Assembly (NCBI RefSeq): GCF_050320075.1
Contig: NZ_CP190018.1
Length of the DNA: 64,000 bases
Source of the DNA: Escherichia coli
Lineage (GTDB): Bacteria > Pseudomonadota > Gammaproteobacteria > Enterobacterales > Enterobacteriaceae
Strand: one strand, 5' to 3'
Within the stretch, counting starts at the first letter, position 1. Each line of letters begins with the position of its first letter. The position numbers and the translations under genes were made by a program. Below the pieces are notes generated by a model. It saw only the letters and a program-made list of their open reading frames with translations. It ran no database searches and had not been told where the DNA came from. Positions 1 to 64,000 of the stretch are shown one piece after another.

Positions 1-183
1 GCCCGCAGGCGCGTATTTACTATGCGGAAATGTTGGCGAAAATGAGTCGGTTACGTGAAGCCAACGAGCAGTATGTTGCCGTGGTTGATACGGCTAAACG
101 CTCAAGACCTCATTATAGAAAACACCACCGGGAATGGATTAAGACCGCCAATGAGCGGCTGAAGCAGAGTGTGGTGCAATGAA
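1..183 (+). CDS. 3' end of an unidentified gene running off the left edge (partial)
   Basis: Frame 3 is open from the window edge to TGA at 181-183 (about 60 codons, ...RIYYAEMLAKMSRLREANEQYVAVVDTAKRSRPHYRKHHREWIKTANERLKQSVVQ); the other two + frames are closed. No family recognised; it does not look like an ABC ATPase C-terminus. Confidence 0.3.
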
Positions 184-404
184 AATCTTCTTTGCCGTTA
201 GACCAGTGTCGCGGCAATCTTTTGTTAAAATTGAAAAATGTAGCTCTCATCGGGCAGCAAAACTGGACGCAGAATTTGCTGCCATTTTTGCTCTTCATGG
301 TAAGGAGTTCTGGCGATTAGCTGGCCGTTAATCGCCTCTTTTCAGTGCATTCTCGGGATATCCGTGCCCCATCTCCCATTTTCCCTCACCCGTACCGTCA
401 CCGC

Positions 405-485
405 CTTGTCATCTTTCTGACACCTTACTATCTTACAAATGTAACAAAAAAGTTATTTTTCTGTAATTCGAGCATGTCATGTTAC
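405..485 (+). promoter_or_regulatory. ugpB promoter region with array of PhoB-box-like heptamers
   Basis: Heptamers resembling CTGTCAT at ~11 bp spacing (ttgtcat 406-412, ctgacac 417-423, tgtaaca 440-446, ctgtaat 461-467, atgtcat 474-480) about 60-130 bp upstream of the ugpB start; the ugp operon is a known Pho regulon member. Confidence 0.5.
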
Positions 486-541
486 CCCGCGAGCATAAAA
501 CGCGTGAATTCGCGCATTCGGTACAACAAGAGAGATAAACG

Positions 542-1858
542 ATGAAACCGTTACATTATACAGCTTCAGCACTGGCGCTCGGACTGGCGTTAATGGGGAA
601 TGCACAGGCAGTGACGACCATTCCGTTCTGGCATTCTATGGAAGGGGAACTGGGTAAAGAGGTGGATTCTCTGGCCCAACGTTTTAACGCCGAAAACCCG
701 GATTACAAAATTGTACCGACCTATAAAGGCAACTACGAACAGAATTTAAGCGCGGGGATTGCCGCATTTCGTACCGGCAACGCGCCTGCTATTTTGCAGG
801 TTTATGAAGTTGGCACCGCCACCATGATGGCGTCGAAAGCCATTAAACCGGTATATGACGTGTTTAAAGAGGCGGGGATTCAGTTCGATGAGTCGCAGTT
901 TGTGCCGACGGTTTCAGGCTACTACTCCGACAGCAAAACCGGCCACTTACTCTCCCAGCCGTTCAACAGCTCGACTCCCGTTCTCTATTACAACAAAGAC
1001 GCCTTCAAGAAAGCCGGTTTAGACCCGGAACAGCCGCCGAAAACCTGGCAGGATCTGGCGGACTATGCCGCAAAACTGAAAGCCTCCGGTATGAAGTGCG
1101 GCTACGCCAGCGGCTGGCAGGGCTGGATCCAACTGGAAAACTTTAGCGCCTGGAACGGTCTGCCGTTTGCCAGCAAAAACAACGGCTTTGACGGCACAGA
1201 CGCGGTGCTGGAGTTCAACAAGCCGGAGCAGGTGAAACACATCGCTATGCTCGAAGAGATGAACAAGAAGGGCGATTTCAGCTACGTCGGGCGTAAGGAT
1301 GAATCCACTGAGAAGTTCTATAACGGTGATTGCGCGATGACCACCGCCTCTTCCGGTTCTCTCGCCAACATTCGCGAGTACGCCAAATTTAACTACGGCG
1401 TAGGCATGATGCCTTACGACGCCGATGCGAAAGATGCGCCACAAAACGCCATTATCGGCGGAGCCAGCTTGTGGGTAATGCAGGGTAAAGATAAAGAAAC
1501 TTATACGGGTGTGGCGAAGTTCCTCGACTTCCTCGCGAAGCCAGAAAACGCTGCCGAGTGGCATCAGAAAACTGGTTATCTGCCAATCACCAAAGCGGCG
1601 TATGACCTGACCCGTGAGCAGGGTTTTTATGAGAAAAACCCAGGGGCGGATACCGCGACGCGTCAGATGCTGAATAAGCCGCCGTTACCGTTCACCAAAG
1701 GGCTGCGTCTGGGCAACATGCCGCAGATCCGCGTGATTGTGGATGAAGAGCTGGAGAGCGTGTGGACCGGTAAGAAGACACCACAGCAGGCGCTGGATAC
1801 CGCCGTTGAGCGTGGGAACCAGTTACTGCGCCGCTTTGAGCAGTCTACGAAGTCTTAA
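542..1858 (+). CDS. ugpB: sn-glycerol-3-phosphate ABC transporter periplasmic binding protein
   Basis: 438 aa ORF with signal peptide ([23 protein letters not shown]); length and sequence match UgpB as recalled; followed by ugpAEC. Confidence 0.96.
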
Positions 1859-1864
1859 TTCTCT

Positions 1865-2010
1865 TACCCTCACCCTAACCCTCTCCCAAAGGGAGAGGGG
1901 ACCGATCGGCGTGGTATCCAGGTGCCGTGTCGGTTTGCAACTTCGCTCGGTGGGAAAGTATGCACCGCCTTTCTCCCTCGCCCCTTTGGGGAGAGGGCCG
2001 GGGTGAGGGG
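1865..2010. repeat. intergenic element with nested inverted repeats between ugpB and ugpA
   Basis: Left unit ccctcaccctaaccctctccc-aaa-gggagagggg (1865-1900) and right unit ccctcgcccctttggggagagggccggggtgagggg (1969-2010); each has a local hairpin and the outer arms are mutually inverted. Confidence 0.5.
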
Positions 2011-2033
2011 AACACAACACGAAGAGTTTAACT

Positions 2034-2921
2034 ATGTCATCATCCCGTCCGGTGTTCCGCTCGCGCTGGCTGCCCTATTTGCTGGTCGCGCCGCAGCTCA
2101 TTATCACCGTTATCTTTTTTATCTGGCCTGCGGGCGAAGCGTTGTGGTACTCGCTGCAAAGCGTCGATCCGTTTGGTTTCTCCAGCCAGTTTGTCGGCCT
2201 GGATAACTTCGTCGCGCTGTTTCATGACAGCTACTATCTCGACTCCTTCTGGACGACGATAAAATTCAGCACCTTTGTCACCGTCAGCGGTTTGCTGGTG
2301 TCGCTGTTCTTTGCGGCGCTGGTGGAGTACATCGTGCGCGGCAGCCGTTTCTATCAAACCTTAATGCTGCTGCCTTACGCCGTGGCACCCGCCGTTGCCG
2401 CCGTATTGTGGATCTTCCTGTTTAACCCTGGTCGCGGGCTGATCACCCATTTTCTCGCTGAGTTCGGCTACGACTGGAACCACGCGCAAAACAGCGGTCA
2501 GGCGATGTTTCTGGTGGTGTTTGCCTCGGTGTGGAAGCAAATTAGCTACAACTTTCTGTTCTTCTATGCCGCGCTGCAATCCATTCCCCGTTCGTTTATC
2601 GAAGCCGCAGCCATCGACGGTGCAGGCCCGATTCGCCGCTTCTTTAAGATTGCGCTGCCGCTTATCGCTCCGGTGAGTTTCTTCCTGCTGGTGGTGAACC
2701 TGGTGTACGCCTTCTTCGACACCTTCCCGGTGATCGACGCCGCCACGTCCGGCGGGCCGGTTCAGGCCACCACGACGCTGATTTATAAGATTTACCGCGA
2801 AGGCTTTACCGGACTGGATCTGGCTTCGTCTGCCGCGCAGTCGGTGGTGTTGATGTTCCTCGTCATCGTGCTGACGGTGGTGCAGTTCCGCTATGTTGAA
2901 AGCAAGGTGCGTTACCAATGA
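2034..2921 (+). CDS. ugpA: sn-glycerol-3-phosphate ABC transporter permease
   Basis: 295 aa multi-TM ORF; position and length match UgpA. Confidence 0.96.
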
Positions 2922-3763
2922 TTGAGAACCGTCCGTGGCTGACAATATTCAGCCATACCATGCTGATCCTCGGGATCGCGGTGATCCTCTTCCCGCTGTA
3001 CGTGGCGTTTGTCGCGGCGACGCTGGATAAACAGGCCGTCTACGCCGCGCCGATGACGCTAATCCCCGGCACACATCTGCTGGAAAACATCCACAACATC
3101 TGGGTGAACGGGGTAGGCACGAATAGTGCGCCTTTCTGGCGGATGTTGCTTAACAGCTTTGTGATGGCGTTCAGCATTACGCTCGGCAAAATTACCGTCT
3201 CGATGCTTTCGGCATTTGCCATTGTCTGGTTTCGTTTTCCGCTACGTAACCTCTTCTTCTGGATGATTTTTATCACTCTGATGTTGCCGGTTGAAGTGCG
3301 TATTTTCCCGACGGTGGAAGTGATCGCCAATCTGAAAATGCTCGACAGCTACGCCGGTTTAACGCTGCCGCTGATGGCCTCGGCGACCGCCACGTTTCTT
3401 TTCCGCCAGTTCTTTATGACGCTGCCGGATGAGCTGGTGGAAGCGGCGCGGATCGACGGTGCGTCACCAATGCGCTTCTTTTGCGACATCGTTTTTCCGC
3501 TCTCCAAAACTAATCTGGCGGCGCTGTTTGTGATCACCTTTATCTACGGCTGGAACCAGTATTTGTGGCCGTTGTTGATTATTACCGATGTGGATCTCGG
3601 CACCACCGTGGCAGGGATTAAAGGGATGATCGCCACTGGCGAAGGCACCACGGAATGGAACTCGGTGATGGCGGCGATGTTGTTAACGCTGATCCCTCCG
3701 GTGGTGATTGTTTTAGTGATGCAGCGTGCCTTTGTGCGCGGCCTGGTCGATAGTGAGAAATAA
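2918..3763 (+). CDS. ugpE: sn-glycerol-3-phosphate ABC transporter permease
   Basis: 281 aa multi-TM ORF; start overlaps ugpA stop (ATGA). Confidence 0.96.
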
Positions 3764-3764
3764 G

Positions 3765-4835
3765 ATGGCAGGACTGAAATTACAGGCAGTAACCAAAAGC
3801 TGGGATGGCAAAACCCAGGTCATTAAACCGCTGACCCTTGATGTGGCGGATGGCGAATTTATCGTGATGGTCGGGCCGTCTGGCTGCGGGAAATCGACGT
3901 TATTGCGAATGGTGGCCGGACTGGAGCGGGTAACGACGGGCGATATCTGGATCGACCGCAAGCGTGTCACCGAAATGGAGCCGAAAGATCGCGGGATTGC
4001 GATGGTGTTCCAGAACTACGCGCTCTATCCGCATATGAGCGTAGAGGAGAATATGGCGTGGGGGCTGAAAATTCGCGGCATGGGCAAGCAACAAATTGCC
4101 GAACGTGTTAAAGAAGCGGCGCGCATTCTGGAGCTGGACGGCCTGCTTAAGCGCCGCCCGCGTGAGTTATCTGGCGGTCAGCGTCAGCGTGTGGCGATGG
4201 GGCGTGCGATTGTGCGTGAGCCGGCAGTGTTCCTGTTTGATGAGCCGCTCTCTAACCTCGATGCCAAGTTGCGTGTGCAGATGCGTCTTGAACTGCAACA
4301 GCTGCACCGTCGCCTGAAAACGACTTCACTCTACGTTACCCACGATCAGGTTGAGGCGATGACGCTCGCCCAGCGAGTAATGGTGATGAACGGCGGCGTT
4401 GCCGAACAGATTGGCACGCCAGTTGAAGTGTACGAAAAGCCCGCCAGCCTGTTTGTGGCGAGTTTTATCGGCAGTCCGGCGATGAATCTGCTGGCAGGGC
4501 GTGTGAATAACGAAGGTACGCATTTCGAACTGGACGGCGGTATCGCGCTGCCGCTAAACGGTGGCTACCGTCAGTATGCTGGACGTAAAATGACTCTCGG
4601 CATTCGCCCGGAACATATTACGCTACGTTCGCAGGCTGAAGGTGGCGTGCCGCTGGTGATGGACACGCTGGAGATCCTCGGCGCAGATAACCTGGCGCAC
4701 GGACGCTGGGGCGAACAGAAGCTGGTGGTGCGACTGGCGCATCAGGAGCGCCCGACGGCAGGCAGCACGCTGTGGCTGCATCTGCCGGAAAATCAGCTGC
4801 ATCTTTTTGATGGTGAAACAGGACAACGAGTATGA
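3765..4835 (+). CDS. ugpC: sn-glycerol-3-phosphate ABC transporter ATP-binding protein
   Basis: 356 aa from ATG 3765 ([13 protein letters not shown]...); Walker [13 protein letters not shown] signature LSGGQRQR; ATG one nt after ugpE stop. Confidence 0.95.
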
Positions 4836-5575
4836 GTAACTGGCCTTATCCCCGCATCGTCGCCCATCGTGGCGGCGGTAAACTGGCCCCGGAGAACACC
4901 CTGGCAGCAATCGACGTCGGGGCAAAATACGGTCATAAGATGATCGAATTTGACGCGAAGTTATCGAAAGATGGCGAGATCTTCCTGCTCCATGACGACA
5001 ATCTTGAACGCACCAGCAACGGCTGGGGCGTCGCGGGCGATCTGAACTGGCAGGATTTACTGCGCGTGGATGCAGGCAGTTGGTACAGCAAAGCGTTTAA
5101 AGGTGAGCCGCTACCGTTGCTTTCGCAGGTGGCGGAACGCTGTCGCGAACACGGGATGATGGCGAATATCGAAATCAAACCCACCACTGGCACCGGGCCA
5201 TTAACGGGCAAAATGGTGGCGCTGGCGGCACGCGAACTGTGGGCCGATATGACGCCGCCGCTGCTGTCATCGTTTGAGATTGATGCTTTAGAAGCTGCAC
5301 AACAGGCTGCACCGGAACTGCCGCGCGGTTTGTTGTTGGATGAGTGGCGCGACGACTGGCGAGAACTGACCGCGCGACTGGGCTGCGTCTCTATTCATCT
5401 CAATCATAAGTTGCTTGATAAAGCGCGAGTGATGCAGTTGAAAGACGCCGGATTACGGATTCTGGTTTATACCGTCAATAAACCCCAGCGCGCGGCAGAG
5501 TTGCTGCGCTGGGGCGTGGATTGCATCTGCACCGATGCGATTGACGTGATTGGTCCGAACTTTACGGCCCAATAG
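4832..5575 (+). CDS. ugpQ: glycerophosphodiester phosphodiesterase
   Basis: 247 aa; start overlaps ugpC stop; length and sequence match UgpQ. Confidence 0.95.
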
Positions 5576-6002
5576 TTTTCAACGGAATATCAGGCTGCGG
5601 CGTGCTGGGCTGATTCAGCATGTCGCCGTTTCTCCTCTCCGGCAACATATGCTGCTGATTCAACGGACTATCCGGATTACGGTTGCTGTTTAACATCCCG
5701 CCGTTGGTGTTGGGCAGCATTTGCTGCCGGGCGGGATTTCGCTCCCCCGGCTGTGACTGCAACACCCGCTGAGAATTATTGTTGATCTGGTTTTCTAAAT
5801 GCTGCTGTTGCAACTGCGTTTGCGTTTTCAGTTGCTGATTCAGCATCCCTTTTTGCTGGATTTGCTGCGTTTGCATTTGAGTCTGCATCCGCTGCTGGCT
5901 GGGGATCTGATATCCCGGCTGGTTGGGGTTGTTCAGAGTATTAATGGGCTGTGCAAAGCCGACAAACGGCAGGAGTGCCGTCAAAAGCAGAAGTCGTTTC
6001 AT
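5562..6002 (-). CDS. yhhA: secreted Gln-rich protein YhhA
   Basis: 146 aa with signal peptide and Q-rich repeats; convergent with ugpQ, 3' ends overlap by 14 nt. Confidence 0.85.
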
Positions 6003-6121
6003 CGCGTATCCTCCTCTGAAGATATTCTTTAAGTTTACTCGCTTCCCGGCAAAACGATGATTAATTCAGAGTTATATACCAGGCTTAGCTGGGGTTGCCC
6101 CTTAATCTCTGGAGAATAACG

Positions 6122-7864
6122 ATGATAAAACCGACGTTTTTACGCCGGGTAGCCATTGCTGCTCTGCTCTCAGGAAGTTGTTTTAGCGCCGCCGCCGCGC
6201 CTCCTCCGCCACCTGTTTCTTATGGCGTGGAGGAAGATGTCTTCCATCCGGTACGCGCGAAACAGGGGATGGTGGCGTCTGTAGATGCTACTGCCACTCA
6301 GGTGGGCGTGGATATCCTCAAGGAGGGCGGGAATGCCGTTGATGCTGCCGTGGCGGTGGGCTACGCGCTGGCGGTAACGCATCCGCAGGCGGGGAATCTG
6401 GGCGGCGGTGGTTTTATGCTGATCCGCTCGAAAAATGGCAATACCACCGCTATCGATTTCCGCGAAATGGCACCCGCCAAAGCGACCCGCGATATGTTCC
6501 TTGATGATCAGGGTAACCCGGACAGCAAAAAATCACTCACTTCGCATCTGGCCTCCGGTACGCCCGGTACGGTAGCAGGTTTCTCGCTGGCGTTGGATAA
6601 ATACGGCACCATGCCGTTGAACAAAGTGGTGCAACCGGCGTTTAAACTGGCACGCGATGGTTTTATCGTTAACGACGCGTTGGCTGACGATCTCAAAACC
6701 TACGGTAGCGAAGTGTTGCCGAATCACGAAAACAGCAAGGCTATCTTCTGGAAAGAGGGCGCGCCGCTGAAAAAGGGCGACAAGCTGGTGCAGGCGAACC
6801 TGGCAAAGAGCCTGGAGATGATTGCCGAAAACGGCCCGGACGAATTCTACAAAGGCACGATAGCGGAACAGATTGCCCAGGAGATGCAGAAAAACGGTGG
6901 CTTGATCACTAAAGAAGATTTAGCGGCGTATAAAGCGGTCGAACGTACACCGATTAGCGGCGATTATCGCGGGTATCAGGTTTACTCCATGCCACCGCCA
7001 TCTTCCGGCGGGATCCATATCGTACAAATCCTCAATATTCTGGAAAACTTCGATATGAAGAAATACGGCTTTGGCAGCGCCGACGCGATGCAAATCATGG
7101 CAGAAGCTGAGAAATATGCCTACGCCGACCGCTCGGAATATCTTGGCGACCCGGATTTTGTCAAAGTTCCGTGGCAGGCGCTGACCAATAAAGCCTATGC
7201 CAAATCTATTGCCGATCAAATCGATATCAATAAAGCGAAGCCATCCAGCGAAATTCGCCCCGGCAAGCTTGCGCCTTATGAGAGTAATCAAACTACCCAT
7301 TACTCAGTGGTGGATAAAGACGGCAACGCGGTAGCGGTGACCTATACGCTGAACACCACCTTCGGGACGGGCATTGTCGCGGGCGAGAGCGGTATTCTGC
7401 TTAATAACCAGATGGATGATTTCTCCGCCAAACCTGGCGTACCGAACGTTTACGGGCTGGTGGGTGGTGACGCCAACGCGGTCGGGCCGAATAAACGCCC
7501 GCTGTCGTCGATGTCCCCAACCATTGTGGTGAAAGACGGTAAAACCTGGTTAGTGACTGGTAGCCCAGGCGGTAGCCGGATCATCACTACCGTGCTGCAA
7601 ATGGTGGTGAACAGCATCGATTATGGTATGAATGTCGCCGAAGCGACCAATGCACCGCGTTTCCACCATCAGTGGTTGCCGGACGAGCTGCGTGTCGAAA
7701 AAGGGTTTAGCCCGGATACGCTCAAGCTGCTGGAAGCAAAAGGTCAGAAAGTGGCGCTGAAAGAGGCGATGGGTAGTACACAAAGCATTATGGTTGGGCC
7801 GGACGGCGAGTTGTACGGCGCATCCGATCCGCGCTCGGTGGATGATTTAACGGCGGGTTATTAA
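6122..7864 (+). CDS. ggt: gamma-glutamyltranspeptidase
   Basis: 580 aa from ATG 6122 (MIKPTFLRRVAIAALLSG...); signal peptide; conserved TTHYSVVD autoprocessing region. Confidence 0.95.
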   Translation: MIKPTFLRRVAIAALLSGSCFSAAAAPPPPPVSYGVEEDVFHPVRAKQGMVASVDATATQVGVDILKEGGNAVDAAVAVGYALAVTHPQAGNLGGGGFMLIRSKNGNTTAIDFREMAPAKATRDMFLDDQGNPDSKKSLTSHLASGTPGTVAGFSLALDKYGTMPLNKVVQPAFKLARDGFIVNDALADDLKTYGSEVLPNHENSKAIFWKEGAPLKKGDKLVQANLAKSLEMIAENGPDEFYKGTIAEQIAQEMQKNGGLITKEDLAAYKAVERTPISGDYRGYQVYSMPPPSSGGIHIVQILNILENFDMKKYGFGSADAMQIMAEAEKYAYADRSEYLGDPDFVKVPWQALTNKAYAKSIADQIDINKAKPSSEIRPGKLAPYESNQTTHYSVVDKDGNAVAVTYTLNTTFGTGIVAGESGILLNNQMDDFSAKPGVPNVYGLVGGDANAVGPNKRPLSSMSPTIVVKDGKTWLVTGSPGGSRIITTVLQMVVNSIDYGMNVAEATNAPRFHHQWLPDELRVEKGFSPDTLKLLEAKGQKVALKEAMGSTQSIMVGPDGELYGASDPRSVDDLTAGY

Positions 7865-7870
7865 GGTTAG

Positions 7871-7900
7871 CGGCCCTCTTCGTGGGAAGAGGGCCGTATT
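7871..7900 (+). terminator. probable rho-independent terminator of ggt
   Basis: Hairpin cggccctcttc-gtgg-gaagagggccg immediately after the ggt stop, followed by tatt. Confidence 0.5.
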
Positions 7901-7929
7901 GTCAGGGCAAGCCGGGTAATGACTCCAAC

Positions 7930-8433
7930 TTACTGATAGTGTTTTATGTTCAGATAATGCCCGATGACTTTGTCATGCAGCTCCACCGATTTTGAGAACG
8001 ACAGTGACTTCCGTCCCAGCCTTGCCAGATGTTGTCTCAGATTCAGGTTATGTCGCTCAATGCGCTGAGTGTAACGCTTGCTGATTACGTGCAGCTTTCC
8101 CTTCAGGCGGGATTCATACAGCGGCCAGCCATCCGTCATCCATACCACGACCTCAAAGGCCGACAGCAGGCTCAGAAGACGCTCCAGTGTGGCCAGAGTG
8201 CGTTCACCGAAGACGTGCGCCACAACCGTCCTCCGTATCCTGTCATACGCGTAAAACAGCCAGCGCTGACGTGATTTAGCACCGACGTAGCCCCACTGTT
8301 CGTCCATTTCAGCGCAGACAATCACATCACTGCCCGGCTGTATGCGCGAGGTTACCGACTGCGGCCTGAGTTTTTTAAGTGACGTAAAATCGTGTTGAGG
8401 CCAACGCCCATAATGCGGGCGGTTGCCCGGCAT
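7930..8433 (-). CDS. insB: IS1 InsB (transposase C-terminal part, made as InsAB' by frameshift)
   Basis: 167 aa ORF in the -1 frame overlapping the insA 3' end; matches IS1 InsB. Confidence 0.92.
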
Positions 8434-8627
8434 CCAACACCATTCATGGCCATATCAATGATTTTCTGGTGTGTACCGGGTTGAGAAGCGGTGTAAGTGA
8501 ACTGCAGTTGCCATGTTTTACGGCAGTGAGAGCAGAGATAGCGCTGATGTCCGGCAGTACTTTTACCGTTACGCACCACGCCTTCAGTAGCTGAGCAGGA
8601 GGGACAACTGATGGAGATGGAAGCCAC
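8352..8627 (-). CDS. insA: IS1 InsA
   Basis: 91 aa [43 protein letters not shown]...; zinc-finger/HTH protein of IS1. Confidence 0.92.
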
Positions 8628-8655
8628 GGGAGCACCTCAAAAACACCATCATACA

Positions 8656-9114
8656 CTAAATCAGTAAGTTGGCACCATTACCGGTATTTGCGATAAGATG
8701 TTGACAGAGGATAAATTCATAACTAACAGTTAATGTTTCTGTATCCAGTTGATTTTCAATGATCTGATGATGAATAGCCGATAAAAAAGCGCCTCTTAGT
8801 TGTATATAATAATACTTTCCCCATCTACCAAATCTATTTATTCGATAGAAGTCAAATTCCATAAATAATTGTTCATTATTGTTAATGGAATTAATAAATA
8901 ATGGAGTGCTTTTATCAATTAATTTACAAAATGTTATACCATGAAACTGTGAACCAAGCCCCGTATTAGTAATACTATTTAAGAATGAGAATGTAAATAT
9001 TTCATCCTCATGCCCGCTCTGCCAGCGATTACCTGTAGACTCAGAAGTCCCACAACCTGCGGAGATGCTTCCTTGTTGTTCTCCCGTTACTGTCAGGTAA
9101 ACAATATTACTCAT
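8656..9114 (-). pseudogene. yhhZ: Hcp-family (type VI secretion tube protein-like) gene truncated by IS1; the last 9 codons and the stop lie inside IS1
   Basis: 152 aa ORF MSNIVYLTVTGEQQGSISAGC...HEDEIFTFSFLNSITNTG...ITFCKLIDKSTPLF has Hcp-type motifs; the reading frame crosses the IS1 boundary at 8682 and stops at 8656; AT-rich. The yhhZ symbol is by position, from memory. Confidence 0.65.
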
Positions 9115-9349
9115 CCATGAAAAGTCCTTTTATGGCATGCTATTTTATCAATGGCACTATTATGCTTGTTAATTGTTATTTATTTACTCCAGGAAATTGT
9201 AGGCGTATATATTAAAAAATAAAATATTACACTTTAGGACGTAATTATGAGGTAAATCTTATATATTTATTGGGAAAATAAATACATTAAAAGAAGGTAT
9301 GCCGATTTTGAATGACACCCTTTTTCCATCTCAGAAAAAGGGCACTATC

Positions 9350-9838
9350 TTACTTCACCCGCGCCATATAATACGCATCGACATATTCACCATTACGTAA
9401 TGCGTACTTCTTGCCAGTCCCTTCAATCTCAAATCCAAATTTTTTATAGACTTTAATTGCTGGCGCGTTATCGATGAACACCGTTAGCTCAATACGATCT
9501 ACCCGCAACCAGTTGTCGCACATTTCAATCATCTCTCGCATCAGGGCGCTGGCGACGCCGCGATTCTTCCAACGGGAGTCGACACAAATACCAAAATCTG
9601 CAACATGACTGCGGCGTGGGCGCTGTTGCACGTCAATGGTGAGATGGCCCACGACGTCTCCATCAATACAGGCGACGAGTTGCTTGATGCCGGGACGATC
9701 GGCGAGTCGCTCCTGCCACATATGATCGGAAGGATGAGGCACCTGTAGCGTGTTGCAATACACCTCCGGCTGGGCGTGAATCTGCCTGATGGCCTCGTAA
9801 TCGCGCGTTTCAGCATGGCGTATCACTATCTCACTCAT
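9350..9838 (-). CDS. yhhY: GNAT-family N-acetyltransferase
   Basis: 162 aa from ATG at 9838 (MSEIVIRHAETRDYEAIRQIH...); GNAT motif region RGVASALMREMIE. Confidence 0.9.
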   Translation of the reverse strand: MSEIVIRHAETRDYEAIRQIHAQPEVYCNTLQVPHPSDHMWQERLADRPGIKQLVACIDGDVVGHLTIDVQQRPRRSHVADFGICVDSRWKNRGVASALMREMIEMCDNWLRVDRIELTVFIDNAPAIKVYKKFGFEIEGTGKKYALRNGEYVDAYYMARVK

Positions 9839-9919
9839 TCCTTTGTCCTCTTTGGGGTAAATGTCCCTTTCAACATCATTGACTTTCAAATGCGAGTCAA
9901 ATGCATTTTTTTTGCAAAA

Positions 9920-9960
9920 AGTGTTGGACAAGTGCGAATGAGAATGATTATTATTGTCTT
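9920..9960 (+). promoter_or_regulatory. ryhB promoter with Fur box
   Basis: gcgaatgagaatgattattattg (about 9934-9956) matches the Fur-box consensus (gataatgataatcattatc) and overlaps the -10 region directly upstream of the ryhB start. Confidence 0.65.
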
Positions 9961-10050
9961 GCGATCAGGAAGACCCTCGCGGAGAACCTGAAAGCACGAC
10001 ATTGCTCACATTGCTTCCAGTATTACTTAGCCAGCCGGGTGCTGGCTTTT
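9961..10050 (+). ncRNA. ryhB: Fur-repressed small RNA RyhB
   Basis: Sequence gcgatcaggaagaccctcgcggagaacctgaaagcacgacattgctcacattgcttccagtattacttagccagccgggtgctggctttt matches RyhB as I recall it, ending in a terminator hairpin gccagccgggtgctggc plus T-run; sits between divergent yhhY and yhhX as in K-12. Confidence 0.9.
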
Positions 10051-10172
10051 TTTTTGATCTTTCGTTTTCAATTTATCCACGGGAAGTGCTTGTGTTCGTT
10101 ATGCGCACTCCAGTAGGAACCACGTCCGCTTTGCGCTAAGGTGTAAATAATCACCTTAAAAAGGACGAAATC

Positions 10173-11210
10173 ATGGTCATCAACTGCGCCTTTATTGGCT
10201 TCGGCAAAAGCACCACCCGTTACCATCTGCCGTATGTACTTAACCGCAAGGATAGCTGGCATGTCGCGCATATTTTTCGCCGCCATGCGAAGCCGGAAGA
10301 ACAGGCCCCCATTTACTCTCATATCCATTTCACCAGCGATCTCGACGAAGTACTAAACGATCCCGATGTTAAGCTGGTTGTGGTCTGCACCCATGCAGAC
10401 AGCCACTTCGAGTACGCGAAGCGCGCGCTGGAAGCCGGGAAAAATGTGCTGGTCGAAAAACCGTTCACCCCGACGCTTGCCCAGGCGAAGGAGCTGTTTG
10501 CGCTGGCGAAAAGCAAAGGACTGACCGTCACGCCGTATCAGAATCGTCGTTTTGATTCCTGCTTCCTGACAGCGAAAAAAGCGATTGAAAGTGGCAAGTT
10601 GGGAGAGATTGTCGAAGTGGAAAGCCATTTTGACTATTACCGCCCGGTGGCAGAAACCAAACCTGGGCTGCCGCAGGATGGCGCGTTCTATGGTCTTGGT
10701 GTGCATACGATGGACCAGATTATTTCTCTGTTCGGTCGCCCGGATCACGTCGCTTATGACATCCGCAGCCTGCGTAATAAAGCCAATCCTGACGACACCT
10801 TTGAAGCGCAGCTGTTTTATGGCGACCTGAAAGCCATCGTCAAAACCAGCCATCTGGTGAAAATCGATTATCCGAAATTTATCGTTCACGGTAAGAAAGG
10901 TTCGTTTATTAAATACGGTATCGACCAGCAGGAAACCAGCCTCAAGGCTAATATTATGCCGGGCGAACCGGGATTCGCAGCGGATGATTCGGTCGGTGTG
11001 CTGGAGTATGTCAATGACGAGGGTGTGACGGTCAGAGAAGAGATGAAGCCGGAGATGGGCGATTACGGGCGCGTTTATGATGCGTTGTATCAAACCATCA
11101 CCAACGGTGCGCCAAATTACGTCAAGGAATCTGAAGTTCTTACCAATCTGGAAATCCTTGAACGAGGATTTGAGCAAGCCTCTCCCTCCACAGTGACTCT
11201 CGCGAAGTAA
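10173..11210 (+). CDS. yhhX: Gfo/Idh/MocA-family oxidoreductase
   Basis: 345 aa; N-terminal Rossmann motif AFIGFGKS; length matches YhhX. Confidence 0.9.
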   Translation: MVINCAFIGFGKSTTRYHLPYVLNRKDSWHVAHIFRRHAKPEEQAPIYSHIHFTSDLDEVLNDPDVKLVVVCTHADSHFEYAKRALEAGKNVLVEKPFTPTLAQAKELFALAKSKGLTVTPYQNRRFDSCFLTAKKAIESGKLGEIVEVESHFDYYRPVAETKPGLPQDGAFYGLGVHTMDQIISLFGRPDHVAYDIRSLRNKANPDDTFEAQLFYGDLKAIVKTSHLVKIDYPKFIVHGKKGSFIKYGIDQQETSLKANIMPGEPGFAADDSVGVLEYVNDEGVTVREEMKPEMGDYGRVYDALYQTITNGAPNYVKESEVLTNLEILERGFEQASPSTVTLAK

Positions 11211-11332
11211 GTTTGATGGCCCCTCGAATAGTTCAATTTTTTTGAACAGAGGGGTCAATTTTCACCCTCTATCATCCCAGGCGGATCGGGTCCACACTAA
11301 GCCCATCGAAATCATTCAGGGGGCGAATAAAA

Positions 11333-12028
11333 ATGATCTACTTACGCAAAGCAAATGAACGTGGTCATGCAAATCATGGCTGGCTGGACTCCTGGCATAC
11401 TTTCTCTTTTGCCAACTATTACGATCCGAACTTTATGGGCTTCTCCGCGCTGCGCGTGATTAACGACGACGTGATTGAAGCAGGGCAGGGCTTCGGCACT
11501 CACCCGCATAAAGATATGGAAATTTTGACCTACGTGCTGGAAGGTACTGTTGAGCATCAGGACAGCATGGGCAATAAAGAGCAGGTTCCGGCGGGTGAGT
11601 TCCAGATTATGAGTGCGGGTACGGGTATTCGTCACTCAGAGTACAACCCAAGCAGCACCGAGCGTCTGCATCTGTATCAAATCTGGATCATGCCTGAAGA
11701 AAACGGTATTACGCCGCGTTATGAACAGCGTCGCTTCGATGCCGTACAGGGCAAACAGCTGGTGCTCTCGCCGGATGCGCGTGATGGTTCGCTGAAAGTG
11801 TATCAGGATATGGAACTGTACCGCTGGGCGCTGGTAAAAGATGAGCAGTCGGTGCATCAGATTGCCGCTGAACGCCGCGTCTGGATTCAGGTGGTGAAAG
11901 GCAATGTCACCATTAACGGCGTGAAAGCCTCGACCAGCGATGGTCTGGCAATCTGGGATGAGCAGGCAATCTCCATTCATGCGGATAGCGACAGCGAAGT
12001 GTTACTGTTCGATCTGCCGCCGGTTTAA
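11333..12028 (+). CDS. yhhW: pirin-like quercetin 2,3-dioxygenase
   Basis: 231 aa; cupin metal-binding motif GFGTHPHKDMEILTYVLEG; length matches YhhW. Confidence 0.9.
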   Translation: MIYLRKANERGHANHGWLDSWHTFSFANYYDPNFMGFSALRVINDDVIEAGQGFGTHPHKDMEILTYVLEGTVEHQDSMGNKEQVPAGEFQIMSAGTGIRHSEYNPSSTERLHLYQIWIMPEENGITPRYEQRRFDAVQGKQLVLSPDARDGSLKVYQDMELYRWALVKDEQSVHQIAAERRVWIQVVKGNVTINGVKASTSDGLAIWDEQAISIHADSDSEVLLFDLPPV

Positions 12029-12251
12029 AACTCAACGGCATCTTTGAAGCCTGCCTTTTTGCAGGCTTCCTCACTCGCTCCGGTCGCGTGCTGATGTACG
12101 CTTCCGGGGTTTTGCCGCGTCGTTAGCACAATGCGATGCAATTGATTTAGTGTATATCTAATAATTGTAAACAAGCACTGTTTTCCCCGGGAAGGTTCTG
12201 ATGCGTCCGTGTTAAACTAAGAGAATCTATCTCTTTTGTACCTTCAGGACG

Positions 12252-13247
12252 ATGAAAAAGAAAAGACCCGTACTTCAGGATGTGGCTGACCGTGTAGGCG
12301 TGACCAAAATGACGGTCAGCCGTTTTTTACGCAACCCGGAGCAGGTTTCCGTCGCTCTACGCGGCAAGATTGCCGCCGCTCTTGATGAACTGGGTTATAT
12401 TCCCAATCGCGCGCCCGATATCCTCTCTAATGCCACCAGCCGGGCGATTGGCGTCCTGTTACCTTCTCTCACCAACCAGGTTTTCGCGGAAGTATTACGC
12501 GGAATCGAAAGCGTCACCGACGCGCACGGTTATCAAACTATGCTGGCGCACTACGGTTATAAACCGGAAATGGAGCAAGAACGCCTCGAATCAATGCTCT
12601 CATGGAATATCGATGGACTGATCCTCACCGAACGTACCCACACGCCACGCACCTTAAAGATGATTGAAGTGGCGGGGATTCCGGTGGTGGAGTTGATGGA
12701 CAGCAAGTCGCCGTGCCTCGATATTGCCGTCGGTTTTGATAACTTTGAAGCGGCACGCCAGATGACCACCGCCATTATTGCTCGCGGGCATCGCCACATT
12801 GCCTATCTCGGCGCACGTCTCGACGAACGTACTATCATCAAACAGAAGGGATACGAACAGGCGATGCTGGATGCAGGCCTGGTGCCGTATAGCGTGATGG
12901 TTGAGCAATCTTCTTCTTACTCTTCCGGTATTGAACTGATTCGCCAGGCGAGGCGGGAATATCCGCAGCTGGATGGCGTGTTCTGTACTAATGATGACCT
13001 GGCGGTCGGCGCGGCGTTTGAATGCCAGCGTCTGGGGTTGAAAGTTCCTGACGATATGGCGATTGCCGGTTTCCATGGTCATGACATTGGTCAGGTGATG
13101 GAACCACGGTTGGCGAGCGTACTGACGCCGCGTGAGCGGATGGGCAGTATTGGCGCTGAACGCCTGCTGGCGCGTATTCGTGGCGAATCTGTGACACCGA
13201 AAATGTTAGATTTAGGTTTCACCTTGTCACCGGGCGGATCTATTTAA
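12252..13247 (+). CDS. gntR: gluconate operon repressor, LacI family
   Basis: 331 aa; N-terminal HTH LQDVADRVGVTKMTVSRFL; followed by gntK and gntU. Confidence 0.95.
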   Translation: MKKKRPVLQDVADRVGVTKMTVSRFLRNPEQVSVALRGKIAAALDELGYIPNRAPDILSNATSRAIGVLLPSLTNQVFAEVLRGIESVTDAHGYQTMLAHYGYKPEMEQERLESMLSWNIDGLILTERTHTPRTLKMIEVAGIPVVELMDSKSPCLDIAVGFDNFEAARQMTTAIIARGHRHIAYLGARLDERTIIKQKGYEQAMLDAGLVPYSVMVEQSSSYSSGIELIRQARREYPQLDGVFCTNDDLAVGAAFECQRLGLKVPDDMAIAGFHGHDIGQVMEPRLASVLTPRERMGSIGAERLLARIRGESVTPKMLDLGFTLSPGGSI

Positions 13248-13325
13248 GCCCACAAATTTGAAGTAGCTCACACTTATACACTTAAGGCACGGATGGATAT
13301 TGCTTCTGATATTGTCCGGCCGGAC

Positions 13326-13356
13326 AATGTTACCGATAACAGTTACCCGTAACATT
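13326..13356 (+). promoter_or_regulatory. tandem GntR operators in the gntK promoter
   Basis: aatgttaccgataacagttacccgtaacat contains two overlapping palindromes of the ATGTTACCxxTAACAT type about 30 bp upstream of the gntK start. Confidence 0.6.
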
Positions 13357-13385
13357 TTTATTTCTTGTATTGTGGGGGCACCACT

Positions 13386-13913
13386 TTGAGCACGACTAAC
13401 CATGATCACCACATTTACGTCTTGATGGGCGTATCGGGCAGCGGCAAATCTGCGGTCGCCAGTGAAGTGGCGCATCAACTTCATGCCGCGTTTCTTGATG
13501 GCGATTTCCTCCATCCAAGGCGCAATATCGAAAAAATGGCGTCTGGTGAACCGCTGAATGACGACGATCGCAAACCGTGGTTGCAGGCGCTGAACGACGC
13601 CGCGTTTGCTATGCAGCGCACCAATAAAGTGTCGCTGATCGTCTGTTCTGCACTGAAAAAACACTATCGCGACTTGCTGCGTGAAGGTAATCCGAATCTC
13701 TCGTTCATCTACCTGAAAGGCGATTTTGATGTGATTGAAAGCCGCCTGAAAGCGCGCAAAGGCCATTTCTTTAAAACCCAAATGTTGGTGACGCAGTTTG
13801 AAACGCTGCAGGAGCCGGGTGCGGACGAAACCGATGTACTGGTGGTGGATATCGATCAACCGCTGGAAGGTGTTGTGGCAAGCACCATTGAGGTTATTAA
13901 AAAAGGCAAATAA
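13386..13913 (+). CDS. gntK: gluconokinase
   Basis: 175 aa from TTG 13386 (STTNHDHHIYVLMGVSGSGKSAVA); P-loop GVSGSGKS. Confidence 0.92.
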   Translation: MSTTNHDHHIYVLMGVSGSGKSAVASEVAHQLHAAFLDGDFLHPRRNIEKMASGEPLNDDDRKPWLQALNDAAFAMQRTNKVSLIVCSALKKHYRDLLREGNPNLSFIYLKGDFDVIESRLKARKGHFFKTQMLVTQFETLQEPGADETDVLVVDIDQPLEGVVASTIEVIKKGK

Positions 13914-13916
13914 GTA

Positions 13917-15257
13917 GTGACTACATTAACGCTTGTTTTAACAGCAGTAGGGTCTGTTTTACTGCTGCTGTTTTTAGTCATGAAGGCGCGTATGCACGCT
14001 TTCCTGGCTTTGATGGTGGTGTCCATGGGGGCTGGCCTTTTTTCCGGTATGCCGCTCGATAAAATCGCAGCGACGATGGAAAAAGGGATGGGAGGCACCC
14101 TCGGCTTCCTGGCGGTGGTTGTCGCCCTGGGAGCTATGTTTGGCAAGATCTTACATGAAACCGGCGCAGTCGATCAGATTGCCGTCAAAATGCTCAAATC
14201 CTTCGGTCACAGCCGCGCGCATTATGCCATCGGCCTTGCGGGGCTGGTCTGTGCGCTACCGCTGTTCTTTGAAGTGGCGATTGTTCTGCTGATTAGCGTT
14301 GCTTTCTCAATGGCGCGCCACACCGGTACGAACCTGGTGAAGCTGGTAATCCCATTATTCGCAGGCGTGGCGGCCGCGGCTGCGTTCCTGGTGCCTGGAC
14401 CAGCGCCAATGCTGCTGGCATCGCAGATGAATGCCGACTTTGGCTGGATGATCCTGATTGGCCTGTGTGCGGCAATTCCGGGAATGATTATTGCCGGGCC
14501 GCTGTGGGGTAATTTCATCAGCCGCTACGTGGAGCTGCATATTCCTGACGACATCAGCGAACCACATCTCGGCGAAGGCAAAATGCCATCTTTCGGATTC
14601 AGCCTGTCGCTGATCCTGTTGCCGCTGGTGCTGGTAGGGCTGAAAACCATTGCCGCGCGTTTTGTGCCAGAAGGCTCTACCGCTTACGAATGGTTCGAGT
14701 TTATTGGTCATCCGTTTACCGCGATTCTGGTTGCTTGTCTGGTGGCGATTTATGGCCTGGCAATGCGTCAGGGCATGCCAAAAGACAAAGTGATGGAGAT
14801 TTGCGGTCACGCGCTGCAACCGGCGGGGATCATTCTGCTGGTGATTGGTGCAGGCGGCGTGTTCAAACAGGTGCTGGTTGACTCTGGCGTAGGTCCGGCA
14901 CTGGGCGAAGCGTTAACCGGCATGGGCCTGCCGATTGCCATCACCTGCTTCGTGCTGGCAGCTGCAGTGCGCATCATTCAGGGTTCTGCCACCGTTGCCT
15001 GTTTAACGGCGGTGGGACTGGTGATGCCGGTTATTGAACAACTGAACTACTCCGGTGCGCAAATGGCGGCGCTGTCGATTTGTATCGCCGGTGGTTCGAT
15101 TGTTGTCAGCCACGTTAACGACGCCGGTTTCTGGTTGTTCGGTAAATTTACCGGCGCGACCGAAGCCGAAACGCTGAAAACCTGGACCATGATGGAAACC
15201 ATACTCGGCACTGTTGGTGCCATCGTTGGGATGATTGCGTTCCAGCTGTTGAGTTAA
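13917..15257 (+). CDS. gntU: low-affinity gluconate:H+ symporter
   Basis: 446 aa from GTG 13917 (MTTLTLVLTAVGSVLLLLF...); GntP-family membrane protein; intact in this sequence. Confidence 0.92.
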   Translation: MTTLTLVLTAVGSVLLLLFLVMKARMHAFLALMVVSMGAGLFSGMPLDKIAATMEKGMGGTLGFLAVVVALGAMFGKILHETGAVDQIAVKMLKSFGHSRAHYAIGLAGLVCALPLFFEVAIVLLISVAFSMARHTGTNLVKLVIPLFAGVAAAAAFLVPGPAPMLLASQMNADFGWMILIGLCAAIPGMIIAGPLWGNFISRYVELHIPDDISEPHLGEGKMPSFGFSLSLILLPLVLVGLKTIAARFVPEGSTAYEWFEFIGHPFTAILVACLVAIYGLAMRQGMPKDKVMEICGHALQPAGIILLVIGAGGVFKQVLVDSGVGPALGEALTGMGLPIAITCFVLAAAVRIIQGSATVACLTAVGLVMPVIEQLNYSGAQMAALSICIAGGSIVVSHVNDAGFWLFGKFTGATEAETLKTWTMMETILGTVGAIVGMIAFQLLS

Positions 15258-15268
15258 TTACTGCGACA

Positions 15269-15296
15269 AATTACTGCGAGCTTGCTCGCAGTAATT
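15269..15296. promoter_or_regulatory. perfect 13-bp-arm palindrome at the gntU / insertion junction (terminator or operator)
   Basis: aattactgcgagc-tt-gctcgcagtaatt starts 12 nt after the gntU stop; preceded by a direct half-repeat ttactgcgac. Confidence 0.4.
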
Positions 15297-15396
15297 CATT
15301 TCTCTTATCTCCTCTCTTCATCTTTTTGATCTCTCTCGCAAATTTACCTGCTAATAATCCGTTCTAATCACTGCCTAAAGATCGCAGGAGATAAAG

Positions 15397-17493
15397 ATGG
15401 AAAAGCACGGAGCTGAATTGCTTTTACAGCGGATGTTAGGAAATACCACCGCTACTTTCAGGGAAGGGCAATGGGAAGCCATAGATGCAGTGGTTAATCA
15501 GCGGCGAAAACTGCTGGTTGTACAGCGCACCGGCTGGGGGAAAAGTGCCGTGTACTTCATCGCCAGTAAAATCTTCCGCGATCGCGGCGCTGGCCCGACA
15601 ATTATCATCTCTCCTTTGCTTGCCCTGATGCGTAACCAGGTTGCCGCCGCTGAACGGTTAGGTATTACGGCTGAAACGTTGAATTCTACAAACAGGGAAG
15701 AATGGCAGCGCATTAGCGATAAGTTGCTGCAAGGTGAGGTCGATTGCTTGCTGGTTTCCCCGGAACGTTTGGCAAACCAGGACTTTATCGAAACGGTTTT
15801 ATATCCTATAGCCGATCGTATTGGCTTGCTTGTGGTCGACGAGGCGCACTGCATCTCTGATTGGGGCCACGATTTTCGCCCGGATTACCGACGTATATTA
15901 GATATTTTGCGCCAACTGCCTGCGAATACCCCTGTTCTGGGTACAACCGCGACAGCGAATAACCGTGTTGTTGAGGATATCCGTCAGCAATTGGGTGACA
16001 TTGTGATTCAGCGTGGAACGCTGGCTCGCGAAAGTTTGGCGCTTGATGCCTTAGTCTTAGGAGAACAGTCATCCCGTCTGGCATGGTTAGCAACGGTTAT
16101 CCCTCAGTTTTCCAAATCGGGAATTGTTTATACCCTGACGACTCGCGATGCTGAACTTGTCGCCGAGTGGTTAAGGAAAAATGGTATCAGTGCATTTGCT
16201 TACTACAGCGGCGTGACTTGTGAAGGCGCGGAAGATTCTAATACTGCCAGGGAATATCTGGAGCAGGCACTGCTGGCAAATAAAATCAAAGTGCTGGTCG
16301 CGACGACGGCATTAGGTATGGGGTTTGATAAACCTGATTTAGGTTTCGTCATTCATTATCAGATGCCGGGGTCTATTGTCGGTTACTACCAACAGGTGGG
16401 GCGTGCCGGGCGTGCTATAGATTCCGCAGTTGGCATATTGCTTTGTGGTGGTGAAGACCGCGCTATTCATCAATTCTTCCGTGAAAGCGCCTTTCCTGCG
16501 GAGGCGCAAATTCATGAAATACTCAACGTACTTAGCGAGAATGACGGTCTTACCCTACGAGGCATTGAACAACGGACGAATCTTCGTTATGGGCAAATAG
16601 AAAAAGCACTGAAATTATTGGTAGCGGAAAATCCATCGCCTGTGGTGTATACCGAGAAATTATGGCGCAGAACTATCGTCAGTTTTTCTCCTGATCATGA
16701 ACGAATTAACCATTTGATGAATCAGAGAAAAAGTGAACTGGCAGACGTTGAAAGCTATATCACGACCAAGGAGTGCAAAATGCAATTTCTGCGCCGTGCA
16801 CTCGATGAGCCAAGTGCCGAACGTTGTGGTAAATGTAGCAGTTGTCTTCAGCATCCGTTATTGTCGCCCGACATTGATAGCGGCTTACTCCATGCGGCAA
16901 ATTTATTTATTAAACACGCTGACCTGCCGTTAAATCTCAATAAACAGGTGGCAGCTGGGGCTTTTACGCAATACGGATTTAAAGGGAACTTGCCTGCGGG
17001 TTTACAAGGATCTACGGGGCGAATCCTTTCTCGTTGGGGAGATTCCGGGTGGGGAAAGCAGGTAGCACAGGAGAAAAAAACGGGGCGCTTAAGTGATGAG
17101 CTGGTAGAAGCATGTGCGGAAATGGTTCGCCAACGCTGGAATCCGCATCCTGAACCAACCTGGGTATGCTGCGTTCCTTCATTAAGGCACCTCGACCTGG
17201 TTCCTGATTTTGCCCGGCGACTGGCGGCGAAACTTGGCTTACCTTTTATTGATGCCATTGAAAAAGTCGTGGACAATCCACCGCAGAAAATGCAGCAAAA
17301 CCGTTTTCACCAGTGTCAAAATCTCGACGGGGCGTTTGTGATTACCCCTCCTTTGATGCCAGGTCCGGCGTTGCTGGTTGACGATATCGTGGATTCTGCA
17401 TGGACGCTGACAGTTCTGACAGCACTGTTACGCCAGGCAGGTTGCCCGACGGTTTATCCTCTTGCCCTTGCTTCTACCTCGGTAAAAAATTGA
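15397..17493 (+). CDS. RecQ-family DEAH helicase with C-terminal CxxC and phosphoribosyltransferase-like domain (PsyrT/RqlH-like candidate toxin or effector)
   Basis: 698 aa; Walker A QRTGWGKSAV, DEAH box VVDEAHCISDWGHDFRPDYRR, helicase-C motif YQQVGRAGR, then CGKCSSC and a PRTase-type nucleotide loop LLVDDIVDSAWT near the C-terminus; SD gcaggag upstream of the ATG. Confidence 0.85.
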   Translation: MEKHGAELLLQRMLGNTTATFREGQWEAIDAVVNQRRKLLVVQRTGWGKSAVYFIASKIFRDRGAGPTIIISPLLALMRNQVAAAERLGITAETLNSTNREEWQRISDKLLQGEVDCLLVSPERLANQDFIETVLYPIADRIGLLVVDEAHCISDWGHDFRPDYRRILDILRQLPANTPVLGTTATANNRVVEDIRQQLGDIVIQRGTLARESLALDALVLGEQSSRLAWLATVIPQFSKSGIVYTLTTRDAELVAEWLRKNGISAFAYYSGVTCEGAEDSNTAREYLEQALLANKIKVLVATTALGMGFDKPDLGFVIHYQMPGSIVGYYQQVGRAGRAIDSAVGILLCGGEDRAIHQFFRESAFPAEAQIHEILNVLSENDGLTLRGIEQRTNLRYGQIEKALKLLVAENPSPVVYTEKLWRRTIVSFSPDHERINHLMNQRKSELADVESYITTKECKMQFLRRALDEPSAERCGKCSSCLQHPLLSPDIDSGLLHAANLFIKHADLPLNLNKQVAAGAFTQYGFKGNLPAGLQGSTGRILSRWGDSGWGKQVAQEKKTGRLSDELVEACAEMVRQRWNPHPEPTWVCCVPSLRHLDLVPDFARRLAAKLGLPFIDAIEKVVDNPPQKMQQNRFHQCQNLDGAFVITPPLMPGPALLVDDIVDSAWTLTVLTALLRQAGCPTVYPLALASTSVKN

Positions 17494-18695
17494 TGAATCT
17501 TTCAGCCAATGCACAAGCGACTCTCCTGCTAACCAGCGATTTTTCTCGCGCGGCGGCGAGTGAGTATAAACCTCTTAGTAATAGTGAATGGGGGAAGTTT
17601 GCATTATGGCTGAAGCACCAACGTATCAGTCCCGCCGATCTTCTGGTGCCGCAACCGCAAGAGAAACTTACAGGCTGGAGCGATCCGCGTATTTCTCAGG
17701 AGCGTATTCTTGGCTTGCTGGCGCGTGGTCATAGTCTGGCGTTGGCGGTAGATAAGTGGCAACGCGCCGGTTTATGGATCTTAACCCGCGGAGATGCCGA
17801 TTATCCCGTTCGCTTGAAAAACCGATTGCGAACGGATGCACCTCCCGTTTTATTTGGCTGCGGGAATAAAGCATTACTGCAAGCGGAAGGTATGGCGATT
17901 GTTGGCTCGCGAGATGCTCCGACTGCCGATTTGCGCTATACCCAACAACTGGCAGCGAAACTGGCCCAACAGGGGATTTGCGTTATCTCTGGTGGTGCGC
18001 GAGGTATTGATGAATGTGCAATAGCGTCGGCGCTGGAGGCCGGAGGAACTGCCGTTGGCGTATTAGCTGATAGCTTGTTAAAAACGAGCACGTTAGTGAA
18101 ATGGCGTGAAGGGCTTATAGCAGGCAACCTGGTGTTGATTTCACCGTTTTACCCAGAGGTACGTTTCACCGTCGGCAATGCGATGGCGCGGAATAAATAT
18201 ATTTATTGCCTTGCTGAAAGCGCAATGGTTGTACGTGCGGGAATGACCGGTGGAACGATAACCGGAGCGATGGAGGCGTTAAAACATCAGTGGCTGCCTG
18301 TTCTGGTTAAACCAAATCAGGATGTGCAATCAGCCAATTCACGATTAGTAGAAAATGGGGCGTCATGGAGTGCTGAACAGGCTGAGAATGTGACGATCAG
18401 ACTGCCAGACGTTCCTGGGCTGATGTATGACAGAGCACTCCGTAACGCTCAACCAGAATTGTTTTCGCTGCACGAAGATGACGCAAATTACGCAGTGATG
18501 CCCTCGCATACCCCTGTCGATTTTTATCAACTTTTTGTGGCGGAACTGGCGATCCTTGCAAAGGAATCGATAAGTATTGAAAGGCTGGCGTCTTGTACTG
18601 GTTTAACCATCGAACAAATTAGTATGTGGCTGAACCGCGCAGAAGAAGAGGGAAGGGTTATCCGATTGGGCGAAGGTCATTATCAGTTCAGGTAA
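17493..18695 (+). CDS. DprA/Smf-like Rossmann-fold protein (PsyrA/RqlI-like candidate antitoxin or partner)
   Basis: 400 aa from ATG 17493 (MNLSANAQATLLL...); DprA signature VISGGARGIDECAIASALEAGGTAVGVLADSL and NAMARNKYIYCLAESAMVV; the ATG overlaps the helicase TGA by one nt. Confidence 0.8.
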   Translation: MNLSANAQATLLLTSDFSRAAASEYKPLSNSEWGKFALWLKHQRISPADLLVPQPQEKLTGWSDPRISQERILGLLARGHSLALAVDKWQRAGLWILTRGDADYPVRLKNRLRTDAPPVLFGCGNKALLQAEGMAIVGSRDAPTADLRYTQQLAAKLAQQGICVISGGARGIDECAIASALEAGGTAVGVLADSLLKTSTLVKWREGLIAGNLVLISPFYPEVRFTVGNAMARNKYIYCLAESAMVVRAGMTGGTITGAMEALKHQWLPVLVKPNQDVQSANSRLVENGASWSAEQAENVTIRLPDVPGLMYDRALRNAQPELFSLHEDDANYAVMPSHTPVDFYQLFVAELAILAKESISIERLASCTGLTIEQISMWLNRAEEEGRVIRLGEGHYQFR

Positions 18696-18698
18696 TAA

Positions 18699-18734
18699 AA
18701 CAGGTGCCGCCTCTGGTTGTGTGCAGCACCTGTT
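18699..18734. terminator. bidirectional hairpin between the DprA-like gene and convergent yhgN
   Basis: aacaggtgc ...18-nt loop... gcacctgtt, flanked by A-run and T-run, placed between the two convergent stop codons. Confidence 0.45.
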
Positions 18735-18740
18735 TGAACC

Positions 18741-19334
18741 TTACCCCTTCATCCACATTCGAATGCCGTCGAGGAACATCTGGGTTGCCATCATCACCAG
18801 AATCAATCCCATCAGGCGTTCAAGTGCGTTCACCCCTTTCTCGCCCAGCAGACGTAAAAATAGCGAAGACTGTAGCAGGATGACAAAGGTGCCACCCCAG
18901 GCCAGCAGCAGAGCAATTACCAAATGTCCCATCTGATTCGGGTACTGATGAGACAACAACATCAGCGTGGCGAGAATAGTCGGCCCGGCGACTAACGGAA
19001 TTGCCAACGGCACGATAAACGGCTCTTCACCTGCCGGAAGCCCGCTGCTATTTCCTGAAGCACTGGGGAAAATCATCTTAATGGCGATCAGAAACAGAAT
19101 GATGCCGCCAGAAATGGAGACGGTTTCTGCCCGCAGGCTAAGAAATGCCAGAATTTTCTCACCCGCAAACAGGAACACCAGCATCACCAGGAGAGCAATA
19201 AGCAACTCTCGCACCATGATTGCCCGCCGTCTTTTCGGTTCAGTATGTTTCAGTACGGACATGAAAATAGGTAGGTTTCCGAGCGGATCCATAATCAGGA
19301 TCAATAAAACTGCTGCAGAAATGATTTCATTCAT
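18741..19334 (-). CDS. yhgN: MarC-family inner membrane protein
   Basis: 197 aa hydrophobic ORF MNEIISAAVLLILIMDPLGNLPIF...; length matches YhgN. Confidence 0.9.
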   Translation of the reverse strand: MNEIISAAVLLILIMDPLGNLPIFMSVLKHTEPKRRRAIMVRELLIALLVMLVFLFAGEKILAFLSLRAETVSISGGIILFLIAIKMIFPSASGNSSGLPAGEEPFIVPLAIPLVAGPTILATLMLLSHQYPNQMGHLVIALLLAWGGTFVILLQSSLFLRLLGEKGVNALERLMGLILVMMATQMFLDGIRMWMKG

Positions 19335-19525
19335 AACTCAAATTCCCTGATAATTGCCGCGGACTTTCTGCGTGCTAACAAAGCAGGATAAGTCGCATTA
19401 CTGATGGCTTCGCTATCATTGATTAATTTCACTTGCGACTTTGGCTGCTTTTTGTATGGTGAAAGATGTGCCAAGAGGAGACCGGCACATTTATACAGCA
19501 CACATCTTTGCAGGAAAAAACGCTT

Positions 19526-20629
19526 ATGAAAAATGTTGGTTTTATCGGCTGGCGCGGTATGGTCGGCTCCGTTCTCATGCAACGCATGGTTGAAGAGCGC
19601 GACTTCGACGCCATTCGCCCTGTCTTCTTTTCTACTTCTCAGCTTGGTCAGGCTGCGCCGTCTTTTGGCGGAACCACTGGCACACTTCAGGATGCCTTTG
19701 ATCTGGAGGCGCTAAAGGCCCTCGATATCATTGTGACCTGTCAGGGCGGCGATTATACCAACGAAATCTATCCAAAGCTTCGTGAAAGCGGATGGCAAGG
19801 TTACTGGATTGACGCAGCATCGTCTCTGCGCATGAAAGATGACGCCATCATCATTCTTGACCCCGTCAATCAGGACGTCATTACCGACGGATTAAATAAT
19901 GGCATCAGGACTTTTGTTGGCGGTAACTGTACCGTAAGCCTGATGTTGATGTCGTTGGGTGGTTTATTCGCCAATGATCTTGTTGATTGGGTGTCCGTTG
20001 CAACCTACCAGGCCGCTTCCGGCGGTGGTGCGCGACATATGCGTGAGTTATTAACCCAGATGGGCCATCTGTATAGCCATGTGGCAGATGAACTCGCGAC
20101 CCCGTCCTCTGCTATTCTCGATATCGAACGCAAAGTCACAACCTTAACCCGTAGCGGTGAGCTGCCGGTGGATAACTTTGGCGTGCCGCTGGCGGGTAGC
20201 CTGATTCCGTGGATCGACAAACAGCTTGATAACGGTCAGAGCCGCGAAGAGTGGAAAGGGCAGGCGGAAACCAACAAGATCCTCAACACATCTTCCGTAA
20301 TTCCGGTAGATGGTTTATGTGTGCGTGTCGGGGCATTGCGCTGCCACAGCCAGGCATTCACTATTAAATTGAAAAAAGATGTGTCTATTCCGACCGTGGA
20401 AGAACTGCTGGCTGCGCACAATCCGTGGGCGAAAGTCGTTCCGAACGATCGGGAAATCACTATGCGTGAGCTAACCCCAGCTGCCGTTACCGGCACGCTG
20501 ACCACGCCGGTAGGCCGCCTGCGTAAGCTGAATATGGGACCAGAGTTCCTGTCAGCCTTTACCGTGGGCGACCAGCTGCTGTGGGGGGCCGCGGAGCCGC
20601 TGCGTCGGATGCTTCGTCAACTGGCGTAA
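19526..20629 (+). CDS. asd: aspartate-semialdehyde dehydrogenase
   Basis: 367 aa from ATG 19526 ([21 protein letters not shown]...); active-site region [11 protein letters not shown]. Confidence 0.96.
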
Positions 20630-20901
20630 TCTTTATTCATTAAATCTGGGGCGCGATGCCGCCCCTGCTAGTGCGTAATACAGGAGTAAGCGCAGATGTT
20701 TCATGATTTACCGGGAGTTAAATAGAGCATTGGCTATTCTTTAAGGGTGGCTGAATACATGAGTATTCACAGCCTTACCTGAAGTGAGGACGACGCAGAG
20801 AGGATGCACAGAGTGCTGCGCCGTTCAGGTCAAAAAAATGTCACAACCAGAAGTCAAAAATCCAGTTGGATGGGGTGACACAATAAAACAGGAAGACAAG
20901 C

Positions 20902-23088
20902 ATGTCCGATCGTATCGATAGAGACGTGATTAACGCGCTAATTGCAGGCCATTTTGCGGATCCTTTTTCCGTACTGGGGATGCATAAAACCACCGCGGGA
21001 CTGGAAGTCCGTGCCCTTTTACCCGACGCTACCGATGTGTGGGTGATTGAACCGAAAACCGGGCGCAAACTCGCAAAACTGGAGTGTCTCGACTCCCGTG
21101 GATTCTTTAGCGGTGTCATTCCGCGACGTAAGAATTTTTTCCGCTATCAGTTGGCTGTTGTCTGGCATGGTCAGCAAAACCTGATAGATGATCCTTACCG
21201 TTTTGGTCCGCTAATCCAGGAAATGGATGCCTGGCTATTATCTGAAGGTACTCACCTGCGCCCGTATGAAACCTTAGGCGCGCATGCAGATACTATGGAT
21301 GGCGTCACAGGTACGCGTTTTTCTGTCTGGGCTCCAAACGCCCGTCGGGTCTCGGTGGTTGGGCAATTCAACTACTGGGACGGTCGCCGTCATCCGATGC
21401 GCCTGCGTAAAGAGAGCGGCATCTGGGAACTGTTTATCCCTGGGGCGCATAACGGTCAGCTCTATAAATATGAGATGATTGATGCCAATGGCAACTTGCG
21501 TCTGAAGTCCGACCCTTATGCCTTCGAAGCGCAAATGCGCCCGGAAACCGCGTCTCTTATTTGCGGTCTGCCGGAAAAGGTTGTGCAGACTGAAGAGCGC
21601 AAAAAAGCGAATCAGTTTGATGCGCCAATCTCTATTTATGAAGTTCACCTGGGCTCCTGGCGTCGCCACACCGACAACAATTTCTGGTTGAGCTACCGCG
21701 AGCTGGCCGATCAACTGGTGCCTTATGCTAAATGGATGGGCTTTACCCACCTCGAACTGCTGCCCATTAACGAGCATCCCTTCGATGGCAGTTGGGGTTA
21801 TCAGCCAACCGGCCTGTATGCACCGACCCGCCGTTTTGGTACTCGCGACGACTTCCGTTATTTCATTGATGCCGCACACGCAGCTGGTCTGAACGTGATT
21901 CTCGACTGGGTGCCAGGCCACTTCCCGACCGATGACTTTGCGCTTGCCGAATTTGATGGCACGAACTTGTATGAACACAGCGATCCGCGCGAAGGCTATC
22001 ATCAGGACTGGAATACGCTGATCTACAACTATGGTCGCCGTGAAGTCAGTAACTTCCTTGTCGGTAACGCGCTTTACTGGATTGAACGTTTTGGTATTGA
22101 TGCGCTGCGCGTCGATGCGGTGGCGTCAATGATTTATCGCGACTACAGCCGTAAAGAGGGGGAGTGGATCCCGAACGAATTTGGCGGGCGCGAGAATCTT
22201 GAAGCGATTGAATTCTTGCGTAATACCAACCGTATTCTTGGTGAGCAGGTTTCCGGTGCGGTGACAATGGCGGAGGAGTCTACCGATTTCCCTGGCGTTT
22301 CTCGTCCGCAGGACATGGGCGGTCTGGGCTTCTGGTACAAGTGGAACCTGGGATGGATGCATGACACCCTGGACTACATGAAGCTCGACCCGGTTTATCG
22401 TCAGTATCATCACGATAAACTGACCTTCGGGATGCTCTACAACTACACTGAAAACTTCGTCCTGCCGTTGTCGCATGATGAAGTGGTCCACGGTAAAAAA
22501 TCGATTCTCGACCGGATGCCGGGCGACGCATGGCAGAAATTCGCTAACCTGCGCGCCTACTACGGCTGGATGTGGGCATTCCCGGGCAAGAAACTGCTGT
22601 TCATGGGGAACGAATTTGCCCAGGGCCGCGAGTGGAACCATGACGCCAGCCTCGACTGGCATCTGTTGGAAGGCGGCGATAACTGGCACCACGGTGTCCA
22701 GCGTCTGGTGCGCGATCTGAACCTCACCTACCGCCACCATAAAGCAATGCATGAACTGGATTTTGACCCGTACGGCTTTGAATGGCTGGTGGTGGATGAC
22801 AAAGAACGCTCGGTGCTGATCTTTGTGCGTCGCGATAAAGAGGGTAACGAAATCATCGTTGCCAGTAACTTTACTCCGGTGCCGCGTCATGATTATCGCT
22901 TCGGCATTAACCAGCCGGGCAAATGGCGTGAAATCCTTAATACCGATTCCATGCACTATCACGGCAGTAATGTCGGCAATGGCGGCACGGTACACAGCGA
23001 TGAGATTGCCAGCCACGGTCGTCAGCATTCATTAAGCCTGACACTACCACCGCTGGCCACTATTTGGCTGGTTCGGGAGGCAGAATGA
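20902..23088 (+). CDS. glgB: 1,4-alpha-glucan branching enzyme
   Basis: 728 aa; first gene of the glgBXCAP cluster. Confidence 0.97.
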
Positions 23089-25058
23089 CACAACTCGCCA
23101 TTGGCAAACCCGCACCCCTCGGCGCGCATTACGACGGTCAGGGCGTCAACTTCACACTTTTCTCCGCTCATGCCGAGCGGGTAGAACTGTGTATCTTTGA
23201 CGCCAATGGCCAGGAACATCGCTATGACTTGCCAGGGCACAGTGGCGACATTTGGCACGGTTATCTGCCGGATGCGCGTCCGGGTTTGCGTTATGGTTAT
23301 CGCGTTCATGGCCCCTGGCAACCCGCCGAGGGGCATCGCTTTAACCCGGCGAAGTTGTTGATTGATCCTTGCGCGCGGCAAATTGACGGGGAATTTAAAG
23401 ATAACCCGCTGCTGCACGCCGGTCATAATGAACCTGACTATCGCGACAACGCCGCCATTGCGCCGAAATGCGTAGTGGTGGTTGATCACTATGACTGGGA
23501 AGATGATGCCCCGCCGCGCACGCCGTGGGGCAGCACCATCATTTATGAAGCCCATGTCAAAGGATTAACGTACCTGCATCCGGAGATCCCGGTCGAGATC
23601 CGTGGCACTTATAAAGCCCTGGGGCATCCGGTGATGATCAACTATTTGAAACAGTTGGGCATTACCGCGCTGGAACTGCTGCCGGTGGCGCAGTTTGCCA
23701 GCGAACCACGCCTGCAACGTATGGGTCTAAGTAACTACTGGGGTTATAACCCGGTGGCGATGTTTGCGCTGCATCCGGCGTATGCCTGCTCCCCAGAAAC
23801 GGCGCTGGATGAGTTTCGCGATGCAATCAAAGCACTGCATAAAGCGGGTATCGAAGTCATTCTTGATATCGTGCTCAACCATAGTGCGGAACTGGACCTC
23901 GACGGTCCGTTATTCTCTCTGCGTGGGATCGACAACCGTAGCTATTATTGGATAAGAGAAGACGGCGATTATCACAACTGGACCGGTTGTGGCAACACGC
24001 TCAATTTGAGTCATCCGGCGGTAGTGGATTATGCCAGCGCTTGCCTGCGTTATTGGGTAGAAACCTGCCACGTCGATGGTTTCCGCTTTGATCTGGCGGC
24101 AGTCATGGGCCGTACGCCAGAGTTCCGTCAGGATGCGCCGTTGTTTACCGCTATCCAGAACTGCCCGGTGCTCTCGCAGGTGAAGTTAATTGCTGAACCG
24201 TGGGATATTGCTCCTGGTGGTTATCAGGTGGGAAATTTCCCGCCGCTGTTTGCCGAGTGGAACGATCATTTCCGCGATGCTGCCCGTCGTTTCTGGCTTC
24301 ATTATGATTTGCCTCTGGGGGCGTTTGCCGGGCGTTTTGCTGCCTCCAGCGATGTTTTTAAACGTAATGGTCGTCTGCCGAGTGCCGCGATTAATCTCGT
24401 CACCGCGCATGACGGTTTTACGCTTCGCGACTGCGTTTGCTTCAACCATAAACATAATGAAGCAAACGGAGAAGAAAATCGCGACGGGACCAACAACAAT
24501 TATAGTAACAATCATGGTAAAGAAGGGTTAGGCGGTACTCTTGACCTGGTTGAACGGCGTCGCGACAGCATTCACGCCCTGTTAACAACGTTGTTGCTCT
24601 CCCAGGGTACGCCGATGTTACTGGCCGGTGACGAACATGGTCACAGCCAGCATGGCAATAACAATGCCTACTGTCAGGATAACCAATTAACCTGGTTGGA
24701 CTGGTCGCAGGCAAGCAGTGGTTTAACCGCATTTACCGCCGCGTTAATCCATCTGCGCAAGCGCATTCCCGCTTTGGTGGAGAATCGCTGGTGGGAAGAA
24801 GGCGACGGCAATGTCCGTTGGCTAAATCGATATGCTCAACCTTTAAGCACGGATGAGTGGCAAAACGGGCCGAAACAGCTGCAAATTCTGCTCTCGGATC
24901 GCTTTTTGATCGCAATTAACGCCACGCTTGAGGTAACAGAGATTGTTTTACCTGCTGGGGAGTGGCACGCCATTCCCCCATTCGCTGGAGAGGATAACCC
25001 AGTGATTACGGCTGTCTGGCAGGGACCTGCACACGGATTGTGTGTGTTCCAGAGATGA
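23085..25058 (+). CDS. glgX: glycogen debranching enzyme
   Basis: 657 aa from ATG 23085 ([20 protein letters not shown]...); ATGA overlap with the glgB stop. Confidence 0.95.
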
Positions 25059-25075
25059 TAAAAAAGGAGTTAGTC

Positions 25076-26371
25076 ATGGTTAGTTTAGAGAAGAACGATC
25101 ACTTAATGTTGGCGCGCCAGCTGCCATTGAAATCTGTTGCCCTGATACTGGCGGGAGGACGTGGTACCCGCCTGAAGGATTTAACCAATAAGCGAGCAAA
25201 ACCGGCCGTACACTTCGGCGGTAAGTTCCGCATTATCGACTTTGCGCTGTCTAACTGCATCAACTCCGGGATCCGTCGTATGGGCGTGATCACCCAGTAC
25301 CAGTCCCACACTCTGGTGCAGCACATTCAGCGCGGCTGGTCATTCTTCAATGAAGAAATGAACGAGTTTGTCGATCTGCTGCCAGCACAGCAGAGAATGA
25401 AAGGGGAAAACTGGTATCGCGGCACCGCAGATGCAGTTACCCAAAACCTCGACATTATCCGCCGTTATAAAGCGGAATACGTGGTGATCCTGGCGGGCGA
25501 CCATATCTACAAGCAAGACTACTCGCGTATGCTTATCGACCACGTCGAAAAAGGCGCACGTTGCACCGTTGCTTGTATGCCAGTACCGATTGAAGAAGCC
25601 TCCGCATTTGGCGTTATGGCGGTTGATGAGAACGATAAAATTATCGAATTCGTTGAAAAACCAGCTAACCCGCCGTCAATGCCGAACGATCCGAGCAAAT
25701 CTCTGGCGAGTATGGGTATCTACGTCTTTGACGCCGACTATCTGTATGAACTGCTGGAAGAAGACGATCGCGATGAGAACTCCAGCCACGACTTTGGCAA
25801 AGATTTGATTCCCAAGATCACCGAAGCCGGTCTGGCCTATGCACACCCATTCCCGCTCTCTTGCGTACAATCCGACCCGGATGCCGAGCCGTACTGGCGC
25901 GATGTGGGTACGCTGGAAGCTTACTGGAAAGCGAACCTCGATCTGGCCTCTGTGGTGCCGGAACTGGATATGTACGATCGCAATTGGCCAATTCGCACCT
26001 ACAATGAATCATTACCGCCAGCGAAATTCGTGCAGGATCGCTCCGGTAGCCACGGGATGACCCTTAACTCACTGGTATCCGGCGGTTGTGTGATCTCCGG
26101 TTCGGTGGTGGTGCAGTCCGTTCTGTTCTCGCGCGTTCGCGTGAATTCATTCTGCAACATTGATTCCGCCGTATTGTTACCGGAAGTATGGGTAGGTCGC
26201 TCGTGCCGTCTGCGCCGCTGCGTCATCGATCGTGCTTGTGTTATTCCGGAAGGCATGGTGATTGGTGAAAACGCAGAGGAAGATGCACGTCGTTTCTATC
26301 GTTCAGAAGAAGGCATCGTGCTGGTAACGCGCGAAATGCTACGGAAGTTAGGGCATAAACAGGAGCGATAA
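25076..26371 (+). CDS. glgC: glucose-1-phosphate adenylyltransferase
   Basis: 431 aa from ATG 25076 with aaggag SD; motif [13 protein letters not shown]. Confidence 0.96.
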
Positions 26372-27804
26372 TGCAGGTTTTACATGTATGTTCAGAGATG
26401 TTCCCGCTGCTTAAAACCGGCGGTCTGGCTGATGTTATTGGGGCATTACCCGCAGCACAAATCGCAGACGGCGTTGACGCTCGCGTACTGTTGCCTGCAT
26501 TTCCCGATATTCGCCGTGGCGTGACCGATGCGCAGGTAGTATCCCGTCGTGATACCTTCGCCGGACATATCACGCTGTTGTTCGGTCATTACAACGGGGT
26601 TGGCATTTACCTGATTGACGCGCCGCATCTCTATGATCGTCCGGGAAGCCCGTATCACGATACCAACTTATTTGCCTATACCGACAACGTGTTGCGTTTT
26701 GCGCTGCTGGGGTGGGTTGGGGCAGAAATGGCCAGCGGGCTTGACCCATTCTGGCGTCCTGATGTGGTGCATGCGCACGACTGGCATGCAGGCCTTGCGC
26801 CTGCGTATCTGGCGGCGCGCGGGCGTCCGGCGAAGTCGGTGTTTACTGTGCACAACCTGGCCTATCAAGGCATGTTTTATGCACATCACATGAATGACAT
26901 CCAATTGCCATGGTCGTTCTTTAATATTCATGGGCTGGAATTCAACGGACAAATCTCTTTCCTGAAGGCCGGTCTGTACTATGCCGATCACATTACGGCA
27001 GTCAGCCCAACCTACGCTCGCGAGATCACCGAACCGCAGTTTGCCTACGGTATGGAAGGTCTGTTGCAACAGCGTCACCGTGAAGGGCGTCTTTCCGGCG
27101 TACTGAACGGCGTGGACGAGAAAATCTGGAGTCCAGAGACGGACTTACTGTTGGCCTCGCGTTACACCCGCGATACGTTGGAAGATAAAGCGGAAAATAA
27201 GCGCCAGTTACAAATCGCAATGGGGCTTAAGGTTGACGATAAAGTGCCGCTTTTTGCAGTGGTGAGCCGTCTGACCAGCCAGAAAGGTCTCGACCTGGTG
27301 CTGGAGGCCTTACCGGGTCTTCTGGAGCAGGGCGGGCAACTGGCGCTACTCGGCGCGGGCGATCCGGTGCTGCAGGAAGGTTTCCTTGCGGCGGCAGCGG
27401 AATACCCCGGCCAGGTGGGCGTTCAGATTGGCTATCACGAAGCATTTTCGCATCGCATTATGGGCGGCGCGGACGTCATTCTGGTGCCCAGTCGTTTTGA
27501 ACCGTGCGGCTTAACGCAACTTTATGGATTGAAGTACGGTACGCTGCCGTTAGTGCGGCGCACCGGTGGGCTTGCTGATACGGTTTCTGATTGTTCTCTT
27601 GAGAACCTTGCAGATGGCGTCGCCAGTGGGTTTGTCTTTGAAGATAGTAATGCCTGGTCGCTGTTACGGGCTATTCGACGTGCTTTTGTACTGTGGTCTC
27701 GTCCTTCACTGTGGCGGTTTGTGCAACGTCAGGCTATGGCAATGGATTTTAGCTGGCAGGTCGCGGCGAAGTCGTACCGTGAGCTTTACTATCGCTTGAA
27801 ATAG
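26371..27804 (+). CDS. glgA: glycogen synthase
   Basis: 477 aa; [22 protein letters not shown]; TAATG overlap with glgC. Confidence 0.97.
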
Positions 27805-30270
<2,466 letters not shown>

Positions 30271-30286
30271 GTTCGCTAAAAAACAG

Positions 30287-30314
30287 AACGGGGCCAAAAG
30301 GTCCCGTTTTTTTT
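30287..30314 (+). terminator. rho-independent terminator of glgP
   Basis: aacggggcc-aaaa-ggtcccgtt hairpin followed by an 8-T run. Confidence 0.65.
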
Positions 30315-30386
30315 CGCCTTTATTTAGGAAAAGTGTCCAGAGGGGGCGAGGGTTATCGGGGAGTATAATTTCGCCATTCAGCAAGA

Positions 30387-31904
30387 ATGGAAAGAATAAT
30401 GCAAAACGGAAAATGGATTTTGACCTCGCTGGTAATGACTTTTTTTGGCATCCCCATACTGGCGCAATTTTTGGCAGCGGTTGTTGCCATGCTGGGGGCC
30501 GGGCTTGCCGCTATTCTTGAGTTTTGCAATTTACTCTTTACACCAACAATTTATCTTCTACTCAACGTCTTTATGCTGACGCTGGGCGCATTACTGCTAT
30601 TTTTCTCTGGGCGAGTGTGGGCGGGCGATAGCGCACCAGAAAACAGAGAAATAGCCGCCTGGCGACAATGTCTTTTTTTAGTTCCCGCTTTATTAACCCT
30701 GGTTGGCTGGATAATCACGCTACATCTGGCAGATTATCAATTTCGCCAGATGGGAGCCGGTTGGTTGGCAAACCTTATGCTTCCCTGGTTGGGCGTTTTT
30801 ACAGTCTCATTCGTCGGTGGTGAGTACTGGTGGATAGTCATTATTCCCGTTGGCGCGCATATCAGTTTTTCACTGGGATACGGCTGGCCGACCAGACACC
30901 CTTTAACCGGCACCTCCGGTCTACGTTGCCGTAATTTACTTCTGTTCATTCTTCTCTTACTGGGTATTGTCGCTGGTTATCAGGCTTATTTATATAAACA
31001 GCTTAATCCCGGCGTCGGTGTGCGTGAAAATATTGATACCTGGGCCTGGCGACCCGATAAACTTAATAATCAACTGACGCCACTGCGTGGTAAACCACAA
31101 ATTCAATTTACGCAAAACTGGCCGCGACTCGATGGCGCTACGGCGGCGTACCCCATTTATGCCTCTGCATTTTATGCATTAAGTGTAATACCAGAGGATT
31201 TTCACGTTTGGGATTATCTGGATAACTCTCGTACGCAAGAAGCATATAACAAAATCGTTAACGGTGATGCCGATATTATTTTCGTGGCGCAACCTTCCGA
31301 TGGGCAAAAAAAACGCGCTGAGAAATCGGGCGTCACTTTGCTGTACACGCCATTTGCCCGTGAAGCGTTTGTTTTCATCGTCAATGCGGATAATCCGGTT
31401 AATTCCCTGACTGAACAACAAGTGCGTGACATTTTTAGTGGCGCAATTACCAACTGGCGCACGGTTGGCGGTAACGATCAGGAGATCCAGACCTGGCAAC
31501 GCCCGGAAGACTCTGGCAGCCAGACAGTGATGCAATCGCAGGTCATGAAAAATGTCCGCATGATCTCGCCGCAGGAAACCGAAGTGGCAAGCATGATGGA
31601 GGGAATGATTAAAGTCGTTGCCGAATACCGTAATACAAACAACGCAATAGGCTACACCTTCCGCTATTACGCAACACAAATGAATGCCGATAAAAATATA
31701 AAACTGCTAGCGATTAACGGTATTGCACCGACTGCAGAAAATATTCGCAATGGCAAATATCCCTATGTCGTCGATGCATTTATGGTAACGCGGGACAATA
31801 TGACGTCAGAAACACAAAAACTGGTTGAATGGTTTTTAACGCCGCAGGGGCAGAGTCTGGTGGAAGATGTGGGCTATGTGCCGCTGTATCCAACAATGAA
31901 ATAA
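30387..31904 (+). CDS. membrane protein with N-terminal multi-TM domain fused to a periplasmic PstS-like (PBP-like_2) binding domain
   Basis: 505 aa; first ~190 aa hydrophobic; C-terminal domain has the PstS-type motif NPVNSLTEQQVRDIFSGAITNWRTVGG and QRPEDSGSQTVM; tataat -10 at 30364-30369; alternative start ATG 30399. Confidence 0.8.
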   Translation: MERIMQNGKWILTSLVMTFFGIPILAQFLAAVVAMLGAGLAAILEFCNLLFTPTIYLLLNVFMLTLGALLLFFSGRVWAGDSAPENREIAAWRQCLFLVPALLTLVGWIITLHLADYQFRQMGAGWLANLMLPWLGVFTVSFVGGEYWWIVIIPVGAHISFSLGYGWPTRHPLTGTSGLRCRNLLLFILLLLGIVAGYQAYLYKQLNPGVGVRENIDTWAWRPDKLNNQLTPLRGKPQIQFTQNWPRLDGATAAYPIYASAFYALSVIPEDFHVWDYLDNSRTQEAYNKIVNGDADIIFVAQPSDGQKKRAEKSGVTLLYTPFAREAFVFIVNADNPVNSLTEQQVRDIFSGAITNWRTVGGNDQEIQTWQRPEDSGSQTVMQSQVMKNVRMISPQETEVASMMEGMIKVVAEYRNTNNAIGYTFRYYATQMNADKNIKLLAINGIAPTAENIRNGKYPYVVDAFMVTRDNMTSETQKLVEWFLTPQGQSLVEDVGYVPLYPTMK

Positions 31905-31929
31905 CGCTCGAGAGAAAGGAATCAGCGCA

Positions 31930-32922
31930 ATGAATAAATTCACCTGTGTTTTACTATTAGGTACGGCGCTACTGGCGGGATGTGTCGACCGGGAAGGGTA
32001 CTATAACAGCGTCAGGGAAGAAGACAGCCATGGACTGACGTCTCTGCGGGGGCAACCTGAATTACGTTACAACGATGATTGGTCAAGATGGCCGAGAGTG
32101 TACGGCGCTACAGCCTTATACCCGCTGTATGCCTCCGCGTATTATGAATTAGTACCCGAGCCAAAAGATAAGGATCGAACCTCGCTGGCCTGGCAGGCGT
32201 ATGGTTTGCAACAAACCCGAACAGCTGAAGCCTACGATAGTCTGATTAAGGGTACCGCGACGGTTATTTTTGTTGCACAACCGTCGGAAGGACAGAAAAA
32301 ACGTGCAGAAGAAGCAGGTGTTAAACTCAAATATACCGCTTTCGCCCGCGAAGCCTTTGTCTTTATCGTTGATATCAAAAACCCGGTTAATTCACTTAGC
32401 GAACAGCAGGTCAAAGACATTTTTAGCGGTAAAGTGAGTCGCTGGAATAAAGTGGGCGGCGGTGACGAAGGTATAAAAATCTGGCAGCGGCCAGAAGATT
32501 CTGGAAGCCAAACGGTTATGAAGGGACTGGTTATGCAAGATACTCCAATGCTGCCAGCCAAAAAATCCACTGTTATCGATCTTATGGGCGGTTTAATTAC
32601 CGAAGTCGCCGACTACCAAAATACACCATCTTCTATTGGATACACCTTCCACTATTACGTCACACGTATGAATGACAATATGCTCAAAATGCGCAAACAG
32701 ATCAAACTGCTGGCTATAAATGGCGTTGCACCTACAGAGGAAAATATCCGTAACGGCACTTATCCGTACATAATTCATGCTTATATGGTGACGCACGAAA
32801 ACCCTACGCTGGAAACGCAGAAATTCGTCGACTGGTTTTTAAGCCCGCAGGGACAGCAATTGGTAGAGGATGTGGGCTATGTGCCGATTTATGACGCATC
32901 ATCCGAATCATCAGGACAATAA
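31930..32922 (+). CDS. lipoprotein with PstS-like (PBP-like_2) binding domain, paralog of the C-terminal domain of the upstream gene
   Basis: 330 aa; lipobox LLAGC; shares IFVAQPSxGQKKRAE..GV.L.YT.FAREAFVFIV..NPVNSL.EQQV.DIFSG...W..VGG...I..WQRPEDSGSQTVM with the upstream ORF; SD aaagga. Confidence 0.8.
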   Translation: MNKFTCVLLLGTALLAGCVDREGYYNSVREEDSHGLTSLRGQPELRYNDDWSRWPRVYGATALYPLYASAYYELVPEPKDKDRTSLAWQAYGLQQTRTAEAYDSLIKGTATVIFVAQPSEGQKKRAEEAGVKLKYTAFAREAFVFIVDIKNPVNSLSEQQVKDIFSGKVSRWNKVGGGDEGIKIWQRPEDSGSQTVMKGLVMQDTPMLPAKKSTVIDLMGGLITEVADYQNTPSSIGYTFHYYVTRMNDNMLKMRKQIKLLAINGVAPTEENIRNGTYPYIIHAYMVTHENPTLETQKFVDWFLSPQGQQLVEDVGYVPIYDASSESSGQ

Positions 32923-32924
32923 AG

Positions 32925-33525
32925 ATGAATAAAATCAGACTTTATATTCCTCCGTTAATTCTTGGTTTTGTTATTGTGCCGTTGTTGGTGTGGCCGACGG
33001 TGGTTGCGCTGGCTGCTTGTGTTATCACGCTGAGTTTTATGGGAGAAATACTGTTCTCTATCCCGCTCATGTTCAGGCGTATTTCACTTCTGGAATTCCA
33101 ACTTGGGTTATTGGCTGAATATGCACTTTTTTTTTCTGTGCCATGTGTTGCGTTGGTTGGCAATTTTCTTGCAGAGCTCAATCTGAACTGAAAAGCAGAC
33201 TCCATTGTTGGTTGGTATTTGCACCAGTTTATTTCTGGTTGCTCCTGTGGAATATCATTTTCTATGTCGCGCCAGCGCAAATTGCTTTGCTGGAAAATAT
33301 GCGCAATTTCTTTCTGACCATTGTCTGGTTACCCCTGAATTTTTTCAATTTGGGTCTCAGCCGTGGACTGACTTTATCGGTCCGATAAGCGCCCAGCTTG
33401 GTTTTGCATTGGGATATTATTGCCAGTGGCGTAGCAAAAATAGAAGTCAGAGGAAGAAGTGGGGCGAGTGGGTAATGTGTCTGAGTTTTGTTACGTTGGG
33501 TATGATTGCGTGGGCTTTGCGGTAA
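32925..33525 (+). pseudogene. frameshifted membrane-domain gene, paralog of the N-terminal TM domain of the 30387 ORF
   Basis: Three successive overlapping ORFs in frames 0, 2 and 1 (32925-33191, 33143-33388, 33205-33525) each align to consecutive parts of the TM domain of the 505-aa protein (e.g. NMRNFFLTIVWLPLNFFNLG vs QMGAGWLANLMLPWLGVFTVS; PISAQLGFALGY vs PVGAHISFSLGY). Confidence 0.55.
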
Positions 33526-33576
33526 TTCCTTGAATCAAAAAGTAGGTCAGATTGTTGACGAAGTGCGCTTTGTTTA

Positions 33577-33675
33577 TGCCGGATGCTGCGTGAACGCCTT
33601 ATTTTGTCTACAAAATCATGCAAATTCAATATATTGCATAAACCACGTAGGCCTGATAAGCGTAGCGCATCAGGC
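33577..33675. repeat. REP (palindromic unit) elements
   Basis: gccggatgctgcgtgaacgccttat (partial REP) and gtaggcctgataagcgtagcgcatcaggc (canonical REP) followed by a T-run. Confidence 0.65.
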
Positions 33676-33699
33676 AGTTTTTTTGTTTATCATCAGTCT

Positions 33700-33723
33700 C
33701 AGGTCAGATTGAAATCTGACCTG
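33700..33723 (-). terminator. hairpin immediately downstream of glpD
   Basis: caggtcagat-tgaa-atctgacctg, a perfect 10-bp stem 17 nt after the glpD stop. Confidence 0.45.
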
Positions 33724-33739
33724 ACCACCTTATGTTAAA

Positions 33740-35245
33740 TCACGAAGCCAGCGATAACCTCTGCTGCGTATACTCCACTAGCCACTGACTCACACGAGAT
33801 TGTTGATCCGCATTCAGCCACATGCCTTGTTTTGTGCGACGCCACAGGGCATCGTCGGCACGGCGGACCCATTCGTGATCCACCAGGTATTTCAGTTCCG
33901 CTTCGTAGAACTCATGACCGAAATCTTCCCCGAGATCGCCTATCGCCCCCGCATTGCAGAGCAGCAGCTCGCTGTTGCTGCCGTAAGTGCGCGCGTAGTG
34001 ACGTGCCAGCGATTCGGTCAGGAATGGGTAACGACGGCGCAGACGAGCTGAGTAATCGTCGCGGTCGCCTTCAATGGCACCACCCGGCAGCACGCTCTCT
34101 TTCGTCCATGCCGGGCCAATGCCCTGATAATACGGCGTCAGTTTTTCCAGCGCATGTTCCGCCAGTTTGCGGTAGGTGGTCAACTTACCGCCGAATACCG
34201 ACAGCAGCGGCGCTTTGCCGTTTTCATCATGGATATCAAGGGTGTAATCACGAGTGATAGCCTGCGGCGAATCGGACTCATCATCACACAGCGGACGCAC
34301 GCCGGAGTAGGTCCAGACGATATCGTCCCGGCTTAACTGCTTTTTAAAGTGCGTGTTATACACTTTCAGCAGGTAATTGATTTCACTCTCTTCAATTTTT
34401 ACTGCTTTTGGATCACCTTTGTATTCCACATCGGTGGTGCCGATGATGGAAAACTCGTCCATCCACGGGATCACGAAGACAATACGTTTATCTTCGTTTT
34501 GCAGAATGTAGGCCTGCTTTTGTGTATGCACACGCGGCACCACAATATGGCTGCCTTTGATCAGGCGAATGCCATAAGGTGAGGGTAGATGCATCCCGTC
34601 GTCGAAGAACTGCTTCACCCACGGGCCGGTGGCGTTCACGAGGCCGCGCGCTTGCCAGCTATATTTTTTGCCGGTATCGATATCTTCTGCTTCCACAATC
34701 CACAGGCCGTTTTCGCGGCGAGCAGAAGTGGCACGAGTCCGGGTAAGCACTTCACCGCCTTTACGTACCACCATCTGGGCGTTGGCGAGCACCAGACGGG
34801 CGTCATCTACCCAACAGTCGGAATATTCGAATCCGCGCTTAATTTCCGGTTTTAATACTGAATTTGCGCCAAAACGCAAACCGGTTGATCCCGGTAGGCT
34901 GGTGCGTTTACCCAGATGATCGTACATAAACAGACCAATCCGAATCATCCACGCCGGGCGCAGATGCGGACGATGCGGCAGGCGAAAACGCATCGGGAAG
35001 GCGATATGCGGGGCCATTTTCAGTAGCACTTCACGTTCAGCCAGCGCCTCGCTGACCAGGCGGAATTCATAGTGCTCAAGGTAGCGCAGGCCACCGTGAA
35101 TGAGTTTTGAACTGGCGGAAGAGGTCGCACAAGCGAGATCCTGCGCCTCCAGCATCAGCACGGATAAACCGCGTCCAGCGGCGTCTGCCGCGATACCAGC
35201 ACCATTGATGCCGCCACCTATCACAATCAGATCTTTGGTTTCCAT
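33740..35245 (-). CDS. glpD: aerobic glycerol-3-phosphate dehydrogenase
   Basis: 501 aa from ATG at 35245 (METKDLIVIGGGINGAGIAADAAGRG...); FAD-binding motif. Confidence 0.96.
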   Translation of the reverse strand: METKDLIVIGGGINGAGIAADAAGRGLSVLMLEAQDLACATSSASSKLIHGGLRYLEHYEFRLVSEALAEREVLLKMAPHIAFPMRFRLPHRPHLRPAWMIRIGLFMYDHLGKRTSLPGSTGLRFGANSVLKPEIKRGFEYSDCWVDDARLVLANAQMVVRKGGEVLTRTRATSARRENGLWIVEAEDIDTGKKYSWQARGLVNATGPWVKQFFDDGMHLPSPYGIRLIKGSHIVVPRVHTQKQAYILQNEDKRIVFVIPWMDEFSIIGTTDVEYKGDPKAVKIEESEINYLLKVYNTHFKKQLSRDDIVWTYSGVRPLCDDESDSPQAITRDYTLDIHDENGKAPLLSVFGGKLTTYRKLAEHALEKLTPYYQGIGPAWTKESVLPGGAIEGDRDDYSARLRRRYPFLTESLARHYARTYGSNSELLLCNAGAIGDLGEDFGHEFYEAELKYLVDHEWVRRADDALWRRTKQGMWLNADQQSRVSQWLVEYTQQRLSLAS

Positions 35246-35276
35246 GCTGCCCTCATTCACTTTCGTTAAAGCTCAT

Positions 35277-35299
35277 AAATGTTCGTTATCGAACATATT
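35277..35299. promoter_or_regulatory. GlpR operator in the glpD / glpE divergent promoter region
   Basis: aaatgttcgttatcgaacatatt is a near-perfect palindrome matching the GlpR operator consensus (ATGTTCG..CGAACAT), 32 bp upstream of glpD. Confidence 0.65.
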
Positions 35300-35356
35300 A
35301 GCAAAGAATCGCGCTTTAGGTAACATTGAAAAAACATTTTAGAGTGATATGTATAA

Positions 35357-35761
<405 letters not shown>

Positions 35762-35793
35762 CGCTTTATACTGTCCCCTTTTGTGTGGAATAA

Positions 35794-36636
<843 letters not shown>

Positions 36637-36652
36637 TTCCAGGGATTTATAA

Positions 36653-37411
36653 ATGAAACAAACACAACGTCACAACGGTATTATCGAACTGGTTAAACAG
36701 CAAGGTTATGTCAGTACCGAGGAACTGGTGGAGCACTTCTCCGTCAGCCCGCAGACTATTCGTCGTGACCTCAATGAGCTGGCAGAGCAAAACCTGATCC
36801 TGCGCCATCATGGCGGCGCGGCGCTGCCTTCCAGTTCGGTTAACACCCCGTGGCACGATCGCAAGGCCACCCAGACCGAAGAAAAAGAGCGCATCGCCCG
36901 CAAAGTGGCGGAGCAAATCCCCAACGGCTCGACGCTGTTTATCGATATCGGCACCACCCCGGAAGCGGTGGCGCACGCGCTGCTTAATCACAGCAATTTG
37001 CGCATTGTCACCAACAATCTCAACGTCGCTAACACGTTGATGGTAAAAGAAGATTTCCGTATTATTCTCGCCGGTGGCGAATTACGTAGCCGCGATGGTG
37101 GGATCATAGGCGAAGCGACGCTCGATTTTATCTCCCAGTTCCGCCTTGATTTCGGCATTCTGGGGATCAGCGGCATCGATAGCGACGGCTCGTTGCTGGA
37201 ATTCGATTACCACGAAGTTCGCACCAAACGCGCTATTATTGAGAACTCGCGCCACGTTATGCTGGTTGTCGATCACTCGAAATTTGGCCGTAATGCGATG
37301 GTCAATATGGGGAGCATCAGCATGGTTGATGCTGTCTACACCGACGCCCCGCCGCCAGTAAGCGTCATGCAGGTGCTGACGGACCATCATATTCAACTGG
37401 AGCTGTGCTGA
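36653..37411 (+). CDS. glpR: glycerol-3-phosphate regulon repressor, DeoR family
   Basis: 252 aa; N-terminal HTH; 3' end overlaps convergent rtcR by 19 nt. Confidence 0.95.
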   Translation: MKQTQRHNGIIELVKQQGYVSTEELVEHFSVSPQTIRRDLNELAEQNLILRHHGGAALPSSSVNTPWHDRKATQTEEKERIARKVAEQIPNGSTLFIDIGTTPEAVAHALLNHSNLRIVTNNLNVANTLMVKEDFRIILAGGELRSRDGGIIGEATLDFISQFRLDFGILGISGIDSDGSLLEFDYHEVRTKRAIIENSRHVMLVVDHSKFGRNAMVNMGSISMVDAVYTDAPPPVSVMQVLTDHHIQLELC

Positions 37412-38991
37412 TCCTGCAAGGCTTCCCACGTCAGACCAAAACGCGCCAGGTATTTGCGTAGCCGATCTGCGTCGTTGACGCTGGCTTTGCCCTGGCGCGA
37501 AACGTCAAAAAGCTGGCGTCCGGCAGCAGAAAGCGACTTTGCCTGGCGGCAGATAGCGATAACGTGTTCCAGTTGCATACGGTCGAAGAGATCGATGTTT
37601 TCTGCCTCTGCGCCCAGCAGTTGTGTAAGCGCGGAGGGACGGCTCTCCTGCCAGTTATAGCGCAGACGGTTTATCTCATCTTCAACCACGTCCAGAGTGA
37701 TGCGTCCGCTAGTGGCAAAGGTGGCCATCCGCGTGACGCTGGCAGAAAGTTCGCGAAAGTTACCGCGCCATGTTGCCTGGGGAGATGTCGCAAAGGCCAG
37801 CCAGGCGCGCCGCGCTTCGGTGTTAAAACGCACGCTGTCACCAGTGAGTGAGGCGTGGCGCTCCACTTCATAATCCAGGTTCGGTTCAATATCTTCCTGG
37901 CGCTGGAGTAGACCCGGCAGGGTGAAGGTCCAGAGATTGATCCGCGCGTACAGATCTTCGCGGAATTTGCCTTCGGCAACCAGCTGACGCAAATCGCGCA
38001 CCGTTCCGGCGATAAGCTGAAAGTCGCTACTCACCTGGCGATCGCTGCCAAACGGATAAAAGGTTTTCTCTTCAATGGCTTTCAGCAGCATTGCCTGTTC
38101 GTCTGCGCCCAATTCGCCAATCTCATCAAGAAATAACATCCCGCCGTTGGCGCTGCGTAATAATCCTTCCCGCGACTCCCGCGCCCCGGTAAACGCGCCT
38201 TTCACATGACCAAACAGCGTCGACATGGCGGTATCGCCACGCAGGGTGGCGCAGTTCATTTCCACAAACGCGCCGCTAAACTGATGCCGCGCCTGTTTCA
38301 ATTCAAAGATGCGTCGCGCCAGAAATGACTTACCCGCCCCGGTCGGGCCGTTAAGCAGGATCGGTGCGCGGGATTTGATCGCCACTTTTTCGATCTGCTC
38401 AATCATGCGGTTGAAGTGTGGGTTACGCGTGGCGATGCCTGATTTGAGGAAATCGAGCGTTTGTTGGCGTTCCTCGGCAAAGCGGCTGGCGATAGCGTTA
38501 TAACGGCTTAAATCGAGATCGATAATCGTCACTTCACCTGCGCCGCGCGGTTGTTCTTTTTTGCGCGGTGGTGAAGATTGTATCAACCGGGCGGGCAGGT
38601 AACGCGCTTCTGCCAGTAGAAACCAGCAAATCTGCGCGACGTGGGTGCCGGTGGTGATGTGAATTAAATAATCTTCATTTTCTGGCTGGAACGCGTAACC
38701 ACGGGCGAAATCATGCAGGCAGGCGTAAACCTCTTCGAAATCCCACGGGTTATGCAGTTCTATCTCAACGCCCACCACTTCTGTTTCTGGCGAAACGCTG
38801 GCGATATCGCGTTTAAGCGTTTCGAATAGCGAGCGCGAGCGGGCGTCGTGCAATAATTCCAGCCGATCGATAACTAACGATTCTTGCTGGCATAGACAGA
38901 GTGTCGGACGCCATTTTGACCAGCGCTGACTGCCGCGCCCGGCATAATCCAGCACCGTTCCGACAAAACCAAAAGCCACTGTTTTACGCAT
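37393..38991 (-). CDS. rtcR: sigma-54-dependent transcriptional activator of rtcBA
   Basis: 532 aa; AAA+ sigma-54 interaction domain (GPTGAGKS, GAFTGA). Confidence 0.95.
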   Translation of the reverse strand: MRKTVAFGFVGTVLDYAGRGSQRWSKWRPTLCLCQQESLVIDRLELLHDARSRSLFETLKRDIASVSPETEVVGVEIELHNPWDFEEVYACLHDFARGYAFQPENEDYLIHITTGTHVAQICWFLLAEARYLPARLIQSSPPRKKEQPRGAGEVTIIDLDLSRYNAIASRFAEERQQTLDFLKSGIATRNPHFNRMIEQIEKVAIKSRAPILLNGPTGAGKSFLARRIFELKQARHQFSGAFVEMNCATLRGDTAMSTLFGHVKGAFTGARESREGLLRSANGGMLFLDEIGELGADEQAMLLKAIEEKTFYPFGSDRQVSSDFQLIAGTVRDLRQLVAEGKFREDLYARINLWTFTLPGLLQRQEDIEPNLDYEVERHASLTGDSVRFNTEARRAWLAFATSPQATWRGNFRELSASVTRMATFATSGRITLDVVEDEINRLRYNWQESRPSALTQLLGAEAENIDLFDRMQLEHVIAICRQAKSLSAAGRQLFDVSRQGKASVNDADRLRKYLARFGLTWEALQDQHSSS

Positions 38992-39125
38992 CTTAGATAT
39001 CCTTATAAAAGACGATATTTCATTATCGGTAAATTGGCTTTGCGGGAAATCTCCGTTTACGGACGTAAAGGTATAATTTTTTTAAAAACAATGAATTAAA
39101 AAATTAAGCTGCTTATTTAATTTTC

Positions 39126-39141
39126 TGGTACGACGGTTGCA
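39126..39141 (+). promoter_or_regulatory. sigma-54 (-24/-12) promoter of rtcBA
   Basis: tGGtacgacggttGCa: GG-N10-GC spacing with TGGTAC-N5-TTGCA, 37 bp upstream of the rtcB ATG and downstream of divergent rtcR. Confidence 0.65.
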
Positions 39142-39177
39142 ATTATCAGGACATACCAACGAAAAGAGAAAAACAAA

Positions 39178-40404
39178 ATGAATTACGAATTACTGACCAC
39201 TGAAAATGCCCCGGTAAAAATGTGGACCAAAGGCGTGCCGGTAGAGGCCGATGCGCGTCAGCAACTTATTAATACGGCGAAGATGCCGTTTATTTTCAAA
39301 CATATTGCGGTAATGCCTGATGTACACCTGGGTAAAGGTTCCACCATTGGTAGCGTGATCCCAACCAAAGGGGCGATTATTCCGGCGGCGGTGGGCGTGG
39401 ATATCGGTTGTGGAATGAACGCGCTGCGTACCGCGTTAACGGCGGCAGACCTGCCTGAAAACCTGGCGGAGCTGCGTCAGGCGATTGAAACAGCCGTGCC
39501 GCACGGACGTACTACCGGACGTTGTAAACGTGATAAAGGCGCATGGGAAAATCCGCCTGTTAACGTCGATGCGAAATGGGCTGAGCTGGAAGCCGGTTAT
39601 CAGTGGTTAACGCAAAAATATCCCCGTTTCCTGAATACCAATAACTATAAACACCTGGGAACGCTGGGAACGGGTAACCACTTTATTGAAATCTGCCTTG
39701 ATGAGTCGGACCAGGTGTGGATTATGCTGCACTCCGGTTCACGCGGAATTGGTAACGCCATCGGGACTTACTTTATCGATCTGGCGCAAAAAGAGATGCA
39801 GGACCAACTTGAGACGTTGCCGTCGCGTGATCTGGCGTACTTTATGGAAGGTACGGAATACTTTGATGATTACCTGAAAGCCGTGGCCTGGGCGCAGCTT
39901 TTTGCCAGCCTTAACCGCGATGCGATGATGGAAAACGTGGTAACGGCGTTGCAGAGCGTTACGCAGAAAACGGTAAGACAGCCACAAACGCTGGCGATGG
40001 AAGAGATCAACTGTCATCACAACTATGTGCAAAAAGAACAGCACTTTGGTGAAGAGATCTACGTGACGCGTAAAGGCGCGGTGTCTGCGCGTGCGGGTCA
40101 ATATGGAATTATTCCAGGGTCGATGGGAGCGAAAAGCTTTATCGTCCGTGGGCTGGGAAATGAAGAATCGTTCTGTTCGTGCAGCCACGGTGCCGGGCGG
40201 GTAATGAGCCGTACCAAAGCGAAAAAACTGTTCAGCGTGGAAGATCAAATTCGTGCCACCGCGCATGTGGAATGCCGTAAAGATGCCGAAGTGATCGACG
40301 AAATCCCGATGGCGTATAAAGATATTGATGCGGTGATGGCGGCACAAAGCGATCTGGTGGAAGTTATCTATACCCTGCGTCAGGTGGTGTGCGTAAAAGG
40401 ATAA
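39178..40404 (+). CDS. rtcB: RNA-splicing ligase RtcB
   Basis: 408 aa; RtcB metal-binding His/Cys motifs (HSGSRG, CHHNY). Confidence 0.95.
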   Translation: MNYELLTTENAPVKMWTKGVPVEADARQQLINTAKMPFIFKHIAVMPDVHLGKGSTIGSVIPTKGAIIPAAVGVDIGCGMNALRTALTAADLPENLAELRQAIETAVPHGRTTGRCKRDKGAWENPPVNVDAKWAELEAGYQWLTQKYPRFLNTNNYKHLGTLGTGNHFIEICLDESDQVWIMLHSGSRGIGNAIGTYFIDLAQKEMQDQLETLPSRDLAYFMEGTEYFDDYLKAVAWAQLFASLNRDAMMENVVTALQSVTQKTVRQPQTLAMEEINCHHNYVQKEQHFGEEIYVTRKGAVSARAGQYGIIPGSMGAKSFIVRGLGNEESFCSCSHGAGRVMSRTKAKKLFSVEDQIRATAHVECRKDAEVIDEIPMAYKDIDAVMAAQSDLVEVIYTLRQVVCVKG

Positions 40405-41424
<1,020 letters not shown>

Positions 41425-41466
41425 TATAAAGATGTAAGCCGGATCCGACGTAATATCCGGCTGAAC

Positions 41467-44178
<2,712 letters not shown>

Positions 44179-44714
44179 TCACTTCACTGTGGAAAATGAG
44201 GAAATATTATTTTTTTTGCGCTTCGTAATTAATGGTTATAAGGTCGGCCAGAAACCTTTCTAATGCAAGCGATGACGTTTTTTTATGTGTCTGAATTTGC
44301 ACTCTGTCACAATTCCAAATCTTTATTAATGACTCACCTAAAACGACGCTGATACAGCGTGAATGCTGGGTTGTACGGTATTTCCCTTATGTTCATCAGA
44401 TTCATTTAAGCAAGGGTTTCTTCTTCATTCCTGATGAAAGTGCTATCTAAAAAGATGATCTTAATAAATCTATTAAGAATGAGATGGAGCACACTGGATA
44501 TTTTACTTGTGAAACTGTTTCACTCCTTTACTTAATTTATAGAGTTACCTTCCGCTTTTTGAAAATACGCAACGGCCATTTTTTGCACTTAGATACAGAT
44601 TTTCTGCGCTGTATGGCATTGATTTGCTGCTAATCCTGTGGTTTGCACTAGCTTTAAGTGGTCGAGATCACATTTCCTTGCTCATCCCCGCAACTCCTCC
44701 CTGCCTAATCCCCC

Positions 44715-44760
44715 GCAGGATGAGGAAGGTCAACATCGAGCCTGGCAAACTAGCGATAAC
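44715..44760 (+). promoter_or_regulatory. malPQ promoter region with MalT box
   Basis: ggatgagga at 44718-44726 matches the MalT box GGA(T/G)GA about 70 bp upstream of the malP start. Confidence 0.45.
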
Positions 44761-44770
44761 GTTGTGTTGA

Positions 44771-47188
<2,418 letters not shown>

Positions 47189-47197
47189 GGAAGCTCG

Positions 47198-49279
47198 ATG
47201 GAAAGCAAACGTCTGGATAATGCCGCGCTGGCGGCGGGGATTAGCCCCAATTACATCAATGCCCACGGTAAACCGCAGTCGATTAGCGCCGAAACCAAAC
47301 GGCGTTTGCTTGACGCGATGCATCAACGTACCGCCACGAAAGTGGCGGTAACGCCAGTCCCGAATGTCATGGTTTATACCAGCGGCAAAAAAATGCCGAT
47401 GGTGGTGGAGGGCAGCGGCGAATATAGCTGGCTGCTGACCACCGAAGAAGGAACGCAGTACAAAGGCCATGTAACGGGGGGCAAAGCGTTCAATCTACCG
47501 ACGAAGCTGCCGGAAGGTTATCACACGCTGACACTCACCCAGGACGACCAGCGCGCGCATTGCCGGGTGATTGTGGCACCGAAACGCTGTTACGAACCGC
47601 AGGCGTTGCTGAATAAACAAAAGCTGTGGGGTGCCTGCGTTCAGCTTTATACGCTGCGATCGGAAAAAAACTGGGGTATTGGGGATTTTGGCGATCTCAA
47701 AGCGATGCTTGAGGATGTGGCAAAACGTGGCGGGTCGTTCATCGGTCTGAACCCGATTCATGCGCTCTATCCGGCAAATCCGGAAAGTGCCAGCCCGTAT
47801 AGCCCGTCTTCTCGCCGTTGGCTGAATGTGATTTATATCGACGTTAACGCCGTCGAAGATTTCCATCTTAGCGAAGAGGCTCAGGCCTGGTGGAAGTTGC
47901 CGACCACGCAACAGACGCTGCAACAGGCGCGGGATGCCGACTGGGTTGATTACTCCACGGTTACCGCCCTAAAAATGACAGCATTACGAATGGCGTGGAA
48001 AGGTTTCGCGCAACGTGATGATGAACAGATGACCGCGTTTCGCCAGTTTGTTGCCGAGCAAGGCGACAGCCTGTTCTGGCAGGCGGCGTTTGACGCACTA
48101 CATGCCCAGCAAGTGAAAGAGGACGAAATGCGCTGGGGCTGGCCTGCATGGCCAGAGATGTATCAGAACGTGGATTCACCAGAAGTGCGCCAGTTCTGCG
48201 AAGAACATCGTGATGACGTCGATTTTTATCTCTGGTTGCAGTGGCTGGCTTACAGCCAGTTTGCCGACTGCTGGGAGATAAGCCAGGGCTATGAAATGCC
48301 GATTGGCTTGTATCGTGATCTGGCGGTTGGCGTAGCGGAAGGTGGGGCGGAAACCTGGTGCGACCGTGAACTGTATTGCCTGAAAGCGTCGGTAGGCGCA
48401 CCGCCGGATATCCTCGGCCCGTTGGGGCAGAACTGGGGATTGCCGCCAATGGACCCGCATATCATCACCGCGCGTGCCTATGAACCGTTTATCGAGCTGT
48501 TGCGTGCCAATATGCAAAACTGCGGCGCATTACGAATTGACCATGTGATGTCGATGCTGCGTTTGTGGTGGATACCGTATGGCGAGACGGCGGATCAGGG
48601 CGCGTATGTACACTATCCGGTGGATGATCTGCTCTCGATTCTGGCACTCGAAAGTAAACGTCATCGCTGCATGGTGATTGGTGAAGATCTCGGTACCGTA
48701 CCGGTAGAGATTGTCGGTAAGCTGCGCAGCAGCGGTGTGTACTCCTACAAAGTGCTCTATTTCGAAAACGACCACGAGAAGACATTCCGCTCACCGAAAG
48801 CGTACCCAGAGCAGTCGATGGCGGTTGCGGCGACACACGACCTGCCTACGCTACGCGGCTACTGGGAGAGCGGGGATCTAACGCTGGGCAAAACGCTGGG
48901 GTTGTATCCGGATGAAGTGGTACTGCGCGGTCTGTATCAGGATCGCGAACTGGCGAAGCAAGGACTGCTGGATGCTCTGCATAAATATGGTTGCCTGCCA
49001 AAACGTGCCGGGCATAAGGCATCGTTGATGTCGATGACGCCGACGCTGAATCGTGGTTTGCAACGTTATATCGCTGACAGTAACAGTGCCCTGTTAGGGC
49101 TACAGCCAGAAGACTGGCTGGATATGGCGGAACCGGTAAATATTCCCGGCACCAGTTACCAGTATAAAAACTGGCGGCGCAAGCTCTCTGCAACGCTTGA
49201 GGCGATGTTTGCCGATGATGGCGTGAACAAGTTGCTGAAGGATTTGGACAGACGGCGCAGAGCGGCAGCGAAGAAGTAG
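47198..49279 (+). CDS. malQ: 4-alpha-glucanotransferase (amylomaltase)
   Basis: 693 aa; follows malP with a 9 bp gap. Confidence 0.95.
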   Translation: MESKRLDNAALAAGISPNYINAHGKPQSISAETKRRLLDAMHQRTATKVAVTPVPNVMVYTSGKKMPMVVEGSGEYSWLLTTEEGTQYKGHVTGGKAFNLPTKLPEGYHTLTLTQDDQRAHCRVIVAPKRCYEPQALLNKQKLWGACVQLYTLRSEKNWGIGDFGDLKAMLEDVAKRGGSFIGLNPIHALYPANPESASPYSPSSRRWLNVIYIDVNAVEDFHLSEEAQAWWKLPTTQQTLQQARDADWVDYSTVTALKMTALRMAWKGFAQRDDEQMTAFRQFVAEQGDSLFWQAAFDALHAQQVKEDEMRWGWPAWPEMYQNVDSPEVRQFCEEHRDDVDFYLWLQWLAYSQFADCWEISQGYEMPIGLYRDLAVGVAEGGAETWCDRELYCLKASVGAPPDILGPLGQNWGLPPMDPHIITARAYEPFIELLRANMQNCGALRIDHVMSMLRLWWIPYGETADQGAYVHYPVDDLLSILALESKRHRCMVIGEDLGTVPVEIVGKLRSSGVYSYKVLYFENDHEKTFRSPKAYPEQSMAVAATHDLPTLRGYWESGDLTLGKTLGLYPDEVVLRGLYQDRELAKQGLLDALHKYGCLPKRAGHKASLMSMTPTLNRGLQRYIADSNSALLGLQPEDWLDMAEPVNIPGTSYQYKNWRRKLSATLEAMFADDGVNKLLKDLDRRRRAAAKK

Positions 49280-49326
49280 TAGGGTGCGGTTGATGCCGGA
49301 TGCGATGCATCCGGCAGTCGGTGTTA

Positions 49327-50643
49327 TCAAATCACCATATTCAGCAGCAGACAGCCTACCAGACCGCACACCGAGATAATGGTTTCCAGCATCGACCAGG
49401 ACTTGATGGTCTCGCCGATAGTCAGGTTAAAGTACTCTTTGAACAGCCAGAAGCCCGGATCGTTCACGTGAGAGAAAATCACACTACCGGAACCAACCGC
49501 AATAACCATCAGCTCCGGGCTAACACCCGTCGTTGCAATCAGCGGTGCCGCGATACCACCCGCAGTGATTGCCGCAACGGTTGCGGAACCCAGCGCGATA
49601 CGCAGTACGGCAGCAATCGACCAGGCCATCAGCAGCGGAGAAATGTTGGTTTCGTGCATCATGGAAGCAATGTATTTGTCCACGCCGCTGTCTACCAGCA
49701 CCTGCTTGAACGCACCGCCACCACCGATAATCAACAGCATCATCGCAATGATTTTGATGGAAGAAACCAGCGTGTCGTTAATCTGATCCATTGAACGACC
49801 ACGGTTCAGACCAAAGGTGAACATCGCAATCAGTACGGCAATCAGCGTAGCCATTACCGGGTCACCGAGGAACTCCGCTACCGGCAGGAAAGCGTGACCT
49901 TTCGGCAGGATCATTTCGGCAATCGCACGCATCGCCATCAGCACAACCGGGACCAGAGAGGTCCAGACGCTTACGCCAAAACTCGGCATCTCTTCTTCGC
50001 TGAAGGTTTTCGCGCTGTACAGACCTTCCGGGATCGGCTTATCGATACCTTTCAGCACGCGAGCGTAAACCGGACCGGCGAGAATCACGGTCGGGATTGC
50101 CAGAATAGTACCGTACAGCAGAGTTTTACCCATATCGGCATTGAAAATGGTGGCAATCGCAGTCGGACCCGGATGCGGTGGCAGGAAGCCGTGGGTCACA
50201 GACAGTGCAGCCGCCATTGGTACACCAACATACAGCAGTGGAATATTCGCGGAAGCCGCGATGGTAAACACCAGCGGCAGCATCAGCACGAAACCCACTT
50301 CATAGAACAGGGCAAAACCAACGGTAAAACCGGTCAGTACCACCGCCCACTGGATGTGTTTTTTACCAAATTTAGCAATCAGCGTGGTGGCGATACGTTG
50401 TGCGCCACCACAGTCTGCCAGCATTTTGCCCAGCATTGCGCCAAAACCCATGATCAGGGCAAGGCTACCGAGCGTCCCGCCGACACCGGCTTTGATGGAG
50501 CCAATAACTTTATCCAGCGGCATTCCTTGCATTAATCCAACAGCAAGCGCCACGAGGACGAGAGCGATGAAGCCGTTCATTTTGAAGCGGATCATCAGGA
50601 GCAACAACAAGATTACACCGATAGCAACAATGACTAATGGCAT
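49327..50643 (-). CDS. gntT: high-affinity gluconate transporter
   Basis: 438 aa GntP-family permease (MPLVIVAIGVILLLLLMIRFKM...). Confidence 0.95.
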   Translation of the reverse strand: MPLVIVAIGVILLLLLMIRFKMNGFIALVLVALAVGLMQGMPLDKVIGSIKAGVGGTLGSLALIMGFGAMLGKMLADCGGAQRIATTLIAKFGKKHIQWAVVLTGFTVGFALFYEVGFVLMLPLVFTIAASANIPLLYVGVPMAAALSVTHGFLPPHPGPTAIATIFNADMGKTLLYGTILAIPTVILAGPVYARVLKGIDKPIPEGLYSAKTFSEEEMPSFGVSVWTSLVPVVLMAMRAIAEMILPKGHAFLPVAEFLGDPVMATLIAVLIAMFTFGLNRGRSMDQINDTLVSSIKIIAMMLLIIGGGGAFKQVLVDSGVDKYIASMMHETNISPLLMAWSIAAVLRIALGSATVAAITAGGIAAPLIATTGVSPELMVIAVGSGSVIFSHVNDPGFWLFKEYFNLTIGETIKSWSMLETIISVCGLVGCLLLNMVI

Positions 50644-50663
50644 GATTTACCTGGCCTTTCATT

Positions 50664-50820
50664 TGTTATGGGTAACGTCAATTTTCTGACGACAAACTCT
50701 AATTATCCCAATCGGGAACAGAGATATTGCGGCACCACGACTGATACCCACCAAAACTAATTATTGTAGTCAGATGTCAGGAGTATGTTTGGTACCCACG
50801 TGAATGATACGGGTAACATC
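50664..50820 (-). promoter_or_regulatory. gntT promoter region with GntR operator-like palindromes
   Basis: tgatacgggtaacat (50804-50818) and ttatgggtaacgtca (50666-50680) resemble the GntR operator half-sites seen upstream of gntK. Confidence 0.5.
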
Positions 50821-50947
50821 CGGCGTTTGAGAATCACCAGAGCGGGGTAAATTTAAATTATGAGAGGTTGGTCATATTATCGCGAGGAAACGAAGGGAGG
50901 GATTTGCCAAAGCAATGCTGCGCCAACGTCTGGCACATGTTCAACGT

Positions 50948-51003
<56 letters not shown>

Positions 51004-51579
51004 TTAGTAGTAGGAGTGCTCGCCGCGCTGGTGTTCGGTGAGATCGCGCACACCTTTCAGCTCCGGGAATTCGTTCAGCAGCTGCTTCTCGATCCCTTCT
51101 TTCAGCGTCACATCTACCATGGAACAACCGTTACAGCCGCCGCCAAATTGCAGAATGGCGTAACCGTCTTCGGTGATTTCCATCAGCGAAACGCGACCAC
51201 CGTGACCAGCAAGCTGTGGGTTGATCTGCGACTGCAGCATATACTCCACGCGCTCCATCAGCGGTGCATCGTCTGCGACTTTACGCATTTTGGCGTTAGG
51301 CGCTTTCAGCGTTAACTGGGAACCCAACTGGTCTGTAACAAAGTCGATCTCTGCATCTTCCAGGTAAGGAGCGCTTAACTCATCAACATACGCGGTCAGC
51401 AGGTCAAATTTCAGGGCAGTGTCGGTGGCTTCTACAGCGTCCGGCGGACAATAAGAAACGCCACATTCAGCGTTAGGCGTGCCAGGGTTAATCACAAATA
51501 CGCGGATTTGTGTCCCTTCTTCCTGATTTGCCAGCAGTTTGGCAAAGTGCGCTTGTGCAGCATCGGAAATACGGATCAT
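51004..51579 (-). CDS. nfuA: Fe-S cluster carrier protein NfuA
   Basis: 191 aa; C-terminal Nfu motif [17 protein letters not shown]. Confidence 0.95.
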
Positions 51580-51637
51580 AGTAATGGCCTAATAGTTGAC
51601 TATTTTAGTTGGTTATAATACGCCCATCATCGAGGCT

Positions 51638-52354
<717 letters not shown>

Positions 52355-52355
52355 A

Positions 52356-53129
<774 letters not shown>

Positions 53130-53157
53130 GTGGCTTTTGAAATGGCGAGACAGAACT

Positions 53158-53331
53158 TTACTGACTCGCCGCAGCCAACTCTTCTTCTGACACCCCGGTA
53201 AAACGCAGGGTGTCTGCAAGATGGACTCCGGATTACAGCATTCTTTTGGCGATATCCAGGGCTTCCAGGCGTCGATCCAATAAATAACCAATCAGGTAAC
53301 TAATAAGATATTCTCTTTCTGCATCTGTCAT
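53158..53331 (-). pseudogene. degenerate, frameshifted copy of an Rpn-family C-terminal tail immediately 3' of yhgA
   Basis: Minus-strand translation gives MTDAEREYLISYLIGYLLDRRLEALDIAKRML* then, in another frame, SGVHLADTLRFTGVSEEELAAASQ*, which parallels the yhgA C-terminus ...[36 protein letters not shown]. Confidence 0.45.
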
Positions 53332-53348
53332 TAAAACCATCCTTTACG

Positions 53349-54242
53349 TTATTGATGATTTATTTCAGCAAGGTCTTCAACCGTCAGGCTGGTAAATCGC
53401 AGAACGTCCTCAAGAGAGACTCCGGCATCCAGCATGGTTTTGGCAATATTTAGGGCGTTGGTACGTATACCTTTCTGAAACCCCTCCTGCCGCAATCTTT
53501 CCGCAATAGTCATTAAACTCTCCTTGTGTTTCGGTGAACGTTCGGCCACACCGTCGATAAAATCGTTAAAACGTACCGCATCGCCAGTTTGCAGTATGTA
53601 ATTAAACAGCCCTTTGATTTGTCTGTCATTAGCGTATCCACTACTTAATAAGCAGGCCATTTGCTCTACCAGCCCCATCAGGTCGCGTTGACGAATATGT
53701 TTTTGAATTAACTCCAGCAGTGCCATACGTCGGTGCTGCATGATTTCATCATCAGGCATGACGGTGACATCAATCAGCGGAAATGCAGAGGCATAAAGCT
53801 GCCTTGCCAGGTTGGGATCGGCGAAACAATCAAGCCAACACAGCGAATAGGGATAGGGGCTTTCAATACCGTGGTAAAACAACAATGGCACCACCATCGG
53901 CAAGGTTTTGTATCCGGCATCCAGGTGATTTTGCATTGCGGCAATGGCGTAGCGCATCATGCGAAATGCGATCAGTTTGTTTGAGGTGCTTTGATGTTCA
54001 ATCAGACAATAGATGTATCCTGGCCCTTGTTCCGTTTTCACCGACCACAGCACGTCGGAATAGCTTTCACGCAGATCGTCATCAATAAAGCTGCTCGACT
54101 CCAGCTTGAGGGTTTTCATATCACAGAGCGCGTGAATGGGTGCCGGTAAATGAAACGCAAGAAAATCGCGTGCCGTCTCCGGTTGGCGTAAAAAGAGTTT
54201 GAACAGCGCATCGTGTGGGGTGGAACTCTGCTTTTTGCTCAT
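53349..54242 (-). CDS. yhgA: Rpn-family recombination-promoting nuclease (PD-(D/E)XK, transposase_31-like)
   Basis: 297 aa; [28 protein letters not shown]...; matches YhgA/RpnA by sequence and position next to bioH. Confidence 0.88.
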
Positions 54243-54444
54243 GGCGTTCCTTCACCTGTTATTTGAATGCCGCGACTCTACGCGCCACTCCACACCTGTG
54301 CATTAGCCAGTTTTCATCCCTGCGAGACGCTTTCAGAGGAACTTACGTCGCGCTGCAAGAATTGCATTTTTATGGAAAGCCGCACGCAAAAAAGCCCGGA
54401 TGCAAACGCATACCGGGCTTTTCAAAACAGGCGATGGAGTATGG

Positions 54445-54681
54445 TTAACGCAGCGCCCACCACTCGCGCAGACAGACTTTGCCTTCCGGGCAGCTTTTAC
54501 AACTGCCAGAGAGGCAGCCGTCAGGTTCTTCCTGAATCCGCACGGCTTTGCCCATGCTTTCCAGCTGTTGCAGCATGGCGTTAATCATTGGCTGCGGCGT
54601 ATTCAATGCCTGGCTTATCTGGGCCGCTTCCATACGGCCCCGTAACGCCAGCAAATCACGTACCTGAATAAGTGAAGCCAT
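54445..54681 (-). CDS. feoC: ferrous iron transport protein FeoC
   Basis: 78 aa from ATG at 54681 ([28 protein letters not shown]...); C-terminal Cys cluster [15 protein letters not shown]. Confidence 0.9.
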
Positions 54682-57002
54682 TAATGGCAATCACCGGTGG
54701 TGCTGGCTGCGCAGCAACTGCTTACCGATTTGCGCGTTGCCAGCAGTTCGATATTCACCCGGCTACGCGCGCGGCGCAGCAGACCGATAACCACGATGTT
54801 AAACAGGATAACCGCCAGAATGCACACCAGGCTGTAAGTTGGATGCTGGCTGTAGCTGGCGACTTGATAGAACAATGTTGCCAGCGAGTAAGCGATATTC
54901 AGCCCCCACAGGATGGAGAAGCCCATCCAGCCACGGCTTGATTCACGGGCGATAGCACCCATCACCGAGATGCACGGTACGTACAGCAGGACGAAAATCA
55001 GGTAGCTGTATGCGGCAGCTGCGCTACCGAATTTCTGATCCATCACACCCATCGCCCCGGTACCCATTTCGCCGTCGCCTTTGCTCGCTTCAATCGGGTT
55101 CATCAGTACGCTAAGGCTGAAGGTGTCTTTCAGGCTCTGCCAGGTTTCATCTACCGCACTGAACAGCTCTTCACCGAGGTTAAATTCCGCCGGATTGAAC
55201 TCTTCGTCCTGAATATTTTCTGCGGTGTAGAGGGTGTTGAGCGTACCCACCACCACTTCTTTCGCCATTGCGCCTGTAAACAGGCCAACCGTTGCCTGCC
55301 AGTTATCTTCATGCACGCCAATCGGCTTGAAGACTGGGGTGATCACCCGGCTGACGGAAGCCAGCGCCGAGTCGTTGATGTTATCGACGATTTTCCCGCT
55401 CAGAGAGAAGCTGTTGAAAGCACTCAGGAAAATGCTGACGATGATAATCACTTTACCAGCACGCAGAACGAAGCCTTTCAGACGCTGCCAGGTCTGGATA
55501 ATCAGGCTTTTAACGTGTGGTACATGGTAGACCGGCAGCTCCATGACAAACGGCGTCGCTTCACCGCGCATGATGGTGTACTTGAGCATCAGGCCCGTCA
55601 GCACCGCCATTACGATACCGAGCATATACAGCGAGAAGACCGCCAGCGCACCGTTCTGCCCGAAGAAGGCAGCCGCAAATACTGCGAAGATAGCCAGACG
55701 CGCGCCGCAGGACATAAACGGTGCCATCATGATGGTCATCAGACGTTCACGCGGTGCATCAAGCGTACGTGCGCCCATTACCGACGGTACGTTACAACCG
55801 AAACCAACGATCAGCGGTACAAAGGATTTCCCCGGCAAGCCCAGCGCCTGCATCAGACGGTCCATCACAAACGCCGCACGCGCCATATAGCCGGAGTCCT
55901 CAAGGAAGGAGAGGAACAGGTACATCATGCCGATCTGCGGCACCAGTGGCAGCACGGTGTTAATACCGCCACCCAGGCCCTGGGCGAGGAAGATAGTCAG
56001 CCAGTCCGGGAAGTGGAGCGTGTAGCCAATCCATTGAATACCATGCACAAATAGCGCCACGGAGCCGACGTCAAACAGCGGCTGTAACGCCCCGCCGATG
56101 TTGATAGCCAGCAGGAACATCAGGTACATCACAAAGAGGAAAATCGGCAGACCGAGGAAACGGTTGAGCACGATTTTATCTACCGCAGTGGTGAAACGGC
56201 TGGGTTCTGCCGTCAGGGTGTTGCTTACCACATCACAGATGGCAGCAATGCACTGGTAACGCGCATCGGCAATGTGCAGCGCCGGATCATCCATCTCATT
56301 ACGCAGACGGGCGAGGGCGGCATCAAGATGCTGCGACGCTTCACCGGCGTAGGCGCGGCTGTAGATATCGCCTTCCAGCATTTGCAGGCCCAGCCAGCGA
56401 CGTTGTTTCAGCGGGATGTCGGAAGGCATCACTTTTGCCAGTGAATCTGCTTCGTTGAGTAGCGGCTGTGCGTAATGCACCAGTTCCACATTCTCGTTAG
56501 CTTTATAGCGATCAATCGCCAGCTTGAGCGCTTCAATACCGCGACCACGGGTTGAAACCAGCGGGATCACCGGGCAGCCAAGACGCGCCGACAGAGCATC
56601 AATTTCAATACGAATATTTTGCTTCTCGGCAATGTCGAGCATGTTCAGTGCCACGATGCAGGGAATGCCGAGTTCCAGCAGTTGCAGCGTCAGGTACAGG
56701 TTACGCTCAAGGTTAGACGCATCCACCACGTTAATCAGCAGGTCGGCGTCGCCACTCAGAATATAGTGACAGGCGATTTGCTCATCGAGCGAGGTCTGCG
56801 ATGAGATGGTGGTCAGAGAATAGGTGCCGGGCAGGTCCACCAGCGTGACCTGATGATCGGTGGTGGAGAATTGCCCTTCTTTACGTTCGACGGTAACACC
56901 AGCCCAGTTACCTACACGCTGACGTGCGCCAGTGAGCTGGTTAAATAAGGTTGTCTTGCCAGAATTTGGATTACCAATTAAGCCAATGGTTAATTTTTTC
57001 AT
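54681..57002 (-). CDS. feoB: ferrous iron transporter FeoB
   Basis: 773 aa from ATG at 57002 ([25 protein letters not shown]); G-protein domain plus polytopic membrane domain. Confidence 0.96.
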
Positions 57003-57018
57003 TGTTGTTATCACCGTA

Positions 57019-57246
57019 TTAACAGGAAACCGCTTCCACTTCTAATAAGGCCAGATCTTTTTTGCGTAATACCAGGCTCACACGACGGGTTTCGATATGA
57101 ATGGGGTCGCCGAGTGGAGCGACGCGCACCACATTAAAAGAGGAGCCAGGTAACATGCCTAGAGAAAGCAGTTTTTGGCGATATGCCGGGCTGATTTCAC
57201 GGGAAAAGCCAGTGATTTTCCACGCAGTATCTGGAGTGTATTGCAT
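57019..57246 (-). CDS. feoA: ferrous iron transport protein FeoA
   Basis: 75 aa [51 protein letters not shown]... Confidence 0.95.
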
Positions 57247-57354
57247 AGGTGCCTACTTGTTTCTCATTAACTGGATAACTACCTCATGGGGCGTTTGACA
57301 GCGACATGAGACCAGATGATTTGCCAACGAAGGAGAGATTAAATAATCAACAAC

Positions 57355-57377
57355 ACAATGATAATGAGAATGGTTTC
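57355..57377 (-). promoter_or_regulatory. Fur box in the feoABC promoter
   Basis: aatgataatgagaatggtt resembles the Fur consensus gataatgataatcattatc, about 110 bp upstream of feoA. Confidence 0.55.
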
Positions 57378-57578
57378 TATCAGCAATACTTAAAATGTGT
57401 GCGAATGTTGGTTTGAATAATAATCTGACTCAATGTTGATGTGGCTCAAGGTTATATCGCAGCGAAAATATAATTCGAATAGCGAATTACCAGGACTGGT
57501 TAATGTTTAATTAAGGTTTCAGTTGTTAATGAAGTGATAAATATTAACGGGATATATTGAGAGTTTGGTTGTGGAATA

Positions 57579-57609
57579 AAAAGGCCGGAGATATTCTCCG
57601 GCACTTTTA
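57579..57609 (-). terminator. hairpin terminator downstream of tex
   Basis: aaaaa-ggccggagatattctccggc-actttt, a near-perfect palindrome flanked by A and T runs, about 80 nt after the tex stop. Confidence 0.5.
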
Positions 57610-57614
57610 TGTCA

Positions 57615-57662
57615 GGCAAGGCGTTCGTTGCCAGATGCGGCGTGAACGCTTTATCTGGCAGG
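57615..57662. repeat. REP-like palindromic unit
   Basis: gccagatgcggcgtgaacgctttatctggc resembles the REP consensus. Confidence 0.45.
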
Positions 57663-57685
57663 TTTACGTTTGTCTATCAGGGCGT

Positions 57686-60007
57686 TTAACGTTTTTTGCC
57701 CATTGCCGCCGCCAGCGCATCCATCATCGCGCTGTTACCGGCAGGCTGCGCTTCACGCCCACGCGGTTTGGCTGCCGGGCGGTTGTTTTGCGGGCGTTCA
57801 TTACCGCCGCCGCGACGGGCGTTGGTTTCGCCAGGCTGCTCGTCCAGACGCATAGTCAGGGCGATACGTTTACGCTGAAGATCGACTTCGAGCACTTTCA
57901 CCTTCACAATGTCGCCCGCTTTCACCACGGTATGCGGATCTTCCACAAACTTGTTCGACAATGAAGAGATGTGAACCAGGCCGTCCTGATGCACGCCAAT
58001 ATCGACAAACGCGCCAAAGTTGGTGACGTTGGTCACCGCGCCTTCGAGGATCATACCCGGTTGCAGGTCGTTCATTGTCTCGACGCCATCGGCAAACTGA
58101 GCGGTTTTAAATTCCGGACGCGGATCGCGACCTGGTTTTTCCAGCTCTTTGATGATGTCAGTTACTGTCGGCACACCGAATTTCTCATCAGTAAAGTCAG
58201 ACGCTTTCAGGTTACGCAGCTCGCTGCTGTTACCCATCAGATCTTTCAGTGCCTGCTGCGTCGCCGCCAGAATGCGTTCCACCACCGGATAGGCTTCCGG
58301 GTGAACGGTAGAGGCGTCCAGCGGGTTATCACCATGGTTAATGCGCAAGAAGCCCGCACACTGTTCGAAGGCTTTCGGCCCCAGACGGCTCACTTTTAAC
58401 AGTTGCTGACGGTTCTGGAACTGCCCGTTCTCATCGCGCCAGGCAACGATGTTTTGCGCCATCATGCGCGTCAGGCCCGCCACGCGAGTTAACAGCGGAA
58501 CAGAAGCAGTGTTGAGATCGACGCCAACGGCGTTTACGCAGTCTTCTACTACTGCATCCAGTTTGCGGGCCAGCTGCGTCTGGCTGACGTCATGCTGATA
58601 CTGACCTACGCCGATAGATTTCGGATCGATTTTCACCAGCTCCGCTAGCGGATCCTGCAAACGACGGGCGATAGACACCGCGCCACGCAGCGAAACGTCG
58701 AGATCCGGGAACTCCTGCGCTGCCAGCTCGGAAGCCGAGTAAACCGACGCGCCAGCTTCGCTGACGATCACTTTCTGCGCGGTCACTTTCGGGAACTGCT
58801 TCTGCACGTCGAGATAGAAACGCTCAGTTTCGCGGGAAGCTGTACCGTTGCCGATCGCCACCAGTTCAACATTATGCTTTTCACACAGGGCAGCAACGGT
58901 CATCGCTGCTTTTGCGGCTTGTCCGGTGTGCGGGTAAATGGTATCGGTCGCCACCAGTTTGCCAGTTGCATCGACCACCGCTACTTTTACCCCGGTACGC
59001 AGACCCGGATCGAGGCCCATCGTTGCACGCAGTCCGGCTGGGGCCGCCATCAGCAGATCGTGCAGGTTACGGGCAAAGACGTTGATTGCTTCATCTTCCG
59101 CGCGTTCGCGCACGGTGCCCATCAGTTCGGTTTCCAGATGCATCAGCACCTTGATGCGCCACGTCCAGCTCACCACGCCTTTGCGCCAGCTATCCGCCGG
59201 GGCATTGTTCAGGCGCAGGCCGAGATGATCCATAATGATTTGCTCGCAATAGCTCTCTTTTGGCGGCTCATCGAACTGCGGATCGGCATTCAGCGAAAGC
59301 TGAAGTACGCCTTCGTTACGACCACGGAACATCGCCAGCGCGCGGTGAGAAGGCACCGTTGACAGCGGTTCGTGATGATCGAAATAGTCGCGGAATTTCG
59401 CCCCTTCCTCTTCTTTACCACTCACCACCGTAGAAACTAAATGCGCGTTCTTCCACAGATAATCACGTACTTTTGCCAGCAGCGCGGCATCTTCGGCAAA
59501 CCGTTCCATCAGGATATAGCGCGCGCCGTCCAGCGCGGCTTTGGTATCTGCCACGCCTTTATCGGCATCAATATATTGTGCAGCGGCGACTTCTGGCGTG
59601 TGTGACGGATCGCTCCACAGCAGATCGGCCAACGGCTCAAGCCCTGCTTCAATGGCGATTTGCCCGCGGGTGCGGCGTTTAGGTTTGTAGGGCAGGTAGA
59701 GGTCTTCGAGTTCGGTTTTGCTTAAGGTGGCGTTGATGGCATTCGCCAGCTCGTCAGTGAGTTTGCCTTGCTCGGAAATGGATTTGAGGATCGCCTGACG
59801 TCTCTCTTCCAGCTCGCGCAGATAGCTCAGACGCGTTTCCAGATTACGCAGCTGCGTGTCATCCAGACCGCCGGTGATTTCCTTACGATAACGTGCGATA
59901 AACGGCACGGTATTCCCTTCGTCAAGCAGGCGAACGGCAGCGTCAACCTGTTCCGGGCGCGCCTGAATTTCACCCGCAATAATGCGGCAGAACGAATCAT
60001 TCATCAT
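57686..60007 (-). CDS. tex: transcription accessory protein Tex (S1 domain)
   Basis: 773 aa; [43 protein letters not shown]; C-terminal S1 domain. Confidence 0.95.
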
Positions 60008-60103
60008 GGTTTGAGTTCATCTTTTCGGATCAAAAATCAGGGGATAGTTATACGGACTGGCTGGCAAAAATGCCAGCCATCGGCAGGAGGTTAAGACTCT
60101 TCC

Positions 60104-60580
60104 TTACGGTTTCACGTACTCGATAGCATTAACATACCAGCTCGCTTCCCCGGCAGGGGTATTCACCACCGCCAAATCGCCCACCTCTTTTTTCAACAAT
60201 GCGCGAGCCATCGGGGAATCGATAGAGATGTAATCTTTACGACCAAAAATTTCATCGTAGCCGACAATACGGAAACGGTGAGTCACGCCATCGTCGTTTT
60301 CAATCTCCACCCACGCACCAAAAAAGACTTTGCCTTCCTGCTGCGGGGAGTAATCGACGATTTTGAGATTTTCCATGCATTTAGTGAGATAGCGCACGCG
60401 ACGGTCGATTTCACGCAGGCGCTTTTTATTATACTGATAGTCAGCATTTTCGCTGCGGTCGCCCAGACTTGCGGCCCAGGTCACCTTTTTTGTGACCTCC
60501 GGGCGTTCTTCACGCCAGAGATAATTAAGCTCTTGTTTGAGTTTTTCATACCCTTCCCGGGTAACCAGGGGCGTTTTCAT
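60104..60580 (-). CDS. greB: transcript cleavage factor GreB
   Basis: 158 aa from ATG at 60580 (MKTPLVTREGYEKLKQELNYLW...). Confidence 0.93.
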   Translation of the reverse strand: MKTPLVTREGYEKLKQELNYLWREERPEVTKKVTWAASLGDRSENADYQYNKKRLREIDRRVRYLTKCMENLKIVDYSPQQEGKVFFGAWVEIENDDGVTHRFRIVGYDEIFGRKDYISIDSPMARALLKKEVGDLAVVNTPAGEASWYVNAIEYVKP

Positions 60581-60807
60581 CTCGTTGATTCCCTTTGTCT
60601 GTTTGATAATGCGCACATTGGGTATAACGTGATCATATCAACAGAATCAATAATGTTTCGCCGAATAAATTGTATACTTAAGCTGCTGTTTAATATGCTT
60701 TGTAACAATTTAGGCTGAAATTCATACCAGATTTAGCTGGTGACGAACGTGAGCTTTTTTAAGAATACACGCTTACAAATTGTTGCGAACCTTTGGGAGT
60801 ACAAACA

Positions 60808-62876
<2,069 letters not shown>

Positions 62877-62907
62877 ATAAAACGGGAGGCGAAGGTGCCT
62901 CCTGTTT

Positions 62908-63204
62908 TTAGATTGTTTTCAATTGATTGATAATGAAAGGATTCGCTTGCAAAAGCAGGAGCAATTTTCGGGGTGCTCCGGTAGGTTGACGGCGTTTGGT
63001 TTCCCAGCTTTTGACCAGGTCATAACTTACCCCTACGGCGACAGCAAAATCTTGCTGACGTAAACCCGTTGCTTCACGGATCGCTTTTACATCGATTTCG
63101 CTAAAAGTATGGACGTGCTCTGGTTCAGGCGCTTCTTCACCCTTTTCGATGCGTACCATTTCTTCTGCGCTGGCAAGAAGATCAGCAAATAATTCGTCTT
63201 TCAT
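62908..63204 (-). CDS. XRE-family HTH antitoxin (HigA-like)
   Basis: 98 aa; HTH region IREATGLRQQDFAVAVGVSYDLVKSWETKRRQPTG; lies 58 bp downstream of the toxin-like ORF on the same strand. Confidence 0.75.
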   Translation of the reverse strand: MKDELFADLLASAEEMVRIEKGEEAPEPEHVHTFSEIDVKAIREATGLRQQDFAVAVGVSYDLVKSWETKRRQPTGAPRKLLLLLQANPFIINQLKTI

Positions 63205-63262
63205 CTGTTTTCAATGCCTCCGTTGGCATTTCGGCCATGGTGGAATTTGTGGAGCTTCAACA

Positions 63263-63580
63263 TTAAAGCAGCTTCTCGGACAATAGTTTCAATGCCTTTC
63301 TTTGTTCTTCTGTTAAATCATCCTGTTCATTTTTAGGATAAATCAACGCCAGATAAATTCGGCCATTGCGTGTTACGTTGTAATAAATTATCCGAATGCC
63401 ACCCCGTTTCCCCATTCCAGAACGGTTCCAGCGAATTTTTCTAAAACTGCCTGTGCCTGCGATAATGTCACCGGCAGTGGGATCTTGAATGAGTAGTTCC
63501 TGAAAAGCCCGGAACTCATCATCAGGTAACAATAACTGGCGGCGTTTGCTAAATCCTTGTAGTTCAATAAACGTGAACAT
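63263..63580 (-). CDS. RelE/ParE-superfamily toxin of the Gp49/HigB-like type
   Basis: 105 aa; motif KRGGIRIIYYNVTRNGRIYLALIYPKNEQDDLTEEQ typical of Gp49/HigB-like toxins; toxin-first order. Confidence 0.75.
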   Translation of the reverse strand: MFTFIELQGFSKRRQLLLPDDEFRAFQELLIQDPTAGDIIAGTGSFRKIRWNRSGMGKRGGIRIIYYNVTRNGRIYLALIYPKNEQDDLTEEQRKALKLLSEKLL

Positions 63581-63653
63581 AATGCATCCTGCGGTCTATT
63601 GATAATTATAAGTGTACCGTGTACATATTGGTAGCTAATTAGATATAAAAAAA

Positions 63654-63677
63654 CCCCTTATCCGTTTGGATAAGGGG
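63654..63677 (-). terminator. rho-independent terminator of pck
   Basis: ccccttatcc-gttt-ggataagggg preceded on + by a 7-A run (a U-run on the pck strand), 20 nt after the pck stop. Confidence 0.65.
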
Positions 63678-63696
63678 TCAATGAGATTTCAGCTGA

Positions 63697-64000
63697 TTAC
63701 AGCTTCGGACCAGCCGCTACCAGCGCGGCACCCGCAGGGGTGTCGGTGTATTTATCGAAGTTGTCGATAAACAGTTTCGCCAGCGTTTCAGCTTTTTCCT
63801 GCCACTGTTCCGGAGAGGCGTAGGTGTTACGCGGATCGAGAATCTTCGTGTCTACGCCCGGCAGTTCTGTTGGGATCGCCAGGTTAAACATCGGCAGAGT
63901 GAAGGTTTCTGCGTTATCCAGCGAACCGTTGAGGATGGCGTCGATAATGGCGCGGGTATCTTTAATGGAGATACGTTTGCCAGTGCCGTTCCAGCCGGTG
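63697..64000 (-). CDS. pck: phosphoenolpyruvate carboxykinase (ATP), 3' part only
   Basis: C-terminus ...[63 protein letters not shown] matches Pck; the gene runs off the right edge. Confidence 0.9.

What the first reader, a model, noticed from the sequence alone, without database searches (positions are those of the whole stretch)
16800..17495. Helicase C-terminus carries a ComF-like CxxC plus PRTase module, and the partner gene starts on the helicase stop codon
The helicase C-terminal ~220 aa contain CGKCSSC and a PRTase-type loop LLVDDIVDSAWT, the same arrangement as the Cys-rich N-terminus plus PRTase fold of ComF/GntX (a gntX homolog is in this window at 51638-52321). The partner belongs to the DprA family. 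ComF and DprA are both natural-transformation proteins, so this module looks like DNA-uptake machinery domains recruited to a helicase. The DprA-like ATG (17493) overlaps the helicase TGA (17491-17493) by one nt, implying tight co-translation as in toxin-antitoxin pairs.
Basis: partly seen in the sequence, partly recalled or inferred. Interest (0 to 1): 0.6.

Follow-up and report, generated by a model that had tools for sequence, protein, structure and literature searches.

The report
Known RqlH-RqlI (PsyrTA) toxin-antitoxin operon
This is the already published rqlH-rqlI (PsyrTA) toxin-antitoxin and anti-phage operon of E. coli: a RecQ-like helicase fused to a ComF-type phosphoribosyltransferase domain, followed by its DprA-like antidote. 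It is real and well described, not new.

Summary
The 698-aa helicase (15397-17493) contains CGKCSSC and the loop LLVDDIVDSAWT, and the next gene's ATG (17493) shares one base with the helicase TGA.

The pair is the known RqlH/RqlI = PsyrT/PsyrA system. PADLOC matches both proteins over their full length (E=0 and 3.5e-200). Residues K49, D148 and D663 match those mutated in ExPEC strain F11.

Published work already covers the main points:
- the domain layout, including a ComF-like C-domain;
- toxicity that depends on the PRTase domain;
- neutralisation by, and binding to, RqlI;
- co-transcription of the two genes;
- the ComF/DprA parallel with competence proteins;
- anti-phage activity.

Small additions from this work:
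- RefSeq starts rqlI 93 nt too early. All 119 listed homologue clusters from other organisms start at the 17493 Met.
- All four relatives examined use an ATGA overlap. E. coli's TGATG differs from the Citrobacter junction by one base (GGA there, TGA here).
- The 3.48-kb island replaces a 56-bp spacer. It is present in 1650 of 5426 complete E. coli genomes, and the site is empty in 3774 others.

Interest is low.

The parts
15258..18740 (.). 3,483-bp rqlHI island. It exactly replaces the 56-bp gntU|yhgN spacer of K-12.
   Evidence: Alignment to K-12 MG1655: similarity stops right after the gntU stop and resumes at the yhgN stop. The island is in 1650 of 5426 complete E. coli genomes and the empty site is in 3774.
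15269..15296 (+). Terminator-like hairpin just after gntU, inside island-specific sequence
   Evidence: 12-bp stem found by the terminator scan
15397..17493 (+). rqlH / psyrT: 698-aa RecQ-like helicase-PRTase (toxin); the start codon is preceded by an AGGAG Shine-Dalgarno
   Evidence: PADLOC PsyrT E=0, residues 3-697. NCBIfam recQ_fam 252.8 bits, above the 219.8 cutoff. SD duplex -7.4 kcal/mol. AF2 model pLDDT 93.2.
15397..16461 (+). SF2 helicase core (residues 1-355), with motif I GWGKS (15532-15546) and DEAH (15838-15849)
   Evidence: Pfam DEAD and Helicase_C. phmmer to RecQ 1OYW E 2e-53. Foldseek to RecQ cores E 1e-29.
16501..16671 (+). RqlH-specific linker (residues 369-425), predicted to fold as three helices plus a beta-hairpin (winged-helix-like)
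   Evidence: AF2 secondary structure H369-380, H387-393, H398-410, E416-419, E422-425. Weak Pfam MarR_2 hit, E 0.19. Ordonez 2012 called it a linker with no RecQ counterpart.
16696..16857 (+). RecQ-type zinc-binding subdomain (residues 434-487) with C460, C477, C480, C483.
   Evidence: The spacing C-x16-C-x2-C-x2-C is identical to E. coli RecQ.
16879..17490 (+). ComF-type PRTase domain (about residues 495-698)
17371..17406 (+). PRPP loop LLVDDIVDSAWT (residues 659-670). D662 and D663 are invariant. D663A abolishes toxicity in the F11 orthologue.
17491..17495 (+). TGATG stop/start overlap between rqlH and rqlI
   Evidence: Read directly. Identical in three other E. coli loci. Relatives have ATGA. 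No SD upstream.
17493..18695 (+). rqlI / psyrA: 400-aa DprA-like antitoxin
   Evidence: PADLOC PsyrA E 3.5e-200, residues 1-400. All 119 listed non-E. coli homologue clusters start at this Met. Published functional RqlI is 1-400.
17757..18368 (+). DprA/SLOG Rossmann domain of RqlI (residues 89-292)
   Evidence: Pfam DNA_processg_A E 1.5e-49 and LDcluster4 E 4e-11. PDB DprA and ShosA matches.
18552..18638 (+). Putative C-terminal helix-turn-helix of RqlI; dispensable for antitoxin activity according to the literature
   Evidence: Weak Pfam HTH_26 hit, E 0.37. Russell & Mulvey truncation 1-320 still rescues.
18698..18735 (+). Stable hairpin between the convergent rqlI and yhgN genes; likely terminator
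   Evidence: RNA fold -21.7 kcal/mol, z -3.66, 0 of 200 shuffles as stable

Best explanation
The locus is the chromosomal rqlH-rqlI operon, the same system as PsyrTA. It is a two-gene toxin-antitoxin module that also acts as an anti-phage defence system.

RqlH is a RecQ-like 3'-5' DNA helicase made of four parts: an SF2 motor, a family-specific winged-helix-like linker, RecQ's own tetracysteine zinc domain, and a C-terminal ComF-type PRPP-binding phosphoribosyltransferase domain in place of RecQ's HRDC domain. RqlI is a DprA-like Rossmann/SLOG protein.

Shown in the literature for orthologues:
- RqlH alone causes SOS induction, filamentation and loss of viability.
- This needs the PRTase DD motif (D663) and the rest of the protein, but not helicase activity.
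- RqlI binds RqlH in a PRTase-domain-dependent way and neutralises it.
- The two genes are co-transcribed.
- A PsyrTA system protects against phage.

Inferred here:
- rqlI has no Shine-Dalgarno sequence and its ATG overlaps the rqlH stop, so its translation probably depends on ribosomes terminating on rqlH. That would tie antidote synthesis to toxin synthesis.
- By analogy with ShosTA, phage infection (ssDNA accumulation or host shut-off) would remove RqlI's restraint. The PRTase domain would then consume or misuse PRPP, damaging DNA metabolism and aborting the infection.

The PRTase substrate and the trigger remain unknown.
For: - Identity: PADLOC PsyrT E=0 and PsyrA E=3.5e-200, both full length. 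Pfam DEAD, Helicase_C, RecQ_Zn_bind, Pribosyltran and DNA_processg_A.
- The residue numbering K49/D148/D663 and the lengths (RqlH PRTase 509-690, RqlI 1-400) match ExPEC F11.
- Literature: Ordonez 2012 for domain layout and helicase activity. Russell & Mulvey 2015 for toxicity, D663A, co-IP and RT-PCR operon. Millman 2022 for PsyrTA = RqlHI as a defence system. ShosTA papers for the PRTase/DprA-like mechanism.
- Coupling: TGATG overlap. ATGA overlap in Citrobacter, V. cholerae, Marinobacter and a metagenome contig. SD duplex -3.0 kcal/mol, at the background median, against -7.4 for rqlH. No plus-strand promoter-like site inside rqlH.
- Defence context: in V. cholerae and Marinobacter the pair sits inside a type I R-M operon.
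Against: - No experiment has been done on this exact strain. The anti-phage activity was shown for a homologue, not for the E. coli allele.
- Russell & Mulvey favoured a cooperative beneficial DNA function and found strain-dependent effects.
- The PRPP loop is non-canonical (D-S-x-W-T where ComFC has T-T-G-T-T and GntX has T-T-G-S-T), so catalysis is unproven.
- ShosA does not bind ShosT whereas RqlI does bind RqlH, so the ShosTA analogy may not carry over.
- Translational coupling is inferred from sequence only. The promoter scan is insensitive: it also failed to find the rqlH promoter.
Confidence: 0.88

Rival explanations
1. The pair is a cooperative DNA-processing or repair module rather than a poison-antidote or defence pair. 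RqlH (helicase plus ComFC-like domain) and RqlI (DprA-like) would together mirror the ComFA-ComFC-DprA competence trio. They would handle single-stranded DNA for RecA-dependent recombination or repair, and toxicity would only be a by-product of imbalance.
For: - The closest fold of the C-domain is ComFC, which binds ssDNA and interacts with DprA.
- Russell & Mulvey proposed a cooperative beneficial function and found that rqlI matters for gut and urinary-tract fitness.
- The island sits at one fixed chromosomal site, shared with Citrobacter, with no mobility genes.
- The ShosA antitoxin works through RecA and ssDNA.
Against: - Deleting rqlH rescues every rqlI defect, and no phenotype of losing both genes is reported in the passages read.
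- The system is absent from 70% of E. coli.
- Relatives are embedded in restriction-modification operons next to integrases.
- PsyrTA gave phage protection.
- rqlH is pseudogenised or disrupted by a prophage in some strains, while rqlI stays intact or is still annotated as a complete CDS.
Confidence: 0.1
2. One reading: a whole ComF module (zinc finger plus PRTase) was captured from DNA-uptake machinery and fused to a helicase, so the cysteines belong to the ComF part.
For: - The PRTase part is ComF-like.
Against: - The cysteine spacing and flanking sequence match RecQ exactly.
- GntX and ComF fingers are CxxC...CxxC, and they do not align with this region in hhalign.
- M. smegmatis RqlH(1-505), which includes the Zn domain but not the ComF part, is a fully active helicase, whereas RqlH(1-465) is insoluble.
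- The apparently standalone 240-aa 'Cys + PRTase' proteins look like contig-end truncations; the one checked starts at nt 34 of its contig.
Confidence: 0.02

Closest known systems
RqlH-RqlI of ExPEC strain F11 (Russell & Mulvey 2015, PMC4670107), the same system as PsyrTA (Sberro 2013; Millman 2022)
   Same: The protein lengths, mutated residues (K49, D148, D663), gene order and overlap all match. PADLOC gives full-length PsyrT and PsyrA matches. The locus belongs to the same species.
   Different: Nothing substantive; this is an allele of the same operon. RefSeq annotates rqlI 31 codons too long.
Mycobacterium smegmatis RqlH (Ordonez, Unciuleac & Shuman 2012, PMC3378886)
   Same: The domain layout is the same: RecQ-like ATPase, about 90-aa linker, tetracysteine zinc domain, ComF-like PRTase C-domain, and no HRDC domain. 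It has 3'-5' helicase activity.
   Different: Identity to the F11 protein is about 41%. Mycobacteria and other Gram-positives lack the rqlI partner.
ShosTA
   Different: ShosT carries an N-terminal pyrophosphatase-like domain instead of a helicase. ShosA does not bind ShosT, whereas RqlI does bind RqlH.
ComFC / GntX (with ComFA and DprA) of natural transformation
   Same: The PRTase fold is closest to ComFC. The PRPP-loop region and the preceding Q..N..AF motif align with GntX. The overall set of parts is the same: a helicase, a ComF-type PRTase and a DprA-family protein.
   Different: There is no ComF zinc ribbon. Profile scores are far below the family cutoffs. The helicase is RecQ-type, not the DEAD-box ComFA. 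The PRPP loop reads DSxWT rather than TTGxT.
E. coli RecQ
   Same: The SF2 motifs and the zinc-binding C-x16-C-x2-C-x2-C pattern are shared. Foldseek gives E 1e-28 to 1OYW.
   Different: A winged-helix-like insert lies before the Cys cluster. There is no HRDC domain; a PRTase domain takes its place. The score is below the recQ equivalog cutoff (296 against 640 bits).

Membership tests
PsyrTA / RqlHI | Toxin consisting of a RecQ-like SF2 helicase with a C-terminal PRTase domain | tested here: met
   PADLOC PsyrT E=0, residues 3-697 against profile 5-687 of 689. Pfam domains. AF2 model with fold searches.
PsyrTA / RqlHI | DprA-like partner encoded immediately downstream on the same strand | tested here: met
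   PADLOC PsyrA E 3.5e-200. TGATG overlap.
PsyrTA / RqlHI | RqlH toxicity depends on the PRTase DD motif and is neutralised by RqlI, which binds it | not testable with these tools
   Shown for the F11 orthologue with identical residue numbering. D662 and D663 are present and invariant in the family.
PsyrTA / RqlHI | Protects against phage | not testable with these tools
   Reported for a PsyrTA system by Millman et al. 2022. Not tested for this allele.
RecQ family helicases | SF2 motifs plus the RecQ tetracysteine zinc-binding subdomain | tested here: met
   GWGKS and DEAH read directly. TIGR00614 recQ_fam 252.8 bits, above the 219.8 cutoff. The four Cys are in register with 1OYW.
RecQ (equivalog, E. 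coli type) | Full RecQ architecture with an HRDC domain and a score above the equivalog cutoff | tested here: not met
   TIGR01389 296 bits against the 640 cutoff, with no HRDC hit
ComF / GntX family | Type I PRTase fold with a PRPP loop of the ComF kind | tested here: met
ComF / GntX family | N-terminal CxxC...CxxC zinc ribbon belonging to the ComF module | tested here: not met
   The cysteines are RecQ-type. Residues 484-545, between the Zn cluster and the PRTase core, contain no Cys. There is no alignment to the GntX Cys region.
ComF / GntX family | Score above the family cutoff (TIGR00201 comF / PRK11595 GntX) | tested here: not met
   GntX 16.1 bits against the 304 cutoff; comF is not reported
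DprA (canonical Smf/DprA) | DNA_processg_A Rossmann domain | tested here: met
   Pfam E 1.5e-49. PDB DprA hits at E 1e-11.
DprA (canonical Smf/DprA) | Equivalog-level score | tested here: not met
   TIGR00732 101.8 bits against the 191.15 cutoff; PRK10736 79.9 against 495. RqlI is a DprA-like paralogue, not the competence DprA.
ShosTA | ShosT architecture: N-terminal pyrophosphatase-like domain plus PRTase | tested here: not met
   The N-terminus is a helicase, and no ShosT hit appears in PADLOC

The most novel reading that the evidence does not exclude
The helicase and the ComF-type domain may work as one machine. RqlH would thread single-stranded DNA 3'-5' into its PRPP-binding domain, which would phosphoribosylate (or otherwise chemically alter) DNA bases or ends rather than free nucleobases. 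RqlI, as a DprA-like ssDNA binder, would gate access. That would make RqlH a DNA-directed phosphoribosyltransferase. It could also shed light on what the unexplained PRPP site of ComFC does in natural transformation.
Probability: 0.1. Interest if true: 0.7.

Novelty: already known. Interest (0 to 1): 0.12.

Why it matters
As a discovery it does not matter, because the system, its domain layout, its toxicity determinants and its defence role are all published.

It still has some practical value:
- It corrects the idea that the cysteines are a ComF finger.
- It flags a systematic RefSeq start-site error for rqlI in E. coli (431 aa annotated, 400 aa supported).
- It shows that the locus is a strict presence/absence polymorphism at one site, present in about 30% of complete E. 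coli genomes, including Nissle 1917.

The open questions remain what the PRTase domain acts on and what triggers the system. These apply to the whole PsyrTA/ShosTA/ComFC group.

Tried and rejected
1. Standalone 'Cys cluster + PRTase' proteins of about 240 aa appeared in the representative search. They looked like support for an independent ComF-like module. The one I checked starts at nt 34 of a 1.4-kb contig. Many start at a conserved internal Met. I treated them as truncations.

2. The alternative rqlI start at ATG 17400 (RefSeq) is rejected. The 31 extra residues have no counterpart in any of the 119 listed homologue clusters from outside E. coli, and there is no SD there either.

3. A sequence search of PDB with the C-terminal 217 aa gave only insignificant APRT hits (E 0.25). 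Fold comparison was needed.

4. The full-length model searched against PDB returned only RecQ-family helicases, so a separate C-terminal model was built.

5. I tested the idea that the gntU|yhgN spacer is a multi-cargo defence hotspot. It is rejected: 3774 empty sites plus 1650 rqlHI sites account for all 5424 genomes with a match.

6. The promoter scan found no plus-strand sigma-70 site anywhere in 15150-18900, not even upstream of rqlH. It is uninformative about the operon promoter.

7. A literature search for a dedicated PsyrTA mechanism paper found none in the held library.

8. No direct repeats or mobility genes were noticed at the island edges when aligning them to K-12; the repeat finder was not run.
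Full report
**What is there.** The window is an E. coli chromosomal segment (…gntR-gntK-gntU | island | yhgN-asd-glgB…) that is collinear with K-12 except for a few insertions. Two co-oriented genes lie between gntU and yhgN:
- a 698-aa ORF at 15397-17493;
- a second ORF ending at 18695.

- CGKCSSC is at nt 16825-16845 (C477-C483).
- LLVDDIVDSAWT is at 17371-17406 (residues 659-670).
- The junction is TGATG, with the helicase TGA at 17491-17493 sharing its A with the ATG at 17493.
- The gntX homologue cited for comparison exists at 51638-52321 on the minus strand.

**Identification.** PADLOC profiles match both proteins end to end: PsyrT (E=0, residues 3-697) and PsyrA (E=3.5e-200, residues 1-400 against profile 1-397 of 398).
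- Pfam finds DEAD, Helicase_C, RecQ_Zn_bind (443-484) and a weak Pribosyltran hit (605-683) in the first protein.
- Pfam finds DNA_processg_A (E 1.5e-49) plus SLOG cluster 4 in the second.
- NCBIfam places the helicase in the RecQ family, above the subfamily cutoff but far below the RecQ equivalog cutoff. It places the partner below the DprA equivalog cutoff.

PsyrTA is the same system as RqlH-RqlI. The E. coli orthologue was studied in ExPEC strain F11, and the residue numbers used there (K49, D148, D663, PRTase 509-690, RqlI 1-400) fit this sequence exactly.

**What the literature already shows.**
- Ordonez, Unciuleac & Shuman 2012 described RqlH as a RecQ-like ATPase, an RqlH-specific linker of about 90 aa, and a tetracysteine zinc-binding domain homologous to RecQ 362-421. 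[quoted passage not shown] They showed 3'-5' helicase activity that does not need the C-domain.
- Russell & Mulvey 2015 showed several things. RqlH alone induces SOS, filamentation and loss of viability. Deleting the PRTase domain, or the D663A or DIVD663EVME mutations, abolishes this. The helicase-dead mutants K49A and D148A do not abolish it. RqlI neutralises RqlH and co-immunoprecipitates with it only when the PRTase domain is present. RT-PCR shows one transcript. Their Discussion draws the parallel with DprA and with the B. subtilis comF operon (helicase plus PRTase) and H. influenzae ComF.
- Iyer et al. 2017 restate the helicase-PRTase/DprA parallel with ComFA/ComFC.
- Millman et al. 2022 list PsyrTA (RqlHI) among toxin-antitoxin systems that protect against phage.
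- The related ShosTA system (PRTase toxin, DprA-like antitoxin) has crystal structures and a model involving PRPP binding, DNA damage, RecA and ssDNA.

**Test of the fold claim.**
- An AlphaFold2 model of the full protein, built from 38 homologues, is confident (pLDDT 93.2, pTM 0.90). Its first ~490 residues match RecQ catalytic cores (Foldseek E 1e-28 to 1e-29).
- At sequence level the window's own GntX aligns with RqlH 619-694 (26% identity, E 2e-5). GntX is the best non-RecQ NCBIfam family for the C-terminal part, though far below its cutoff. hhalign gives 94% probability over 72 columns.

The PRTase fold and its ComF-like flavour are confirmed.

**Correction: the cysteines.**
- The four conserved cysteines are C460, C477, C480 and C483, each at least 90% conserved. 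Their spacing is C-x16-C-x2-C-x2-C.
- phmmer aligns RqlH 444-487 with E. coli RecQ 364-407 with all four cysteines in register. That sub-alignment alone is not significant (1.8 bits).
- Pfam RecQ_Zn_bind and TIGR01389 (positions 354-396) hit the same stretch.
- GntX carries CxxC...CxxC pairs that do not align with this region.
- Residues 484-545, between the zinc cluster and the PRTase core, contain no cysteine.
- The M. smegmatis fragment 1-505, which includes the zinc domain but lacks the ComF part, is a complete helicase.

The CGKCSSC motif therefore belongs to the helicase, not to a ComF module.

**The junction and the start of rqlI.**
- RefSeq/PGAP annotates the second gene from ATG 17400 (431 aa, 94-nt overlap).
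- All 119 listed homologue clusters from other organisms start at the Met encoded at 17493 (MNLS/T..AQATLLLT), and none aligns to the 31 extra residues. The published functional protein is 1-400.
- The overlap is conserved, but its geometry differs. Citrobacter, V. cholerae, Marinobacter and a metagenome contig all have ATGA, a four-base overlap. The E. coli TGATG differs from the Citrobacter junction by one base: AAT GGA TGA there, AAT TGA TG here. It is identical in three other E. coli loci.
- rqlH has a strong Shine-Dalgarno (AGGAG, -7.4 kcal/mol, top 5% of positions). The 20 nt before rqlI pair with the anti-SD no better than the background median (-3.0).
- No plus-strand promoter-like site lies inside rqlH, but the scan also missed the operon promoter, so this is weak evidence.

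Translational coupling is thus a reasonable inference, not a demonstrated fact.

**Context and distribution.**
- The island (15258-18740, 3,483 bp) replaces the 56-bp K-12 spacer exactly, from the base after the gntU stop to the yhgN stop. No repeats or mobility genes were noticed at the edges.
- It brings hairpins at both ends: 15269-15296 and 18698-18735 (-21.7 kcal/mol, z -3.7).
- It is present in 1650 of 5426 complete E. coli genomes, always chromosomal. The empty site is present in 3774. Together these make 5424, so the site is a two-state polymorphism rather than a multi-cargo hotspot.
- Citrobacter carries the pair at the same site.
- In V. cholerae and Marinobacter the pair sits inside a type I restriction-modification operon (hsdM-hsdS-rqlH-rqlI-hsdR). 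In V. cholerae this is next to an integrase, which fits a defence role.
- Some E. coli have lost the toxin only. In strain 133 rqlH is frameshifted. In SJ7 a prophage is inserted near the rqlH 3' end. In both, rqlI is still annotated as a complete CDS.

**Mechanism.** See the best explanation. Toxicity through the PRTase DD motif, neutralisation and binding by RqlI, co-transcription and helicase activity are published facts for orthologues. Translational coupling and the infection-triggered release of the toxin are inferences. The substrate of the PRTase domain and the trigger are unknown. The PRPP loop is atypical: D-S-x-W-T where ComFC and GntX have T-T-G-x-T, and this is conserved across the family.

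**Verdict.** The feature is real and correctly observed, but it is an already known system. Interest is low.

Noticed in passing
window 17400-17492; L001 6141-7436: RefSeq/PGAP annotates the DprA-like gene from ATG 17400 (431 aa, 94-nt overlap with the helicase). Homologues and the published protein (1-400) support ATG 17493, so the E. coli RefSeq start looks systematically wrong. The 431-aa cluster has 3041 member sequences.
   Followed up: yes
window 16501-16671 (RqlH residues 369-425): The 'RqlH-specific linker' with no RecQ counterpart is predicted with high confidence as three helices plus a beta-hairpin (winged-helix-like). It is inserted before the zinc cluster. There is a weak Pfam MarR_2 hit (E 0.19).
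   Followed up: partly
window 17380-17406 (RqlH residues 662-670): The PRPP loop keeps the DD pair but has D-S-x-W-T where ComFC has T-T-G-T-T and GntX has T-T-G-S-T. S667, W669 and T670 are at least 90% conserved in the family. This suggests a non-canonical 5'-phosphate pocket.
   Followed up: partly
L005 3905-7329 (V. cholerae); L007 3893-7254 (Marinobacter): In these relatives rqlH-rqlI is nested inside a type I R-M operon (hsdM-hsdS-rqlH-rqlI-hsdR). In V. cholerae it lies next to a phage-type integrase.
   Followed up: partly
L003 3905-7206 (Citrobacter werkmanii): Citrobacter carries the pair at the same gntU|yhgN site as E. coli, with an ATGA overlap and a 699-aa helicase.
   Followed up: partly
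L012 (E. coli strain 133); L013 (strain SJ7): Toxin-only decay in two strains. In strain 133 rqlH is annotated as frameshifted with an internal stop. In SJ7 a prophage (with a Com-family regulator and DUF genes) is inserted near the 3' end of rqlH. In both, rqlI is still annotated as a complete CDS.
   Followed up: partly
window 62909-63695: A 787-bp insert absent from K-12 lies between envZ and pck. It carries two small minus-strand genes. One is a 105-aa protein (63263-63580) with no NCBIfam match. The other is a 98-aa NadS-family HTH protein (62908-63204, E 3.9e-21). It looks like a small type II toxin-antitoxin pair.
   Followed up: partly
window 30622-33460: A 2.8-kb segment absent from K-12 lies between glgP and glpD, where K-12 has the remnant yzgL. 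It encodes two PstS-family substrate-binding-like proteins (505 and 330 aa) and a small membrane ORF.
   Followed up: partly
window 7915-8682: An IS1 copy (93% identical to K-12 IS1E) lies at the yhhZ/yrhA locus. Relative to K-12, about 1.1 kb (the yhhZ 3' end and yrhA fragment 1) is missing on one side and about 0.8 kb (yrhA fragment 2, yrhD, yrhB) on the other.
   Followed up: no
window 9990-10054 and 33612-33654: Rfam gathering-score hits: RyhB sRNA (83 bits) and ES036/CssrF sRNA (43.6 bits).
   Followed up: no
window 53265-53480, 1860-2033, 1-358: Short segments with no megablast match to the K-12 regions compared. Not examined.
   Followed up: no

Follow-up and report, generated by a model that had tools for sequence, protein, structure and literature searches.

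Genes A and B, two neighbouring genes between glgP and glpD in Escherichia coli, encode PstS-like proteins that we tentatively interpret as a periplasmic oxyanion receptor acting through its own membrane domain, outside the Pst importer (probability about 0.4). According to this model, the binding domains of A and B would close, with relaxed selectivity, on phosphate or on a close relative of it (a tetrahedral oxyanion or a phosphoryl group), and the ligand-induced closure would be passed to the attached membrane domain and from there to partner membrane proteins. A and B would thus serve as a receptor or sensor accessory and not as an uptake component. The locus lies in a 64,000-nucleotide stretch of contig NZ_CP190018.1 (the window) and comprises the following features:

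30279–30317, + strand: intrinsic terminator of glgP (GC stem followed by a T-run, read from the sequence)
30387–31904, + strand: gene A, open reading frame of 505 aa (RefSeq WP_122989436.1, 'PstS family...')
30399–31004, + strand: membrane domain of gene A, six helices
31131–31841, + strand: PstS-like Venus-flytrap domain of gene A, residues 249–485 (Pfam PBP_like_2, E 7.6e-32)
31930–32922, + strand: gene B, open reading frame of 330 aa (Pfam PBP_like_2, E 9.9e-29)
32925–33525, + strand: gene C, a pseudogene spread over three reading frames (RefSeq 'frameshifted')
33560–33680, strand not assigned: REP-type repeats in the spacer that precedes the stop codon of glpD (33740), read from the sequence

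Organization of the locus

Genes A, B and C are closely spaced on one strand (+) and look like a single operon behind the glgP terminator. Because glgP is cut off by its own terminator, the locus must have a separate promoter in the spacer at 30318–30386. A TATAAT hexamer is found at 30364–30369, upstream of gene A, but a promoter scan of this region gave matches no more numerous than in shuffled sequence, and the promoter is therefore not established. The REP-type repeats mark the downstream boundary and lie outside the locus itself; it is because of them that we found a median of 17 matching places per genome. No kinase or regulator gene adjoins the E. coli locus, and the 64-kb window contains no match to the Pho box consensus with up to 3 mismatches.

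The gene A product is an inner-membrane protein in which an N-terminal domain of six membrane helices is connected by a linker to a PBP_like_2 domain at the C terminus. RefSeq places its start at 30396, an ATA codon, and the second ATG is at 30399. The helices span residues 2–43, 50–79, 84–111, 121–141, 146–166 and 174–203 (502-aa numbering), and the flytrap domain carries the motifs GATAAYP, SRT, FVAQPS, QRPEDSGSQT and IGYTFRYY. An AlphaFold2 model of the full-length protein (pLDDT 92.5, pTM 0.84) is read as indicating a defined arrangement of the membrane and binding domains.

The N terminus of the gene B product, MNKFTCVLLLGTALLAGC, contains a lipobox (L-A-G-C at −3 to +1, with Cys18 encoded at 31981–31983) that fits the pattern [LVI][ASTVI][GAS]C and is retained in B-related lipoprotein forms; B is accordingly predicted to be a lipoprotein. 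The residue at +2 of a lipoprotein decides its membrane destination (the Lol sorting rule), and because this residue is Val in B, the protein should localize to the outer membrane, as judged from its sequence. B is 58% identical to the C-terminal domain of A over 286 residues (E 4e-117), and both this match and the Pfam matches go far beyond chance. A preliminary description of the stretch had proposed two paralogous PstS-type proteins here, one of 505 aa with an N-terminal multi-transmembrane domain and one a 330-aa lipoprotein, and the domain search that it suggested assigned PBP_like_2 to both. We considered whether B is a recent local duplicate of A and rejected this, because B is 60–71% identical to the lipoprotein forms of Salmonella and Pseudocitrobacter versus 59% to A; it groups with enterobacterial lipoprotein forms, a clade whose members are 55–81% identical to it.

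Gene C is a stand-alone paralog of the membrane domain of A and is dead in this strain. Relative to an O157-type copy that is intact (200 aa), its T-run at 33127–33135 is longer by two T's (a +2 frameshift), and one base is missing at about 33345/33346 (a −1 frameshift). Its family aligns with the A membrane domain over 171 columns (hhalign probability 98.4%, E 5.7e-15). The preliminary description had correctly seen a degraded third membrane-domain gene and had overlooked its paralogy to the membrane domain within A. We also asked whether B and C form an obligate split version of A. This idea found no support: C occurs at 80% or more of its length in 3,828 of 5,426 genomes (71%) and B in only 16%, and no C-like gene accompanies the lipoprotein loci of Salmonella.

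Conservation and loss in E. coli

In complete E. coli genomes, gene A is present at 80% or more of its length in 3,347 of 5,426 (at least 62%), and gene B in 884 of the 5,426, including BL21(DE3), O157:H7 and O55:H7. K-12-type strains retain only positions 30271–30620 and 33461–33738 of the window, from which it follows that yzgL is a fusion of the initial ~235 nt of gene A with the end of gene C. K-12 yzgL is thus a stump left by a 2.8-kb deletion, in agreement with the earlier view of the K-12 state as a reduced remnant. In O157:H7 the locus corresponds to O-island 133, and our literature search found no functional study of yzgL or of the locus genes.

The K-12 deletion and the frameshifts in gene C indicate that the locus is dispensable, and they raise the question of whether it is decaying in this strain and no longer has a function there. 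The lack of a convincing promoter in front of A and the near-background expression of the locus in EDL933 (log2 3.1–4.4; PMC2907692) are in line with such decay. Yet genes A and B are intact, and their dN/dS values between alleles (0.16 for A against the O157 allele, 0.11 for B) at a dS of about 0.3 point to purifying selection on both; together with the frequency of gene A among complete genomes and the maintenance of the family across phyla, this makes a remnant improbable.

The central part of the E. coli locus is exchanged between alleles. The alternative cassette proteins (236 and 255 aa) have no Pfam match, and the only NCBIfam match of the 236-aa protein is a weak N-terminal one of YbbD type (PRK09781). 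Such exchange would suit a cassette for interbacterial conflict, with the periplasmic PstS-like proteins acting as orphan immunity or defence factors carried along with polymorphic-toxin gene arrays. In Salmonella, two lipoprotein paralogs are embedded among orphan Rhs toxin tips, a PAAR fragment, an Ntox34 fragment and a HEAT-repeat protein, and in Escherichia, Klebsiella, Salmonella, Pseudocitrobacter and Superficieibacter the genes after gene A encode YbbD-family proteins; K-12 ybbD presumably lies in the rhsD orphan region. These YbbD neighbours may, however, reflect shared synteny within the Enterobacteriaceae, the Bacillota loci have no toxin context, and PADLOC defence models matched none of the five proteins submitted. 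The specific proposal that a B-type lipoprotein confers immunity to the adjacent Salmonella Rhs toxin tip was rejected, because the Citrobacter homolog of this nearest tip is followed instead by a 92-aa gene that is not PstS-like. We regard a conflict role as quite improbable.

A widespread family with its own membrane fold

The binding domain defines a distinct subfamily that occurs across many bacterial phyla and is not an oddity of E. coli. It is almost always fused to three to six N-terminal transmembrane helices, an arrangement found in members from Bacillota, Actinomycetota, spirochaetes, Synergistota, Planctomycetota and Pseudomonadota. The distribution survey suggested in the preliminary description thus extended well beyond the Enterobacteriaceae, and that this architecture belongs to an old, widespread family had escaped that description. 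Searches of structure libraries matched the six-helix membrane fold to proteins of its own family alone, and it bore no resemblance to known or solved transporters. The last three helices of A are the counterpart of the 3-TM core in the Bacillota short forms.

The membrane domain is poorly conserved in sequence, with Pro20 as the sole invariant residue, and no charged or polar residue is conserved within the membrane helices of the family. The dN/dS of the membrane domain (0.22) exceeds that of the binding domain (0.12). Poor conservation and the lack of conserved intramembrane charge mean that a passive anchor would fit too. Even so, the presence of three to six helices across phyla, the family-only fold and the pTM of 0.84 argue that the membrane domain does more than hold the protein at the membrane.

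The charge pattern of the 3-TM short forms indicates an N-in, C-out orientation, and in A the loop preceding the last helix is strongly positive. Together with the existence of a lipoprotein paralog, these features lead us to infer that the binding domain of A is periplasmic. With six helices and the C terminus outside, two Lys/Arg-rich segments in the family-wide charge profile would fall in the periplasm, so that the six-helix topology is ambiguous by the positive-inside rule.

We examined the neighbourhoods of 80 related loci and found no neighbour conserved overall, only lineage-specific ones, and no conserved permease or ATPase; a PstB-type ATPase (Walker A motif) lies near one of them (L084). 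Eleven of the 80 loci, all from Bacillota, have potential signalling neighbours: in four Paenibacillus loci, a gene for a multi-TM histidine kinase directly adjoins the start of the homolog or overlaps it, and in seven others an XRE-type HTH gene lies directly upstream. These neighbours, and the precedent of PstS feeding a chemoreceptor in P. aeruginosa (PMC8050422), hint at signalling.

A membrane domain so regularly joined to a binding domain could also be a channel or carrier that is loaded or gated by it, making the protein a self-contained, ATP-independent uptake device. The near-constant fusion and the confident domain arrangement in the model would accommodate this, and new classes of binding-protein-dependent transporters are still emerging (PMC12344293). 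Helices that vary in number from three to six, lack conserved polar or charged residues and form a fold unlike any known transporter speak against it, and we consider this explanation highly improbable.

The ligand pocket

The top Foldseek matches for A are the phosphate-binding proteins 9l8j, 4gd5, 1twy and 4q8r (E ~1e-14, about 20% identity), and the family profile matches 4q8r/4gd5 with an E value of 6e-32. Solved PBP_like_2 proteins are nearly all phosphate binders (PMC10443332). In PBP-1 of C. perfringens, phosphate is contacted by Ser11, Thr12, Ser13, Ser41, Ser59, Arg125, Ser129, Gly130 and Thr131 (PMC5381212). By sequence mapping alone to PstS and PBP-1, seven of the eight E. coli PstS contact positions are compatible in our family: Thr249, Ala250 (a backbone contact), Thr280, Arg369, Ser373, Gly374 and Ser375. 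Of these, Thr249, Thr280, Arg369, Ser373, Gly374 and Ser375 are invariant or at least 90% conserved among 82 family sequences. The nearest solved structures and the conserved contact positions thus suggest a phosphate-type ligand class.

The position of the selectivity residue of PstS (Asp56 in E. coli, the acceptor of the phosphate proton; Ser59 in PBP-1) is occupied by Ala298 in at least 90% of the 82 members, and the ligand may therefore be other than phosphate. In characterized proteins, loss of this Asp lowers selectivity and leaves phosphate binding in place (PMC5381212).

Both proteins score below the TIGR02136 cut-off of 206.6 bits (A, 125.2; B, 120.8), as does a Lysinibacillus short form (139 bits); with TIGR00975 (cut-off 205 bits), B reaches 17.9 bits and A is not listed. 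Among the hallmarks of the PstS family, A and B therefore have the PBP_like_2 fold and lack a score above the NCBIfam cut-off, pstCAB linkage and a Pho box, which argues that they are not Pst components. The preliminary suggestion of sensing or scavenging in place of canonical uptake fits this picture, given the sub-cut-off scores, the single PstB-type ATPase among 80 loci, the missing Pho box and the Asp-to-Ala change.

Between these two options, scavenging would mean that A and B bind phosphate or an analogue in the periplasm and deliver it to an importer encoded elsewhere, such as PstCA, with the membrane domain or lipid acting only as an anchor. A PstS-like fold that retains most phosphate-contact positions, the tolerance of phosphate binding to Asp loss and the weak conservation of the membrane domain relative to the binding domain all speak for it. 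Against it, pstCAB linkage is missing across phyla, as is a Pho box, A and B fall short of the PstS family threshold, E. coli already has a canonical PstS, and an anchor of three to six helices with a family-specific fold and conserved motifs far exceeds what a tether needs. We judge scavenging to be a serious but unlikely alternative.

Implications

If A and B do form a receptor outside the Pst importer, most E. coli, including O157:H7 and BL21(DE3), would carry a phosphate-type envelope receptor, and the lack of the locus in K-12 would account for its having gone unstudied. The same architecture is routinely mislabelled in many phyla as a Pst transporter subunit, and assigning its ligand and partner would correct thousands of annotations. 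Because BL21(DE3) has both A and B, experiments would be easy to set up. The receptor could also account for the virulence phenotype of O-island 133, which was left without follow-up: deletion of OI-133 reportedly lowered type III secretion on a single screening gel, a result that polarity on glpD or glgP could also explain.

A broader generalization, which we hold to be rather unlikely in full, is that the family is a new class of one-piece transmembrane receptors, in which a flytrap hard-wired to a family-specific module of three to six helices would bind an oxyanion or phosphoryl ligand in the envelope and signal to kinases or other membrane machinery, perhaps in hetero-oligomers with stand-alone paralogs of the membrane domain like gene C. 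Were this so, the locus would provide an input to phosphate-linked virulence control that is invisible in K-12, and it would explain the reduced type III secretion reported for the deletion of OI-133.

Comparison with known systems

The closest relative in fold is PstS of the PstSCAB importer (4gd5/4q8r, 1twy, 4exl and E. coli PstS), which has in common with the A/B family the two-lobe fold, the C-lobe R-x-x-x-S-G-S/T motif and two N-lobe Thr/Ser contacts. The A/B family differs from PstS not only in its sub-cut-off scores, the Ala in place of the selectivity Asp and the absence of pstCAB linkage and a Pho box, but also in that its binding domain comes either attached to a multi-helix membrane domain or as a lipoprotein of its own, and in the additional, family-specific invariant motifs REAFVF, IGYTFRYY and QPS..Q. 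Binding domains joined to transmembrane helices, as in A, are known from ABC permease fusions of the GlnPQ/OpuA type and from TAXI-type anchored proteins, whereas the membrane domain of A is neither an ABC permease nor a TRAP membrane component. In PstS–CtpL of P. aeruginosa, LuxP–LuxQ and TorT–TorS, as may be the case for A, the binding domain acts on a membrane partner and not on an ABC permease. There, a soluble binding protein meets a known receptor, whereas A carries its own covalently attached membrane domain; the Paenibacillus homologs whose genes abut or overlap that of a multi-TM histidine kinase are a further point of likeness to these systems.

Layout of the glgP–glpD locus

In this locus a PstS-like binding domain is joined to a membrane module peculiar to its family. 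The finding is genuine, and the preliminary description of it was correct. Although already annotated and known as an O-island (OI-133 of E. coli O157:H7), the locus is uncharacterised. It comprises three closely spaced genes, all on the + strand, and the region is 100% identical to that of strain YZLc1-3. The convergent glpD (stop at 33740) is separated from gene C by a REP-rich spacer, whose repeats are the reason why a whole-locus query hits each E. coli genome so often (median, 17 places). In RefSeq, C is a frameshifted hypothetical gene; A and B carry the name 'PstS family phosphate ABC transporter substrate-binding protein'.

Features of the window
30270: stop codon of glgP, followed by an intrinsic terminator
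30279-30317: intrinsic terminator after glgP
30387-31904, + strand: gene A (505 aa; membrane domain plus C-terminal binding domain)
31930-32922, + strand: gene B (330-aa lipoprotein), 25 nt after A
32925-33525, + strand: gene C (pseudogene in this strain), 2 nt after B
33560-33680: REP-type repeats in the spacer between gene C and glpD

Where gene A starts is not certain: its longest ORF begins at ATG 30387, the RefSeq start at 30396 is an ATA codon, and a further ATG lies at 30399. Inside the REP-rich spacer, Rfam reports a match to the ES036 (CssrF) sRNA (33612-33654, + strand; 43.6 bits, gathering score 37.6). An antisense ORF of 166 aa (31179-31679, − strand) lies within the binding-domain coding region, and similar antisense ORFs cluster in 37 of 80 related loci; they most probably arise as a side effect of conservation in the sense frame.

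A fused protein and its free-standing parts

Each element of the preliminary description was confirmed. The PstS-type domains proposed for A and B are matched by Pfam PBP_like_2 (E = 7.6e-32 and 9.9e-29), and the two proteins are indeed paralogous (58% identity across 286 residues). B carries a textbook lipoprotein signal ending in LLAGC, and the N-terminal multi-TM domain claimed for A is borne out by about 200 hydrophobic residues that form six long helices in a high-confidence AlphaFold2 model (pLDDT 92.5, pTM 0.84). The third gene is degraded, as stated: relative to the intact O157-type copy, the reading frame of C shifts by +2 in a T-run and by −1 at a later point. Gene C is a copy of A's membrane domain. 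Pairwise BLAST gave no more than a suggestive match (E = 0.014), but when the C family was compared, profile against profile, with the membrane domains of the A homologs, the probability was 98.4% (E = 5.7e-15, 171 columns). The locus thus holds the two domains fused in one protein and also each of them free.

Modelled alone, the membrane domain is again well defined (pLDDT 91, pTM 0.88). It is specific to A's family: AFDB50 matches were only family members and a few free-standing copies, and a profile search of 1.84 billion representative proteins returned only 221 clusters, mostly fusions of 470-545 aa. We infer that A's binding domain is periplasmic, because its paralog B is a lipoprotein, because the loop preceding the last helix carries more positive charge than any other segment, and because short, three-helix relatives show an N-in, C-out charge pattern. 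Such a placement leaves two Lys/Arg-rich segments of the six-helix form outside.

Variation and selection within E. coli

Among 5,426 complete E. coli genomes, A is present in at least 3,347, C (at ≥80% length) in 3,828 and B in only 884; on the last two counts, B and C are not an obligate pair. Most E. coli with the locus carry, in place of B, a 255-aa protein that lacks a signal peptide; in some, a 236-aa YbbD-like protein comes before it. Both are cytoplasmic and unrelated to B, and a Pfam search matched neither. The junction of the swap falls within the final ~15 codons of the middle gene, where the tail YDASSESSG, shared by B and the 255-aa protein, marks the recombination point. B is as close to lipoprotein forms of Salmonella and Pseudocitrobacter (60-71% identity) as to A (59%), which rules out a fresh duplicate of A; B belongs to an older lipoprotein lineage.

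Features of related loci in other genomes (L-numbers)
L004 3147-4627; L003 3236-4003: alternative proteins in the slot between A and C
L006 9838-10958; L008 9564-10109; L018 9451-10963; L019 9552-13726: YbbD-type genes after the A homolog
L095 1200-9000: Salmonella enterica array of orphan Rhs C-terminal tips, a PAAR-like fragment, an HExxH protein, an Ntox34 fragment and a HEAT-repeat protein
L033 6622-9098; L046 6520-8984; L057; L069: Paenibacillus kinase loci

Window 30271-33739 is only ~90.5% identical in DNA to the O157-type locus L002. The locus dS is ~0.30, against 0.13 in the adjacent end of glgP, and the alleles are therefore old and divergent. Between them, A has a dN/dS of 0.16 (0.22 in its membrane part and 0.12 in its binding part) and B one of 0.11; the flanking glgP and glpD give 0.01 and 0.03. 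K-12-type strains retain only 30271-30620 and 33461-33738, so that yzgL is a deletion stump and K-12 the reduced remnant that had been proposed. That the locus is an eroding remnant in this strain is improbable; A and B are real genes, though dispensable.

Family distribution and neighbouring genes

A homologs occupy the same glgP–glpD position in several Enterobacteriaceae, and full-length forms (~500 aa) are present in Klebsiella, Salmonella, Intestinirhabdus, Budviciaceae and Rahnella. When one genome per species was scanned with two family motifs, relatives sharing 35-47% identity in the binding domain turned up in Bacillota, Actinomycetota, spirochaetes, Synergistota, Planctomycetota, Campylobacterota and Betaproteobacteria. 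Nearly all carry transmembrane helices at the N terminus: forms of 475-530 aa have about six, those of 380-400 aa about three. The short forms run TM, GG turn, TM, positively charged loop, TM, AGY(E/Q)..AY.NS and binding domain, their helices corresponding to helices 4-6 of the long form.

No neighbouring gene is conserved throughout the family loci. The A homolog of Klebsiella and Salmonella is followed by YbbD-family genes (NCBIfam PRK09781, Pfam YbbD_head), and that of Pseudocitrobacter and Superficieibacter by ORFs with a similar N terminus, in some cases as several copies that have a common 'head' and differing tails. This recurrence across genera speaks for a cassette tied to interbacterial conflict, as do two lipoprotein paralogs of B within the Salmonella array of orphan Rhs toxin tips (L095). 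The nearest tip is itself interrupted by a stop codon, and its Citrobacter homolog is followed by a 92-aa gene that is not PstS-like. That particular tip–lipoprotein pairing is not supported, and we regard the conflict reading as quite improbable.

Four Paenibacillus loci have a multi-TM histidine kinase gene whose end overlaps the homolog's start or comes within 3 bases of it, and in seven Bacillota loci the gene immediately upstream is of the XRE-type HTH class. These lineage-specific neighbours point towards regulation. At a probability of roughly 0.4, our favoured reading is that the A/B family would act as a periplasmic oxyanion receptor, working through its own membrane domain.

Of the Paenibacillus kinase loci, the two with a listed downstream gene (L033 and L046) have htpG after the membrane-anchored PstS-like gene. 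In Rahnella inusitata (L024 7953-12218), the A homolog has a PurB-like gene before it and, immediately after it, a gene pair for a response regulator and a histidine kinase, putatively phoPQ by synteny alone.

Relation to PstS and likely ligand

No pstCAB genes accompany the family across the 80 loci, where a PstB-type ATPase lies near only one, and no Pho box was found in the window. A self-contained transporter is very improbable; an accessory scavenging protein feeding a distant importer is conceivable, though unlikely. The ligand can be approached from the phosphate contacts of Clostridium perfringens PBP-1 (PMC5381212), mapped through a profile alignment of the family. Six are kept at positions invariant or nearly so (Thr12 = Thr249, Ser41 = Thr280, Arg125 = Arg369, Ser129 = Ser373, Gly130 = Gly374 and Thr131 = Ser375), whereas the position of E. 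coli PstS Asp56 and PBP-1 Ser59 is Ala298 in A's family. That Asp chiefly determines selectivity, not affinity (PMC5381212). On this sequence mapping, the domains would bind, with relaxed selectivity, either a tetrahedral oxyanion resembling phosphate or a phosphoryl group. The likeness to PstS is one of fold, in that the best solved-structure matches are all phosphate-binding proteins, but A and B score 121-125 bits on TIGR02136, the NCBIfam PstS family, below its cut-off of 206.6. The product name 'PstS family' is probably misleading. A and B are PstS by fold, but not by family criteria.

Follow-up and report, generated by a model that had tools for sequence, protein, structure and literature searches.

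Between glgP and glpD in the chromosome of Escherichia coli there lies a run of accessory genes, the last of which is broken, and the question raised by this locus is what that gene was and how it came to stand behind two genes for proteins related to PstS. A sequence-only reading of the window (the whole stretch of DNA analysed here, 64,000 nucleotides of contig NZ_CP190018.1) had seen in it a membrane-domain pseudogene with at least two frameshifts, and had proposed that the pseudogene and the lipoprotein gene in front of it arose as a circularly permuted tandem duplicate of the fusion gene further upstream. The explanation that we consider very likely is a different one, namely that the membrane (TM) domain has an old paralogue with a separate evolution of its own, that the pseudogene is a copy of this paralogue which was lost only recently, and that this copy closes a mosaic cassette locus on its 3' side. 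The order of the genes, in which a fusion of a TM domain and a periplasmic binding protein (PBP) is followed by a lipoprotein PBP and then by the broken TM gene, is as had been claimed, and the features are these:

27823-30270, plus strand: glgP (local gene order).
30387-31904, plus strand: TM-PBP fusion gene, 505 amino acids from the first ATG (open reading frame, PGAP annotation).
31930-32922, plus strand: gene for a PstS-like lipoprotein (PBP), 330 amino acids, intact (open reading frame).
32878-32922, plus strand: chimeric 3' end of the PBP gene, the right-hand recombination junction (similarity between locus types).
32925-33525, plus strand: frameshifted pseudogene for a stand-alone six-helix membrane protein (199/200 amino acids when intact).
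33127-33135, plus strand: first frameshift, T9 against T7 in intact alleles (+2).
33340-33345, plus strand: second frameshift, T6 against T7 in the closest intact allele (-1).
33740-35260, minus strand: glpD, downstream of a REP-rich spacer and followed by glpE, glpG and glpR.

The three open reading frames from which the pseudogene had been deduced (32925-33191, 33143-33388 and 33205-33525) are all present as described, all on the plus strand, and align serially, in three frames, to a single intact orthologue of 200 amino acids from strain O157:H7 (WP_000981061.1), with piecewise identities of 87%, 87% and 80% and a joint E-value of 5e-93, which is far beyond chance. The closest intact allele, that of strain CLSC36, is 600 bp long; nothing but two substitutions and two indels sets it apart from the window, the indels being T7 to T9 at 33127-33135 (+2) and T7 to T6 at 33340-33345 (-1). 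Serial alignment and indels together confirm a pseudogene with two frameshifts. The positions proposed for the shifts, near 33150-33190 and 33348-33365, are not the sites of the lesions but the places where the old frames meet stops, and the first T run, although rightly flagged, had been placed one base off 33127-33135.

Comparison with orthologous loci, suggested earlier as a check, finds the gene intact elsewhere at 199 or 200 amino acids (O157:H7, CLSC36), and intact stand-alone alleles are present in hundreds of genomes. The intact gene is real and its intact alleles are under purifying selection, with dN/dS ratios of 0.20-0.36, and of 0.26 between two alleles that both lie behind a lipoprotein PBP; for comparison, the ratios are 0.12-0.30 for the fusion, 0.11 for the lipoprotein PBP and 0.03 for glpD. 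It is extremely improbable, then, that the three frames are three independent small genes. Each is open for 81-106 codons and has a possible start codon, but the three are colinear with one protein of 199/200 amino acids, which hundreds of genomes encode intact and under purifying selection, and the second and third begin inside the frame that precedes them, their apparent N-termini being out-of-frame read-through. No orthologous locus was found to keep the three frames as separate genes, the arrangement that had been named as speaking against a pseudogene.

Both indels lie in T runs, which are typical sites of sequencing or assembly error, and the gene might on that account be thought intact in the organism. 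Against this, exact 76-mers spanning the lesions occur in 156 (first lesion) and 163 (second lesion) of 5,426 complete genomes, strain SMS-3-5 included, and the carriers come from chickens, dogs, humans, gulls and water, and from many countries and laboratories. The recurrence of identical lesions in so many complete genomes excludes sequencing error, and the chance that the gene is whole in the organism is vanishingly small; nor does it fit with error that roughly half of the allele group, which counts 306 genomes, shows the intact T7/T7 version, without the lesions. The automatic annotation agrees, as PGAP calls exactly 32925-33525 'hypothetical protein, frameshifted' in the record of strain YZLc1-3 (NZ_CP123240.1), which is 100% identical to the window over 30300-33760, and does the same in SMS-3-5. 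The pseudogene as such is thus already known, its frameshift being flagged in RefSeq, and the frameshifted allele is a fixed trait of a sub-lineage.

One may ask whether such an allele could still be expressed. A run of nine T suffices for efficient slippage of RNA polymerase, and U UUU UUU is a slippery site, as in Shigella mxiE and IS elements. The insertion of two bases is, furthermore, the type of shift that a -1 slip corrects, so that transcriptional or -1 ribosomal slippage at T9 might restore the frame of a phase-variable or recoded gene. We hold this to be very unlikely, since the frame is shifted again, independently and by -1, at a T6 run 205 bases further downstream, short runs rarely slip, and both corrections would have to occur in one molecule; moreover, close relatives do not vary in the length of the runs, which is fixed (exact matches in 156 and 163 genomes). 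Translation that begins at the original start codon can now yield no more than an N-terminal fragment of 88 residues, and a full-length product of the window allele appears improbable, as the T6 lesion makes its rescue unlikely.

Compared with ordinary homopolymer-slippage pseudogenes of bacterial accessory genes, the TM gene of the window offers nothing unusual; it shares with them the indels in two T7 runs, the near-zero divergence otherwise and the fixation in a lineage. By itself it is routine, an accessory gene knocked out through homopolymer changes in one lineage. Frameshifts or truncations of independent origin are found in alleles of other E. coli lineages (P0047, P0063 and P0055), which indicates that decay of the TM gene is recurrent. 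In P0063 the frame break falls in the same T/C-rich stretch (LNF followed by SPFW) as the second lesion of the window, and this shared break site suggests a mutational hotspot.

The identity of the encoded protein is less easily established than its loss. The three frames had been said to align with the TM domain of the 505-residue fusion, a claim that fails when tested directly and holds when profiles of divergent relatives are used. A tblastn search of the region with the fusion TM domain returned nothing convincing, BLASTP aligned 160 residues with the adjacent fusion at 24% identity and an E-value of 0.014 (0.2 in a further comparison), which is not significant, and shuffle tests against the same neighbour were only suggestive (p 0.0005 for the global and 0.01 for the windowed version). 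With alignments made from E. coli sequences only, hhalign gave a probability of 1.6%, a value that is not counter-evidence, as these alignments are too shallow. The addition of P0147, a divergent stand-alone relative of 184 amino acids, raised the probability to 74% (E 2.8e-5), and against diverse Enterobacterales fusion TM domains it reached 98.7% (E 3.4e-16) over 179 columns and residues 1-192 of the TM protein. In pairwise comparisons P0147 matches a Salmonella fusion with 32% identity over 185 amino acids (E 1.3e-15), and the O157 TM protein reaches E 4e-5 with the Salmonella fusion and no better than E 0.2 with its own neighbour. To judge from these comparisons, the claimed homology to the fusion TM domain is correct and extends along the entire intact TM protein, yet the two neighbouring genes by themselves do not suffice to demonstrate it.

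Structure prediction points the same way. An AF2 model from the TM family alone was unusable (pLDDT 49), whereas a joint alignment with fusion TM domains gave a model of six helices with a pLDDT of 84.3 and a pTM of 0.81; in a Foldseek search of AFDB50 with TM-scores of 0.52-0.73, TM-PBP fusions made up eight of the ten top matches and nothing else was comparable. This support is partly circular, because the alignment behind the model contained the fusion TM domains. The intact TM protein further has in common with the TM-PstS-like fusions the motif G-W-x-x-A-R and a helix of the (C/S)-L-L-L-x-P-A-like kind in addition to the six helices, and the fusion motif IP(V/I)(G/S)xQxxFxLGY is found in it as GPISAQLGFALGYY. 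It stops exactly where the periplasmic linker of the fusions starts: the intact orthologues end right after the last helix and carry no covalent PstS-like domain, and thus form a stand-alone branch of the family.

This branch is nearly confined to Escherichia. An HMM search of 1.84 billion representatives returned Escherichia sequences and the one divergent relative P0147 only, with no fusions at E <= 0.001, and a scan of genome contigs found matches in three Escherichia species only. Neither the TM protein nor the protein of 255 amino acids that precedes it in other locus types had a match in Pfam, NCBIfam or PADLOC. The TM gene has a dS of 0.75-0.86 between locus types, far above the 0.10-0.22 of the adjoining glpD.

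The fusions, by contrast with the stand-alone TM family, have a broad distribution. In the window the fusion gene is annotated by PGAP from a start at 30396, which gives 502 amino acids, against 505 from the first ATG, and its product consists of an N-terminal six-helix membrane domain of about 205 amino acids and a PstS-like periplasmic binding domain. The latter matches Pfam PBP_like_2 (PF12849) at residues 249-485 (E 7.6e-32), and no Pfam match was obtained for residues 1-230. In strain NCTC86 yzgL covers the 5' end of the fusion gene only, and the fusion of the window is the intact counterpart of the yzgL remnant found in K-12-like strains. A search with the lipoprotein PBP showed TM-PBP fusions of some 500 amino acids (about 490-520) to be widespread in Enterobacterales, with carriers in Salmonella, Klebsiella, Intestinirhabdus, Phytobacter, Leclercia, Leminorella, Rahnella and Budviciaceae. 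As to their sites, the fusion gene adjoins glpD in Escherichia, Salmonella and Klebsiella, whereas in one Salmonella it lies between ruvC and ruvA, and in Rahnella between purB and phoP. A six-helix membrane domain without a Pfam family or a PDB fold match thereby links the 'PstS family' proteins of Enterobacterales to a stand-alone protein of Escherichia.

Whether the lipoprotein PBP and the TM gene are a copy of the fusion in front of them can be judged from their relatives. The two PBPs of the window are paralogues, as had been claimed, and are 58% identical. The lipoprotein PBP, which has the lipobox LLAGC with Cys18, is 73% identical to a lipoprotein of Pseudocitrobacter and 66-68% identical to lipoproteins of Salmonella and E. 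albertii, against 60.7% for the adjacent fusion, and in a neighbour-joining (NJ) tree of PBP domains it falls inside a monophyletic, multi-genus clade of short lipoprotein PBPs. In the corresponding TM tree the stand-alone proteins (E. coli and P0147) form a clade of their own near the base of the Enterobacteriaceae fusion TM domains, with 21-30% identity to every fusion TM domain in the tree. Both are unbootstrapped NJ trees of short, divergent domains, so that the deep branching order is uncertain.

The proposal of a permuted tandem duplicate of the neighbouring fusion, later split in two, draws on the fact that the two parts are genuinely homologous to the domains of the fusion and follow directly downstream of it, and arrays of PBP genes are known at this locus, for instance fusion, PBP307 and PBP326 in E. 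coli TA054. By both identities and NJ trees, however, neither the PBP nor the TM protein is closest to the adjacent fusion. The lipoprotein PBP is nearer to proteins of other genera (73% and 66-68%) than to its neighbour (60.7%), and the TM protein has 24% identity to the neighbour (E 0.2), as opposed to the 27-32% (E 4e-5 to 1e-15) of TM200/P0147 to the Salmonella fusion. Nor do the two behave as one duplicated unit: the TM gene follows an unrelated gene for 255 amino acids in other E. coli, and one for 278 amino acids in a distant taxon, and the PBP gene of the window carries a foreign 3' tail, that of the 255-residue gene. Lipoprotein PBPs also occur elsewhere without a TM gene. As a local event, the tandem duplication seems largely refuted by these comparisons, and we now regard it as quite improbable; that the stand-alone TM gene descends from a gene of the fusion type remains likely, but this descent would be ancient, and may have taken a tandem route or another.

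The alternative that we prefer, an old TM paralogue at the end of a mosaic locus, is best seen in the junctions. On the left, similarity between the forms of the gap stops within the last four or five codons of the fusion gene. On the right, the other locus types become similar again from query position 2579 (32878 of the window) onward, 45 bases before the stop of the upstream gene. The PBP of the window ends in YDASSESSGQ, which is the tail of the 255-residue gene, and its relatives end in a tail of the type LYKTLQ; set side by side at the right junction, the C-terminal tails read AMYDASSESSGH and AMYDASSESPGK against PIYDASSESSGQ, each up to the stop. Because the junction lies inside the gene end, the tail of the PBP gene is made up of the last nine codons of the 255-residue gene.

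In the distant-taxon contig L010 the 3' end of a fusion of 501 amino acids, near-identical to that of L029, is followed by a protein of 278 amino acids and then by the TM gene P0147. The protein of 278 amino acids is 50% identical to the 255-residue protein, and its first 19 codons are YbbD-like, which makes the gene a chimera of a YbbD head and the 255-residue gene. Since the TM gene stands behind the 255-residue gene elsewhere, and since the tail of that gene is found on the PBP gene, the PBP gene would be the later arrival, placed in front of a resident TM gene; it is the parsimonious reading of these sequences that the TM gene was there together with the 255-residue gene and that the lipoprotein PBP gene was exchanged in.

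At least six forms of the glgP-glpD gap (30271-33739 in the window, compared with L002-L009 and L025) can be told apart in E. coli. The form of the window, with fusion, lipoprotein PBP and TM gene, is found in 882 genomes at a coverage of at least 80%. Two others have the fusion, the 255-residue protein and the TM gene, with or without a YbbD-like gene after the fusion. A fourth has the fusion, two PBPs and other small genes, a fifth a fimbrial operon and a TM remnant, and a sixth, in K-12-like strains, the yzgL stump alone. The PBP gene with the tail of the 255-residue gene and the varying genes in the middle mark the gap as a mosaic cassette locus. Genes for YbbD-like proteins (Pfam YbbD_head) and 255-residue proteins recur downstream of the fusion gene in several genera (L004 4619-6099, L018 8534-9657, L019 8838-9958 and L029 1713-2429). 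The YbbD-like protein had no match in PADLOC, and its one NCBIfam match was weak (PRK09781, 25 bits, with the cut-off at 373). Literature searches on yzgL, on variability between glgP and glpD and on YbbD with Rhs returned nothing on this locus or family.

The following course of events would account for the locus. The intact gene encodes an inner-membrane protein of about 200 amino acids with six helices, an old paralogue of the membrane domain of the Enterobacterales fusions. The fusion gene at the 5' side and the TM gene at the 3' side are retained and the genes between them exchanged, and in the window type the lipoprotein gene replaced the 255-residue gene except for its last nine or so codons. 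In this lineage of E. coli the TM frame was broken by slippage in two runs of T7, once by +2 and once by -1. The stand-alone TM protein may be a partner of the 255-residue product, whose gene lies 2 nt upstream of the TM gene, and the loss of this partner may have relaxed selection on the TM gene in this lineage. Intact TM alleles are, however, under purifying selection beside the lipoprotein PBP (O157:H7, CLSC36), and partner loss alone thus does not make the TM gene dispensable. A strongly positive loop, QWRSKNRSQRKKW, precedes the last helix, which would hence run from inside to outside and place the PBP domain of the fusion in the periplasm.

As to function, the fusion and the lipoprotein PBP contain the same domain as the PstS/PBP_like_2 proteins (PF12849, TIGR02136), and their PBP domains are clearly related to solved PstS structures (E 5e-16). 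Inspected by eye, the S/T-rich motifs of these domains are partly kept (RPEDSGSQT) and partly changed (GATAAYP). With TIGR02136 the fusion scores 125.2 and the lipoprotein PBP 120.8 bits, both below the cut-off of 206.6, and no genes for an ABC permease or ATPase (pstCAB-like) were present in the locus of the window or in eight related loci. The absence of transporter genes and the scores below the PstS cut-off make a role in phosphate uptake doubtful, and, as the fusions come without such genes, their name 'phosphate ABC transporter substrate-binding protein' probably misleads. Unlike the PstS of ABC transporters, the PBPs of the window have a six-helix domain or a lipid anchor as their tether, and their relatives occur in Rhs/T6SS loci.

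Lipoprotein PBPs of the window's clade stand directly downstream of Rhs C-terminal toxin domains once in E. albertii and twice in Salmonella. In E. albertii (L017) the order is VgrG, PAAR-Rhs, lipoprotein PBP and then a DUF6531 gene; one of the Salmonella sites has an orphan Rhs C-terminus with 68% identity to the toxin of E. albertii and a lipoprotein PBP directly after it, and at the second Salmonella site the lipoprotein PBP lies behind a different, unrelated toxin. In E. coli EC42405 the series is Hcp, VgrG, Rhs, a protein of 148 amino acids, a lipoprotein PBP (a displaced orphan) and a second Rhs. The coordinates of the Rhs-linked PBP loci are L017 1759-6999, L014 2343-4241, L027 6297-7972 and L030 3419-9430. 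The slot directly downstream of a toxin domain is the normal position of an immunity gene, and it is this gene position that suggests immunity. Two of the Rhs C-terminal toxin domains had no Pfam match, and one that was tested (Salmonella, L027) had no sequence match in the PDB. The literature searched held no description of PBP_like_2/PstS proteins as Rhs immunity proteins, and the locus of the window contains no Rhs, VgrG or toxin remnant.

The gap resembles the orphan toxin/immunity arrays of Rhs/T6SS loci in that exchange takes place at junctions inside gene ends and leaves chimeric termini, and in that small cassette genes without known family are present, as are YbbD-like genes; the ybbD gene of K-12 lies in the rhsD region. 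Unlike typical orphan cassettes, the fusion gene has a position that is conserved across genera. It is possible, if still doubtful, that the PstS-like proteins of this family are periplasm-facing immunity or protection proteins against Rhs/T6SS toxins, and that the gap is an island of orphan-immunity cassettes of which the broken TM gene is one that is decaying. Immunity of this kind might apply to the lipoprotein forms and perhaps also to the TM-anchored fusions and the stand-alone TM paralogue, and with low confidence we place the role of the module with envelope protection or immunity rather than with phosphate uptake. If the placement beside toxins reflects function, a periplasmic binding-protein fold would have been recruited for toxin immunity, and immunity, if true, would explain the high variability of the glgP-glpD gap in E. 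coli.

The spacer between the pseudogene and glpD has features of its own. REP/BIME-like palindromic units (gccggatgc...; taggcctgataagcgtagcgcatcaggc) can be recognised by eye across 33560-33700, downstream of the locus type of the window, and in other locus types the spacer sequence differs. Within this REP-like spacer there is an Rfam match on the plus strand to the small RNA ES036 (CssrF), at 33612-33654, with 43.6 bits against a gathering score of 37.6.

Follow-up and report, generated by a model that had tools for sequence, protein, structure and literature searches.

Two regulatory genes of Escherichia coli, glpR and rtcR, run into one another tail to tail and read the same 19 nucleotides on opposite strands. 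The locus thereby raises the question of whether this overlap is a true feature of the chromosome, how its length is determined, which of the two proteins the shared bases serve, and whether the arrangement couples the expression of the two genes. We addressed this question in a 64-kb stretch of E. coli DNA (hereafter the window), in which an earlier note had located both stop codons and proposed that the convergent ends leave no room for a terminator and make transcriptional interference possible. Our preferred answer, to which we assign a probability of about 0.82, is that the 19-nt overlap arose passively, as a consequence of the rtcR-rtcBA cassette abutting glpR, that it belongs to the class of overlaps that arise when a stop codon shifts, and that Rho ends the glpR transcripts. 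The overlap need not have a regulatory function of its own, and none is indicated.

The overlap, as read off the sequence, occupies positions 37393..37411, where the 3' ends of the two genes are shared on opposite strands. The length of 19 nt and the two stop positions given in the earlier note proved exact to the base in the sequence, and the annotations of NZ_CP042899.1 and of K-12 MG1655 concur. Several RefSeq E. coli chromosomes match the region 36600-39100 at 100% identity; in one of these, NZ_CP042899.1, RefSeq/PGAP places glpR at 382358..383116 and rtcR at 383098..384696, again with an overlap of 19 nt; the MG1655 annotation (rtcR 3558268..3559866, glpR 3559848..3560605) also overlaps by 19 nt. 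Both genes are genuine protein-coding genes. GlpR matches the NCBIfam equivalog NF008154 over residues 1-252 with 552.8 bits (cutoff 331) and carries the Pfam domains HTH_DeoR and DeoRC, and RtcR matches the equivalog NF038308 with 845.3 bits (cutoff 650), over residues 1-527 alone, and carries the Pfam domains RtcR and Sigma54_activat. We rejected as extremely improbable the reading that the overlap is an artefact of annotation and that one of the proteins truly ends upstream of it: both frames are open as far as the stops listed in Table 1, independent annotations concur, none of the reference annotations checked places either stop upstream of the overlap, GlpR homologues end in ...LELC in more than 100 sequences, and there is no upstream in-frame stop in rtcR. 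The fact that the RtcR family model ends at residue 527 reflects variability of the tail, not a stop codon. Among solved structures, none covers either C-terminal tail; the RtcR matches end at about residue 440, and the GlpR match (7l6l, DeoR) ends at residue 239. A literature search on glpR and rtcR jointly found no paper that treats their overlap. The overlap is real, already annotated and ordinary, and it belongs to a well-described class.

Table 1. Features of the glpR/rtcR junction and of the second convergent overlap, in window coordinates
Feature	Position	Strand	Remarks
ugpQ/yhhA convergent overlap	5562..5575		14 nt; ugpQ 4832..5575 (+), yhhA 5562..6002 (−); annotated
glpR coding sequence	36653..37411	+	ATG ORF, 252 aa; DeoR-family repressor, glycerol-3-phosphate regulon; intact in this strain
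rtcR stop codon TGA	37393-37395	−	reverse complement of T/CA across glpR codons Ile247 (ATT)/Gln248 (CAA)
RtcR codons 527-532 (DQHSSS)	37396..37413	−	non-conserved tail
glpR stop codon TGA	37409-37411	+	middle base G at 37410
rtcR coding sequence	38991..37393	−	ATG ORF, 532 aa; sigma-54 activator of the rtcBA RNA-repair operon
Rho termination region, approximate centre	37745	+	MG1655 3,559,514 (−), converted via locus L002
rtcB	39178..40404	+	annotation transfer, offset +34295
rtcA	40408..41424	+	annotation transfer, offset +34295
malT	41467..44172	−	next gene beyond the rtc cassette

The rtcR stop is the first in-frame antisense stop on entry into glpR, and the overlap takes in one base of the RtcR D527 codon, the whole of Q528-S532 and the stop. 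Its phase is (123:213), in which glpR codon positions 1, 2 and 3 lie opposite rtcR positions 2, 1 and 3, and the wobble positions of the two genes coincide. In four other Escherichia species-level genomes and in K. oxytoca, glpR ends in TGA, RtcR ends in ...DQHSSS and the overlap is 19 nt. In Salmonella enterica, glpR ends in TGT TAA and RtcR has 527 aa, ending in ...LQN before a TAA stop that is the reverse complement of T/TA, and the overlap is 4 nt; an overlap of 4 nt is also found in Superficieibacter electus, in which the glpR stop is TAG and RtcR ends in ...MAN. Intestinirhabdus alba has a TGA stop in glpR and a 7-nt deletion just outside this gene, and its frameshifted RtcR tail, ...ISTAPAEYGDR, extends the overlap to 35 nt.

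Judging from these sequences, the length of rtcR is set by the middle base of the glpR stop codon, the G at 37410. A TAA or TAG at the end of glpR, together with the wobble base of the preceding Cys codon, provides rtcR with a stop in antisense, and the overlap is 4 nt; a TGA reads CAG (Gln) in antisense, and rtcR continues for five codons (QHSSS) to the next antisense stop. The conserved coding sequence of rtcR ends essentially at the glpR stop codon. When the Salmonella rtcR stop is read through, the sequence continues as HSSS and a stop, identical to the end of the E. coli tail, and the reciprocal change made in silico in the window (g37410a) yields ...ALQD-stop-HSSS-stop, i.e., the short form of RtcR is restored. 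In a rough neighbour-joining tree built from RtcR, genomes with a 4-nt overlap and genomes with a 19-nt overlap are intermingled, Salmonella being placed next to K. oxytoca. This pattern suggests that the toggle has switched repeatedly and is near-neutral.

The two proteins differ in how firmly they hold their ends. The C-terminus (Q/H)LELC of GlpR is kept in ~105 of 120 homologues, at identities down to 79%, and it is also kept in genomes that have malT, malP or nfuA, not rtcR, downstream of glpR. In alignments of RtcR covering 19 loci (from Escherichia to Desulfovibrionaceae) and ~100 database homologues, the conserved core ends in RLRKYLARFGLxWxx[VLI][QKR], near residue 526-527, and the overlap lies wholly in the tail beyond this core, where both length and sequence vary across the family. 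The RtcR extension is less conserved than the LELC terminus of GlpR, as is expected of the stop-codon-shift class, and its HSSS is the antisense reading of the GlpR L-E-L-C codons. As far as the alignments tell, it is GlpR that dictates the shared sequence, and the RtcR tail is a tolerated, non-conserved appendage.

We consider it very improbable that the overlap is selected for itself, be it through a function of the QHSSS tail of RtcR or through dual coding that protects the junction from being lost. Within E. coli the 19-nt state is fixed, other Escherichia species and K. oxytoca have it too, and every substitution seen inside it is synonymous in both frames; those found in other Escherichia species, GAG>GAA and CAA>CAG, fall on shared wobble positions. 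However, the RtcR proteins of Salmonella and Superficieibacter do without the tail, that of Intestinirhabdus has a different, frameshifted one, and the tails vary widely across the family; the tail sequence is, moreover, wholly set by the antisense of conserved GlpR codons, and rtc deletions occur freely and leave the overlap behind as a pseudogene remnant. With the wobble positions coinciding in this phase, the shared bases can still change without altering either protein. Of the 5423 E. coli genomes with a match to the 30-nt stretch that contains the overlap, 5398 (99.5%) have it without any change, and the 301 nt around the overlap are 4-9% different from most strains; by our own calculation, with 26 differences over the 301 nt, a 30-nt stretch would have a rough chance of ~0.07 of containing none. 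This near-invariance is only weakly significant; it could hint at extra constraint, although it is compatible with dual coding, which would explain it.

An origin as a passive by-product agrees with what is known of convergent overlaps, of which 58 were counted in E. coli by Lillo & Krakauer 2007 (PMC2174442) and 75 pairs by Huvet & Stumpf 2014 (PMC4161906). As in the overlaps ascribed to stop-codon mutation in these two studies, the partners here are genuine opposite-strand genes with short shared 3' ends, one stop is lost or absent, and the ORF runs to the next in-frame stop; such an origin fits the published genome-wide statistics on convergent overlaps (PMC2174442). We see no essential difference from this class, and in glpR/rtcR the toggle is the stop chosen by the partner gene (TGA vs TAA/TAG). 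The abundant 4-nt overlaps CTAA, TTAA, CTAG and TTAG have the same phase (123:213) as glpR/rtcR, and the relatives described above display that 4-nt state; among convergent overlaps of at least 5 nt, this phase accounts for 18% and is the rarest (PMC2174442). Antisense read-through over the three frames of glpR has lengths of 19, 47 and 330 nt, the 19 nt of rtcR being the minimum. Without a stop at the 4-nt position, 19 nt is the shortest run-on possible and, relative to chance, is unremarkable. Within the window, two of the nine annotated convergent pairs overlap. The second, ugpQ/yhhA, is also annotated in RefSeq for the near-identical strain and is comparable to glpR/rtcR in arrangement and length, but it involves other genes in another phase (14 nt leaves a remainder of 2 on division by three, and 19 nt leaves 1).

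The gene order in the window is glpEGR–rtcR–rtcBA–malT, and the rtcR-rtcB-rtcA block (37393..41424), flanked by glpR and malT, is an accessory cassette. It is missing from a multi-species Enterobacteriaceae GlpR cluster and from Enterobacter ludwigii, Shimwellia and Pluralibacter, in which glpR converges directly on malT across a 9-89-nt spacer. In relatives without rtc (locus L028), the glpR–malT spacer is a canonical hairpin followed by a T-run directly after glpR (AACCGCCttgcGGCGGTTTTT); where the cassette is present, there is zero spacer on the glpR side. The gene 3' of glpR varies in Enterobacteriaceae, being malT, malP, nfuA, an MFS fragment or rtcR (L028 4260..4279; L030-L035), and some variants of GlpR have lost the stop and gained 2-7 residues (…LELCRE, …LELCRPITGEM). 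The sequence on the 3' side of glpR seems prone to rearrangement.

Losses within the cassette are also seen in E. coli. Approximately 577 of 5425 genomes (10.6%, ST131-type strains included) lack rtcB entirely, along with the greater part of rtcR and the 5' portion of rtcA, the deleted span corresponding to about 37777..41007 of the window (locus L003, 3144..3930). In strain SK1144, window position ~37776 is joined to ~41008, with ~14 shared nt at the junction. The deletion leaves a 384-399-nt remnant of the rtcR 3' end that still overlaps glpR, and the proximity of its left endpoint to the Rho region listed in Table 1 is probably a coincidence. In E. coli ETEC1701 (L004, 2428..4553), the glpR–rtcR junction is rearranged or deleted and glpR has no C-terminus; rtcR is 523 aa long there, the annotated overlap is 64 nt, and 46 nt are shared between the tblastn matches of glpR and rtcR.

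How transcription ends at a junction of this kind was the second concern of the earlier note. Its statement that glpR and rtcR have zero intergenic space holds, the coding ends overlapping throughout 37393..37411, and neither scanning nor folding found a convincing intrinsic terminator at the junction. Its phrase "no room for a terminator" is nevertheless overstated, because the terminators of convergently overlapping genes can be located within the partner gene (PMC2174442). The scan for intrinsic terminators and promoters over 3 kb around the junction gave 8 terminator-like sites against 4.3 ± 2.0 in shuffles, none of them at the junction. RNA folding downstream of the two stops gave z values of −1.8 and −0.1 against shuffles, with no hairpin plus U-tract; behind the strongest hairpin (~37441-37500), the sequence is A-rich, not U-rich. 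A permissive Rfam search of 36400-39300 returned 0 matches at E <= 1. The junction is comparable to a bidirectional intrinsic terminator in its position between two convergent 3' ends, for which the hairpin of the rtc-free relatives (glpR/malT) is an example, but the hairpin and T-tract of such a terminator are absent from glpR/rtcR.

Published data point instead to Rho. Supplementary file 2 of Adams et al. 2021 (PMC7815308) includes, for K-12 MG1655, a Rho termination region at 3,559,514 (−), antisense to rtcR, for which the upstream/downstream reads are 154/29 in untreated cells and 153/256 in the presence of bicyclomycin (Rho score 8.9, p = 2.7e-27). The position, which in the window falls ~334 nt beyond the glpR stop and inside rtcR in antisense, is coarse, as the method compares 800-nt windows. 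The same tables contain no further 3' ends in 3,559,400-3,560,599 and none for the rtcR-sense strand, and our C/G-ratio profiles 3' of both stops have no clear C>G bubble in the neighbourhood of that Rho region. That glpR-sense polymerase enters rtcR and is then stopped by Rho is supported by these MG1655 data, obtained in a strain whose glpR is frameshifted. In MG1655, glpR is a pseudogene with a 1-nt frameshift near codon 51 (locus L002, 3849..4606), and it is intact here; this matters for applying K-12 transcript data to the locus, and Rho may load differently in MG1655 than in this glpR+ strain. With both spacer and hairpin absent, we propose that glpEGR transcripts would extend into the 3' portion of rtcR until Rho ended them a few hundred nucleotides further on; rtcR transcripts would presumably terminate within glpR.

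This read-through bears directly on the idea that the tail-to-tail arrangement amounts to regulatory coupling between glycerol-3-phosphate regulation and the RNA-repair response, in the manner of an excludon or of transcriptional interference, such that read-through from glpEGR lowers rtcR by polymerase collision or duplex-RNA cleavage, or vice versa. The junction has neither spacer nor intrinsic terminator, the strong bicyclomycin-sensitive region past the glpR stop in K-12 implies that glpR-sense polymerase enters rtcR, and our promoter scan found no promoter-like site on the + strand in 37411–~37745 that could be an alternative source of the reads; interference of the collision type is also reported to be frequent in bacteria (PMC10349824). 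We nonetheless consider such coupling unlikely. Rho halts the read-through within a few hundred nucleotides, short of the rtcR promoter and of most of this 1.6-kb gene; the length of the overlap shifts among 4, 19 and 35 nt in relatives; and the rtc cassette is dispensable, being missing in many Enterobacteriaceae and mostly deleted in the E. coli genomes mentioned above. It also weighs against coupling that we know of no functional link between GlpR and RtcR. Neither gene is found in the supplementary tables that accompany a genome-wide study of interference (PMC10349824), and RtcR is described as controlled at the level of protein activity via its CARF domain (PMC7790460). The likeness to excludons (PMC7154746) is confined to the convergence of genes without a terminator between them and to a transcript that, in published data, extends into the other gene, whereas excludons have long antisense overlaps and opposite expression of functionally opposed genes; the read-through at glpR/rtcR covers a few hundred nucleotides and is curtailed by Rho.

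The interference with rtcR expression that the earlier note held possible is a hypothetical effect. Any such interference would stem from the abutment of the two genes and not from the 19 shared bases, since Salmonella has the same arrangement with an overlap of merely 4 nt. We may speculate, while regarding it as quite improbable, that polymerase from glpEGR might run into the rtcR 3' end and adjust the level of RtcR to carbon status, and that Rho might determine how strong this coupling is. The glpE promoter is cAMP-CRP-dependent. If such coupling exists, it would join glycerol metabolism to RNA repair through a small cis-antisense link, confined to lineages in which the rtc cassette lies against glpR.

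Several other features of the window were observed in passing. The segment 7914..8682 (yrhB/yrhD/yrhA/tssD), a variable island adjoining ggt, differs from NZ_CP042899.1, the blocks on its two sides being offset by 1191 nt and the window being ~1.2 kb shorter; outside this segment, the two sequences are 99.98-100% identical. Between gntU and yhgN (15397..18695) lie genes for a RecQ-family helicase and a DprA-like protein, with an annotated same-strand overlap of 94 nt (17400..17493) that may be due to a mis-called start. The glgP–glpD interval contains two genes for PstS-family phosphate-binding proteins and a frameshifted hypothetical gene (30396..33525), and in K-12 this interval contains yzgL alone.

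As a coding feature, the glpR/rtcR overlap matters little, and it is present in every E. coli reference annotation. Its value is that of a worked example, in which the stop codon of the partner gene sets a convergent overlap to either 4 or 19 nt and in which the rtc cassette occupies the place against glpR where relatives have a hairpin terminator; it also serves as a pointer to the published Rho-dependent ending of glpR-sense transcription inside rtcR. Interference in cis, if true, would be a minor addition to the regulation of rtcR.

What the first reader, a model, noticed from the sequence alone, without database searches (positions are those of the whole stretch)
53158..53331. Degenerate second copy of the Rpn C-terminal tail directly downstream of yhgA/rpnA
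Eighteen bp after the yhgA stop, the same strand encodes in two frames LEALDIAKRML* and SGVHLADTLRFTGVSEEELAAASQ*, which mirror the last ~35 residues of YhgA ([36 protein letters not shown]). I recall reports that Rpn nucleases encode an inhibitory small protein from their own C-terminal region; if so, a decayed extra copy of exactly that tail may be a relic of a tandem rpn paralog or a former separate antitoxin-like gene.
Basis: partly seen in the sequence, partly recalled or inferred. Interest (0 to 1): 0.45.

Follow-up and report, generated by a model that had tools for sequence, protein, structure and literature searches.

The report
Truncated spare antitoxin gene after rpnA
Directly after the rpnA toxin-antitoxin nuclease gene lies a second, free-standing copy of its small antitoxin gene, cut short by one stop codon; it is a known kind of element, and it shows that the laboratory strain K-12 built its rpnA tail from this very copy.

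Summary
The similarity is real and far above chance. The description needs two corrections. Both peptides lie in one reading frame, separated by an in-frame TAA (53235-53233). The copy is also a complete module, with its own Shine-Dalgarno sequence and ATG (53331) matching the internal start of rpnA-S.

It is a nonsense allele of a free-standing 57-codon gene. That gene is intact, at the same rpnA-bioH position, in E. ruysiae and E. whittamii, where the codon is CAA. The intact protein carries Pfam HTH_Rpn_C, and its best solved-structure match is RpnA-S (7TH0).

This is the "rpnSs" arrangement that Zhong et al. 2023 described for rpnC and rpnE. Their main text does not mention it for rpnA.

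The stop leaves 32 residues, which is helix 1 only. It falls at the column of E25 in K-12 RpnA-S, where an engineered stop abolished antitoxin activity. The copy is therefore probably dead as an antitoxin.

853 of 5,426 complete E. coli genomes carry this tandem form, and all 13 distinct alleles I sampled have the TAA. About 4,321 genomes carry the K-12 form. That form equals a tandem allele minus 206 nt, so K-12's rpnA tail is the orthologue of this downstream copy.

It is a new member of a known kind, of modest interest.

The parts
53349..54242 (-). rpnA (yhgA), full-length nuclease toxin RpnA-L, 297 aa, with C-terminal 'tail A' (...[43 protein letters not shown])
   Evidence: ORF list. NCBIfam NF007361 RpnA scores 675 bits, above the 583 cut-off. 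PGAP annotates it as rpnA in identical genomes.
53349..53525 (-). Internal antitoxin module rpnA-S: Shine-Dalgarno AAGGAG 53525-53520, ATG 53513-53511, then 54 codons plus the stop shared with rpnA
   Evidence: The sequence is identical to the K-12 internal start that Zhong et al. mutated (K240R, E241D, M244L) to abolish RpnA-S.
53340..53344 (-). Shine-Dalgarno AAGGA of the downstream module, 8 nt before the ATG at 53331. A second ATG at 53340 directly abuts it and is an unlikely start.
   Evidence: Sequence reading. It lies within the 22-nt, 82% repeat of the rpnA-S start region. It is invariant in all alleles aligned.
53233..53331 (-). Truncated downstream ORF (rpnA-Ss-like): 32 codons, MTDAEREYLISYLIGYLLDRRLEALDIAKRML, plus a premature TAA. 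This corresponds to helix 1 only.
   Evidence: Translation. The exact peptide is on at least 1000 public contigs, named only 'hypothetical protein'. The AF2 model of an intact orthologue places helix 1 at residues 3-33.
53275..53310 (-). [quoted passage not shown]
   Evidence: It aligns with the EGRx/KGLx repeat region of other RpnS proteins. The unit number varies: P0040 has an extra YLIS and E. albertii shows expansions. Tandem Repeats Finder does not call it.
53233..53235 (-). Premature stop TAA. The same codon is CAA (Gln) in E. ruysiae, E. whittamii and E. albertii, and GAA (Glu25 of RpnA-S) in K-12.
   Evidence: Nucleotide alignments. Zhong et al. report that a stop engineered at E25 of RpnA-S abolishes its activity.
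53158..53232 (-). Untranslated remainder: 24 codons, SGVHLADTLRFTGVSEEELAAASQ, plus the original TAA (53160-53158). This is helices 2-3 of the HTH_Rpn_C domain and is orthologous to the end of K-12 rpnA.
   Evidence: Alignment to K-12. PDB 7TH0 match at E = 1e-10, residues 21-57 vs 13-49. NCBIfam RpnA profile positions 257-292.
53144..53170 (-). Hairpin GGCGAG...CTCGCC spanning the original stop codon, followed by AUUUCAAAA. It is probably the shared 3' end or terminator of the rpnA transcript and is also present in K-12.
   Evidence: RNA fold of 53120-53240, z = -2.37. It is conserved in K-12. The simple terminator scan does not call it, so its role is inferred.

Best explanation
The stretch is a nonsense-inactivated, free-standing copy of the Rpn antitoxin module, an 'rpnA-Ss' gene in the nomenclature of Zhong et al.

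What is shown:
- The ancestral locus in Escherichia was rpnA, with its built-in antitoxin rpnA-S ('tail A'), followed 17 nt later by a separate 57-codon gene.
- That gene has its own ribosome-binding site and start codon. It encodes a three-helix HTH_Rpn_C protein whose long first helix carries hydrophobic YL(I/L)x four-residue repeats.
- In the E. coli lineage of this window, codon 33 is TAA. It is CAA in E. ruysiae, E. whittamii and E. albertii. Only the 32 residues of helix 1 can therefore be made.
- The helix-turn-helix part (24 codons) lies untranslated between the stop and bioH.

What is inferred:
- The module is co-transcribed with rpnA/rpnA-S, because nothing terminator-like separates them.
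- The truncated product no longer works as an antitoxin.
- rpnA itself stays a self-contained toxin-antitoxin gene through tail A.
- The two tandem tails recombine. A 206-nt deletion at a GGG microhomology fuses the nuclease domain to the downstream copy and yields the K-12 form of rpnA. An exchange at the LRFT motif yields the O145-type chimera.
For: Intact orthologues at the same locus:
- Intact 57-aa orthologues (89-98% identical) were found in a search of 5.8 billion proteins.
- They sit between a 297-aa rpnA and bioH in E. ruysiae CP057804.1 and on other contigs. They carry Pfam PF27070 HTH_Rpn_C.

The codon at the stop position:
- It is TAA in all 13 distinct tandem E. coli alleles sampled, CAA in E. 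ruysiae, E. whittamii and E. albertii, and GAA in K-12 and L017.
- No complete E. coli genome is closer than 97.0% to the intact E. ruysiae allele.

Homology to the antitoxin:
- PDB 7TH0 (RpnA-S) matches by sequence at E = 1e-10.
- The AF2 model of the intact orthologue has pLDDT 92, with helices at 3-33, 38-45 and 49-56. Its best PDB match is 7TH0, probability 1.00, TM 0.78.
- The ribosome-binding site and ATG are duplicated along with the coding part.

Literature (PMC10400941):
- RpnS is an antitoxin. Downstream rpnSs copies exist for rpnC and rpnE. Such copies can be lost by deletion or by fusion to the N-terminal domain. A stop at E25 of RpnA-S abolishes its activity. E25 aligns with this TAA.

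Recombination between the tails:
- The K-12 tail is orthologous to the copy.
- Removing 206 nt from L017 reproduces the K-12-type junction.
- The O145 chimera has an offset of 194 nt, which keeps the reading frame.

Other support:
- PGAP annotates the fragment in some genomes as a pseudogene with an internal stop.
- The window's lineage has three nonsynonymous and no synonymous changes after the stop.
- Second copies of the tail occur downstream of 12 of about 70 Rpn loci in other genera.
Against: - No expression or activity data exist for this ORF. The loss of function rests on analogy with an engineered stop in a different allele (K-12 RpnA-S).
- The ribosome-binding site, the ATG and the 32-codon frame are intact in every allele sampled. 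No second disabling mutation was seen. That is equally compatible with a young pseudogene and with a maintained 32-aa product.
- Outside the window's lineage, the 24 post-stop codons differ only synonymously (4 sites). This is not what free decay predicts. I attribute it to recombination with functional K-12-type alleles that share those polymorphisms, but did not prove this.
- Only 13 of the alleles in the 853 genomes were read base by base.
- The direction tandem to K-12 rests on parsimony. It also rests on one metagenomic contig (L017) for the exact precursor.
- Whether Zhong et al. list an rpnA-Ss in their supplement could not be checked.
Confidence: 0.85

Rival explanations
1. The 32-residue helix-1 peptide is itself a functional small protein. 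For example, it could be a dimerisation decoy that modulates pairing of RpnA-L with RpnA-S, or it could have a function unrelated to Rpn. In that case the TAA is a selected truncation, not a defect.
For: - The TAA, the Shine-Dalgarno sequence, the ATG and the frame are kept in all 13 distinct alleles sampled across the 853 genomes.
- No further disabling mutation was seen.
- Helix 1 is the dimer interface in the RpnA-S crystal structure.
- The repeat number still varies among truncated alleles: P0040 has an extra YLIS.
Against: - The engineered equivalent, RpnA-S truncated at E25, is inactive.
- Helix 1 of this copy (YLISYLIGYLL) is unlike that of tail A ([14 protein letters not shown]) in the same strain. 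In Zhong et al., pairing required matching repeats.
- Many amino-acid variants of the 32-mer circulate.
- Conservation is also expected for a young pseudogene within one clade.
Confidence: 0.1
2. It is the last remnant of a full-length second rpn gene that once stood in tandem, with its nuclease domain deleted.
For: Tandem duplications of whole rpn genes are reported. Deletions that remove most of rpnA occur at this locus in E. albertii and other strains.
Against: - The homology between the two copies starts at the ribosome-binding site of the internal start, not upstream of it.
- Only 17 nt separate the rpnA stop from the ATG.
- In every species examined the copy is a stand-alone 57-codon gene.
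- No protein with a nuclease domain followed by a YL-type helix was found among 1.84 billion cluster representatives, apart from deletion fusions. The library keeps one representative per 50%-identity cluster, which limits this test.
Confidence: 0.03
3. The resemblance is non-coding or due to chance: a shared terminator, a REP element or low-complexity sequence.
For: A hairpin overlaps the final stop codon, and an AT-rich 21-nt inverted repeat lies nearby.
Against: - The similarity lies 15-16 standard deviations above shuffles.
- It follows the codon frame and extends to intact orthologous genes and to a solved structure.
- There is no Rfam match above threshold and no terminator between the copies.
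- The inverted repeat does not fold better than shuffles, z = +1.1.
Confidence: 0.005

Closest known systems
rpnE-Ss (ypaA) and rpnC-Ss: free-standing second copies of the RpnS antitoxin downstream of rpnE and rpnC in E. coli (Zhong et al. 2023, PNAS, PMC10400941)
   Same: - It is a small gene on the same strand directly after an rpn gene, with its own start.
- It encodes the HTH_Rpn_C three-helix domain.
- Four-residue repeats in helix 1 vary in number between strains.
- It can be lost by deletion or by fusion to the nuclease domain. That is what the K-12 and O145 alleles of rpnA show.
   Different: - It lies behind rpnA, for which the paper's main text mentions no such copy.
- Here it is cut by a nonsense codon after helix 1.
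- Its helix-1 repeats are hydrophobic (YLIS/YLIG/YLLD), not one hydrophobic residue plus charged residues or glycine.
- Its helix 1 does not resemble that of the adjacent rpnA tail, whereas RpnC-Ss and RpnE-Ss cluster with their upstream partners.
RpnA-S of E. coli K-12 (residues 244-292 of RpnA; crystal structure 7TH0)
   Same: From ALxIAK to the C-terminus the copy is its orthologue. It has the same genomic position next to bioH, the same 28-nt spacer and hairpin, and an E = 1e-10 match.
   Different: In K-12 this segment is fused in frame to the nuclease domain and translated twice, as the tail of RpnA-L and as RpnA-S. Here it is a separate ORF with a different N-terminal helix and a stop at the E25 column.
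Orphan or degraded antitoxin genes of type II toxin-antitoxin loci
   Same: It is a small helix-turn-helix antitoxin-type gene next to a toxin gene, inactivated by a point mutation and retained as a short remnant.
   Different: The working antitoxin of this locus is encoded inside the toxin gene. The remnant is a redundant paralogue, so its loss need not unleash the toxin.

Membership tests
RpnS / RpnSs antitoxin (Pfam PF27070 HTH_Rpn_C) | Sequence homology to the C-terminal domain of Rpn nucleases | tested here: met
   PDB 7TH0 RpnA-S at E = 1e-10. NCBIfam RpnA profile positions 257-292 at E = 4e-10. PF27070 is precomputed on the intact orthologues. The Pfam copy available to profile_search lacks this family and gave nothing.
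RpnS / RpnSs antitoxin (Pfam PF27070 HTH_Rpn_C) | Own ribosome-binding site and start codon, directly downstream of an rpn gene on the same strand | tested here: met
   AAGGA lies 8 nt before the ATG at 53331, which is 17 nt after the rpnA stop. This is an 82% repeat of the rpnA-S start region.
RpnS / RpnSs antitoxin (Pfam PF27070 HTH_Rpn_C) | Three-helix bundle with a long first helix carrying four-residue repeats whose number varies between strains | tested here: met
   Tested on the intact orthologue P0008. The AF2 model has pLDDT 92 with helices 3-33, 38-45 and 49-56, and its best PDB match is 7TH0. Repeat number varies in P0040 and in E. albertii. The repeat composition (YLxx) is atypical.
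RpnS / RpnSs antitoxin (Pfam PF27070 HTH_Rpn_C) | Open reading frame that encodes the whole domain | tested here: not met
   An in-frame TAA follows codon 32 in the window and in all 13 tandem E. coli alleles read. The window copy is therefore a truncated allele or pseudogene of the family, not a working member.
RpnS / RpnSs antitoxin (Pfam PF27070 HTH_Rpn_C) | The protein is made and blocks the toxicity or nuclease activity of a cognate RpnL | not testable with these tools
   There is only an analogy: RpnA-S with a stop at E25, the same alignment column, is inactive.
Pseudogene | A disabling mutation relative to intact orthologues at the same locus | tested here: met
   TAA here, against CAA in three other Escherichia species and GAA in K-12. 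PGAP annotates a pseudogene with an internal stop in NZ_CP159170.1.
Pseudogene | Relaxed constraint after the disabling mutation | tested here: inconclusive
   The window's lineage shows 3 nonsynonymous and 0 synonymous changes after the stop. The other TAA alleles show 0 nonsynonymous and 4 synonymous. The numbers are too small, and recombination with functional alleles is likely.
REP element / intrinsic terminator / known RNA family | Palindromic, structured non-coding repeat that explains the similarity | tested here: not met
   No Rfam match above threshold. No terminator between the copies. The spacer region does not fold better than shuffles.
Full-length tandem rpn paralogue (relic) | Remains of a PD-(D/E)XK nuclease domain upstream of the tail copy | tested here: not met
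   Only 17 nt lie between the rpnA stop and the ATG. The homology starts at the ribosome-binding site.

The most novel reading that the evidence does not exclude
The interval between the rpnA 3' end and bioH may be a tail-swapping site, with the downstream copy kept as a recombination cassette even when it is not translated.

The mechanism would run as follows. The toxin tail and the antitoxin are read from the same DNA. Fusing the nuclease domain to the spare module therefore changes toxin and antitoxin specificity in one step.

Under this reading, the reference K-12 RpnA and RpnA-S (7TH0) are products of such a swap. The hydrophobic YL-repeat helix would be a distinct specificity class with no known toxin partner. 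The truncated helix-1 peptide could additionally act on dimerisation.
Probability: 0.15. Interest if true: 0.55.

Novelty: new member of a known kind. Interest (0 to 1): 0.3.

Why it matters
Rpn nucleases are a recently recognised toxin-antitoxin and phage-defence family in which the antitoxin is read from inside the toxin gene. Their C-terminal tails are hypervariable for reasons that are not understood.

This locus gives a concrete, datable series of alleles: tandem intact, tandem with a nonsense codon, two different fusions, and toxin-deleted forms. Together they show how tails are duplicated, exchanged and discarded.

It also shows that the best-studied protein of the family, K-12 RpnA, carries the tail of the former stand-alone gene. 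That matters when K-12 results are applied to the roughly 16% of complete E. coli genomes in this collection (853 of 5,426) whose rpnA has a different tail; they include UTI89, E2348/69 and ST1193 isolates.

In practical terms, the 32-codon ORF is widely annotated as a hypothetical protein or left unannotated, and it could be labelled correctly.

Tried and rejected
- **Pfam scan of the repaired 57-aa sequence:** only a chance MOZART1 hit. The local library lacks PF27070, so I relied on precomputed Pfam hits, PDB and NCBIfam instead.
- **Tandem Repeats Finder on the YL repeats:** nothing. Three diverged 12-nt units fall below its threshold.
- **Promoter and terminator scan of 53000-54500:** no promoter-like site, and no terminator between the copies.
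- **Rfam at E <= 1:** only sub-threshold eukaryotic families.
- **The 21-nt inverted repeat around the downstream start:** rejected as a regulatory hairpin because the region folds no better than shuffles.
- **Search of the plasmid collection for the 57-aa protein:** only chromosomes mislabelled as plasmids.
- **Literature search for the peptide, 'rpnASs' or 'HTH_Rpn_C':** nothing relevant.
- **Supplement of Zhong et al.:** not held.
- **dN/dS before and after the stop:** counts too small to decide.
- **Other frames and the reverse complement of the YL-repeat DNA:** read by eye, they show no sign of a frame-shifted ordinary charged repeat.
- **Absence of full-length Rpn proteins among the hits:** not treated as evidence, because K-12 RpnA itself was missing from that list. 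The representative-library search is limited by clustering at 50% identity.

Full report
**Setting.** The window carries gntX (minus strand), bioH (52359-53129, plus strand), rpnA/yhgA (53349-54242, minus strand, 297 aa), feoC and feoB. The finding lies in the 219 nt between the convergent ends of rpnA and bioH.

**Check of the observation.**
- Translating the minus strand shows a single frame that reads MVLMTDAEREYLISYLIGYLLDRRLEALDIAKRML*SGVHLADTLRFTGVSEEELAAASQ*.
They are not in two frames.
- The similarity to the rpnA 3' end is formal:
  - a 91-nt direct repeat at 71% identity, and a separate 22-nt repeat at 82% that covers the ribosome-binding site, the ATG and the first codons;
  - a nucleotide local score of 52, against 16.2 +/- 2.2 in shuffles;
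  - a protein score of 88, against 21.6 +/- 4.3, reached by none of 5000 shuffles.
- The two repeats have spacings of 194 and 182 nt. The 12-nt difference means the downstream copy has one more four-codon unit between its start and its helix-turn-helix part.
- The copy starts at the ATG at 53331, with AAGGA 8 nt upstream. This mirrors the AAGGAG-ATG of the internal start of rpnA at 53525-53511.
- No terminator-like site lies between the copies, no Rfam family reaches threshold, and the spacer does not fold better than shuffles.

**What the literature says.** Zhong et al. 2023 (PMC10400941) report the following.
- Each E. coli rpn gene has an internal start that produces a small protein, RpnS. 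[quoted passage not shown]
- RpnA-S (49 aa, PDB 7TH0) is a dimeric three-helix bundle. Its long first helix carries four-residue repeats that vary in number between strains and set the pairing specificity.
- RpnS can also be encoded as a separate gene downstream ('rpnSs'). This is shown for rpnE (ypaA) and rpnC.
- A stop codon introduced at E25 of RpnA-S abolishes its ability to block RpnA-dependent SOS induction.
- The main text does not mention a downstream copy for rpnA. The supplement is not held. A search for the peptide or for 'rpnASs' found nothing.

**Comparison with K-12.**
- The 461-nt region matches 5,424 of 5,426 complete E. coli genomes, but only 853 over its full length.
- In MG1655, rpnA is 292 aa and the region is 206 nt shorter.
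- The alignment shows that the K-12 tail (...RQEGEQSKALHIAKIMLESGVPLADIMRFTGLSEEELAAASQ*) is the orthologue of the downstream copy of the window, not of the window's own rpnA tail.
- The supporting details are the same 28-nt spacer to bioH, the same hairpin over the stop codon, and near-identity from ALxIAK onward.
- The window's TAA aligns with GAA, which is E25 of K-12 RpnA-S. That is exactly the codon Zhong et al. converted to a stop.

**Intact versions exist.**
- The intact gene lies between a 297-aa rpnA and bioH in E. ruysiae (CP057804.1) and on several other contigs. Its product carries Pfam PF27070 HTH_Rpn_C.
- E. whittamii has it too. There an IS200/IS605-type element has destroyed the nuclease part of rpnA while both small ORFs remain.
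- E. albertii keeps the YL-repeat tail fused to a fragment of RpnA.
- The codon at the stop position is CAA in all three species and GAA in K-12-type tails and in contig L017.
- It is TAA in all 13 distinct tandem alleles read from complete E. coli genomes.
- No complete E. coli genome is closer than 97.0% to the intact E. ruysiae allele, or closer than 93.1% to the L017 allele.
- One metagenomic contig has TAT in an otherwise identical background, which may be a revertant.
- The exact 32-aa peptide of the window is on at least 1000 public contigs, named only 'hypothetical protein'.
- PGAP annotates the fragment in some genomes as a pseudogene, 'transposase; internal stop; missing N-terminus'. 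In most genomes it leaves the fragment unannotated.

**Structure.**
- An AlphaFold model of the intact E. ruysiae protein has pLDDT 92, with helices at 3-33, 38-45 and 49-56. Its best PDB match is 7TH0.
- The natural stop therefore removes helices 2 and 3 and leaves helix 1.
- Helix 1 is unusual. Other RpnS proteins have EGRx, KGIE or QGIE units, whereas this one has YLIS-YLIG-YLLD.
- The unit number varies: P0040 has four units, and E. albertii has expansions of YLISYLLDR.
- No full-length Rpn protein with such a helix appeared among 1.84 billion cluster representatives. Clustering at 50% identity could hide one.

**Recombination between the two tails.**
- Contig L017 has a tandem allele whose downstream copy reads ...YLLGEQSKALHIAKIMLESGV.
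- Removing 206 nt between GAAGGG|TTTC in rpnA and TTGGGG|GAAC in the copy gives exactly the K-12-type junction CAGGAAGGGGAACAATCC, as seen in L012.
- Since 206 is 2 mod 3, the deletion converts between the frames of the two copies.
- The O145-type allele (L009) joins tail A to tail B at CTGCG(A/T)TTTACC. The offset is 194 nt, again 2 mod 3.
- Contig L102 shows yet another pair of modules.
- Census of complete genomes: the K-12-type junction is in 4,321, the tandem form in 853, and the O145 chimera in 45.
- The YL module occurs in three other Escherichia species, and the K-12 form follows from a one-step microhomology deletion. I therefore infer that the tandem state is older and the K-12 form derived. 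This is parsimony, not proof.

**Is the remnant decaying?**
- The window's lineage has three changes after the stop, all nonsynonymous (P to H, I to T, M to L).
- The other TAA alleles differ there at four sites, all synonymous. All four are shared with functional K-12-type or E. whittamii alleles.
- The likeliest reading is recombination with functional alleles across this core-genome interval, plus neutral change in the window's lineage. The numbers are small and this remains open.
- Before the stop there are two nonsynonymous and two synonymous differences, plus many singleton amino-acid variants in public data.

**Breadth.** Among 78 Rpn loci from other species, 12 of about 70 that could be analysed have a second copy of their own tail within 700 nt downstream. 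These are mainly in Photorhabdus, with one in Rouxiella. The arrangement is common in the family.

**Conclusion.**
- The finding is real. It is a truncated allele of a stand-alone RpnS-type gene behind rpnA.
- Shown: homology, the gene's own start signals, intact orthologues at the same locus, the single nonsense codon, and the orthology to the K-12 tail.
- Inferred: co-transcription with rpnA, loss of antitoxin function, and the direction of the tandem-to-fusion change.
- It belongs to a kind of element already described for two paralogues, so its novelty is limited. The points of interest are the origin of the K-12 tail, the coincidence of the natural stop with the engineered E25 stop, and the hydrophobic repeat helix with no known partner.

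Noticed in passing
L009 (NZ_CP027362.1, E. coli 95-3192) locus 159-790; the equivalent position in the window is 53130-53157: In O145-type strains a PemK/MazF toxin and an AbrB/MazE antitoxin pair is inserted between rpnA and bioH. In the same strains rpnA has a chimeric A/B tail. About 45 complete genomes carry this form.
   Followed up: partly
L018 (E. albertii CP034212.1) 2501-2737: A 78-aa ORF (87 and 96 aa in other strains) fuses RpnA residues 42-69 directly to the YL-repeat tail. The strains differ by expansions of a 9-residue unit, YLISYLLDR. Most of rpnA is deleted.
   Followed up: partly
L104/L105 (E. whittamii), L019, L102 1-480: An IS200/IS605 TnpB-type element interrupts or replaces the nuclease part of rpnA, while the small tail ORF and the stand-alone 57- or 53-aa ORF stay intact. 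The toxin is lost and the antitoxin-type genes are kept.
   Followed up: partly
L102 228-657 (metagenome contig ERZ928014): A different pair of tandem modules sits at the same locus. The tail reads ...RQEGHRQGVQQGVQQGRRLEALDIAQTML..., and the stand-alone gene begins [32 protein letters not shown]. The segments are shuffled between modules.
   Followed up: no
L106 2001-2174 (metagenome contig ERZ28626391): The allele is identical to the common truncated one except for TAT (Tyr) in place of TAA. That restores a 57-aa ORF. It may be a revertant or an assembly error, and it was seen on one contig only.
   Followed up: no
window 53161-53232 and the same stretch in L003-L010, L097-L100: After the premature stop, alleles outside the window's lineage differ only at synonymous positions of the old frame (4 sites). 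The window's lineage has 3 nonsynonymous changes. This is odd for a pseudogene unless recombination with functional K-12-type alleles supplies the variants.
   Followed up: partly
L004 (NZ_CP032515.1, strain 118UI) 825-1621: An IS5 insertion disrupts rpnA in this strain. PGAP then labels the remaining 3' part 'ISNCY family transposase', incomplete.
   Followed up: no
L011, L012 (NZ_CP148363.1, NZ_CP015138.1): K-12-type alleles in which the 5' part of rpnA is deleted. This leaves a pseudogene that still contains the internal antitoxin module next to feoC.
   Followed up: no
P0070 (198 aa, from the representative library): A protein made of three consecutive HTH_Rpn_C-like modules, each about 60 residues long, from an unidentified organism. 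It looks like a tandem array of antitoxin-type domains fused into one chain.
   Followed up: no
L028, L040, L042, L047, L049, L050, L057, L061, L070, L080 (Rouxiella, Photorhabdus): These Rpn genes are followed within 700 nt by a second copy of their own tail, 81-96% identical at protein level. The copies often have a different number of four-residue repeats.
   Followed up: partly
window 53279-53299 and 53344-53364: A 21-nt AT-rich inverted repeat (81% complementary) brackets the start region of the downstream ORF. The RNA does not fold better than shuffled sequence, so it is probably chance.
   Followed up: yes

Follow-up and report, generated by a model that had tools for sequence, protein, structure and literature searches.

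A probable HigBA2-family toxin-antitoxin operon at the polymorphic envZ-pckA spacer of Escherichia coli

Members of the HigBA2 family of toxin-antitoxin systems from Vibrio cholerae and Acinetobacter baumannii have been found experimentally to be toxic, neutralised by their antitoxin and autorepressed (PMC5416850, PMC11006873, PMC5906591). The active site of the V. cholerae toxin (VcHigB2) consists of R51, R64, Y82 and K84, with alanine substitutions of these residues cutting activity 170- to 3000-fold, and the segment 65-IIYY-68 is the strand that slides upon antitoxin binding (PMC5416850). The operator footprinted for its antitoxin (VcHigA2) is TGTACGC-N5-GCGTACA, located between the -35 and -10 elements (PMC11006873). 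HigBA2 of A. baumannii, carried on pAB120, has been shown to be toxic to E. coli, to be neutralised by its antitoxin HigA2 and to stabilise a plasmid; it is also autorepressed, more strongly so by the complex, and was reported to degrade free RNA in vitro (PMC5906591). No literature was found on a pair of this kind between envZ and pckA of E. coli, nor on the accessions of its proteins, with 'Toxin HigB-2/Antitoxin HigA-2' appearing for E. coli isolates only in automated gene lists (PMC10304320).

The window is the whole stretch of E. coli DNA that was analysed, 64,000 nucleotides in length. Within it, the entire gap between the stop of envZ (62876, plus strand) and the stop codon of pckA (63697-63699, minus strand) extends over 62877-63696 and is occupied by two ORFs, both on the minus strand. 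Their lengths (105 and 98 aa) and the motifs GGIRIIYY and YLALIYPKN were exactly as described in the initial annotation of this locus. The segment and its two genes are as follows:

62909-63695, no strand assigned: allele-specific segment of ~787 bp, delimited by alignment to strain ST540, by the 75-bp spacer of K-12 and by composition
63263-63580, minus strand: higB2-like toxin gene, 105 aa, PF06296 RelE/HigB-2 family (ORF, Pfam, PDB, PGAP and UniRef)
62908-63204, minus strand: higA2/nadS-like antitoxin gene, 98 aa (NCBIfam, Pfam, PDB and PGAP)

The spacer between pck (b3403) and envZ (b3404) of K-12 MG1655 is only 75 bp in length and contains neither gene, in agreement with the initial annotation. 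Alignment to the empty-site strain ST540 showed that ~787 bp in the window stand in place of ~45 bp, with the G+C content of the allele-specific segment being 42-46% versus 53-62% for its flanks. The junctions of the occupied allele are those of a plain swap of the ~45 bp in which the envZ-side terminator is kept, and neither a target-site duplication nor mobile-element ends were identified at the allele boundaries, there being no direct repeats and no duplicated ends. The string TAATG..TTGAAGCT comes after the stop of pck in the empty allele and after that of the toxin in the occupied one, but this was discounted, as the chance expectation for an 8-mer match is ~0.5. No Rfam families were detected within 62500-64000 at E<=0.1. 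The genes adjoining the pair are core housekeeping genes, with no defence island.

The toxin gene product gave a single match to Pfam, namely PF06296 ('RelE', HigB-2 family) with an E value of 1e-5. In the PDB it matched V. cholerae HigB-2 (5ja9; E 1.3e-23), the alignment being ungapped with 48 of 98 residues identical (49%). Residues R50, R63, Y81 and K83 of the toxin correspond to R51, R64, Y82 and K84 of VcHigB2, all four being identical, and IIYY at positions 64-67 is likewise identical to the 65-IIYY-68 strand. Across 21 intact homologues these four active-site residues are invariant, with the strand taking the form R(I/V/M)IY(Y/F). The earlier assignment to a toxin-first RelE/ParE-superfamily toxin was thus upheld by both the structural and the Pfam match, but not the label Gp49/HigB-like that accompanied it: Gp49 (PF05973) gave no match even at E<=10, and the correct family is PF06296, HigB-2. 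No NCBIfam or PADLOC model was found to match the toxin. In RefSeq (PGAP) it is named 'type II toxin-antitoxin system RelE/ParE family toxin' (WP_000493756.1), and the exact sequence carries the name 'Toxin HigB-2' in UniRef.

The antitoxin consists of an N-terminal predicted neutralising segment and a C-terminal XRE helix-turn-helix. It was recognised by the NCBIfam model NadS (NF041265) with 75.2 bits against a cut-off of 60, and the Pfam models HTH_31/HTH_3 placed the helix-turn-helix at residues 39-76; together with the HigA-2 matches, these bear out its initial description as an XRE-type antitoxin. As a single sequence it matched VcHigA-2 in the PDB with an E value of 2.7e-4, and a family profile built from 13 sequences did so end to end over residues 3-95 with an E value of 4.7e-9. 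The first 23 residues are nearly invariant among homologues, the N-terminal segment reading MKDELFADLLASAEEMVRIEKGE. RefSeq (PGAP) lists the protein as 'nadS, NadS family protein' (WP_000650973.1), a name for which no origin was found in the literature. Two other identities were considered and rejected. Assignment to MqsA (TIGR03830 / PF15731) fails with a score of 31.3 bits where 61.8 are required, a Pfam E value of 0.11 and the lack of any cysteine in the 98 residues. Assignment to YiaG (PRK10072 equivalog) fails with 65.6 bits, the cut-off being 110, and 38% identity to K-12 YiaG, and by these sequence comparisons the antitoxin is a paralogue of YiaG and not an orthologue. In E. coli, a sensitive blastn search revealed no paralogue of the antitoxin gene at the DNA level.

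The two genes lie in the order toxin, antitoxin on the same strand and are predicted to form an operon, the order being alike in all 26 related loci. Homology of the toxin, the active site with its IIYY strand, the toxin-first order and an antitoxin of HigA2 type were all found here, as is characteristic of HigBA2/PF06296. Five further elements were located around these genes:

63645-63679, minus strand: intrinsic terminator of pckA, with an 11-12 bp stem and U7 (terminator scan; fold -20.5 kcal/mol, z -5.0)
63613-63625, no strand assigned: predicted operator, the 13-bp palindrome TGTAC-ACG-GTACA, its end 2 bp ahead of the -10 box, unique in the window and conserved in related loci
63605-63610, minus strand: -10 hexamer TATAAT, consensus, of the predicted operon promoter (from sequence, with its position matching a -10-like element in homologous loci)
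63587-63590, minus strand: toxin ribosome-binding site AGGA, 6 nt 5' of the ATG (from sequence, with CAGG(G/A)A conserved in homologous loci)
62879-62908, both strands: bidirectional terminator of envZ (plus) and the antitoxin gene (minus) (scan of both strands; folds -15.5 and -19 kcal/mol; z -5.9 and -5.1)

Read along the coding strand, the pckA stop is followed by the hairpin and U7 terminator, then by TGTACACGGTACA (63613-63625) and, after 2 bases, by the TATAAT that had been noted initially on this strand. AGGA and the toxin ATG (63580) come next, then a 58-bp spacer with GGAGG and the antitoxin ATG (63204), with the stop codon of the antitoxin leading into the bidirectional terminator that this gene has in common with envZ. 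Besides the ribosome-binding site, no conserved element or internal promoter was found in the toxin-antitoxin spacer, and such spacers range from -4 to 85 bp across the loci.

The sequence tgtacacggtacac at 63612-63625 (coding strand) can be read in two ways, as a direct repeat, GTACAC-G-GTACAC, and as a palindrome whose 5-bp arms match perfectly. A single copy of the pattern TGTACNNNGTACA is present in the 64-kb window, the expectation from shuffles being 0.00. When 27 related loci of other species and genera were compared (~6.3 kb each), TGTAC-N3-GTACA was found in 24 of them, with every copy situated in the 100 nt that precede the start codon of the toxin and none elsewhere in the ~6.3 kb of each locus. 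Across these loci the arms of the palindrome are invariant and its 3-bp spacer is free, which at the sequence level is the mark of a site bound by a protein dimer, and this is very probably the operator of the pair. An upstream repeat had initially been proposed as the autoregulatory operator; the repeat is real and the proposal is supported, but the relevant symmetry is that of the palindrome TGTAC-ACG-GTACA, which is conserved across genera.

Most of the related loci possess two palindromes flanking a -35 of the TTGA type, with 1-2 bp separating the end of the promoter-proximal copy from the -10. In Escherichia, Citrobacter and Kluyvera, the envZ-pckA alleles possess the proximal copy only, as the distal position is filled by the pckA terminator. 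No -35 could be recognised for the E. coli promoter, and because of this poor element the TATAAT promoter was not called by a simple promoter scan. The level of expression is uncertain, given the lack of a recognisable -35 and the presence of a single palindrome where most relatives have two. The terminator at 63645-63679 belongs to the occupied allele and is missing from the empty one, with a homologous hairpin present at each of the syntenic loci of Citrobacter gillenii, C. portucalensis, Kluyvera ascorbata and K. sichuanensis. The terminator at 62879-62908 is conserved in the empty allele, where it serves envZ and pckA. Read-through from pck, raised initially as a possible source of transcription for the pair, is unlikely to be its main route of expression as this strong predicted pckA terminator intervenes.

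The segment was found in 1,330 of 5,426 complete E. coli genomes (24.5%) at 97.5-100% identity, and in these carriers it is chromosomal, single-copy and located at the envZ-pckA site without exception. Carriers include O104:H4 C227-11, KO11FL, ABU 83972 and Nissle 1917, and both proteins of the window are identical to RefSeq proteins present in more than 1,000 contigs. Most of the non-carrier genomes have the 75-bp empty spacer. The spacer in E. coli is thus a three-allele polymorphic site, with an empty allele (~75%), the toxin-antitoxin pair and a three-gene cassette (0.4%). Strain BS-04 possesses an odd allele that looks like an error-ridden or decayed copy.

Outside of E. coli, the pair was also identified between pckA and envZ in E. 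albertii and in the four Citrobacter and Kluyvera species named above. It occurs at unrelated sites in Leclercia, Klebsiella, Enterobacter, Yersinia, Photorhabdus, Edwardsiella and several marine gamma-proteobacteria. Toxin homologues of less than 60% identity are present on ~900 plasmids (mainly of Acinetobacter, Ralstonia and Klebsiella), of which the Acinetobacter plasmids form the largest group with 306 of 900 records, and on a few phages. The initial annotation had described the pair as inserted between envZ and pck. Its position is correct, but insertion is not established: as the same site is occupied in Citrobacter, Kluyvera and E. albertii, the pair is an old presence/absence polymorphism, with which loss in K-12 and gain in the lineage of the window are both compatible.

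Comparison of the E. coli genes to their syntenic counterparts in Citrobacter and Kluyvera gave a dN/dS of 0.04-0.06 for the toxin gene and of 0.01-0.05 for the antitoxin gene, with synonymous sites being saturated, and purifying selection on both is strong. Across Enterobacterales, antitoxins are 84-94% identical to the E. coli protein and toxins 69-83%. Both genes are intact in 21 of 26 species representatives, and in the remaining five a truncated or frameshifted toxin lies beside an intact antitoxin. The reverse, a broken antitoxin with an intact toxin, was seen in none of the 26 representatives and in none of the E. coli genomes examined. This one-sided decay is the pattern predicted by a genuine toxin-antitoxin dependency.

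Examples of such decay were found both between and within species. In Kluyvera sichuanensis a clean in-frame deletion has reduced the toxin to a stub of 28 aa, with the promoter, palindrome and antitoxin remaining intact. In 106 E. coli genomes, including that of Nissle 1917, the toxin has a nonsense mutation at codon 22 (E22stop) accompanied by a 7-bp deletion, and the antitoxin is intact. The deletion takes out one arm of the palindrome, and what is lost is a single repeat unit of GTACAC(G)GTACAC, the direct repeat that looks like the substrate of this event. The deletion is present in 108 E. coli genomes in total, two of which have an intact toxin. The undeleted promoter allele is present in 1,221 E. 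coli genomes, that of the window included, and the toxin ORF is intact in those members that were sampled.

Taken as a whole, it is highly likely that the pair forms an intact type II toxin-antitoxin operon on the chromosome and belongs to the HigBA2 family, and a mechanism can be proposed for it by homology. The toxin would enter the ribosomal A site and cut translated mRNA by means of the RelE-like residues R50, R63, Y81 and K83, and would be neutralised by the folding of the N-terminal segment of the antitoxin onto it. The antitoxin would dimerise through its C-terminal XRE helix-turn-helix and bind TGTAC-N3-GTACA abutting the -10, causing autorepression of the operon, with the toxin probably acting as co-repressor as in Acinetobacter. 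Proteolysis, dilution or loss of the antitoxin may then free the toxin and result in translation arrest. The basis for this reading is homology, conservation of catalytic residues, gene order, purifying selection, the conserved operator motif and one-sided decay; toxicity, ribosome dependence, mRNA cleavage, DNA binding and the trigger are what we infer for the pair.

Other readings of the same observations were weighed. It is extremely improbable that these are chance ORFs or an inert remnant without a functional pair. The weak -35, the single operator left and the dead alleles of some lineages would fit such a remnant, but both ORFs are full length and shared identically by the many RefSeq contigs noted above, both proteins have strong homology to solved structures, selection on them is strongly purifying and the palindrome is complete in the allele of the window. 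A role in anti-phage abortive infection or defence, in place of selfish or stress-related addiction and with the HigBA2 mechanism unchanged, is unlikely. It would draw on the discussion of RelE/ParE-superfamily modules as defence toxins (PMC11980606), on the strong matches of the two proteins to phage-borne families (phrog_5869, E 1e-33, and phrog_2104, E 3e-27) and on the nature of the locus as a variable hotspot with alternative cargo; against it, the toxin has no PADLOC defence model and its neighbours are housekeeping genes.

The better conservation of the antitoxin and its outliving of the toxin in five species and 106 E. coli genomes also bear on the view that the locus mainly houses a transcription factor, NadS, acting as a wider regulator or as an 'anti-addiction' shield against plasmid homologues, with the toxin as dispensable baggage. 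K-12 possesses a relative that stands alone, YiaG, a 'nadS' is annotated by PGAP in BW25113 (PMC12350097), and homologous toxins are carried on ~900 plasmids. We nevertheless consider this view quite improbable, as the toxin of the window is intact with a dN/dS of ~0.05 and every catalytic residue kept, and the great majority of carriers (1,221 of ~1,330) retain the non-deleted promoter allele. No further targets were seen for such a regulator, the palindrome occurring once in the 64-kb window and being absent upstream of K-12 yiaG, and retention of the antitoxin after toxin loss is equally predicted by simple constraints on the order of decay. A related proposal, which we regard as doubtful, is that the NadS antitoxin is being domesticated, either as a stand-alone regulator or as an anti-addiction factor that cross-neutralises or cross-represses plasmid or phage HigBA2. 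Its higher conservation relative to the toxin, operator arms that are unchanged from Escherichia to Photobacterium, and its survival after toxin loss would fit this; in Nissle 1917 the toxin is lost and half of the operator is deleted too, with the antitoxin kept. Were domestication to be occurring, such alleles would represent natural intermediates towards orphan regulators of the YiaG/NadS type.

As a toxin-antitoxin operon of the HigBA2 family, the pair is of a known and ordinary kind, the family and the exact proteins having already been named correctly in RefSeq and UniRef. It is of little weight beyond bookkeeping, being a database-annotated accessory module of a structurally solved family. 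Only mildly new are the operator consensus across genera, the reversed ranking by which the antitoxin is better conserved than the toxin, and the natural series of decay. TGTAC-N3-GTACA can be taken directly as the predicted operator throughout the NadS/HigA2 branch in Enterobacterales, and the toxin-dead or operator-deleted alleles (those of Nissle 1917, ABU 83972-like strains and Kluyvera sichuanensis) are material for the study of decay into orphan regulators.

Among described systems, HigB2/HigA2 of V. cholerae (5ja8, 5ja9, 5jaa, 5j9i, 8a0w, 8a0x) is a toxin-first operon like the E. coli pair, and HigA2 agrees with the E. coli antitoxin in length and layout, yet the two are only 27% identical. 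The predicted E. coli operator resembles that of VcHigA2 in its outer arms and placement but is 13 bp rather than 19 bp in length, with half-sites 6 bp closer together. Of the base-contacting residues R68, E71, N72 and R77 of VcHigA2, which are D, K, S and R in the E. coli antitoxin, one of four is kept. As both these residues and the half-site spacing differ from those of Vibrio, the binding geometry would not be simply transferable from a complex of the 8a0x type. The E. coli pair further differs in the 58-bp spacer that separates its genes and in its location between core genes on the main chromosome, the Vibrio pair being on chromosome II (PMC5416850). HigBA2 of A. baumannii, which bears the same family name in the literature, is plasmid-borne and less than 60% identical to the E. 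coli pair.

The relE-yiaG modules (Gerdes 2025, PMC11980606) likewise have a PF06296 toxin upstream of a YiaG-like helix-turn-helix protein, although their toxins possess extended disordered N-termini that are lacking in the 105-aa E. coli toxin. The yiaG gene of K-12 stands alone without a toxin partner.

MqsR/MqsA is also arranged toxin-first, with the E. coli toxin lying outside the MqsR family. The C-terminal helix-turn-helix of the E. coli antitoxin resembles the C-domain of MqsA (TIGR03830, E 1.4e-7, residues 28-95), albeit below the cut-off, but the protein has no cysteines and so does not possess the zinc-binding N-domain of MqsA. MqsA binds a short-spaced palindrome, ACCT-N3-AGGT, of which there are two in its promoter, and it is this two-palindrome promoter that most NadS loci resemble.

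Besides the empty spacer and the toxin-antitoxin pair, a third allele was identified at the envZ-pckA site, namely a cassette of three genes, all on the envZ strand, of which one encodes a protein of the SMI1/KNR4 family and the other two encode hypothetical proteins. Of the 5,426 complete E. coli genomes, 20 carry this allele. A search of its three proteins from strain WL297 against NCBIfam returned a match for none of them. Its presence as a third allele at the same site shows the envZ-pckA spacer to be a small multi-allele hotspot. The variants located on individual loci are as follows, with coordinates being those of each comparison locus.

6178-8867 of L003, envZ strand: third allele, 2.7-kb cassette in the envZ-pckA spacer of E. 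coli WL297
2581-6313 of L004: tandem alleles in Escherichia albertii NBRC 107761 (type strain)
3001-3084 of L030: 28-aa toxin stub at the pckA-envZ site of Kluyvera sichuanensis
2500-3160 of L036 (E. coli BS-04), and genome H184 (HS-02): odd allele with a partial antitoxin-gene match

In the type strain of E. albertii, the toxin-antitoxin pair and the three-gene cassette were found to be both present. Here, pckA is followed by the pair, then by 3’ fragments of first envZ (240 bp) and then pckA (58 bp), and lastly by the cassette. The toxin is 100% identical to that of E. coli, with the toxin-antitoxin segment being 96.9% identical to the window and the cassette 88.8% identical to that of WL297. 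This arrangement looks like a fossil of recombination, in which a fragment consisting of the end of pckA, the pair and the end of envZ entered a locus already bearing the cassette.

Forms of the pair with a broken toxin were also identified. A dead-toxin allele is common to 106 E. coli genomes, including M16807 (L031) and Nissle 1917 (H105), in which GAT GAG of the toxin gene is replaced by AAG TAG, giving a stop at codon 22. The same allele possesses a 7-bp deletion causing the loss of one arm of the predicted operator palindrome, while its nadS is intact; two further genomes, FCI1 (L032) among them, share the 7-bp deletion and keep the toxin intact. In K. sichuanensis, an internal in-frame deletion has reduced the toxin to the stub, behind which lies an intact nadS. 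Toxins of Photorhabdus bodei, Photobacterium ganghwense, Phytobacter ursingii and Enterobacteriaceae bacterium B14 (L025-L028) were frameshifted or truncated, with their antitoxins intact. As these loci illustrate, decay of the toxin gives rise to orphan antitoxins. For BS-04 and HS-02, a clean match was limited to the final 46-49 bp of the antitoxin gene, and the 690 bp spacer of BS-04 contains a garbled toxin-like ORF; these alleles reflect either heavy decay or assembly error.

A literature search for the origin of the name NadS found none. In K-12 BW25113, PGAP annotates a ‘nadS’ gene (RS26030), for which first expression evidence has been described (PMC12350097), indicating that K-12, which lacks the envZ-pckA pair, has a NadS-family gene elsewhere. 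A toxin identical to that of the window was found on NZ_OL790696.1, an E. coli entry of 4.8 Mb in PLSDB that is evidently a chromosome despite its listing in this plasmid collection. The toxin protein matches this record at two places, and thus some E. coli may carry a second, more distant PF06296 paralogue.

Among the related loci (L005-L024), antitoxins of Enterobacterales were 84-94% identical to the E. coli protein, compared to 69-83% for toxins. The antitoxin is better conserved than the toxin across this order, the opposite of the pattern usual for type II modules.
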